Positions 1 through 64,000 of a stretch of DNA of 64,000 nt are shown here, one piece after another. Location: the NCBI RefSeq assembly GCF_045037415.1, contig NZ_CP173438.1; one strand, 5' to 3'. This DNA comes from Escherichia coli. GTDB taxonomy: Bacteria > Pseudomonadota > Gammaproteobacteria > Enterobacterales > Enterobacteriaceae. Position numbers and translations under genes: made by a program. Position 1 is the stretch's first letter, and each line of letters starts with the position of its first letter. Under the pieces are notes generated by a model. That model had not been told where the DNA came from and did no database searches. It saw nothing but the letters and a program-made list of their open reading frames with translations.

Positions 1-51
1 TCATTGCTGTGTAAACTGGGTTTTAACGCCGTTCATCATCCGGCACGTTAA
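1..51 (+). CDS. pdxB: 3' end of upstream gene, probably pdxB (erythronate-4-phosphate dehydrogenase); 5' part outside window
   Basis: Frame open from window edge to TAA at 49-51 (...GFNAVHHPAR*); lies directly upstream of usg as in the E. coli pdxB-usg-truA operon; C-terminus itself not independently recognised. Confidence 0.35.
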   Translation, partial: SLLCKLGFNAVHHPAR

Positions 52-116
52 TCTCTTCTTCATGCTCTCTGCTGTAATATTGGCAGGGAGCTTTGCTATT
101 TCTGGAGTAAACCACC

Positions 117-1130
117 ATGTCTGAAGGCTGGAACATTGCCGTCCTGGGCGCAACTGGCGCTGTGGGCGAAGCCCTGCTTGAAACGCTGGCTGAACGTCAG
201 TTCCCGGTTGGGGAAATTTATGCACTGGCACGTAACGAAAGCGCAGGCGAACAACTGCGCTTTGGTGGTAAGACAATCACCGTGCAGGATGCTGCTGAAT
301 TCGACTGGACGCAGGCGCAGCTGGCATTTTTTGTCGCAGGCAAAGAGGCTACCGCTGCCTGGGTTGAAGAAGCGACCAACTCAGGTTGTCTGGTGATCGA
401 CAGCAGCGGATTGTTTGCTCTCGAACCCGACGTACCGCTGGTGGTGCCGGAAGTAAACCCGTTTGTACTGACCGATTACCGCAACCGGAATGTCATCGCC
501 GTACCAGACAGTCTGACCAGCCAGCTGCTGGCGGCACTGAAACCGCTAATTGATCAGGGCGGTTTATCACGTATCAGCGTTACCAGCCTGATTTCAGCCT
601 CCGCCCAGGGCAAAAAAGCGGTCGATGCGTTAGCGGGGCAGAGTGCTAAATTACTCAATGGCATTCCGATTGACGAAGAAGATTTCTTCGGGCGTCAGCT
701 GGCGTTCAACATGCTGCCGTTACTGCCGGATAGCGAAGGTAGCGTGCGTGAAGAACGTCGTATCGTTGACGAAGTACGCAAAATCCTGCAGGACGAAGGG
801 CTGATGATTTCGGCAAGCGTCGTCCAGGCACCGGTATTCTACGGTCATGCCCAGATGGTCAACTTTGAAGCACTGCGTCCGCTGGCGGCAGAAGAAGCGC
901 GTGATGCGTTTGCTCAGGGCGAAGATATTGTGCTCTCTGAAGAGAACGAATTCCCGACTCAGGTAGGGGATGCTTCTGGTACGCCGCATCTTTCTGTTGG
1001 CTGCGTACGTAATGACTACGGTATGCCGGAGCAAGTTCAGTTCTGGTCGGTGGCCGATAACGTTCGCTTTGGCGGCGCGCTGATGGCAGTAAAAATTGCC
1101 GAGAAACTGGTGCAGGAGTATCTGTACTAA
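117..1130 (+). CDS. usg: USG-1 protein, aspartate-semialdehyde dehydrogenase paralog
   Basis: 337-aa ORF, Asd-like sequence; stop overlaps truA start (TAATG). Confidence 0.85.
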
Positions 1131-1942
1131 TGTCCGACCAGCAACAACCGCCAGTTTATAAAATTGCGCTGGGCATTGAGTACGACGGCAGTAGGTATTA
1201 CGGCTGGCAACGGCAGAATGAAGTCCGCAGTGTGCAGGAGAAGCTGGAAAAGGCGCTCTCCCAGGTGGCGAACGAACCCATCACCGTCTTCTGCGCCGGG
1301 CGTACTGACGCCGGTGTACACGGTACCGGGCAGGTTGTGCATTTCGAAACGACCGCGCAGCGCAAAGACGCTGCGTGGACGTTGGGCGTAAATGCGAATT
1401 TACCTGGTGACATCGCCGTGCGTTGGGTTAAAGCTGTACCTGATGATTTTCATGCCCGATTTAGCGCCACGGCTCGCCGTTATCGCTACATCATCTACAA
1501 TCATCGGCTGCGCCCGGCGGTACTGAGTAAAGGGGTAACCCATTTTTACGAACCGCTGGACGCTGAACGGATGCATCGGGCTGCGCAATGTTTGCTGGGC
1601 GAGAATGATTTCACCTCGTTCCGTGCGGTGCAGTGCCAGTCCCGGACCCCGTGGCGCAACGTTATGCATATTAATGTCACGCGTCACGGTCCTTATGTGG
1701 TGGTAGATATCAAAGCGAATGCCTTTGTACATCATATGGTCAGGAATATTGTCGGCAGCCTGATGGAAGTCGGTGCCCACAACCAGCCGGAGAGCTGGAT
1801 AGCAGAGTTGCTGGCGGCAAAGGACAGAACGCTGGCGGCAGCAACGGCAAAAGCGGAAGGGCTATATCTGGTCGCGGTGGATTACCCTGACCGATATGAT
1901 CTTCCAAAACCGCCAATGGGCCCGCTATTTCTGGCGGACTAA
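1130..1942 (+). CDS. truA: tRNA pseudouridine(38-40) synthase
   Basis: 270-aa ORF with TruA motifs (GRTDAGVH); synteny usg-truA-dedA. Confidence 0.9.
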
Positions 1943-1964
1943 CGAGAATAATGCTCGGAACATT

Positions 1965-1995
1965 TCAGGCTGTAGCCAACGTAGTTACAGCCTGA
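1965..1995 (+). other. 10-bp perfect inverted repeat (stem-loop) between truA and dedA, no U-tract
   Basis: TCAGGCTGTA (1965-1974) / TACAGCCTGA (1986-1995), 11-nt loop; followed by TAGATGACG, so not a canonical intrinsic terminator. Confidence 0.4.
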
Positions 1996-2024
1996 TAGAT
2001 GACGAGTACAAGGCATAGGCAAAT

Positions 2025-2684
2025 ATGGACCTGATTTATTTCCTCATCGATTTTATCCTGCACATTGACGTGCATCTGGCAGAGCTGGTCGCGGAGTACG
2101 GCGTCTGGGTTTATGCCATTTTGTTCTTAATTTTGTTCTGTGAAACCGGTCTGGTGGTAACGCCGTTTTTACCGGGTGATTCATTGCTGTTTGTTGCCGG
2201 AGCGTTGGCATCACTGGAGACCAACGATCTCAACGTCCATATGATGGTGGTGCTGATGCTGATCGCCGCGATTGTGGGTGACGCGGTCAATTACACTATC
2301 GGGCGGTTGTTCGGTGAAAAGTTATTCAGTAATCCCAATTCGAAAATTTTCCGTCGCAGTTATCTCGACAAAACCCATCAGTTTTATGAGAAACATGGCG
2401 GCAAAACGATTATTCTCGCCCGTTTTGTGCCGATCGTCAGAACGTTCGCCCCGTTTGTTGCGGGAATGGGCCACATGTCGTACCGTCATTTCGCCGCTTA
2501 TAACGTGATTGGCGCACTGTTGTGGGTACTGCTTTTTACCTACGCAGGCTATTTCTTCGGCACGCTCCCCTTCATTCAGAGCAACCTTAAACTGATGATT
2601 GTTGGCATTATTTTTGTTTCAATATTGCCAGGTGTTTTCGAATTTATTCGCCACAAACGCGCAGCGGCACGCGCCGCAAAATAA
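2025..2684 (+). CDS. dedA: DedA-family inner membrane protein
   Basis: 219-aa hydrophobic ORF, DedA/SNARE-associated family; synteny. Confidence 0.9.
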
Positions 2685-2839
2685 AAAGTAACTCTGCGGT
2701 TCGACCACTTTTTTATCCAAAGTTTCGGGCTGTTATGTTTTAATGTGCAACATTCATGGTCTGTTGGGGGCAAAAATGGCATTATGCGTCCCCAAAGATA
2801 AAACTGGCATCGAACCAGGTTCAGACAGAAAGGTCCCTA

Positions 2840-3754
2840 ATGAGCTGGATTGAACGAATTAAAAGCAACATTACTCCCACCCGCAAGGCGAGCATTCCTG
2901 AAGGGGTGTGGACTAAGTGTGATAGCTGCGGTCAGGTTTTATACCGCGCTGAGCTGGAACGTAATCTTGAGGTCTGTCCGAAGTGTGACCATCACATGCG
3001 TATGACAGCGCGTAATCGCCTGCATAGCCTGTTAGATGAAGGAAGCCTTGTGGAGCTGGGTAGCGAGCTTGAGCCGAAAGATGTGCTGAAGTTTCGTGAC
3101 TCCAAGAAGTATAAAGACCGTCTGGCATCTGCGCAGAAAGAAACCGGCGAAAAAGATGCGCTGGTGGTGATGAAAGGCACTCTGTATGGAATGCCGGTTG
3201 TCGCTGCGGCATTCGAGTTCGCCTTTATGGGCGGTTCCATGGGGTCTGTGGTAGGTGCGCGTTTCGTGCGTGCCGTTGAGCAGGCGCTGGAAGATAACTG
3301 CCCACTGATCTGCTTCTCCGCCTCTGGTGGCGCACGTATGCAGGAAGCACTGATGTCGCTGATGCAGATGGCGAAAACCTCTGCGGCACTGGCAAAAATG
3401 CAGGAGCGCGGCTTGCCGTACATCTCCGTGCTGACCGACCCGACCATGGGCGGTGTTTCTGCAAGTTTCGCCATGCTGGGCGATCTCAACATCGCTGAAC
3501 CGAAAGCGTTAATTGGCTTTGCCGGTCCGCGTGTTATCGAACAGACTGTTCGCGAAAAACTGCCGCCAGGATTCCAGCGCAGTGAATTCCTGATCGAGAA
3601 AGGCGCGATCGACATGATCGTCCGTCGTCCGGAAATGCGTCTGAAACTGGCGAGCATTCTGGCGAAGTTGATGAATCTGCCAGCGCCGAATCCTGAAGCG
3701 CCGCGTGAAGGCGTAGTGGTGCCACCGGTACCGGATCAGGAACCTGAGGCCTGA
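2840..3754 (+). CDS. accD: acetyl-CoA carboxylase carboxyltransferase beta subunit
   Basis: Track ORF 2756-3754; conserved start MSWIERIK at 2840; N-terminal Zn-finger CxxC...CxxC; 304 aa. Confidence 0.9.
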
Positions 3755-3762
3755 TAACTGAT

Positions 3763-3791
3763 AAGGGCAGGGCCACTGGCTCTGCCCTTTT
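3763..3791 (+). terminator. intrinsic terminator after accD
   Basis: AAGGGCAG (3763-3770) / CTGCCCTT (3782-3789) stem, 11-nt loop, followed by TTTT. Confidence 0.55.
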
Positions 3792-3823
3792 GCTATTCTC
3801 ACCGTAACGAATCAGCGGATACC

Positions 3824-5092
3824 ATGATTATCAAACGCACTCCTCAAGCCGCGTCGCCTCTGGCTTCGTGGCTTTCTTATCTGGAAAACCTGCACAGTAA
3901 AACTATCGATCTCGGCCTTGAGCGCGTGAGCCAGGTCGCGGCGCGTCTTGGCGTTCTGAAACCAGCGCCATTTGTGTTTACCGTTGCGGGTACGAATGGC
4001 AAAGGCACCACCTGCCGTACGCTGGAGTCGATTCTGATGGCGGCAGGGTACAAAGTGGGCGTCTACAGTTCGCCGCATCTGGTGCGTTATACCGAGCGCG
4101 TACGTGTGCAGGGGCAGGAATTGCCGGAATCGGCCCACACCGCTTCTTTTGCGGAGATTGAATCGGCACGCGGTGATATTTCCCTGACCTATTTCGAGTA
4201 CGGTACGCTGTCGGCATTGTGGCTGTTCAAGCAGGCACAACTTGACGTAGTGATTCTGGAAGTAGGGCTGGGCGGTCGTCTGGACGCAACCAATATTGTC
4301 GATGCCGATGTCGCGGTAGTAACCAGTATTGCGCTGGATCATACCGACTGGCTGGGGCCAGATCGCGAAAGTATTGGTCGCGAGAAAGCAGGTATCTTTC
4401 GCAGCGAAAAACCGGCAATTGTCGGTGAGCCGGAAATGCCTTCTACCATTGCTGATGTGGGGCAGGAAAAAGGTGCACTGCTACAACGTCGGGGCGTTGA
4501 GTGGAACTATTCCGTCACCGATCATGACTGGACGTTTAGCGATGCTCACGGCACGCTGGAAAATCTGCCGTTGCCGCTTGTCCCGCAACCGAATGCCGCA
4601 ACGGCGCTGGCGGCACTGCGTGCCAGCGGGCTGGAGGTCAGTGAAAATGCCATTCGCGACGGGATTGCCAGCGCAATTTTGCCGGGACGTTTCCAGATTG
4701 TGAGCGAGTCGCCACGCGTTATTTTTGATGTCGCGCATAATCCACATGCGGCGGAATATCTCACCGGGCGTATGAAAGCGCTACCGAAAAACGGGCGCGT
4801 GCTGGCGGTTATCGGTATGCTACATGATAAAGATATTGCCGGAACTCTGGCCTGGTTGAAAAGCGTGGTTGATGACTGGTATTGTGCGCCACTGGAAGGG
4901 CCGCGCGGTGCCACGGCAGAACAACTGCTTGAGCATTTGGGTAACGGCAAATCATTTGATAGCGTTGCGCAGGCATGGGATGCCGCAATGGCGGACGCTA
5001 AAGCGGAAGACACCGTGCTGGTGTGTGGTTCGTTCCACACGGTCGCACATGTCATGGAAGTGATTGACGCGAGGAGAAGCGGTGGCAAGTAA
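3824..5092 (+). CDS. folC: bifunctional folylpolyglutamate synthase / dihydrofolate synthase
   Basis: 422-aa ORF, Mur-ligase-type P-loop (GTNGKGTT); synteny accD-folC-dedD. Confidence 0.9.
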   Translation: MIIKRTPQAASPLASWLSYLENLHSKTIDLGLERVSQVAARLGVLKPAPFVFTVAGTNGKGTTCRTLESILMAAGYKVGVYSSPHLVRYTERVRVQGQELPESAHTASFAEIESARGDISLTYFEYGTLSALWLFKQAQLDVVILEVGLGGRLDATNIVDADVAVVTSIALDHTDWLGPDRESIGREKAGIFRSEKPAIVGEPEMPSTIADVGQEKGALLQRRGVEWNYSVTDHDWTFSDAHGTLENLPLPLVPQPNAATALAALRASGLEVSENAIRDGIASAILPGRFQIVSESPRVIFDVAHNPHAAEYLTGRMKALPKNGRVLAVIGMLHDKDIAGTLAWLKSVVDDWYCAPLEGPRGATAEQLLEHLGNGKSFDSVAQAWDAAMADAKAEDTVLVCGSFHTVAHVMEVIDARRSGGK

Positions 5093-5744
5093 GTTTCAGA
5101 ATCGGTTAGTGGGCACGATCGTGCTGGTGGCGCTGGGGGTGATTGTACTTCCAGGGCTGCTGGACGGGCAGAAAAAACATTATCAGGATGAGTTCGCGGC
5201 TATCCCGCTGGTGCCGAAAGCGGGCGATCGCGATGAGCCTGATATGATGCCAGCCGCCACCCAGGCGTTGCCGACGCAGCCGCCGGAAGGCGCAGCGGAA
5301 GAGGTGCGGGCAGGCGATGCCGCAGCACCGTCGCTCGATCCGGCCACTATTGCAGCCAATAACACCGAGTTTGAACCGGAACCTGCACCGGTCGTCCCAC
5401 CGAAGCCGAAACCGGTGGAGTCGCCTAAACCGAAGGTTGAAGCACCACCTGCGCCGAAGCCAGAACCGAAGCCGGTCGTGGAAGAAAAAGCAGCGCCAAC
5501 GGGTAAAGCCTATGTTGTGCAACTGGGCGCGCTGAAAAATGCCGATAAAGTGAATGAGATTGTCGGTAAGCTGCGCGGTGCCGGTTATCGGGTTTATACG
5601 TCGCCATCCACGCCAGTGCAGGGTAAAATTACCCGTATTCTGGTTGGGCCAGATGCTTCCAAAGAGAAGCTGAAAGGATCGCTGGGTGAGCTCAAGCAGC
5701 TTTCTGGCTTAAGTGGTGTGGTAATGGGCTATACACCGAATTAA
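5082..5744 (+). CDS. dedD: cell-division protein DedD (SPOR domain, Pro-rich linker)
   Basis: Track ORF begins at TTG 5064; GTG at 5082 preceded by GAGGAG (5071-5076) gives the 220-aa MASKFQNRLVG... form; overlaps folC 3' end by 11 nt. Confidence 0.8.
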   Translation: MASKFQNRLVGTIVLVALGVIVLPGLLDGQKKHYQDEFAAIPLVPKAGDRDEPDMMPAATQALPTQPPEGAAEEVRAGDAAAPSLDPATIAANNTEFEPEPAPVVPPKPKPVESPKPKVEAPPAPKPEPKPVVEEKAAPTGKAYVVQLGALKNADKVNEIVGKLRGAGYRVYTSPSTPVQGKITRILVGPDASKEKLKGSLGELKQLSGLSGVVMGYTPN

Positions 5745-5753
5745 TACGGTTTT

Positions 5754-6020
<267 letters not shown>

Positions 6021-6056
6021 CGCATTGCCCGATGCCGCAAAGGCATAAAAAGTCGA

Positions 6057-6087
6057 TGGCGTTGAATATTTTTTCAGCGCCATTTTT
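6057..6087 (+). terminator. intrinsic terminator downstream of dedD / BIME cluster
   Basis: TGGCGTTGAA (6057-6066) pairs with TTCAGCGCCA (6073-6082) incl. one G-U wobble; loop TATTTT; then TTTTT (6083-6087). Confidence 0.5.
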
Positions 6088-6112
6088 ATTGATGCGCGGG
6101 AAGGAAATCCCT

Positions 6113-6128
6113 ACGCAAACGTTTTCTT
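6113..6128. promoter_or_regulatory. PurR operator (pur box) of the cvpA-purF-ubiX operon
   Basis: ACGCAAACGTTTTCTT matches the PurR box consensus ACGCAAACGTTTGCGT; ~57 nt upstream of cvpA start. Confidence 0.6.
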
Positions 6129-6184
6129 TTTCTGTTAGAATGCGCCCCGAACAGGATGACAGGGCGTAAAATCGTGGGACACAT

Positions 6185-6673
6185 ATGGTCTGGATTGATT
6201 ACGCCATAATCGCGGTGATTGCTTTTTCCTCTCTGGTTAGCCTGATCCGCGGCTTTGTTCGTGAAGCGTTATCGCTGGTGACATGGGGTTGTGCTTTCTT
6301 TGTTGCCAGTCATTACTACACTTACCTGTCAGTCTGGTTTACGGGCTTTGAAGACGAACTGGTTCGAAATGGGATTGCCATCGCGGTACTGTTTATCGCT
6401 ACCCTGATCGTTGGTGCTATCGTGAACTTCGTGATAGGCCAGTTGGTGGAGAAAACGGGGTTGTCAGGCACCGATCGGGTGTTGGGCGTCTGTTTCGGTG
6501 CCTTGCGCGGTGTGTTGATTGTTGCTGCCATTCTCTTCTTTCTCGACTCCTTTACCGGGGTGTCGAAAAGCGAAGACTGGAGCAAATCACAGCTGATCCC
6601 GCAGTTCAGTTTTATCATCAGATGGTTTTTTGATTATCTGCAAAGCTCGTCAAGTTTCTTGCCCAGAGCGTAA
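6185..6673 (+). CDS. cvpA: colicin V production membrane protein
   Basis: 162-aa hydrophobic ORF immediately upstream of purF. Confidence 0.85.
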   Translation: MVWIDYAIIAVIAFSSLVSLIRGFVREALSLVTWGCAFFVASHYYTYLSVWFTGFEDELVRNGIAIAVLFIATLIVGAIVNFVIGQLVEKTGLSGTDRVLGVCFGALRGVLIVAAILFFLDSFTGVSKSEDWSKSQLIPQFSFIIRWFFDYLQSSSSFLPRA

Positions 6674-6709
6674 GTGCTCTGAGATGTGGCTTAACGAGGA
6701 AAAAGACGT

Positions 6710-8227
6710 ATGTGCGGTATTGTCGGTATCGCCGGTGTTATGCCGGTTAACCAGTCGATTTATGATGCCTTAACGGTGCTTCAGCATCGCGGTCAGGATG
6801 CCGCCGGCATCATCACCATAGATGCCAATAACTGCTTCCGTTTGCGGAAAGCGAACGGGCTGGTGAGCGATGTATTTGAAGCTCGCCATATGCAGCGTTT
6901 GCAGGGCAATATGGGCATTGGTCATGTGCGTTACCCTACGGCTGGCAGCTCCAGCGCCTCTGAAGCGCAGCCGTTTTACGTTAACTCTCCGTATGGCATT
7001 ACGCTTGCCCACAACGGCAATCTGACCAACGCTCACGAGTTGCGTAAAAAACTGTTTGAAGAAAAACGCCGCCACATCAACACCACTTCCGACTCGGAAA
7101 TTCTGCTTAATATCTTCGCCAGCGAGCTGGACAACTTCCGCCACTACCCGCTGGAAGCCGACAACATTTTCGCCGCCATCGCTGCTACAAACCGCTTAAT
7201 CCGCGGCGCGTATGCCTGTGTGGTGATGATTATCGGCCACGGTATGGTTGCTTTCCGCGATCCTAACGGGATTCGTCCGCTTGTACTGGGCAAACGTGAT
7301 ATTGACGATAATCGCACAGAATATATGGTCGCTTCCGAAAGCGTTGCGCTCGATACGCTGGGCTTTGAGTTCCTGCGTGATGTCGCCCCTGGCGAAGCGA
7401 TTTACATCACTGAAGAAGGGCAGTTGTTTACCCGTCAGTGTGCTGACAATCCGGTCAGCAATCCGTGCCTGTTTGAGTATGTATACTTTGCTCGCCCGGA
7501 CTCGTTCATCGACAAAATTTCCGTTTACAGCGCGCGTGTGAATATGGGCACGAAGCTGGGCGAGAAAATTGCCCGCGAATGGGAAGATCTGGATATCGAC
7601 GTGGTGATCCCGATCCCGGAAACTTCCTGCGATATCGCGCTGGAAATTGCGCGTATTCTGGGCAAACCGTACCGCCAGGGCTTCGTTAAAAACCGCTATG
7701 TTGGCCGCACCTTCATCATGCCGGGTCAGCAGCTGCGTCGTAAGTCCGTGCGCCGTAAACTGAACGCCAACCGCGCCGAGTTCCGCGATAAAAACGTCCT
7801 GCTGGTCGACGACTCTATCGTCCGTGGCACCACTTCTGAGCAGATTATCGAGATGGCACGCGAAGCCGGAGCGAAGAAAGTGTACCTCGCTTCTGCGGCA
7901 CCGGAAATTCGCTTCCCGAACGTTTACGGTATCGATATGCCGAGCGCCACGGAACTGATCGCTCACGGTCGCGAAGTAGATGAAATTCGCCAGATCATCG
8001 GTGCTGACGGGTTGATTTTCCAGGATCTGAACGATCTGATCGAAGCCGTTCGCGCTGAAAACCCGGATATCCAGCAGTTTGAATGCTCGGTGTTCAACGG
8101 CGTCTACGTCACCAAAGACGTTGATCAGGGCTACCTCGATTTCCTCGATACTTTACGTAATGACGACGCCAAAGCAGTGCAACGTCAGAACGAAGTGGAA
8201 AATCTCGAAATGCATAACGAAGGATGA
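6710..8227 (+). CDS. purF: amidophosphoribosyltransferase
   Basis: 505-aa ORF starting MCGIVGI (N-terminal Cys nucleophile), PRTase motif. Confidence 0.95.
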
Positions 8228-8321
8228 TGCCTTCGCTCAGGGTGCCGGTCTGGCACCCTGACTTGCAACTCCCGCCGAAATCCTGCAAAGTCTGCCTGCA
8301 AGTCTGACAGGGCAACTATTT

Positions 8322-8891
8322 ATGAAACGACTCATTGTAGGCATCAGCGGTGCCAGCGGCGCGATTTATGGCGTGCGTTTATTACAGGTTCTGCGCGATG
8401 TCACAGATATCGAAACGCATCTGGTAATGAGCCAGGCGGCGCGCCAGACCTTATCCCTCGAAACGGATTTTTCCCTGCGCGAAGTGCAGGCGTTAGCTGA
8501 TGTGACACACGATGCGCGCGATATTGCTGCCAGCATTTCTTCCGGTTCTTTCCAGACGTTGGGGATGGTGATTTTACCCTGTTCAATCAAAACCCTGTCC
8601 GGCATTGTCCATAGCTATACTGATGGCTTACTGACCCGTGCGGCAGATGTGGTGCTGAAAGAGCGTCGCCCGTTGGTGCTCTGCGTGCGTGAAACGCCAC
8701 TGCACTTAGGCCATCTGCGTTTAATGACTCAGGCGGCAGAAATCGGTGCGGTGATTATGCCTCCCGTTCCGGCGTTTTATCATCGCCCACAATCCCTTGA
8801 TGATGTGATAAATCAGACGGTTAATCGTGTTCTTGACCAGTTTGCGGTAACCCTTCCTGAAGATCTCTTTGCCCGCTGGCAGGGCGCATAA
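8322..8891 (+). CDS. ubiX: flavin prenyltransferase UbiX
   Basis: 189-aa ORF, UbiX/Pad1 family (MKRLIVGISGASGA). Confidence 0.9.
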   Translation: MKRLIVGISGASGAIYGVRLLQVLRDVTDIETHLVMSQAARQTLSLETDFSLREVQALADVTHDARDIAASISSGSFQTLGMVILPCSIKTLSGIVHSYTDGLLTRAADVVLKERRPLVLCVRETPLHLGHLRLMTQAAEIGAVIMPPVPAFYHRPQSLDDVINQTVNRVLDQFAVTLPEDLFARWQGA

Positions 8892-8899
8892 CTCCGCTG

Positions 8900-8922
8900 T
8901 TGCCCTGTTTCAGGGCAATTTT
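8900..8922 (+). terminator. intrinsic terminator after ubiX
   Basis: TTGCCCTG (8900-8907) / CAGGGCAA (8911-8918), then TTTT (8919-8922). Confidence 0.55.
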
Positions 8923-9072
8923 GCAACCGCGATCAAATCCTCGACATTTTGTTTCTGCCATTCAATCGAAACGCTGCGATTCAACCGCTATACCTGCTAT
9001 CTTCAACTTTAGGACAATAATGCAACTTCTTATTAACATATTTAACGTTGAATGTTACTGCTGTCGTCAAGA

Positions 9073-9088
9073 TGGCATAAGACCTGCA
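9073..9088 (+). promoter_or_regulatory. sigma-54 (-24/-12) promoter candidate for argT
   Basis: TGGCAT-N5-CTGCA: GG and GC at the canonical -24/-12 spacing, ~70 nt upstream of argT ATG; argT is known to be nitrogen (NtrC) regulated. Confidence 0.5.
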
Positions 9089-9156
9089 TGAAAGAGCCTG
9101 CAAACACACAACACAATACACAACATAAAAAAGCCATTTTCACTTGAGGGTTATGT

Positions 9157-9939
9157 ATGAAGAAGTCGATTCTCGCTCTGTCTTTGTTAGTCGGTCTCTC
9201 CGCAGCGGCTTCCAGCTATGCGGCGCTACCGGAGACGGTACGTATCGGAACCGATACCACCTACGCACCGTTCTCATCGAAAGATGCCAAAGGTGACTTT
9301 GTTGGCTTTGATATCGATCTCGGTAACGAGATGTGCAAACGGATGCAGGTGAAATGTACCTGGGTTGCCAGCGACTTTGACGCGCTGATCCCCTCACTGA
9401 AAGCGAAAAAAATCGACGCCATTATTTCGTCGCTCTCCATTACCGATAAACGTCAGCAGGAGATTGCTTTCTCCGACAAGCTGTACGCCGCAGATTCTCG
9501 TTTGATTGCCGCCAAAGGTTCACCGATTCAGCCAACGCTGGATTCACTGAAAGGTAAACATGTTGGTGTGCTGCAGGGATCAACCCAGGAAGCTTACGCT
9601 AACGAGACCTGGCGTAGCAAAGGCGTGGATGTGGTGGCCTATGCCAACCAGGATTTAGTCTATTCCGATCTGGCTGCAGGACGTCTGGATGCTGCGTTAC
9701 AAGATGAAGTTGCTGCCAGCGAAGGTTTCCTTAAGCAACCCGCCGGTAAAGATTTCGCCTTTGCAGGCCCATCAGTGAAAGACAAAAAATACTTCGGTGA
9801 CGGCACCGGTGTAGGGCTACGTAAAGATGATGCGGAACTGACGGCTGCGTTTAATAAGGCGCTTGGCGAGCTGCGTCAGGACGGCACCTACGACAAGATG
9901 GCGAAAAAGTATTTTGACTTTAATGTCTACGGTGACTGA
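9157..9939 (+). CDS. argT: lysine/arginine/ornithine periplasmic binding protein
   Basis: 260-aa ORF with signal peptide, paralogous to downstream hisJ; synteny. Confidence 0.9.
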
Positions 9940-10159
9940 TACGTCGCAGGGAAGCTGTACCTGATGGAATGATCATCATGGTGCACGCCAGGTTTGTTGC
10001 ACTATCGTGGTGCATTGAAATGCATACTTAAGCATTTTTAATGAAAAATAATACGTCTAGCGGGGCGGGATATTTTGCCTTGATGGTCAATTTTATGGCA
10101 CGATAAGTGTAACAAACCTGTAAATATTCCCGATAAAAAGACTGTCAGTTGAGGACATT

Positions 10160-10942
10160 ATGAAAAAACTGGTGCTATCGCTCTCTCTGGTTCTGGCCTT
10201 CTCCAGCGCAACTGCAGCATTTGCTGCGATTCCGCAAAACATCCGCATCGGTACCGATCCGACCTATGCGCCATTTGAATCAAAAAATTCACAAGGTGAA
10301 CTGGTTGGCTTCGATATCGATCTGGCCAAGGAGTTGTGCAAACGCATCAATACGCAATGTACGTTTGTCGAAAACCCACTGGATGCGTTAATCCCGTCCT
10401 TAAAAGCGAAGAAGATTGACGCCATCATGTCATCGCTTTCCATTACGGAAAAACGTCAGCAAGAAATAGCCTTCACCGACAAACTGTACGCAGCCGATTC
10501 TCGTCTGGTGGTGGCGAAAAATTCCGACATTCAGCCGACAGTCGAATCGCTGAAAGGCAAACGGGTAGGCGTATTGCAGGGCACCACCCAGGAGACGTTC
10601 GGTAACGAACACTGGGCACCAAAAGGCATTGAAATCGTTTCTTATCAGGGGCAGGACAACATTTATTCTGACCTGACTGCCGGACGTATTGATGCCGCGT
10701 TCCAGGATGAGGTCGCAGCCAGCGAAGGTTTCCTCAAACAACCCGTCGGTAAAGATTACAAATTCGGTGGCCCGTCTGTTAAAGATGAAAAACTGTTTGG
10801 CGTAGGGACCGGCATGGGCCTGCGTAAAGAAGATAACGAACTGCGCGAGGCACTGAACAAAGCCTTTGCCGAAATGCGCGCTGACGGTACTTACGAGAAA
10901 TTAGCGAAAAAGTACTTCGATTTTGATGTTTATGGTGGTTAA
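10160..10942 (+). CDS. hisJ: histidine periplasmic binding protein
   Basis: 260-aa ORF with signal peptide, high similarity to argT; first gene of hisJQMP. Confidence 0.9.
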
Positions 10943-10966
10943 TCGCCATCGGTGAAAGAAAGCCCG

Positions 10967-10990
10967 CTCCCTTCGGGTAACCGGAGGGAG
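10967..10990 (+). other. intercistronic stem-loop between hisJ and hisQ
   Basis: CTCCCTTCGG / CCGGAGGGAG 10-bp stem (one G-U) with GTAA tetraloop; no U-tract, so likely an mRNA-stabilising or processing structure rather than a terminator. Confidence 0.45.
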
Positions 10991-11031
10991 ACAAGAGGCG
11001 GTAATTCACCACACACGACAGGACAGGCAGC

Positions 11032-11718
11032 ATGTTGTATGGGTTTTCAAGTGTTATTTTACAGGGTGCGCTCGTCACGCTGGAGCTGGCTATCAGCTCT
11101 GTAGTGCTCGCTGTAATCATCGGTTTAATTGGCGCTGGCGGTAAGCTCTCACAAAATCGGCTTTCGGGCCTTATTTTCGAAGGGTACACCACGCTGATTC
11201 GAGGCGTGCCGGATTTAGTATTGATGCTGCTGATTTTCTACGGTTTGCAGATTGCGCTAAACACGGTGACGGAGGCGATGGGCGTCGGGCAGATTGATAT
11301 TGATCCGATGGTCGCAGGTATTATCACTCTCGGTTTTATCTACGGTGCTTATTTTACCGAAACGTTTCGTGGCGCGTTTATGGCAGTGCCGAAAGGACAT
11401 ATAGAGGCGGCGACGGCGTTCGGTTTTACTCGTGGGCAAGTGTTTCGGCGGATCATGTTTCCGGCGATGATGCGTTACGCCCTGCCAGGCATTGGCAACA
11501 ACTGGCAGGTGATCCTCAAATCTACCGCACTGGTTTCGTTACTCGGCCTGGAAGATGTGGTCAAAGCCACGCAGCTGGCAGGCAAAAGTACCTGGGAACC
11601 GTTCTATTTCGCTATCGTCTGCGGCGTGATTTATCTTGTTTTCACCACCGTTTCCAATGGTGTGCTGCTGTTCCTTGAGCGCCGCTACTCCGTGGGTGTG
11701 AAGAGGGCTGACCTGTGA
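11032..11718 (+). CDS. hisQ: histidine ABC transporter permease
   Basis: 228-aa membrane ORF; synteny. Confidence 0.9.
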   Translation: MLYGFSSVILQGALVTLELAISSVVLAVIIGLIGAGGKLSQNRLSGLIFEGYTTLIRGVPDLVLMLLIFYGLQIALNTVTEAMGVGQIDIDPMVAGIITLGFIYGAYFTETFRGAFMAVPKGHIEAATAFGFTRGQVFRRIMFPAMMRYALPGIGNNWQVILKSTALVSLLGLEDVVKATQLAGKSTWEPFYFAIVCGVIYLVFTTVSNGVLLFLERRYSVGVKRADL

Positions 11719-24619: not shown

Positions 24620-26452
24620 GTGAACGGTGAATTGATTTGGGTTCTTTCATTACTGGCCGTTGCCATCGTCTTGTTTGCGACGGGCAGAGTGCGTATGGAT
24701 GCGGTCGCTTTGTTTGTTATTGTCGCGTTTGCATTAAGCGGAACGCTGACGGTCCCCGAAGTATTTTCCGGCTTTTCCGATCCTAACGTTGTCCTGATTG
24801 CCGCCTTGTTCATTATTGGCGATGGTTTGGTCCGTACCGGTGTTGCCACTGTAATGGGGACATGGCTGGTCAAAGTGGCGGGCAACAGTGAAATCAAAAT
24901 GTTGGTTTTGTTGATGCTGACCGTCGCGGGACTTGGCGCGTTTATGAGTTCAACCGGCGTTGTCGCTATCTTTATCCCCGTGGTGTTAAGCGTTGCCATG
25001 CGTATGCAAACGTCGCCGTCGCGTCTGATGATGCCGTTAAGTTTTGCCGGGCTGATAAGCGGCATGATGACGCTGGTGGCGACGCCGCCGAACCTGGTAG
25101 TCAACAGTGAATTACTGCGTGAAGGCTATCACGGCTTCAGTTTCTTTAGCGTAACACCTATTGGCCTGGTCGTGCTGGTGCTGGGTATTTTGTATATGTT
25201 AGTGATGCGTTTCATGCTGAAAGGGGATACCCAGACCCCACAACGCGAAGGCTGGACGCGCCGAACCTTTCGCGATCTTATCCGTGAATATCGACTGACC
25301 GGGCGTGCGCGACGTCTGGCTATTCGCCCCGGATCGCCAATGATTGGTCAACGACTGGACGATCTCAAATTACGTGAACGTTATGGTGCTAACGTCATCG
25401 GTGTTGAACGCTGGCGGCGTTTTCGTCGCGTTATCGTGAACGTTAATGGGGTTTCTGAATTTCGCGCGCGTGACGTTTTGCTTATTGATATGTCTGCGGC
25501 TGATGTCGATCTCCGGCAATTTTGTAGTGAGCAATTGCTGGAGCCGATGGTACTGCGCGGCGAGTATTTTTCTGACCAGGCCCTTGATGTGGGCATGGCA
25601 GAGATTTCATTAATTCCTGAGTCAGAACTTATTGGTAAATCGGTGCGCGAAATTGGTTTTCGTACCCGCTACGGATTGAATGTGGTGGGGCTAAAGCGCA
25701 ATGGTGTGGCGCTGGAAGGTTCGCTGGCGGATGAGCCTCTGCTGCTGGGCGATATCATTCTGGTTGTTGGTAACTGGAAACTGATCGGTATGCTGGCCAA
25801 ACAGGGCCGCGACTTCGTGGCGCTGAACTTACCGGAAGAGGTGAGTGAAGCATCGCCCGCGCACAGCCAGGCACCCCATGCCATTTTCTGTCTGGTGCTA
25901 ATGGTGGCGTTAATGCTGACCGATGAAATTCCTAATCCTGTTGCCGCTATCATCGCCTGCCTGCTGATGGGGAAATTCCGCTGTATCGATGCCGAAAGTG
26001 CCTATAAATCCATTCACTGGCCGAGCATTATTTTGATCGTTGGGATGATGCCGTTTGCTGTGGCATTACAGAAAACGGGAGGTGTCGCGCTGGCGGTGAA
26101 AGGGCTGATGGACATTGGCGGCGGTTATGGGCCACATATGATGCTGGGTTGTTTGTTTGTCTTGTCGGCGGTTATTGGGCTATTTATTTCTAATACTGCG
26201 ACGGCGGTGTTGATGGCTCCGATTGCGCTGGCTGCTGCCAAAACGATGGGGGTGTCGCCTTATCCATTTGCGATGGTCGTGGCGATGGCAGCATCCGCCG
26301 CCTTTATGACACCGATATCTTCACCTGTTAACACACTGGTTTTAGGTCCGGGGAATTACAGCTTCAGTGACTTTGTTAAGTTGGGGGTACCGTTCACCAT
26401 TATCGTGATGGCGGTTTGTGTGGTGATGATCCCGATGCTGTTTCCGTTTTGA
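24620..26452 (+). CDS. yfbS: putative anion transporter with central TrkA-C (RCK_C) domains
   Basis: 610-aa ORF, GTG start; hydrophobic N- and C-terminal halves flanking a soluble middle. Confidence 0.8.
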
Positions 26453-26457
26453 CAAGA

Positions 26458-26497
26458 GCCTGATGTCGCATCCGGCGCTTATTGCCTGATGCGACGC
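26458..26497. repeat. REP-like palindromic element between convergent yfbS and yfbR
   Basis: GCCTGATGTCGCATCCGGCG...GCCTGATGCGACGC resembles the REP consensus GCCTGATGCGACGCT. Confidence 0.6.
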
Positions 26498-26510
26498 AGA
26501 CTCCAGCTGC

Positions 26511-27110
26511 TTACAGCGGTGAATCCTGGCTAATCTCATCGAGCGAAAGATGGAAGCTGGGAACAAATACTTCCATGAAGTAGTCCATCTCCTGGCTGCG
26601 ACGCGCTTCAAGCGTCGCTTCCAGTCGCGTTTTTGCCAGCAAGAATTCATTATTTCCGGCCGCGAGTTCTTCCAGACATTTCAGATATGCACACAGTGCA
26701 TCTGCCTGTTTCACCAGCGATTTTTCTTCATCGCTATATGCATGCTCGTCAATTAACGGCGCAAAGATATCCTGTAGCTCTTCCGGAACCATATCGACCA
26801 GTTTTTGCTGAGCGATTTTTTCAATAGCCTTGTATTCCTGAGCGATTTGCGAATTGAAGTATTTCACCGGAGTAGGGAGATCTCCGGTGAGCACTTCTGA
26901 AGCATCGTGGTACATCGCCAGTAAAGCGATACGTTCGGCGTTGACATTACCGCCAAATTTACGATTTTTGATAGCTGCCAGCGCATGGGCGACCATCGCT
27001 ACCTGCAAACTGTGTTCGGACACATTTTCCGTCCGCACGTTGCGCATTAGCGGCCAGCGGTTAATGAGTTTCAGGCGGGAGAGATGGGCAAAAAAATGGC
27101 TCTGTTTCAT
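26511..27110 (-). CDS. yfbR: HD-domain 5'-deoxynucleotidase
   Basis: 199-aa ORF with HD-domain motifs ([15 protein letters not shown]). Confidence 0.85.
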
Positions 27111-27193
27111 AGTGACCTTACGTATGATGACATCATCAGGTCATTGTGGCGGGATAACACTGCCGGATGCAATCTCCGGCAGTGAAATTAAGA

Positions 27194-28411
27194 TTACAGC
27201 TGATGATAACCAGAAAGGAAACGCGCGAACTTACTCAAAGACAGCTCGATATCATCGACACGCGGTAGCGTGACAATGCGGAAGTGATCCGGCCACGGCC
27301 AGTTGAATGCCGTCCCTTGCACCAACAGGACTTTTTCCTGCAACAGGAAATCCAGCACCATTTTCTGATCGTCGTGAATGTTAAAGCGTTTGGCGTCGAT
27401 TTTCGGGAACATATACAGCGCACCACGAGGTTTCACGCAGGAAACGCCCGGAATATCGTTGATCAATTCCCACGCGCGGTTACGCTGCTCATAAAGACGA
27501 CCGCCAGGGGTAATAAATTCACTGATGCTCTGATAACCACCCAGTGCGGTCTGAATGGCGTGTTGCGCAGGAACGTTAGCACACAGGCGCATTGAAGCCA
27601 GCATTTCCAGACCTTCGATGTAACCTTTAGCGTGTTTTTTCGGCCCGTTCAACACCATCCACCCCTGACGGAAGCCTGCAACGCGGTACGTTTTCGACAG
27701 TCCGTTAAAGGTAATGGTCAGCAGGTCAGGTGCAAGCGGCGCAATGGAGTGATGCTCAGCGTCGTCGTAGAGAATTTTGTCATAAATTTCATCGGCAAAG
27801 ATAATGAGATTATGCTGACGTGCAATCTCCACAATCTCCATTAAAAGCTCTTTGGAATATACCGCGCCGGTTGGGTTATTTGGGTTGATAATAACGATCC
27901 CACGCGTACGAGGCGTAATTTTAGCGCGAATATCATCGAGGTCCGGGAACCAGTCAGAGGATTCATCGCAAAGATAATGCACCGCTTTACCGCTGGAGAG
28001 TGAAACCGCCGCGGTCCATAGTGGGTAATCAGGTGCAGGAACCAACATTTCGTCCCCGCTGTTCAGCAATGCTTGCATTGCCTGAACGATAAGCTCCGAT
28101 ACACCATTGCCGATGTAAATATCTTCCACGGTAACATCACGCATGCCACGAGCCTGGTAGTGCTGCATGATGGCTTTACGCGCGGAGTAAAGACCTTTGG
28201 AATCGCAATACCCTTGAGCGGTAGGCAGGTTGCGTATCACGTCAACGAGAATTTCATCTGGCGCGTCAAAACCGAACGGGGCAGGGTTGCCGATGTTCAG
28301 TTTCAGAACCTTGTTACCTTCTTCTTCCAGGCGTTTTGCTTCTTTCAGCACCGGACCACGGATGTCATAACAGACATTCTCTAATTTGCTGGATTTTTCA
28401 ATGGGGGACAT
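27194..28411 (-). CDS. alaA: glutamate-pyruvate aminotransferase (class I PLP aminotransferase)
   Basis: 405-aa ORF, aminotransferase class I/II sequence; synteny yfbR-alaA-lrhA. Confidence 0.85.
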   Translation of the reverse strand: MSPIEKSSKLENVCYDIRGPVLKEAKRLEEEGNKVLKLNIGNPAPFGFDAPDEILVDVIRNLPTAQGYCDSKGLYSARKAIMQHYQARGMRDVTVEDIYIGNGVSELIVQAMQALLNSGDEMLVPAPDYPLWTAAVSLSSGKAVHYLCDESSDWFPDLDDIRAKITPRTRGIVIINPNNPTGAVYSKELLMEIVEIARQHNLIIFADEIYDKILYDDAEHHSIAPLAPDLLTITFNGLSKTYRVAGFRQGWMVLNGPKKHAKGYIEGLEMLASMRLCANVPAQHAIQTALGGYQSISEFITPGGRLYEQRNRAWELINDIPGVSCVKPRGALYMFPKIDAKRFNIHDDQKMVLDFLLQEKVLLVQGTAFNWPWPDHFRIVTLPRVDDIELSLSKFARFLSGYHQL

Positions 28412-29327
28412 GAATCTTGACCTTTTTTGCTGTTATCGCCACTCCCTGCCGTGGAAGTCAGCTTAGAACAATGTACTCCCCCAGGACGGTGTTTTGAAGG
28501 TCTGCAGAATAAGATTTTGCCAGAGGGGAAGGCTCGATTGTGCTGTTAATAACTTAATAATGGCAAAATAATGAGGTGCATATGCTTAATAAGTAATGTT
28601 ATGTAGTGAATTGTTCTGATTCTTAATTGTAAGTGTGGTTTTTTTATCTGTAAGATAATTGTGTGAAAATGCCTCGTTTAAGAATTCACTACTGAATCGC
28701 GATGATGATATTTCCGCATTACGGAGAGTTTAACAGCGTGATGATTTCCGAGGTGTCACAATGGGGGCAAGGTGTGAAACTATTGTTAAGCGGAATTAAT
28801 GAATGGGGATGAAGCTAATTAATTATTATTTAATATTCAAAAAGGTTTTGTTGTGCTTATTAATAATAGAAGATTACTTTGCCTAACATAACATAACTTT
28901 GCATCAGATAATTCGCAATGACCCTTATAAATAAAAGGTTTTTGGGGTAAAATGCTTGCATAAATGACGGATCCCTGCTCTTGATGCCGCCTCACCATTG
29001 CTGTTTGTACGTGTTCGCGTATGACCAGCGATGCTGTACGAGAGTGGAACAAGGACTCACATTTACATTTATACAAACACGCGCATGTCATAAATAGAAA
29101 AGAGTGAGTAACTTAATAGATATGCGATCCCTGAAGATATATTCTGTGATCTACTTCAGGCATTATAACGGAACAATGTGAGTCGCTTTTTTAGTGCAAC
29201 TCATATGCATTTTTACTTTCGTCCGGGTTCCGGATGAAACTGCCAGGGAGGCACATTACAAATGGAATTGCTTGTTTGTGTGTGCACAGCATTAACCAGC
29301 TCAGTATGAGCCGCCAGTAAGTGATAA

Positions 29328-30269
<942 letters not shown>

Positions 30270-30314
30270 TCGACGGACGATAGATAATTCCTGAGACAAT
30301 AGTGTAAAAACGAA

Positions 30315-30352
30315 CCGCTGGGTTTATTTTAAACCCCAGCGGCTTTTTTTTA
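30315..30352 (+). terminator. intrinsic terminator after lrhA
   Basis: CCGCTGGG (30315-30322) / CCCAGCGG (30335-30342), then a 9-nt T-run. Confidence 0.65.
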
Positions 30353-30898
30353 GTAAAAAGCCTTCCTCGTATCGTGCAGAACGTATAAAACTGTTCATTT
30401 TTCAATCACCAGAGATTCACGCCCCGTACGCACAAATAATCACCTGAAAAAAATCTCCTGCTACAATAATGTTAAAAAATACGTGAATTTGTTGCTGCGT
30501 TTTTGTTATAGAATGACAAAAGCGTGTCACAGATCAAGAAAATACTCTCTTTTGGGGGGAGGAATCGACACAAATTCCTGTCAAAATAGACCCGTATTTT
30601 TTCCATTGCTTCACAACGGACACGATTCAACAACATCTAATTTTCCTGGAGTCGTCAATGATCTGGGGAGAAAGGGCGCCAAATGCAAATGTTGTTGTCA
30701 TTGTGTAAATCAGTGTGAAGAAACCTTTGTTAAAGTTGACAAAAGGTTATAGAAAGGAGTAAAAGACCACATCAATTAGCTGTATAAAATAGTTTCTGCA
30801 GTTATTGTAAGGTTTTTTTTATTCCTCCCCATGAATCGATGTGGCGTCCATCTGCCGTGAAGAGCAGTGAATCTGGCGCTACTTTTGATGAGTAAGCA

Positions 30899-31342
30899 AT
30901 GAGTATGTCAACATCCACTGAAGTCATCGCTCATCACTGGGCATTCGCTATCTTTCTTATCGTTGCCATTGGCCTGTGTTGCCTGATGCTGGTAGGCGGT
31001 TGGTTTTTAGGCGGTCGCGCACGCGCGAGGTCAAAAAACGTTCCGTTTGAATCCGGTATCGACTCGGTCGGCTCCGCCCGCTTACGCCTGTCCGCCAAGT
31101 TTTATCTGGTGGCCATGTTCTTCGTTATCTTCGACGTTGAAGCGCTGTATCTGTTCGCATGGTCAACCTCTATCCGCGAAAGCGGCTGGGTAGGCTTTGT
31201 GGAAGCTGCAATTTTTATTTTTGTGTTACTGGCAGGTCTGGTTTATCTGGTGCGTATTGGCGCGCTGGACTGGACGCCCGCGCGTTCACGCCGCGAGCGT
31301 ATGAACCCGGAAACGGACAGTATCGCTAATCGTCAACGCTAA
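30899..31342 (+). CDS. nuoA: NADH-quinone oxidoreductase subunit A
   Basis: 147-aa membrane ORF, first of 13 contiguous nuo genes. Confidence 0.95.
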
Positions 31343-31357
31343 CCGCGAGGCATTAAG

Positions 31358-32020
31358 ATGGATTATACGCTCACCCGCATAGATCCCAACGGTGAGAACG
31401 ACCGTTACCCCCTGCAAAAGCAGGAGATCGTAACCGACCCTCTGGAGCAAGAAGTTAACAAAAACGTGTTTATGGGCAAGCTCAATGACATGGTTAACTG
31501 GGGTCGTAAAAACTCAATTTGGCCGTATAACTTCGGCCTTTCCTGCTGTTACGTTGAGATGGTGACTTCGTTTACCGCGGTGCATGACGTGGCGCGTTTT
31601 GGCGCTGAAGTATTGCGTGCTTCGCCGCGTCAGGCTGACCTGATGGTGGTTGCAGGAACCTGCTTTACCAAAATGGCACCGGTTATTCAGCGTTTGTATG
31701 ACCAGATGCTGGAACCAAAATGGGTTATCTCAATGGGTGCCTGTGCCAACTCCGGCGGTATGTACGATATTTATTCCGTTGTGCAGGGCGTTGATAAATT
31801 CATCCCGGTTGATGTGTATATCCCGGGCTGTCCGCCGCGTCCTGAAGCGTACATGCAGGCACTGATGCTGTTGCAGGAATCTATCGGTAAAGAACGTCGT
31901 CCGCTCTCCTGGGTGGTTGGCGATCAGGGCGTTTATCGCGCCAATATGCAATCAGAGCGCGAACGCAAGCGCGGTGAACGCATTGCCGTAACCAACCTGC
32001 GTACACCTGACGAGATTTAA
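31358..32020 (+). CDS. nuoB: NADH-quinone oxidoreductase subunit B
   Basis: 220-aa ORF with N2 Fe-S cluster cysteines (SCCYVEM...GCPP). Confidence 0.95.
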
Positions 32021-32113
32021 TTTGCGCCTGTCGGCAAAGGGAATTTTCTTCGCTTATTCCTAAATCTATTTCGCGAAGCTTACTGCGCCGACAGTCACCA
32101 CGGACCATTTGCA

Positions 32114-33916
32114 ATGGTGAACAATATGACCGACTTAACCGCGCAAGAACCCGCCTGGCAGACCCGCGATCATCTTGATGATCCGGTGATTGGCGAACTG
32201 CGCAACCGTTTTGGGCCGGATGCCTTTACTGTTCAGGCGACTCGCACCGGGGTTCCCGTTGTGTGGATCAAGCGTGAACAATTACTGGAAGTGGGCGATT
32301 TCTTAAAGAAACTGCCGAAACCTTACGTCATGCTGTTTGACTTACACGGCATGGACGAACGTCTGCGCACACACCGCGAAGGGTTACCTGCCGCGGATTT
32401 TTCCGTTTTCTACCATCTGATTTCTATCGATCGTAACCGCGACATCATGCTGAAGGTGGCGCTGGCAGAAAACGACCTGCACGTACCGACCTTTACCAAA
32501 CTATTCCCGAACGCTAACTGGTATGAGCGTGAAACCTGGGATCTATTTGGCATTACATTCGACGGTCACCCGAACCTGCGCCGCATCATGATGCCGCAAA
32601 CCTGGAAAGGTCACCCGCTGCGTAAAGATTACCCGGCGCGCGCTACCGAATTCTCGCCGTTTGAGCTGACCAAAGCCAAACAGGATCTGGAGATGGAAGC
32701 CCTGACCTTCAAACCGGAAGAGTGGGGGATGAAGCGCGGCACCGAAAACGAGGACTTCATGTTCCTCAACCTCGGTCCGAACCACCCGTCTGCGCACGGT
32801 GCTTTCCGTATCGTTTTGCAGCTTGATGGCGAAGAGATTGTCGACTGCGTACCAGACATCGGTTACCACCACCGTGGCGCTGAGAAAATGGGCGAACGCC
32901 AGTCCTGGCACAGCTACATTCCGTATACCGACCGTATCGAATACCTCGGCGGCTGCGTTAACGAAATGCCTTATGTGCTGGCGGTAGAGAAACTGGCTGG
33001 GATCACCGTGCCGGATCGCGTTAACGTCATTCGCGTAATGCTCTCCGAACTGTTCCGCATCAACAGTCACCTGCTGTATATCTCCACCTTTATTCAGGAC
33101 GTCGGCGCGATGACGCCAGTGTTCTTCGCCTTTACCGATCGTCAGAAAATTTACGATCTGGTGGAAGCAATCACTGGTTTTCGTATGCACCCGGCGTGGT
33201 TCCGTATTGGCGGCGTAGCGCACGACCTGCCGCGCGGCTGGGATCGCCTGCTGCGTGAGTTCCTCGACTGGATGCCTAAACGTCTGGCGTCTTACGAGAA
33301 AGCGGCGCTGCAAAACACCATTCTGAAAGGTCGTTCCCAGGGCGTTGCCGCCTATGGCGCGAAAGAGGCGCTGGAGTGGGGCACCACTGGCGCGGGCCTG
33401 CGTGCTACCGGGATCGACTTCGACGTGCGTAAGGCGCGTCCTTATTCTGGCTATGAAAACTTCGACTTTGAAATCCCGGTGGGTGGTGGTGTTTCTGACT
33501 GCTACACCCGCGTAATGCTGAAAGTGGAAGAGCTGCGCCAGAGTCTGCGCATTCTTGAGCAGTGCCTCAACAACATGCCGGAAGGCCCGTTCAAGGCGGA
33601 TCATCCGCTGACCACGCCGCCGCCGAAAGAGCGCACGCTGCAACATATCGAAACCCTGATCACCCACTTCCTGCAAGTGTCGTGGGGTCCGGTGATGCCT
33701 GCCAATGAATCCTTCCAGATGGTTGAGGCGACCAAGGGGATCAACAGTTACTACCTGACCAGCGACGGCAGCACCATGAGTTATCGCACCCGTATCCGTA
33801 CGCCGAGTTATGCGCATTTGCAGCAAATTCCGGCGGCGATCCGCGGCAGCCTGGTGTCTGACCTGATTGTTTATCTGGGCAGTATCGATTTTGTTATGTC
33901 AGATGTGGACCGCTAA
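32114..33916 (+). CDS. nuoC: NADH-quinone oxidoreductase fused subunit C/D
   Basis: 600-aa ORF from ATG 32114 (alternative ATG at 32126 gives 596 aa); fused 30-kDa and 49-kDa subunits as in E. coli. Confidence 0.9.
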
Positions 33917-33918
33917 TT

Positions 33919-34419
33919 ATGCACGAGAATCAACAACCACAAACCGAGGCTTTTGAGCTGAGTGCGGCAGAGCGTGAAGCGATTGAGCACGAGATGCACC
34001 ACTACGAAGACCCGCGTGCGGCGTCCATTGAAGCGCTGAAAATCGTTCAGAAGCAGCGTGGCTGGGTGCCGGATGGCGCGATCCACGCGATCGCCGATGT
34101 GCTGGGTATTCCGGCGAGCGACGTCGAAGGCGTGGCAACGTTTTATAGCCAGATCTTCCGTCAGCCAGTAGGCCGCCATGTGATCCGTTATTGCGACAGC
34201 GTGGTCTGTCATATCAACGGTTACCAGGGTATTCAGGCGGCGCTGGAGAAAAAACTGAACATCAAACCAGGGCAAACGACATTTGACGGTCGCTTTACGC
34301 TGCTGCCAACTTGCTGCCTGGGGAACTGTGATAAAGGGCCAAACATGATGATCGATGAGGACACTCACGCGCATCTGACCCCGGAAGCGATCCCTGAACT
34401 GCTGGAGCGGTATAAATGA
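33919..34419 (+). CDS. nuoE: NADH-quinone oxidoreductase subunit E
   Basis: 166-aa ORF, 2Fe-2S thioredoxin-like subunit. Confidence 0.95.
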
Positions 34420-35753
34420 AAAACATTATCCGTACTCCCGAAACGCATCCGCTGACCTGGCGTCTGCGCGATGACAAACAGCCAGTGTGGCTGGACGAAT
34501 ATCGCAGCAAAAACGGTTACGAAGGCGCGCGTAAGGCGCTGACCGGGCTGTCTCCGGACGAAATCGTTAATCAGGTAAAAGACTCTGGTCTGAAAGGGCG
34601 CGGCGGCGCGGGCTTTTCTACTGGCCTGAAGTGGAGCCTGATGCCGAAAGACGAATCCATGAACATCCGTTACCTGCTGTGTAATGCCGATGAAATGGAG
34701 CCGGGCACCTATAAAGACCGTCTGCTGATGGAGCAACTACCGCACCTGCTGGTGGAAGGTATGCTCATTTCTGCGTTTGCGCTGAAAGCGTATCGTGGCT
34801 ACATCTTCTTGCGTGGCGAATATATTGAAGCGGCAGTGAATCTGCGCCGTGCCATTGCCGAAGCCACCGAAGCGGGTCTGCTTGGCAAAAACATTATGGG
34901 AACAGGTTTCGATTTCGAACTGTTCGTCCATACCGGGGCAGGGCGCTACATCTGCGGTGAAGAAACAGCGTTAATCAACTCCCTGGAAGGGCGTCGCGCT
35001 AACCCACGCTCGAAGCCGCCCTTCCCGGCAACCTCCGGTGCATGGGGTAAACCAACCTGCGTTAACAACGTCGAAACCCTGTGTAACGTTCCGGCGATCC
35101 TCGCTAACGGCGTGGAGTGGTATCAGAACATCTCGAAAAGTAAAGATGCTGGCACCAAGCTGATGGGCTTCTCCGGTCGGGTGAAAAATCCGGGTCTGTG
35201 GGAACTGCCGTTCGGCACCACCGCGCGTGAAATCCTTGAAGATTACGCTGGTGGTATGCGTGACGGCCTGAAATTCAAAGCCTGGCAGCCAGGCGGCGCG
35301 GGCACCGACTTCCTGACCGAAGCGCACCTTGACCTGCCGATGGAATTCGAAAGTATCGGTAAAGCGGGAAGCCGTCTGGGTACGGCGCTGGCGATGGCGG
35401 TTGACCACGAGATTAACATGGTGTCGCTGGTGCGTAACCTGGAAGAGTTTTTCGCCCGTGAGTCCTGCGGCTGGTGTACGCCATGCCGCGACGGTCTGCC
35501 GTGGAGCGTGAAAATTCTGCGTGCGCTGGAGCGTGGTGAAGGTCAGCCGGGCGATATCGAAACACTTGAGCAACTGTGTCGATTCTTAGGTCCGGGTAAA
35601 ACTTTCTGTGCCCACGCACCTGGTGCAGTGGAGCCGTTACAGAGCGCCATCAAATATTTCCGCGAAGAATTTGAGGCGGGAATCAAACAGCCGTTCAGCA
35701 ATACCCATTTGATTAATGGGATTCAGCCGAACCTGCTGAAAGAGCGCTGGTAA
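34416..35753 (+). CDS. nuoF: NADH-quinone oxidoreductase subunit F (NADH/FMN-binding)
   Basis: 445-aa ORF overlapping nuoE stop (ATGA). Confidence 0.95.
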
Positions 35754-35805
35754 CCGAATTTCGATTAACGCTCAGTCTCTGACTGAGAAAACTGGAAGCA
35801 TGCTA

Positions 35806-38532
35806 ATGGCTACAATTCATGTAGACGGCAAAGAATACGAGGTCAACGGGGCGGACAACCTGCTGGAAGCTTGTCTGTCTCTGGGCCTTGATATTCCTTA
35901 CTTTTGCTGGCATCCGGCGCTGGGAAGCGTCGGTGCTTGCCGCCAGTGTGCGGTGAAGCAATACCAAAACGCGGAAGACACGCGTGGTCGCCTGGTGATG
36001 TCCTGTATGACACCGGCTTCCGATGGCACCTTTATTTCCATTGACGACGAAGAAGCGAAACAGTTCCGTGAAAGCGTGGTCGAGTGGTTGATGACCAACC
36101 ACCCGCACGACTGTCCGGTATGTGAAGAGGGCGGTAACTGCCACCTTCAGGATATGACCGTGATGACCGGACACAGCTTCCGTCGCTACCGTTTCACCAA
36201 ACGTACTCACCGTAATCAGGATTTGGGGCCGTTCATCTCTCACGAAATGAACCGCTGCATCGCCTGCTACCGCTGCGTGCGTTACTACAAAGATTACGCT
36301 GACGGTACGGACCTGGGCGTTTACGGTGCGCACGACAACGTCTACTTCGGTCGCCCGGAAGACGGCACGCTGGAAAGCGAATTTTCCGGTAACCTGGTCG
36401 AAATTTGTCCGACCGGCGTATTCACCGACAAAACGCACTCCGAGCGTTACAACCGTAAATGGGATATGCAGTTTGCGCCGAGCATCTGCCAGCAATGTTC
36501 CATCGGCTGTAACATCAGCCCCGGCGAGCGTTATGGCGAACTGCGTCGTATCGAAAACCGTTACAACGGTACGGTAAACCACTACTTCCTCTGCGACCGT
36601 GGTCGTTTCGGTTACGGTTACGTCAACCTGAAAGATCGTCCGCGTCAGCCAGTACAGCGTCGTGGCGATGATTTCATTACCCTCAACGCCGAACAGGCAA
36701 TGCAGGGCGCAGCAGATATTCTGCGTCAGTCGAAGAAAGTGATCGGTATTGGTTCTCCGCGTGCCAGCGTGGAAAGCAACTTTGCGCTGCGTGAGCTGGT
36801 GGGCGAAGAAAACTTCTATACCGGTATCGCTCACGGTGAGCAGGAACGTCTGCAACTGGCGCTGAAAGTACTGCGTGAAGGCGGCATTTATACTCCGGCT
36901 CTGCGCGAAATCGAATCTTACGATGCGGTACTGGTGCTGGGCGAAGACGTTACCCAGACCGGCGCGCGCGTCGCGCTGGCAGTGCGTCAGGCGGTGAAAG
37001 GTAAAGCGCGCGAAATGGCGGCAGCACAGAAAGTGGCTGACTGGCAGATTGCGGCAATCCTCAACATCGGTCAACGTGCGAAGCATCCGCTGTTTGTTAC
37101 CAACGTTGATGACACCCGTCTGGATGATATCGCGGCGTGGACTTACCGCGCACCGGTTGAAGATCAGGCGCGTTTAGGTTTTGCCATCGCTCATGCGCTG
37201 GATAACTCTGCACCAGCGGTTGACGGTATTGAGCCTGAGCTGCAAAGCAAAATCGACGTCATCGTGCAGGCACTGGCTGGTGCGAAGAAACCGTTGATTA
37301 TCTCCGGGACGAACGCTGGTAGCGCTGAAGTGATTCAGGCTGCGGCTAACGTGGCGAAAGCCCTGAAAGGTCGCGGCGCTGACGTCGGTATCACCATGAT
37401 TGCCCGTTCCGTCAACAGCATGGGGCTGGGCATTATGGGCGGTGGATCGCTTGAAGAAGCGTTAACCGAACTGGAAACCGGACGCGCCGACGCGGTGGTG
37501 GTGCTGGAAAACGATCTGCATCGTCACGCTTCCGCTACCCGCGTGAATGCTGCGCTGGCTAAAGCGCCGCTGGTGATGGTGGTTGACCATCAACGCACAG
37601 CGATTATGGAAAACGCCCATCTGGTACTTTCCGCCGCCAGCTTTGCTGAAAGCGACGGTACGGTGATCAACAACGAAGGCCGCGCCCAACGTTTCTTCCA
37701 GGTTTACGATCCGGCTTATTACGACAGCAAAACTGTCATGCTGGAAAGCTGGCGCTGGCTGCACTCGCTGCATAGCACCCTGCTGAGCCGTGAAGTGGAC
37801 TGGACGCAGCTCGACCACGTGATTGACGCTGTTGTGGCGAAAATCCCGGAACTGGCAGGTATCAAAGATGCTGCGCCGGATGCGACATTCCGTATTCGTG
37901 GGCAGAAACTGGCCCGTGAACCGCATCGCTATAGCGGTCGTACCGCCATGCGCGCCAATATCAGCGTTCATGAGCCGCGTCAGCCGCAGGATATTGACAC
38001 TATGTTCACCTTCTCGATGGAAGGTAACAACCAGCCGACCGCGCACCGTTCGCAAGTGCCGTTTGCCTGGGCACCAGGCTGGAACTCCCCGCAGGCGTGG
38101 AACAAATTCCAGGACGAAGTGGGCGGCAAACTGCGTTTTGGCGATCCGGGCGTGCGTCTGTTTGAAACCAGCGAAAACGGTCTGGATTACTTCACCAGCG
38201 TACCGGCACGCTTCCAGCCGCAGGACGGGAAATGGCGTATCGCGCCGTACTACCACCTGTTTGGCAGCGATGAATTGTCACAGCGTGCTCCGGTCTTCCA
38301 GAGCCGTATGCCGCAGCCGTACATCAAACTCAACCCAGCGGATGCCGCGAAGTTGGGGGTGAACGCAGGTACACGCGTCTCCTTTAGTTACGATGGCAAC
38401 ACGGTCACGCTGCCGGTTGAAATCGCCGAAGGGCTGACGGCAGGGCAGGTGGGCTTACCGATGGGTATGTCCGGCATTGCTCCGGTGCTGGCTGGCGCGC
38501 ATCTTGAGGATCTCAAGGAGGCACAACAATGA
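35806..38532 (+). CDS. nuoG: NADH-quinone oxidoreductase subunit G
   Basis: Track ORF from 35800; ATG at 35806 has better spacing to GGAAG and gives [13 protein letters not shown] (908 aa); Fe-S cysteine clusters. Confidence 0.95.
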
Positions 38533-39506
38533 GTTGGATATCACCGGAACTGATTGAGATCCTGCTGACCGTCCTTAAAGCGGTGGTGATCCTGCTGGTG
38601 GTAGTCACCTGTGGGGCATTCATGAGCTTTGGCGAACGTCGCCTGCTGGGTCTGTTCCAGAACCGTTATGGACCTAACCGTGTTGGCTGGGGCGGTTCGC
38701 TCCAGCTGGTTGCGGACATGATCAAAATGTTCTTTAAAGAAGACTGGATCCCGAAATTCTCGGATCGCGTCATCTTTACCCTGGCACCGATGATTGCCTT
38801 TACCTCGCTGCTGCTGGCCTTTGCAATTGTGCCAGTCAGTCCGGGTTGGGTGGTTGCCGACCTGAACATCGGGATTTTGTTCTTCCTGATGATGGCAGGT
38901 CTGGCGGTTTACGCGGTGCTGTTTGCGGGCTGGTCAAGTAACAACAAATACTCGCTGCTGGGTGCGATGCGTGCTTCTGCGCAGACCCTGAGCTACGAAG
39001 TGTTCCTCGGGCTTTCCTTGATGGGCGTGGTGGCGCAGGCCGGTTCATTCAACATGACCGACATCGTCAACAGCCAGGCGCATGTGTGGAACGTCATCCC
39101 GCAATTCTTTGGTTTTATTACCTTTGCCATCGCGGGCGTGGCGGTGTGTCACCGTCACCCGTTTGACCAGCCGGAAGCCGAGCAGGAACTGGCGGATGGT
39201 TACCACATTGAATATTCCGGTATGAAGTTCGGTCTGTTCTTCGTGGGCGAATACATCGGGATTGTGACCATCTCTGCACTGATGGTGACGCTGTTCTTCG
39301 GTGGCTGGCAAGGCCCGTTGTTACCGCCATTCATCTGGTTCGCGCTGAAAACCGCGTTCTTTATGATGATGTTCATTTTGATTCGTGCGTCGTTACCGCG
39401 TCCGCGTTATGACCAGGTAATGTCCTTCGGCTGGAAAATCTGCCTGCCGCTGACGCTGATCAACTTGCTGGTAACGGCGGCTGTCATTCTCTGGCAGGCG
39501 CAATAA
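38529..39506 (+). CDS. nuoH: NADH-quinone oxidoreductase subunit H
   Basis: 325-aa membrane ORF overlapping nuoG stop. Confidence 0.95.
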
Positions 39507-39520
39507 GGGGCAATAAGACC

Positions 39521-40063
39521 ATGACCTTAAAAGAATTGTTAGTAGGTTTCGGCACCCAGGTTCGTAGTATCTGGATGATCGGCCTGCACGCGTTCGCCAA
39601 ACGCGAAACGCGAATGTACCCGGAAGAGCCGGTCTATCTGCCGCCCCGTTATCGTGGTCGTATCGTTCTGACCCGCGATCCGGACGGCGAAGAGCGTTGC
39701 GTAGCCTGTAACCTCTGCGCGGTAGCCTGCCCGGTCGGCTGTATCTCGCTGCAAAAAGCAGAAACCAAAGACGGTCGCTGGTATCCGGAATTTTTCCGCA
39801 TCAACTTCTCACGCTGCATTTTCTGTGGTCTGTGCGAAGAAGCCTGTCCGACCACGGCGATTCAGTTAACCCCGGATTTCGAAATGGGGGAATACAAGCG
39901 CCAGGATCTGGTTTACGAGAAAGAGGATCTGCTGATCTCCGGTCCGGGCAAATACCCGGAATATAACTTCTACCGGATGGCAGGTATGGCAATCGACGGC
40001 AAAGATAAGGGCGAAGCAGAGAACGAAGCCAAGCCTATCGACGTCAAGAGCCTGTTACCGTAA
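39521..40063 (+). CDS. nuoI: NADH-quinone oxidoreductase subunit I (2x 4Fe-4S ferredoxin)
   Basis: 180-aa ORF with two CxxCxxCxxxCP motifs. Confidence 0.95.
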
Positions 40064-40074
40064 GGAGAGGGGCA

Positions 40075-40629
40075 ATGGAGTTCGCTTTTTATATCTGTGG
40101 CCTGATAGCCATACTTGCGACCTTGCGAGTGATCACCCATACCAATCCGGTACACGCGCTGCTGTACCTGATTATTTCGCTGCTGGCGATCTCTGGGGTG
40201 TTCTTCTCACTGGGCGCTTACTTTGCCGGTGCGCTGGAAATTATCGTCTATGCGGGTGCCATTATGGTGCTGTTCGTGTTCGTGGTGATGATGCTCAACC
40301 TGGGCGGTTCAGAAATCGAACAGGAACGCCAGTGGTTGAAACCGCAGGTGTGGATTGGTCCGGCAATTTTGTCAGCCATCATGCTGGTGGTGATTGTTTA
40401 CGCCATTCTCGGTGTTAACGATCAAGGTATCGACGGTACGCCAATCAGTGCTAAAGCAGTGGGTATTACGCTGTTCGGGCCTTACGTACTGGCGGTGGAA
40501 CTGGCTTCTATGCTGCTGCTCGCGGGTCTGGTTGTGGCCTTCCACGTCGGTCGTGAAGAGCGTGCGGGTGAAGTGCTGAGCAATCGTAAAGACGACAGCG
40601 CGAAAAGAAAAACGGAGGAGCACGCATGA
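40075..40629 (+). CDS. nuoJ: NADH-quinone oxidoreductase subunit J
   Basis: 184-aa membrane ORF. Confidence 0.95.
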
Positions 40630-40928
40630 TCCCCTTACAACATGGACTGATCCTCGCGGCAATCTTATTCGTTCTTGGCTTAACCGGTCTGGTTATCCGT
40701 CGCAATCTGCTGTTTATGCTGATTGGTCTGGAAATCATGATTAACGCCTCCGCGCTGGCCTTTGTGGTCGCCGGAAGCTACTGGGGCCAGACCGACGGTC
40801 AGGTGATGTACATTCTCGCCATCAGCCTCGCGGCGGCGGAAGCGAGTATCGGCCTTGCGCTGCTGCTGCAACTTCACCGTCGTCGCCAGAACCTGAACAT
40901 CGATTCAGTAAGTGAGATGCGCGGATGA
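40626..40928 (+). CDS. nuoK: NADH-quinone oxidoreductase subunit K
   Basis: 100-aa membrane ORF overlapping nuoJ stop. Confidence 0.95.
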
Positions 40929-42766
40929 ACATGCTTGCCTTAACCATTATTTTGCCATTGATTGGCTTCGTCCTGCTGGCGTTCTCCCGTGGGCGCTGGT
41001 CTGAAAACGTCTCGGCGATCGTCGGCGTTGGCTCTGTGGGCCTGGCGGCGCTGGTAACCGCCTTTATCGGCGTTGACTTCTTCGCTAACGGTGAGCAGGC
41101 ATATAGCCAGCCGCTGTGGACGTGGATGTCGGTAGGCGACTTTAACATCGGTTTCAATCTGGTGCTGGACGGCCTGTCGCTGACCATGCTCTCAGTGGTC
41201 ACTGGTGTGGGTTTCCTTATTCACATGTATGCCTCCTGGTATATGCGCGGAGAAGAGGGCTACTCTCGCTTCTTCGCTTACACCAACCTGTTCATCGCCA
41301 GCATGGTAGTTCTGGTTCTCGCCGATAACCTACTGTTGATGTACCTCGGCTGGGAAGGCGTGGGCCTGTGCTCCTATCTGCTGATCGGTTTCTATTACAC
41401 CGATCCGAAGAATGGCGCAGCGGCAATGAAAGCGTTCGTCGTGACCCGTGTGGGTGACGTCTTCCTCGCTTTTGCGCTGTTCATTCTTTACAACGAACTG
41501 GGCACCCTGAACTTCCGCGAAATGGTGGAACTGGCACCAGCGCACTTTGCTGACGGCAATAACATGCTGATGTGGGCGACGCTGATGCTGCTGGGCGGTG
41601 CGGTCGGTAAATCTGCGCAGTTGCCGTTGCAGACATGGCTTGCCGACGCGATGGCGGGCCCGACGCCTGTCTCCGCGCTGATCCACGCCGCAACAATGGT
41701 AACCGCGGGTGTCTACCTGATCGCCCGTACCCACGGCCTGTTCCTGATGACGCCGGAAGTTCTGCATCTGGTGGGTATTGTCGGGGCGGTTACGCTGCTG
41801 CTGGCCGGTTTTGCCGCGCTGGTACAGACCGACATCAAACGTGTTCTCGCTTACTCTACCATGAGCCAGATTGGCTACATGTTCCTCGCGCTTGGCGTGC
41901 AGGCATGGGATGCGGCGATTTTCCACTTGATGACCCACGCGTTCTTTAAAGCGCTGCTGTTCCTGGCATCCGGTTCCGTCATTCTGGCCTGCCATCACGA
42001 ACAGAACATCTTTAAGATGGGTGGTCTGCGTAAATCTATTCCGCTGGTTTATCTCTGCTTCCTGGTGGGCGGCGCAGCACTATCGGCACTGCCGCTGGTC
42101 ACTGCGGGCTTCTTCAGTAAGGATGAGATCCTCGCGGGTGCGATGGCGAATGGACATATCAATCTGATGGTGGCAGGTCTGGTCGGTGCGTTTATGACCT
42201 CGCTCTACACCTTCCGTATGATTTTCATCGTCTTCCACGGAAAAGAACAAATTCACGCTCACGCCGTGAAAGGGGTAACTCACAGCCTGCCGCTGATTGT
42301 GCTGCTGATCCTTTCCACCTTCGTTGGTGCACTGATTGTACCGCCGCTGCAGGGCGTGCTTCCGCAAACGACGGAGCTGGCGCACGGCAGCATGTTGACC
42401 CTGGAAATTACCTCTGGCGTGGTCGCGGTGGTCGGCATTCTGCTGGCTGCCTGGCTGTGGCTGGGTAAACGTACTCTGGTGACCTCCATCGCCAACAGTG
42501 CGCCGGGCCGTCTGCTGGGTACCTGGTGGTACAACGCCTGGGGCTTTGACTGGCTGTACGACAAAGTGTTCGTCAAGCCGTTCCTGGGTATTGCCTGGTT
42601 GCTGAAACGCGATCCGCTGAACTCAATGATGAACATCCCGGCTGTCCTTTCCCGCTTTGCAGGTAAAGGTCTGCTGTTAAGCGAGAACGGTTATCTGCGC
42701 TGGTATGTGGCATCCATGAGCATCGGTGCGGTCGTGGTGCTGGCTCTGTTGATGGTACTGCGTTGA
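40925..42766 (+). CDS. nuoL: NADH-quinone oxidoreductase subunit L
   Basis: 613-aa antiporter-like membrane ORF. Confidence 0.95.
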
Positions 42767-42804
42767 GTTAAGGATTGTGGGATTGCCCCTGGGCATATAA
42801 GAAC

Positions 42805-42842
42805 GTAGGTCGGATAAGCCGTCTTCGCGGCGCATCCGACAC
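42805..42842. repeat. REP palindromic element inside the nuo operon (nuoL-nuoM spacer)
   Basis: GTAGGTCGGATAAGCCGTCTTCGCGGCGCATCCGACAC, same family as the REP units at 5754-6020. Confidence 0.75.
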
Positions 42843-42929
42843 TACCCCCAGTCCGAAGAGAATTTTCTGTCGTGAGAATTCGTTGAAAATCCGGTCCTGA
42901 CGGGACTTTTACAAGGAATAAAGATCGCC

Positions 42930-44459
42930 ATGTTACTACCCTGGCTAATATTAATTCCCTTTATCGGCGGCTTCCTGTGCTGGCAGACCGAACGCTTTGG
43001 CGTCAAGGTGCCGCGCTGGATCGCGCTGGTAACCATGGGATTGACGCTGGCGCTGTCGCTGCAACTGTGGTTGCAGGGCGGTTATTCACTGACGCAATCC
43101 GCCGGAATTCCGCAGTGGCAGTCTGAATTCGACATGCCGTGGATCCCGCGTTTTGGTATCTCTATCCATCTCGCCATTGACGGTCTGTCGTTGCTGATGG
43201 TCGTGCTGACCGGTCTGCTCGGTGTGCTGGCGGTACTCTGTTCGTGGAAAGAGATCGAAAAATACCAGGGCTTCTTCCACCTCAACCTGATGTGGATCCT
43301 GGGCGGCGTTATCGGCGTGTTCCTTGCCATCGACATGTTCCTGTTCTTCTTCTTCTGGGAAATGATGCTGGTGCCGATGTACTTCCTGATCGCACTGTGG
43401 GGGCATAAAGCCTCTGACGGTAAAACGCGTATCACGGCGGCAACCAAGTTCTTCATTTACACCCAGGCGAGTGGTCTGGTGATGTTGATCGCCATCCAGG
43501 CGCTGGTTTTCGTTCACTACAATGCGACCGGCGTCTGGACCTTCAACTATGAAGAGCTGCTGAATACGCCGATGTCTAACGGCGTGGAATACCTGTTGAT
43601 GCTGGGCTTCTTCATCGCCTTCGCAGTGAAAATGCCGGTGGTTCCGCTGCATGGCTGGCTGCCGGATGCGCACTCCCAGGCTCCGACCGCCGGTTCCGTT
43701 GACCTCGCGGGGATCTTGCTGAAAACCGCCGCTTACGGTCTGCTGCGTTTCTCCCTACCGCTGTTCCCGAACGCGTCGGCAGAGTTCGCGCCAATCGCTA
43801 TGTGGCTGGGTGTTATCGGCATCTTCTATGGTGCGTGGATGGCCTTCGCCCAGACCGATATCAAACGTCTGATCGCCTACACCTCGGTTTCCCACATGGG
43901 CTTCGTGCTGATTGCTATCTACACCGGTAGCCAGTTGGCCTACCAGGGCGCGGTAATCCAGATGATTGCACACGGCTTGTCAGCGGCGGGTCTGTTTATT
44001 CTCTGCGGTCAGCTCTATGAACGTATCCATACCCGCGACATGCGCATGATGGGCGGTCTGTGGAGCAAGATGAAGTGGCTGCCAGCACTGTCGCTGTTCT
44101 TTGCGGTGGCAACGCTTGGGATGCCTGGCACCGGTAACTTCGTCGGCGAATTTATGATTCTGTTCGGTAGCTTCCAGGTTGTCCCGGTAATTACCGTTAT
44201 CTCTACCTTTGGGCTGGTCTTTGCATCTGTTTATTCGCTGGCGATGCTGCATCGCGCTTATTTCGGTAAAGCGAAAAGCCAGATTGCCAGCCAGGAACTG
44301 CCAGGGATGTCGCTGCGTGAGCTGTTTATGATCCTGTTGCTGGTGGTGCTGCTGGTACTGCTGGGCTTCTATCCGCAGCCGATTCTGGATACCTCGCACT
44401 CCGCGATTGGCAATATCCAGCAGTGGTTTGTTAATTCCGTTACTACTACAAGGCCGTAA
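42930..44459 (+). CDS. nuoM: NADH-quinone oxidoreductase subunit M
   Basis: 509-aa antiporter-like membrane ORF. Confidence 0.95.
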   Translation: MLLPWLILIPFIGGFLCWQTERFGVKVPRWIALVTMGLTLALSLQLWLQGGYSLTQSAGIPQWQSEFDMPWIPRFGISIHLAIDGLSLLMVVLTGLLGVLAVLCSWKEIEKYQGFFHLNLMWILGGVIGVFLAIDMFLFFFFWEMMLVPMYFLIALWGHKASDGKTRITAATKFFIYTQASGLVMLIAIQALVFVHYNATGVWTFNYEELLNTPMSNGVEYLLMLGFFIAFAVKMPVVPLHGWLPDAHSQAPTAGSVDLAGILLKTAAYGLLRFSLPLFPNASAEFAPIAMWLGVIGIFYGAWMAFAQTDIKRLIAYTSVSHMGFVLIAIYTGSQLAYQGAVIQMIAHGLSAAGLFILCGQLYERIHTRDMRMMGGLWSKMKWLPALSLFFAVATLGMPGTGNFVGEFMILFGSFQVVPVITVISTFGLVFASVYSLAMLHRAYFGKAKSQIASQELPGMSLRELFMILLLVVLLVLLGFYPQPILDTSHSAIGNIQQWFVNSVTTTRP

Positions 44460-44465
44460 ATCGCC

Positions 44466-45923
44466 ATGACAATAACTCCACAAAACCTGATCGCACTGCT
44501 ACCGTTGCTGATCGTCGGCTTGACGGTGGTGGTTGTGATGCTCTCCATTGCGTGGCGACGCAATCATTTTCTCAACGCTACGCTCTCGGTTATTGGGCTT
44601 AACGCGGCGCTGGTTTCGCTCTGGTTTGTCGGCCAGGCGGGCGCTATGGACGTTACGCCACTGATGCGCGTTGATGGTTTCGCCATGCTTTACACCGGGC
44701 TGGTATTGTTGGCGAGCCTCGCCACCTGTACTTTCGCCTACCCGTGGCTTGAAGGCTATAACGACAACAAGGATGAGTTCTACCTGTTGGTGTTAATTGC
44801 CGCGCTGGGCGGGATCCTGCTGGCGAATGCCAACCATCTGGCGTCTCTGTTCCTCGGTATCGAACTGATCTCTTTGCCGCTGTTTGGCCTGGTCGGTTAC
44901 GCTTTCCGCCAGAAACGTTCGCTGGAAGCCAGTATCAAATACACCATCCTTTCTGCCGCAGCGTCTTCTTTCCTGCTGTTCGGTATGGCGCTGGTGTATG
45001 CGCAGTCTGGCGACCTGTCGTTTGTCGCACTGGGTAAAAACCTCGGCGACGGTATGCTCAACGAGCCGCTGTTGCTGGCAGGTTTCGGCCTGATGATTGT
45101 TGGCCTCGGCTTCAAACTCTCTCTGGTGCCGTTCCACCTGTGGACGCCAGACGTATACCAGGGCGCGCCTGCGCCGGTTTCCACTTTCCTGGCGACGGCG
45201 AGCAAAATCGCTATCTTCGGCGTGGTGATGCGTTTGTTCCTTTACGCACCGGTGGGTGACAGTGAAGCGATTCGCGTAGTGCTGGCGATTATCGCCTTTG
45301 CCTCCATCATCTTCGGTAACCTGATGGCGCTGAGCCAGACCAATATCAAACGTCTGCTCGGTTACTCATCTATCTCTCACCTCGGCTATCTGCTGGTGGC
45401 GCTGATTGCGCTGCAAACCGGCGAGATGTCGATGGAAGCGGTAGGGGTTTACCTGGCAGGTTATCTGTTCAGCAGCCTCGGCGCGTTCGGCGTGGTCAGC
45501 CTGATGTCCAGCCCGTATCGTGGCCCGGATGCTGATTCCCTGTTCTCTTACCGCGGTCTGTTCTGGCATCGTCCGATCCTCGCGGCAGTGATGACGGTGA
45601 TGATGCTTTCACTGGCTGGTATCCCAATGACGCTGGGCTTTATCGGTAAGTTCTACGTGCTGGCGGTCGGTGTCCAGGCACACTTGTGGTGGCTGGTGGG
45701 TGCCGTAGTTGTCGGTTCGGCAATCGGCCTCTACTACTACCTGCGTGTGGCGGTGAGCTTATACCTTCACGCTCCGGAACAACCGGGTCGCGATGCACCA
45801 TCAAACTGGCAGTACAGCGCAGGCGGTATCGTGGTGCTGATCTCTGCACTGTTGGTACTGGTGCTGGGTGTATGGCCACAACCGCTGATTAGCATTGTGC
45901 GGTTAGCAATGCCGCTGATGTAA
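44466..45923 (+). CDS. nuoN: NADH-quinone oxidoreductase subunit N
   Basis: 485-aa antiporter-like membrane ORF, last nuo gene. Confidence 0.95.
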
Positions 45924-45947
45924 GCAGTCAGTTTGTAAGTCAGAAAG

Positions 45948-45973
45948 CCGCCGACATGTTCGGCGGTTTTTTT
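45948..45973 (+). terminator. intrinsic terminator of the nuo operon
   Basis: CCGCCGA (45948-45954) / TCGGCGG (45960-45966), loop CATGT, followed by 7 T (45967-45973). Confidence 0.7.
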
Positions 45974-45989
45974 GGGTGCCCTGACACCA

Positions 45990-46493
45990 TCACCCAACAA
46001 TAACCGTCAGCGCATGATTCCCTTGTCGCAGCATACGTCGATACGCGCTAATCAGCTTTTCCATATCAAGCATGATCGAAGCAAAGAGTTGCCCCTCTAA
46101 CTCTTCTGAAAAGGTTACTCCCGGATAAATCTCCATTTCATTGAGTCGCTTAATGGAAAACTGTTTACGCAGCTCACTTCGATCCAGTGATTCCAGTCGG
46201 TCGATTGTCGCGGCTAACTCCTGATTCCAGGTCAATCCCAGGAAGCCATCTATGCCATCTTCTAGGCTGTGTTCACCAAGCACTGCGCGACTTAGCGGGT
46301 CATTCTTCGCGGGGTCAAATGCAGATGTACCCGTCAGGCCAAAGTGTAAAAAATCCCAGCGTTTATCAATATCCAGTCGGCGTAATCCTGAAAGCGTGTC
46401 ATGTATATTATCCATCAAAGGTTTTTTAGTAGACTCAAGCAGTTGGTTAATCTTTTCTGAGTCAATTTCTGCAAAATAGCCAATCATTCCCAT
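45990..46493 (-). CDS. yfbM: DUF1877-family protein YfbM
   Basis: 167-aa ORF; recognised by sequence and by the yfbM-yfbL-yfbK arrangement. Confidence 0.75.
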   Translation of the reverse strand: MGMIGYFAEIDSEKINQLLESTKKPLMDNIHDTLSGLRRLDIDKRWDFLHFGLTGTSAFDPAKNDPLSRAVLGEHSLEDGIDGFLGLTWNQELAATIDRLESLDRSELRKQFSIKRLNEMEIYPGVTFSEELEGQLFASIMLDMEKLISAYRRMLRQGNHALTVIVG

Positions 46494-46595
46494 TTATTTT
46501 TCCTCCGTTGAATTTCATGTTTCGCATCTTAAAACAGACGAAAGAAAATAAAATGCGCATGTTGCTTTTTCTGGATCCGCCTCGAGAAATTTTTA

Positions 46596-47567
46596 TTATT
46601 TACTGTTGTATAACAAGGTTGTAACTCCATCCACTACCTGAGCCATTTTCTGATAATTTAATCTGTCTGCGATATCACCGGGAAAGTGGTATTGTTTATT
46701 ACGATAAAAAGCGGTGTCAGTAATCATTACGGCGGGAATATCGTATTGCCAATAATTAAGGTGATCAGAGAAATCAATACCGGGAATAAAACCTGGGGCA
46801 TTCATAGAATAAACAGATAAATCCCGGGATGACAACAATGCCGCTTTTACCTGACGAACGGCGTTGATATCCTGCATTCTGCCGACCACGGCAATAAAGT
46901 CTCCCCGATCGGGATAAAGCCAGGACATGGCCGGGGATGGGTAATCCTGGCTACCAGGCGTAGAGTCGTAATAACCAATCATCTCCAGCGCTATCATTAA
47001 TTTCACTGGACGCTCAAGCGAAGCTGCATGTACCGCGCTCCCCATTTCATCGCTACGAAAGAAGGGCGGTTCTTCCGACGCATAGGCGACCAGCTGCACG
47101 CCTGTTTTCGGTGCTTGCTGCTGTAACAAACGTGCCAGTTCGAGTAATCCTGCCACACCGCTGGCGTTATCATCCGCGCCCGGCGTATAGGTCAATTGAT
47201 CGTTTTCGTAACTACTGACAGAGTCATAGTGCGCACCAATAATAATCAGCGGTCCATCGGCAGGACCATAATTAGCAACAATGTTTTTGTAGGGGCCACC
47301 CGTAATGGGGATATCCTGCGCGGTAACTCTGGCACCGCTACTGATAAAGACCTCTTTTATATACTCTGCGGATCTATTCAGATTATCAATATTGTCGGCG
47401 CTACGTGGATGCACAGTTTGTGTAAGATAACGAACTGTTTTTTCTAATTGCTCAGGACTAGCGTGTCGGGGCGTTGGTGGTAATGCATTCACCCAGGGTT
47501 GGTAAAAAATAATCAGAGGGAGTGAAAATAGAAATAATATAATAAAAGCAAAATTTATTTTTTTCAT
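46596..47567 (-). CDS. yfbL: M28-family aminopeptidase
   Basis: Track ORF starts at TTG 47573; ATG at 47567 gives 323 aa; signal peptide plus Zn-peptidase motifs (HYDS, DDNASG). Confidence 0.8.
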   Translation of the reverse strand: MKKINFAFIILFLFSLPLIIFYQPWVNALPPTPRHASPEQLEKTVRYLTQTVHPRSADNIDNLNRSAEYIKEVFISSGARVTAQDIPITGGPYKNIVANYGPADGPLIIIGAHYDSVSSYENDQLTYTPGADDNASGVAGLLELARLLQQQAPKTGVQLVAYASEEPPFFRSDEMGSAVHAASLERPVKLMIALEMIGYYDSTPGSQDYPSPAMSWLYPDRGDFIAVVGRMQDINAVRQVKAALLSSRDLSVYSMNAPGFIPGIDFSDHLNYWQYDIPAVMITDTAFYRNKQYHFPGDIADRLNYQKMAQVVDGVTTLLYNSK

Positions 47568-47704
47568 ATGCAAATTATTAATGGGTTGCGTTGTTGAATC
47601 ATTATTTGTTATGGGTTTCGATATTGTATTTTATTAAGATTAGCAGGATTATACAAAGAGTGTATTTTATGTCGGGGCCCTGAGTTTATTTAAAAGGATT
47701 TTAT

Positions 47705-49447
47705 ATGCGAAATAAAAATATAATCATGTTGCTTATAAGTAGTTTGATTTTGTCAGGATGTGGGCCGGAACCTGAGGATAAGAAAAGTCAGCAACAACAA
47801 TCTACTACACCCACTGACCAGCAAGTGCTTGCCGCGCAACAAGCGGCAACAAAAGTGGCTGAGCAAAGCGCCGCCAAAGCCGCTGCAGACGCGAAAGCCT
47901 TAGCCCAGCAAGAAGTGCAACAATATTCAGACAAACAGGCTTTGCTGGGGCGATTGCAGGCGGCTCCAAAATATCAACATGCAGCCAGAGAAAAAGCAGC
48001 CTCCCAAATCGCAAATCCAGCAACCGCTCGCTACCAGCAGTTCGATGATAATCCGGTTAAGCAGGTAGCGCAAAACCCGTTGGCGACGTTTAGCCTTGAC
48101 GTCGATACCGGCAGTTATGCGAATGTGCGGCGTTTCCTTAATCAAGGGCTGTTACCTCCGCCAGACGCTGTGCGGGTGGAGGAGATAGTCAATTATTTCC
48201 CGTCTGACTGGGATATCAAAGACAAACAATCTATTCCGGCCTCTAAGCCAATACCTTTCGCTATGCGCTACGAATTGGCACCTGCACCCTGGAATGAACA
48301 GCGAACATTGCTGAAAGTTGATATCCTGGCGAAAGATCGCAAAAGTGAAGAGTTACCCGCTTCTAATCTGGTCTTTCTTATCGACACGTCTGGTTCAATG
48401 ATTTCTGATGAACGTTTGCCACTTATCCAGTCTTCGTTGAAATTATTGGTCAAAGAACTTCGTGAGCAGGATAACATTGCCATCGTGACCTACGCTGGCG
48501 ACTCTCGTATTGCGTTGCCTTCTATCTCCGGTAGTCACAAGGCGGAAATTAATGCTGCAATTGATTCGCTGGATGCAGAAGGCAGTACCAATGGCGGTGC
48601 CGGGCTGGAGATGGCTTATCAGCAGGCAGCGAAGGGGTTTATTAAAGGTGGTATCAATCGCATTTTATTGGCCACTGACGGTGACTTTAACGTTGGCATT
48701 GACGATCCAAAATCGATTGAATCAATGGTCAAAAAACAGCGTGAGTCCGGTGTTACTCTGTCGACGCTTGGCGTGGGGGATAGCAATTATAACGAGGCAA
48801 TGATGGTGAGAATTGCCGATGTTGGTAACGGCAACTATAGCTACATTGATACCCTCTCAGAGGCGCAGAAAGTGTTGAACAGTGAAATGCGGCAGACGTT
48901 GATTACCGTAGCAAAAGATGTCAAAGCGCAAATTGAGTTTAATCCCGCGTGGGTAACGGAATACCGTCAGATAGGTTATGAAAAGCGCCAACTTAAGGCA
49001 GAGGATTTTAATAACGACAACGTTGATGCGGGTGATATTGGCGCAGGTAAACATATAACATTGTTATTTGAATTAACGCTGAAAGGGCAAAAAGCATCAA
49101 TTGATAAGTTACGCTATGCCCCGGATAACAAATCAGCGAAATCGGACAAAACAAAAGAACTTGCCTGGTTAAAGATTCGTTGGAAATCCCCACAGGGAAA
49201 AGAAAGTCAGTTAGTTGAATTCCCGTTGGCATCTGCAATAAAGGCACCTTCAGAAGATATGCGCTTTCGCGCAGCAGTGGCTGCATATGGGCAAAAGTTA
49301 CGCGGTTCTGAATACCTGAACAATACCTCCTGGCAGCAGATCAAACAGTGGGCTCAGAAGGCAAAAGGGGAAGATCCACAGGGTTACAGAGCGGAATTTA
49401 TTCGCCTGATTGGACTGGCGAAAGATCTGGACAATTCACAAAACTAA
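47705..49447 (+). CDS. yfbK: von Willebrand factor type A domain lipoprotein
   Basis: 580-aa ORF with lipobox (LILSGC), Gln/Ala-rich N-terminal region, vWA MIDAS motif (DTSGSM). Confidence 0.8.
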   Translation: MRNKNIIMLLISSLILSGCGPEPEDKKSQQQQSTTPTDQQVLAAQQAATKVAEQSAAKAAADAKALAQQEVQQYSDKQALLGRLQAAPKYQHAAREKAASQIANPATARYQQFDDNPVKQVAQNPLATFSLDVDTGSYANVRRFLNQGLLPPPDAVRVEEIVNYFPSDWDIKDKQSIPASKPIPFAMRYELAPAPWNEQRTLLKVDILAKDRKSEELPASNLVFLIDTSGSMISDERLPLIQSSLKLLVKELREQDNIAIVTYAGDSRIALPSISGSHKAEINAAIDSLDAEGSTNGGAGLEMAYQQAAKGFIKGGINRILLATDGDFNVGIDDPKSIESMVKKQRESGVTLSTLGVGDSNYNEAMMVRIADVGNGNYSYIDTLSEAQKVLNSEMRQTLITVAKDVKAQIEFNPAWVTEYRQIGYEKRQLKAEDFNNDNVDAGDIGAGKHITLLFELTLKGQKASIDKLRYAPDNKSAKSDKTKELAWLKIRWKSPQGKESQLVEFPLASAIKAPSEDMRFRAAVAAYGQKLRGSEYLNNTSWQQIKQWAQKAKGEDPQGYRAEFIRLIGLAKDLDNSQN

Positions 49448-49567
49448 AAATGATAATTCTGTTTGCCTGATATCGACATCAAACGTATCCGGCAAACAGA
49501 TGAAAAAATGTCAAATAAATGTGTTGGTATCGTTAAATTAATCTGCTAACTAACCACCGCTTTCGAC

Positions 49568-50485
49568 TTAAATGCTAAACACCGCGAAATCATTCGCCAG
49601 TTCAGTCGCCGGGAAAATTGACCGACATTCACGTAACAGGTGCTGACAACCTTTGTCATCATAGCGTGAGCTGACGTGGGTAATGATTAGCTTACCGACT
49701 CCAGCCTCACGGGCTAGTGCCGCCGCCTGGCGTGTAGAACTATGGCCGCGACTGTTGGCTTTGGCCTCCATCGCCATATCCAGAGTCGCTTCGTGAACCA
49801 TTACGTCGACGCCTTTAGCAAGCTCCAGCGCGGCATCGCAGGGGCCGGTATCGCCGAAAATAGCGAGCGCTTTACCCGGCACTGGAGCGGCTAAGTAATC
49901 TGCGCCATTAATCTGCCTTCCATCATCCAGCATGATTGTTTTGCCCGCTTTTAATTCCTGAAACAGCGGGCCAGGCGGCACGCCAGCAGCTTTTAATGCC
50001 TGGGCATTTAATGCACCTGGTTTATCATGTTCTTCAATACGATAACCATAACATTCCAGTGGGTGTTCCATCGGATAAGCGGTCACTTTGCGCAGGCCAT
50101 CATCGAAAATTTCGCCAGTGCTAATTTCGACAATTTCCAGCGGATAATCGGTCCATGAGCCGCTAATCCGCAGCGCGGTCTCCACAAATTCACGGATACC
50201 GTGCGGACCATAAATCGTTAAGGGTTGGATAATGCCTGACATAGAACGACTGCACAGCAAGCCGGGTAAACCAAAGAGATGATCGCCATGAAGGTGACTG
50301 ATAAAAATCTTGTCCAGTTTTCCAGGGTTAAAGGCAGTATGCAGTAGCTGATGCTGGGTGCCTTCACCGCAGTCAAATAACCAAAGTCCGCTCTGGGTCG
50401 GATGTTGCAGGTTAAGCAATATTGCCGTGACATTACGCGTACGGGTTGGCACACCGGCTGAAGTACCTAAAAAAATTAATTCCAT
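49568..50485 (-). CDS. rbn: ribonuclease BN / RNase Z (metallo-beta-lactamase fold)
   Basis: 305-aa ORF with HxHxDH motif (HLHGDH). Confidence 0.9.
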
Positions 50486-50549
50486 GAGTTCATCACGCTG
50501 CTGAAAATATTCCGGCTAGTATAAAGCAAACAGCACAAAGGAGCCTTCC

Positions 50550-51011
50550 ATGATCGACTGGCAAGATCTGCATCATTCTGATTTATCCGTTTCTCAGCTT
50601 TATGCCTTATTACAACTGCGTTGTGCGGTATTTGTAGTGGAACAAAACTGTCCTTACCAGGATATCGATGGTGACGATCTGGAGGGAGAAAATCGCCACA
50701 TTCTCGGTTGGCATAACGGGACACTGGTGGCGTATGCGAGGATTCTGAAAAGTGACGACGAACTGCAACCCGTTGTGATTGGTCGGGTGATTGTCAGCGA
50801 AGCCTTACGCGGTGAAAAAATCGGTCAGCAATTGATGAGTAAGGCGCTGGAATCGTGTACTCGCCGCTGGCCGGAGAAGCCGATTTATCTGGGGGCGCAG
50901 GCGCATTTACAAAACTTTTATGGGCAATTTGGTTTCATCCCTGTGACCGATATTTATGAAGAAGATGGTATCCCACACATTGGGATGGCACGCGAGGTAA
51001 TTCAGGCGTAA
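50550..51011 (+). CDS. elaA: GNAT-family N-acetyltransferase
   Basis: 153-aa ORF with GNAT acetyl-CoA motif (RGEKIGQQLM). Confidence 0.85.
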   Translation: MIDWQDLHHSDLSVSQLYALLQLRCAVFVVEQNCPYQDIDGDDLEGENRHILGWHNGTLVAYARILKSDDELQPVVIGRVIVSEALRGEKIGQQLMSKALESCTRRWPEKPIYLGAQAHLQNFYGQFGFIPVTDIYEEDGIPHIGMAREVIQA

Positions 51012-51065
51012 TCAATAACCCTTGTCTATAGTTAGTGACAGGTTTTACACAAATGGAGAACGAGA

Positions 51066-64000: not shown

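Follow-up and report, generated by a model that had tools for sequence, protein, structure and literature searches.

The hisJ-hisQ spacer of Salmonella, which we take to be the locus where REP sequences were first described, holds a multi-copy REP doublet within 181-182 nt. This REP pair (BIME) is the subject of reports by Higgins et al. (1982, Nature 298:760) and Stern et al. (1988, Mol Microbiol 2:141). A second close counterpart, the REP stabiliser between malE and malF of E. coli, is described (Newbury et al. 1987, as summarised by Dar and Sorek 2018) as an intercistronic stem-loop that blocks 3' exonucleases after an endonucleolytic cut, in an operon where the binding-protein gene likewise comes first and the membrane genes after. 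The malE-malF element consists of REP sequences and is backed there by mutational proof, whereas the hisJ-hisQ spacer of E. coli carries a unique hairpin for which the evidence is positional and kinetic. Where Salmonella has the doublet, E. coli has one 24-nt hairpin, present as a single copy and lacking the REP consensus, in a spacer of 89 nt; the two elements have in common the operon, the position between the same flanking sequences, an excess of hisJ over hisQ mRNA and a 3' end past the last stem.

The E. coli hairpin and its hisJ-stabilising role are already known from the work of Dar and Sorek (2018, PLoS Genet 14:e1007354, PMC5927463), who used rifampicin decay and Term-seq 3' ends in E. 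coli BW25113 and whose main text places the histidine system among the ABC transporters with stabilised substrate-binding subunit mRNA. In their S3 Table the hisJ/hisQ pair is decay-regulated with hisJ as the stabilised gene, at a half-life ratio of 3.72, which is given without replicate SD and is just 1.39 when recomputed with Moffitt 2016 data, and at a steady-state mRNA ratio of 5.83 ± 2.81. Their S6 Table ('E. coli 3' protective structures') places a 3' end at BW25113 position 2419431 and gives the 60 bases upstream of it (GGCTAATCGCC...CCGGAGGGAGACAAGA), drawn with a 10-bp/4-nt hairpin of -19.9 kcal/mol. For Salmonella SL1344, the S5 Table reports a ratio of hisJ over hisQ mRNA of 4.77 ± 0.47 and a 3' end just past the downstream REP. 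The S6 structure is the same element as the one described here, with identical sequence and fold and a 3' end 6 nt past the stem; as an entry in a genome-wide table it carries no individual analysis, no cross-family covariation and no remark that the Salmonella counterpart is a non-homologous REP. The sole modestly new point made here is evolutionary and comes from the comparison of spacers: the Salmonella REP appears to have replaced a hairpin that all other sampled genera carry.

Geometry and folding of the hisJ-hisQ hairpin

The window analysed is a single strand of 64,000 nt from Escherichia coli (GCF_045037415.1, contig NZ_CP173438.1), in which the ORF list and the K-12 RefSeq annotation give the gene order purF, ubiX, argT, hisJ, hisQ, hisM, hisP around the site. 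The hairpin lies within the hisJQMP polycistronic operon, 3' of the stabilised cistron hisJ (Table 1). It reads CTCCCTTCGG-GTAA-CCGGAGGGAG, with the arms at 10967-10976 (5') and 10981-10990 (3') forming a stem of 10 bp, including one G·U pair (U10973·G10984), closed by a GUAA loop at 10977-10980. The stem begins 24 nt past the TAA stop of hisJ, which ends at 10942, and finishes 41 nt before the hisQ ATG at 11032. The original prediction had placed a 10-bp stem with a GTAA loop at this site, 25 nt after hisJ and 42 nt before hisQ; the sequence and its folding confirm the former, the measured distances match the latter, and folding of the spacer returned the same strong hairpin. A 351-nt piece across the junction is present in 5425 of 5426 complete E. 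coli genomes at an identity of at least 95%. The hairpin sequence is single in the window, allowing up to three mismatches, and has a median of one place per genome (5018-5425 E. coli genomes).

Table 1. Features of the hisJ-hisQ junction (window coordinates).
Feature	Position	Strand	Evidence
hisJ CDS, periplasmic histidine-binding protein, stabilised cistron	10160..10942	+	ORF list, RefSeq of the identical K-12 locus, Dar & Sorek S3
Short outer helix around the hairpin	10962..10999	+	spacer MFE, RNAalifold consensus, pairing in relatives
Inner hairpin, proposed barrier to 3'-to-5' exonucleases	10967..10990	+	sequence, fold, Dar & Sorek S6, covariation
Published Term-seq 3' end of stable hisJ transcript	10996..10996	+	Dar & Sorek S6 sequence mapped to the window
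CA-rich single-stranded tract CACCACACACGACA, probable GcvB sRNA R1 seed target	11007..11020	+	sequence; limits inferred
hisQ ribosome-binding region and start codon	11018..11034	+	ACAGG 11018-11022, ATG 11032-11034, columns of 59-sequence alignment
hisQ CDS, first membrane component, less stable downstream segment	11032..11718	+	ORF list, annotation, Dar & Sorek S3

Folded alone, the hairpin has a free energy of -18.6 kcal/mol with 92% of the ensemble in the 10-bp structure, while its shuffles average -7.9 ± 2.5 kcal/mol (z = -4.2) and none of 200 was as stable. For the whole hisJ-hisQ spacer the fold energy is -33.2 kcal/mol (z = -3.3). The + strand of the whole window has 11 perfect hairpins at or below -17 kcal/mol, where shuffled sequence has about 1.15. 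Enclosing the hairpin is an outer helix of 4 bp, in which 10962-10965 pairs with 10995-10999 (G10962-C10999, C10963-G10998, C10964-G10997 and C10965-G10995), with an A-rich 3' internal loop, ACAA, and a bulged A10996.

Several identities for the element were considered and rejected. An intrinsic (Rho-independent) terminator is likewise a G+C-rich stem-loop at a gene end, but the hisJ-hisQ hairpin has no U-tract and the downstream hisQMP genes need read-through; this identity is ruled out. The 8 bases 3' of the stem (ACAAGAGG; tail ACAAGAGGCG) contain no T, and the hairpin is absent from the terminator-like list of a scan that does report a terminator-like hairpin 3' of hisP at 13219-13242, which bears out the earlier statement that it is not a canonical terminator. 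The REP consensus (CTTATCMGGCCTAC and GCCKGATG) was searched for at 10943-11031 and not found, the motif count being 0 in the E. coli spacer against 1-4 in the REP-type spacers of Salmonella and Citrobacter; with the consensus absent and a single copy instead of many, REP/BIME identity is ruled out under the classical multi-copy definition, the broad RepRanger definition being one under which any extragenic palindrome could be a candidate. Elsewhere in the window, the same consensus search located three tandem REP pairs 91 bp apart, a BIME-like array, at 5776-5999 upstream of purF, and a single REP at 42805-42818.

An Rfam scan of 8800-13600 with E-values up to 10 gave a sole match, at 10006 (E = 8.4), which was judged to be chance. 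RNase III usually needs a stem about twice the length of one of 10 bp, and with a stem of just 10 bp the hairpin was rejected as an RNase III substrate. Two hidden ORFs across the spacer (10779-11192 minus and 10952-11104 plus) were also rejected, because the spacer ranges from 57 to 100 nt in length without a multiple-of-three pattern and RefSeq annotates nothing in it.

Placed on the window, the 60-nt sequence of the S6 Table of Dar and Sorek covers 10937-10996 with one mismatch, and the 3' end of the stable hisJ RNA lies 6 nt past the stem. The original prediction proposed that a non-REP hairpin protects the upstream hisJ mRNA in E. coli in the role known from Salmonella. Transcript decay and abundance are unequal across the junction (ratios of 3.72 and 5.83, respectively) and, together with the 3' end at 10996, support protection; the Salmonella ratio of 4.77 and the 3' end after its REP support the likeness of role. 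In the Term-seq data of Adams et al. (2021), with table coordinates calibrated on neighbouring entries (window + MG1655 = 2436958), the hisJ/hisQ junction has no curated 3' end in LB or M63, which may reflect low expression or the thresholds of that study; hisJ and hisQ are absent from both its Term-seq and its Rho tables.

Other structures of this kind occur in the window. The menC-menE protective structure of the Dar and Sorek S6 Table is an exact match to a hairpin at 57177-57201 (+) with its 3' end at 57205, and the folX-yfcH structure from the same table matches 14118-14168 (-) with 2 mismatches, inside the yfcH ORF (13371-14264, minus). The purF-ubiX spacer has a 10-bp hairpin at 8237-8261 (+) of -19.5 kcal/mol without a T-run, and the 'primary' purF 3' end of Adams et al. 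2021 (MG1655 2428685) corresponds to 8273, 12 nt past it; this looks like another protective, non-terminator hairpin.

Conservation of the stem and variation of the loop

To sample the Enterobacteriaceae, one genome was taken per species, and all hisJ-hisQ spacers were extracted from 80 loci encoding close HisQ relatives. A single perfect hairpin of 7-15 bp and -14 to -25 kcal/mol is present in 59 of the 59 distinct non-REP spacers, starting 8-27 nt past the hisJ stop and followed by at most three T in the next 8 nt; in 40 of them it was unmatched by any of 200 shuffles, the worst case being 5 of 200. The 5' arm of the stem reads CTCCCTTCGG in Escherichia, CTCCCTCCTGC in four Citrobacter species, CCCCTCCC in Enterobacter, Kosakonia, Leclercia and Lelliottia, CCCATCGC... 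in Kluyvera and CCATCGCGCG... in Klebsiella and Raoultella, and loops outside Escherichia range from 3 to 12 nt.

In a single alignment of the 59 spacers, long and short classes fail to align in the hairpin region, and the two were therefore analysed apart. The sole spacer motif conserved across both is the ACAGG ahead of the hisQ start codon: A106, C107, G109 and G110 are invariant, and A108 is conserved in at least 90% of sequences; the start-codon columns A120-G122 are invariant too. In the 18 sequences of the short class, the hairpin is predicted by RNAalifold; changes on both sides occur in 8 of its 11 pairs, 95.5% of cells are paired (31-54% in slid registers) and none of 500 shuffles reaches the covariation score. 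The long class comprises 37 sequences, among them the window, which scores 76 bits, and all of them could be aligned with a covariance model; here 93.8% of cells are paired, 6 of 13 pairs carry compensatory changes and none of 500 shuffles reaches the score; this alignment is fitted to the model, so its covariation counts are approximate, and the covariation statistics of both classes rest on related sequences. In the MAFFT and covariance-model alignments, the Escherichia/Citrobacter stem is one base out of register with the Enterobacter stem. Eight cells at columns 25/52 are 'unpaired' because of this shift, and the long-class count therefore understates pairing. Taken together, the alignments point to a stem conserved through compensatory substitutions across lineages. 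The outer helix is paired in 100% of cells, as GCC/GGC in Escherichia and Citrobacter and as GUG/CAC in the Enterobacter group; because just these two sequence states occur, the covariation evidence for it is thin.

The strand on which the structure is more stable was compared in the same 59 spacers. The hairpin is steadier on the sense strand in 36, equal in 12 and weaker in 11. In E. coli it has -18.6 kcal/mol on the sense strand and -13.1 kcal/mol on the antisense strand, where an A·C mismatch takes the place of the U·G pair and weakens it. The whole-spacer MFE favours the antisense strand in 43 of 59 spacers, which was judged a composition effect of the unstructured CA-rich sense tract with no bearing on the hairpin.

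Within E. coli, the spacer is identical in 4399 of 5425 genomes. A 48-nt core is identical in 4515 of them and differs by one base in 503, and about 407 lack a 28-nt exact word, as would be expected from a central (loop) change. Six variant genomes were sampled, with A10980T in the loop in four and C10963T in the outer helix in two, the latter keeping the outer-helix pair as G·U; the stem is untouched in all six. Among the sampled Escherichia genomes the stem is constant, except that E. albertii differs at the loop-closing pair. The loop is GUAA in the window, GUAU in a common E. coli variant, GCUA in a divergent genome labelled E. coli (L002) and AAGAGC in E. albertii. The tetraloop named in the original prediction is thus not a conserved feature: the loop varies while the stem holds, the GNRA tetraloop is therefore incidental, and its maintenance by selection is ruled out by the variation within Escherichia and its relatives.

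Some loci depart from the common arrangement. In one strain alone, E. coli TUM14697 (locus L082; NZ_CP128888.1 1523600-1525600), the hisJ-hisQ hairpin is interrupted by an IS4-like ISEc13 of about 1.55 kb, whose 10-bp target duplication, TCGGGTAACC, is equivalent to window 10973-10982 and which parts hisJ from hisQMP. The hairpin starts 23-25 nt past the hisJ stop in Escherichia and Enterobacter. In the short-spacer genera Klebsiella, Kluyvera, Raoultella and Superficieibacter (loci L044, L046, L049, L052, L058, L072-L074 and L077-L079) it starts only 8-14 nt past the stop, close enough for a terminating ribosome to reach it. The spacer of Raoultella ornithinolytica (L045) is 1116 nt long, probably through an insertion. 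A locus labelled 'C. freundii M21' (L054) has a 289-nt spacer and a his locus that groups with Atlantibacter and not with Citrobacter, pointing to a wrong label or to horizontal transfer.

Relation to the Salmonella REP pair

When hairpin-type and REP-type spacers were aligned, both types proved to contain GATAAAGCCC and AAAAGAGGC as flanks and to agree over the entire hisQ-proximal part. Between these flanks lies the hairpin in Escherichia and four Citrobacter species, and one or two REPs plus extra inverted-repeat sequence in Salmonella and most Citrobacter. The comparison with the Salmonella spacer, suggested with the original prediction, thus places the REP pair exactly where the hairpin stands, and the spacer alignment contains no trace of the hairpin between the flanks in the REP-type spacers of Salmonella and most Citrobacter. 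In a neighbour-joining tree of hisQ-hisM DNA, a single locus with midpoint rooting, REP-type spacers are found solely inside the Salmonella/Citrobacter clade, interspersed with CTCCCT-type hairpins, and every other sampled genus has a plain hairpin. From its distribution the hairpin looks like the ancestral state and the Salmonella REP pair like the replacement, rather than the reverse. We lean, by a modest degree, towards the fuller account in which the plain hairpin would be the ancestral protective element, kept by compensatory evolution, and the Salmonella REP doublet a later, non-homologous replacement.

Proposed mechanism and alternative readings

The hairpin is very probably a 3' protective structure, an exonuclease barrier in the hisJQMP (argT-hisJQMP) mRNA that lets hisJ outlive hisQMP. 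Structure beyond chance, conservation, the position of the 3' end, and unequal half-life and abundance speak for it. Like a malE-malF-type stabiliser, the hairpin combines its position with a stable non-terminator stem, a 3' end, hisJ longevity and abundance, and compensatory conservation. Polymerase would read through the hairpin because it has no U-tract. An endonuclease, probably RNase E, would then cut somewhere downstream, a candidate site being the AU-rich patch GGUAAUUC at 11000-11007, and 3'-to-5' exonucleases (PNPase, RNase II) would trim the message as far as the hairpin, coming to a halt about 6 nt short of the stem. A translatable hisJ mRNA would remain and outlive the hisQMP part, and a single promoter would thus be expected to give periplasmic binding protein in excess of membrane transporter. 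We infer which nucleases act, where the first cut falls and that the hairpin is the cause of hisJ stability, the last from its position and by analogy.

The CA-rich tract past the hairpin is a conserved feature of Escherichia, Citrobacter and Salmonella. Miyakoshi et al. (2021) list hisQ as a verified GcvB target and showed that the R1 seed of GcvB mediates repression of an intraoperonic hisJ-hisQ reporter. The tract at 11007-11020 is probably the target of GcvB R1 through which hisQ is repressed, with the limits of the paired bases inferred. The stable hisJ species ending at 10996 does not contain the tract, and GcvB would therefore act on the read-through transcript. Pairing of GcvB with the tract may promote cutting and, as a matter of speculation, trigger the cut that feeds the exonucleases. 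Another CA-rich tract, AAACACACAACACAATACACAACATAAAAAAG, occurs in the argT 5' UTR at 9103-9133 (+), and its end coincides with an 'orphan' Term-seq 3' end of very high abundance (MG1655 2427825, window 9133), 24 nt before the argT ATG; this may be a stable 5'-UTR fragment carrying a GcvB target.

Among the alternatives, the one that survives best, although unlikely, is a transcription attenuator, in which the hairpin, alone or with Rho, stops some polymerases before hisQ, and which may act alongside stabilisation, a combination that has been proposed for REP325. The hisJ/hisQ ratio is larger for steady-state mRNA (5.8) than for half-life (3.7), which gives room for attenuation or another contribution, but the two overlap within error. 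Dar and Sorek found that decay does not fully account for abundance in about a quarter of operons, and they also left out gene pairs split by intrinsic terminators or described Rho termination (PMC5927463). A C-rich, G-poor tract follows the hairpin, and a 2026 preprint, in its account of equivalently placed REP elements, describes them as able to be both partial Rho-dependent terminators and stabilisers. Against this, the hairpin has no T-run and is not called by the terminator scan, and the bicyclomycin data of Adams et al. (2021) place Rho regions inside hisP and argT and none at the hisJ-hisQ junction.

It is improbable that the hairpin acts instead as a translational organiser, exposing or masking the hisQ ribosome-binding site or the GcvB target, together with outer pairings, and so setting hisQ translation. 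The E. coli spacer MFE does pair GGUGAA (10951-10956) with UUCACC (11005-11010), overlapping the CA-rich tract; GcvB does regulate hisQ via the spacer in the experiments of Miyakoshi et al. (2021), and invariance within the spacer is limited to the bases adjoining the hisQ start. However, the consensus fold of 37 spacers contains nothing beyond the hairpin and its short outer helix, and the ribosome-binding site takes part in no long-range pairing; 3' of the hairpin the sense strand forms less structure than the antisense strand, as one would expect if the ribosome-binding site is open, and the 3' end at 10996 is left unexplained. A DNA-level element, in which the palindrome would bind protein, form a cruciform or attract mobile elements and have no function as RNA, is scarcely credible: BIMEs, which stand in the same place in Salmonella, are reported (PMC2817692) to bind DNA proteins, and an IS4-like element is inserted in the palindrome of one E. 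coli strain, but the sense strand tolerates G·U pairs, the antisense stem is weaker in most species, the stem sequence is replaced wholesale between genera with pairing kept, as would suit an RNA structure but not a DNA site recognised by its sequence, the loop varies freely in sequence and size, and the element is single-copy.

As a 3' protective structure, the hairpin is a conserved example of how one promoter can yield unequal amounts of ABC importer subunits, with more of the soluble binding protein and less of the membrane complex. Its function at hisJ-hisQ was documented before, so the finding of the hairpin itself brings no new biology. The comparative addition is of modest value: unrelated stems in different genera and the REP pair of Salmonella serve one job, which indicates that selection sees stability and position, and not sequence, loop type or REP identity. 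If the replacement of a plain hairpin by REP is true, the mRNA-stabilising 'function' of REP at this site would be a legacy of the site and not something that the element supplied, and there may be a tendency for REP/REPIN elements to settle where a stable stem-loop is already needed.

Follow-up and report, generated by a model that had tools for sequence, protein, structure and literature searches.

The elaD-free yfbK–rbn junction of an ST131-type Escherichia coli as a probable unoccupied ancestral site

When an Escherichia coli genome carries neither yfbP-yfbO-yfbN nor elaD between nuoN and rbn, has it lost these genes, or does it keep a site that they never occupied? The question is raised by a 64,000-nucleotide stretch of E. 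coli DNA (the window) that matches O25b:H4-ST131 genomes, among others, at 100% identity and Nissle at 98.7%, and in which the original prediction saw a reduced islet with an inverted repeat at the position of elaD, a possible deletion scar. Our preferred reading, to which we assign a probability of roughly 85%, is that the interval is the B2 (ST131) allele of a structurally polymorphic segment with the unoccupied ancestral Escherichia arrangement at both variable junctions, and that the repeat is a native stem-loop at the transcript ends.

The predicted coordinates and gene content agree with the open reading frame list and the RefSeq annotation (Table 1), giving the order nuoN, terminator, yfbM–yfbL–yfbK, a 120-bp spacer (stop to stop exactly as predicted, 49448-49567), and rbn. 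The last gene of the nuo operon, nuoN, forms the left core flank of the interval; rbn forms the right core flank, and homology to K-12 returns 3 nt before its stop codon. The nuoN terminator consists of a G+C stem (45947-45966) with a 5-nt loop and a T7 run (45967-45973), shows no variation among E. coli, E. whittamii, and one cryptic clade, and is followed by the yfbM stop codon (45990-45992) 16 nt beyond the T-run, within the predicted 20 bp. A consensus terminator scan that allows loops of 3-8 nt called neither this terminator nor the spacer hairpin, and RNA folding was used instead. For yfbL, the mechanical reading frame reaches a TTG at 47573, compared with the RefSeq start at 47567. YfbK has a lipoprotein-type N-terminus (LILSGC), its Gln/Ala-rich linker (47787-48174) is hypervariable, and its C-terminus departs from K-12 from 49421 on, so that the final nine codons lie inside an allele-specific segment.

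Table 1. Features of the nuoN–rbn interval in window coordinates.
Feature	Positions	Strand	Description and evidence
nuoN	44466-45923	+	485-aa ORF; RefSeq annotation in identical genomes; 98% identical to K-12
nuoN intrinsic terminator	45942-45973	+	RNA fold -23.3 kcal/mol; 13-bp stem, then U7
Unoccupied yfbPON site	45975-45988		14 bp (GGTGCCCTGACACC) in place of the 2558-bp yfbP-yfbO-yfbN of K-12; K-12 homology breaks here
yfbM	45990-46493	-	DUF1877 protein; Pfam PF08974, E = 3.7e-35; RefSeq annotation
yfbL	46596-47567	-	M28 family metallopeptidase; Pfam PF04389, E = 4.1e-25; RefSeq start 47567
yfbL/yfbK divergent intergenic region	47568-47704		AT-rich, 29% GC
yfbK	47705-49447	+	vWA-domain protein; Pfam vWF_A, VWA, YfbK_C
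yfbK-rbn junction segment	49421-49564		144 bp, probably of ancestral type; K-12 has the 1493-bp elaD cassette here
Stem-loop between convergent yfbK and rbn	49458-49500		Probable transcript 3'-end or terminator hairpin
rbn (ribonuclease BN, alias elaC)	49568-50485	-	305-aa ORF; RefSeq annotation

The three genes yfbM–yfbL–yfbK have a GC content of 45-47%, compared with 52% in the window and 57% in nuoN, an atypical composition of the kind expected of a mobile island. No mobility gene is found among them by Pfam (a DUF1877 protein, an M28 peptidase, and a vWA protein), and no flanking direct repeats were found around them. Other species of Escherichia have the trio at this location, as Superficieibacter has yfbL and yfbK, and the only Rfam match in the interval at E <= 1 is a spurious lncRNA match inside yfbL. 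The interval contains neither a mobile nor a novel element. The AT-richness predicted for the intergenic regions applies to the yfbK-rbn spacer (35% GC) and the internal spacers (34% and 29%) but not to the nuoN-yfbM spacer (53% GC). From the gene arrangement, the divergent region between yfbL and yfbK presumably contains promoters for both genes; promoter-like matches in the scanned region occur at chance level (8 found, 7.4 expected).

Comparison with K-12 confirmed the gene content expected of that strain, with yfbP-yfbO-yfbN separating nuoN from yfbM and elaD separating yfbK from rbn, and the alignment breaks at window positions 45975-45988 and 49421-49564, so the strain difference is genuine. 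At the second break, neither the open reading frame list nor a comparison with the K-12 elaD segment detected an elaD reading frame or remnant between yfbK and rbn of the window, and the 144-bp segment has zero sequence similarity to the K-12 elaD cassette. Among 5426 complete E. coli genomes, the 144-bp segment, including the hairpin, is present in 914 (one copy in each) and the elaD segment in 4492; the two totals sum to 5406, which fits two mutually exclusive alleles. The elaD segment is low in GC (35%, compared with 52% for the window), and the identity of yfbK between the window and K-12 drops toward the elaD junction in the order 98, 97, 94, 94, 92, and 92%, both of which point to an acquired segment in K-12.

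The absence of elaD is documented in ExPEC, in phylogroups B2 and G, and in all ST131 genomes examined (Catic et al., 2007, PMC1847702; Front Microbiol 2025, PMC12575377), as had been predicted for extraintestinal lineages, and the window, an ST131-type sequence without elaD, shows the same pattern at the same locus. It was also predicted that the segment is a reduced islet, and this description does not fit the census. The yfbPON genes occur in just 1015 of the 5426 genomes, and coverage of the interval reaches at least 80% in only 2518 of 5424 genomes; the low-coverage genomes that were sampled are without an intact yfbL-yfbK pair, which places the version in the window among the more complete ones.

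Whether the elaD-free junction is old or new was addressed by outgroup comparison. In E. whittamii and the three cryptic-clade Escherichia genomes E1V33, SCPM-O-B-8794, and MOD1-EC7003, yfbK is followed directly by rbn without elaD, and these four outgroups share the spacer and the hairpin at 85-96% identity, in line with the species-level divergence of the flanks. SCPM-O-B-8794 is labelled E. coli, yet it matches the window at only 84-86% identity in rbn, elaA, and menF. Because the 144 bp are shared with elaD-free sister Escherichia, a deletion cannot have recreated that sequence, and because the spacer is common to elaD-free outgroups, elaD with its 35% GC is best regarded as a derived insertion. 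The polarity argument rests on five outgroup genomes and reaches as far as the E. coli/cryptic-clade group, no deeper: E. albertii has a third, unrelated yfbK-rbn spacer of ~130 bp, and in Superficieibacter a CheW/receiver-domain gene sits between yfbK and rbn. Neither the E. albertii spacer nor that of the window shares more than chance words of 8-11 nt with the flanks of the K-12 elaD cassette.

The opposite direction, in which a K-12-like B2 ancestor carrying elaD and yfbPON lost these genes and the hairpin spacer is what remained, would agree with the presence of elaD in 4492 of the 5426 genomes, and the B2 absence of elaD has been read as loss (PMC12575377). The locus also undergoes deletions, including an ATCC 8739-type deletion of yfbL-yfbK and a true elaD deletion allele in which yfbL is followed by a 37-codon 5′ stub of elaD and then rbn; the latter was found in 211 genomes, among them the B2 strain 536 and poultry-associated lineages. 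However, this genuine deletion allele looks quite different from the window and retains 111 nt of elaD, whereas the K-12 allele has no counterpart of the 144 bp, whose orthologue is the spacer found in sister species without elaD; none of the four non-coli Escherichia outgroups carries elaD. Few genomes have yfbPON, and its copies show almost no diversity. We consider such a loss, with a deletion scar as originally suggested, extremely unlikely. The hairpin was not found in elaD-positive genomes, an outcome that by itself leaves the scar unrefuted; the outgroup spacers nevertheless tell decisively against it.

A reading closer to our own is that the E. coli ancestor, B2 included, did bear elaD and that in the B2 lineage the segment from the 3' end of yfbK through elaD was later swapped by homologous recombination for an empty site from a cryptic-clade donor. 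Exchange is documented at exactly this place, in that the 3' half of yfbK in MOD1-EC7003 is 99-100% identical to the window over ~1 kb while neighbouring segments are 92-97% identical, which indicates recent exchange and means that this outgroup is not fully independent. In B2 strain 536, the elaD stub adjoins a B2-type rbn, so elaD-bearing alleles have existed in B2 backgrounds, and in HH97 the empty allele is found alongside K-12-like rbn, elaA, and menF, indicating that the allele moves. Yet the exchange with MOD1-EC7003 could run in either direction, its spacer is 95.8% and not 100% identical to that of the window, so that the recent tract seems to end before the spacer, and re-acquisition requires one more event than simple retention. 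We therefore regard re-acquisition as unlikely. In the sequence, retention and re-import by homologous recombination would be indistinguishable, and in either case the B2 empty allele would be the ancestral allele and not a scar.

In K-12-type genomes, the 144 bp from the last nine codons of yfbK up to the rbn stop codon have been replaced by a low-GC 1.49-kb elaD cassette. On our reading, elaD would be a derived insertion into the non-B2 part of E. coli, and it may have spread jointly with the diverged 3' part of yfbK. No convincing target-site duplications or repeats were found at the edges of the K-12 insertions. We also considered, as a cassette-exchange site, an inverted repeat flanking the junction with 19-nt arms at 49408-49426 and 49589-49607, of which 16 of 19 positions are complementary, a match reached at 0 of 3000 random window positions. 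The match falls to 10-14 of 19 in the outgroups, the two arms correspond to the codons that specify an LA(K/N)D motif close to the C-terminus of both YfbK and Rbn, and the right arm is distant from the breakpoint, 25 nt into rbn; we treat it as coincidence.

The other variable junction is the tight one between nuoN and yfbM, which is also found in an elaD-positive E. coli, APEC17, E. whittamii, and SCPM-O-B-8794. As yfbPON is restricted to 1015 genomes, K-12 is the exception here, and in 985 of these the segment, of 40% GC (52% in the window), is at least 99% identical. In the minority of genomes, the 2.56-kb yfbPON segment would have replaced 14 bp. Homologs of yfbN and yfbP are present at the same locus in Superficieibacter and MOD1-EC7003, so the apparently empty junction could instead be an old shared loss.

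It is worth considering the spacer hairpin separately. The predicted 10-bp perfect inverted repeat (49458-49467 / 49491-49500) is real and is one of only 11 such repeats with a loop of at most 30 nt in the 64-kb window. With one mismatch, its arms lengthen to 15 nt around a 13-nt loop, and the folding energy is -21 kcal/mol on each strand (z = -4.2 and -4.6), with none of 200 shuffles folding as well. Across six genomes with four distinct sequences, 98.4% of the pair cells are still paired, and one double change converts G-C to A-U; the covariation is not significant, since 136 of 500 shuffles matched the observed score with only four distinct sequences available. The hairpin was predicted to have no U-tract on either strand, which holds for the plus strand, where the tail is UGAAAAAAUG, but not for the minus strand, where the stem is followed by AUUAUCAUUUUUAGUUUU, an interrupted tract. 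An uninterrupted U run directly after the stem, as in a canonical terminator, is present on neither strand. The stem is stable but bulged, and its 13-nt loop exceeds the 3-8 nt that the consensus scanner allows.

Stem-loops between convergent genes can act as intrinsic terminators in one or both directions or as stabilisers of transcript 3' ends. The hairpin of the window resembles such elements in being single, stable, and centred in a short spacer between convergent stop codons, with A-rich sequence on one side and T-rich sequence on the other, and differs from them in its bulged stem, its 13-nt loop, and its lack of an uninterrupted U-tract, so that a role in termination is a prediction. 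K-12 has a hairpin in the corresponding place, immediately after yfbK and flanked by convergent genes (L001:7965-7998). It too is a palindrome, in this case a perfect one, but its sequence is unrelated, with a 15-bp perfect stem, a 4-nt loop, and a folding energy of -32 kcal/mol, and it came in with the elaD cassette, which would bring its own hairpin for the same task at the transcript ends. Most likely, the hairpin of the window is a native stem-loop that ends and/or stabilises the convergent yfbK and rbn transcripts at their 3' ends. The strong stability of the hairpin, its retention across species, the lack of a canonical U-tract, and a promoter-like match just upstream (49428-49457) might instead suggest a distinct functional element, for example a small RNA, a palindrome bound by a protein, or one of a family of repeated extragenic palindromes. 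However, promoter-like matches are at chance level, no Rfam family matches the hairpin at E <= 1, and the hairpin is found in exactly one place in all 914 carriers with no copies elsewhere, which excludes a REP/BIME-type repeat. Moreover, an unrelated hairpin at the equivalent convergent-gene position of the replacement allele is expected of a generic terminator role. We thus judge a distinct element to be very improbable.

On the rbn side, the number of genomes without an intact elaD (~1125, comprising 914 with the empty site and 211 with the stub) is close to the 1119 with a divergent elaA allele, a comparison of totals only. The divergent elaA allele is ~83% identical to the K-12 type and equally distant from every sampled Escherichia outgroup, and its boundaries are sharp. 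It is unlikely that the rbn-side junction belongs to a small block of deep, co-segregating elaA/elaD alleles. If it did, the block could reflect a functional coupling of the GNAT acetyltransferase ElaA with the deubiquitinase ElaD, or alternatively selection that keeps two ancient haplotypes at the locus, and not simply the history of the clade.

That B2/ST131 genomes lack elaD, and most E. coli lack yfbNOP, is in itself ordinary pangenome variation and has been reported before. Published work treats elaD as a presence/absence character, with loss suggested in 2025 (PMC12575377), whereas the junctions and outgroups examined here show two routes to its absence: an ancestral-type unoccupied site (914 genomes) and a yfbK-elaD deletion that leaves the 37-codon stub (211 genomes). 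The refinement is thus one of direction, in that the elaD-free state of ST131-type B2 would be an ancestral unoccupied site, while separate genomes lack elaD through real deletion. This would correct the assumed direction of change where ExPEC genomes without elaD are discussed as cases of adaptive gene loss.

The layout that had been described between nuoN and rbn, a yfbM-yfbL-yfbK set, was borne out by the ORF calls and by the raw sequence (see table below). The yfbM stop at 45990 lies 16 nt past the T-run of the nuoN terminator, a textbook terminator that is clear on folding; that a consensus terminator scanner missed it reflects a limitation of the tool and not a feature of the sequence. 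The spacer between yfbK and rbn is 120 bp. The description of the flanking spacers as AT-rich applies to most of them (29-35% GC), the exception being the nuoN-yfbM spacer (53% GC).

Features of the nuoN-rbn interval (window coordinates)
Feature	Position	Strand	Evidence
nuoN	44466-45923	+	ORF list and raw sequence
nuoN intrinsic terminator	45942-45973 (G+C stem 45947-45966, T7 45967-45973)		fold -23.3 kcal/mol
yfbM	45990-46493	-	ORF list; Pfam DUF1877
yfbL	46596-47567	-	ORF list; Pfam peptidase M28
yfbK	47705-49447	+	ORF list; Pfam vWA and YfbK_C
rbn	49568-50485	-	ORF list

The window belongs to a phylogroup-B2 chromosome, since over the 4.1-kb interval it matches O25b:H4-ST131 genomes, among others, at 100% identity and Nissle at 98.7%. 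In a K-12 derivative the gene order is nuoN, yfbP, yfbO, yfbN, yfbM, yfbL, yfbK, elaD, rbn, as had been stated. The window aligns with K-12 without a break apart from two places: 14 bp (45975-45988) stand against 2558 bp in K-12, and 144 bp (49421-49564) against 1493 bp. The second replacement starts 27 nt ahead of the yfbK stop, so that the last nine codons of YfbK differ from K-12, and ends 3 nt short of the rbn stop codon.

The elaD-free junction had been taken for a deletion scar, a reading contradicted by other Escherichia. A single YfbK scan of species-representative genomes supplied five other Escherichia genomes as outgroups, and rbn directly follows yfbK, without elaD, in E. whittamii, Escherichia sp. 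E1V33, Escherichia sp. MOD1-EC7003 and SCPM-O-B-8794, the last titled E. coli but with rbn, elaA and menF just 84-86% identical to the window. The 144 bp of the window, including its hairpin, align with the spacers of all four at 85-96% identity, which is comparable with the flanking genes. The elaD allele does not contain these 144 bp, so losing elaD could not have restored them; the empty junction in the window is therefore, on this comparison, the ancestral, unoccupied allele, and elaD (35% GC, vs 52% for the window) looks like an acquisition. Window/K-12 identity falls across yfbK as the junction nears (98, 97, 94, 94, 92 and 92% in 200-bp bins), a gradient that fits diverged DNA brought in with the elaD cassette. 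The E. albertii spacer is of a third, unrelated type, and in Superficieibacter a CheW/receiver gene sits between yfbK and rbn, so that the polarity argument is limited to the E. coli/cryptic-clade group. About 1 kb of the yfbK 3' half (48175-49174) matches between MOD1-EC7003 and the window at 99-100% identity, against 92-96% otherwise, which indicates recent recombination between the lineages; MOD1-EC7003 is therefore not an independent witness for polarity, and the other three outgroups are.

Absence of functional elaD has a second route, because a true deletion allele exists besides the empty one. In 211 complete genomes the locus (equivalent to window 47568-49567) consists of yfbL, a 37-codon elaD 5' stub and rbn, with yfbK and most of elaD gone. 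Among those with this allele are O78:H4 and other poultry isolates, DETEC-P793, APEC17 and the B2 strain 536, where the stub agrees with the "pseudogene" entry of Catic et al. (PMC1847702); phylogroup B2 thus holds two different elaD-free alleles. The empty allele is also found beyond the B2-type background, as HH97 combines it (spacer 96.5% identical to the window) with a K-12-type rbn (99.7%), elaA (100%) and menF, and with a frameshifted yfbK. The empty allele of the ST131 lineage was probably retained; in the light of HH97, its re-import by homologous recombination is a less likely alternative.

Next to the junction, identity to K-12 drops to 74-87% per 100-bp bin at window 50465-50965 (elaA with the spacer that separates it from rbn), between flanks at 95-100%. 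This block splits into two alleles, with 1119 genomes at least 99% identical to the window, 4301 at 80-90% and only 2 between. The B2-type elaA is 81-84% identical to every Escherichia outgroup, whereas the K-12 type reaches 97% with MOD1-EC7003, which suggests that the B2-type elaA is an imported allele. The count of 1119 is close to that of genomes without intact elaD (914 + 211). In yfbK, the Gln/Ala-rich linker that follows the lipoprotein signal peptide (47787-48174, codons ~28-157) is hypervariable, any two of the compared alleles sharing 78-88% identity, and its length variation gives YfbK proteins of 575, 580 or 584 aa, depending on the strain.

Of 5426 complete E. coli genomes, 914 carry the 144-bp segment, in one copy each and invariably at the yfbK 3' end, and 4492 carry the K-12 elaD segment. 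The two counts total 5406, as mutually exclusive alleles predict (totals compared, not genome by genome). The K-12 yfbP-yfbO-yfbN segment occurs in only 1015 of the 5426, at 99% identity or more to K-12 in 985 of these; for yfbNOP, the unusual strain is K-12. Coverage of the window interval reaches 80% or more in only 2518/5424 genomes, and low-coverage genomes that we sampled, such as ATCC 8739, have a deletion (~47000-49300) that takes out yfbK along with the 5' part of yfbL. In ATCC 8739, elaD is in addition a pseudogene. With yfbP-yfbO-yfbN rare and the interval incomplete in many genomes, "reduced islet" proves to be K-12-centred wording, and the yfbM-yfbL-yfbK set of the window ranks among the more complete ones.

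The nuoN-yfbM junction of the window has the same layout as in an elaD-positive E. coli, APEC17, E. whittamii and SCPM-O-B-8794. It may be that yfbNOP were present of old and then lost early, in a shared event: homologues of yfbN and yfbP occur at this locus in Superficieibacter (along with two genes without a Pfam match) and of yfbN in MOD1-EC7003, and a few E. coli, e.g., ETEC6335, carry a yfbO/yfbN variant islet with an SMI1/KNR4-family gene.

The 10-bp perfect inverted repeat in the yfbK-rbn spacer is present precisely where described (49458-49467 / 49491-49500); with a single mismatch its arms reach 15 nt and enclose a 13-nt loop. The folding energy is about -21 kcal/mol on both strands (z = -4.2 and -4.6; 0/200 shuffles as good), and just 11 comparable repeats occur across the 64-kb window. 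The claim that neither strand has a U-tract needed correction for the minus strand, where an interrupted U-rich stretch, AUUAUCAUUUUUAGUUUU, follows the hairpin; a canonical U-tract is lacking. Membership in a repeat family was rejected, as the hairpin is single-copy in the 914 genomes having the 144-bp segment, and an Rfam search with it matched no family. Across six genomes (four distinct sequences), pairing is kept in 98.4% of pair cells, one pair having switched at both positions from G-C to A-U and two having become wobble pairs; this conservation is not significant in a sample of four distinct sequences, the observed score being reached by 136/500 shuffles. At the equivalent site of the K-12 allele, between convergent yfbK and elaD, stands an unrelated hairpin, 15-bp perfect and at -32 kcal/mol. 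On the best reading, the window hairpin would be a stem-loop of generic type at the transcript ends of the convergent genes yfbK and rbn. A 16/19 inverted repeat that brackets the variable segment (49408-49426 / 49589-49607) is probably coincidence and decays in the outgroups; it lies in the yfbK and rbn 3' ends, was equalled at 0/3000 random positions, and reflects codons that YfbK and Rbn share for a C-terminal LA(K/N)D motif.

The strain difference itself was already known from published reports of elaD absence: K-12 and intestinal pathotypes were reported to have elaD and ExPEC to lack it (Catic et al., 2007; PMC1847702), and a 2025 survey found all B2 and G strains, all ST131 included, to be without elaD and suggested loss (PMC12575377). 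The original observation is correct, but it amounts to ordinary, published pangenome variation, to which the present analysis adds only the direction of change and the distinction between two elaD-free alleles.
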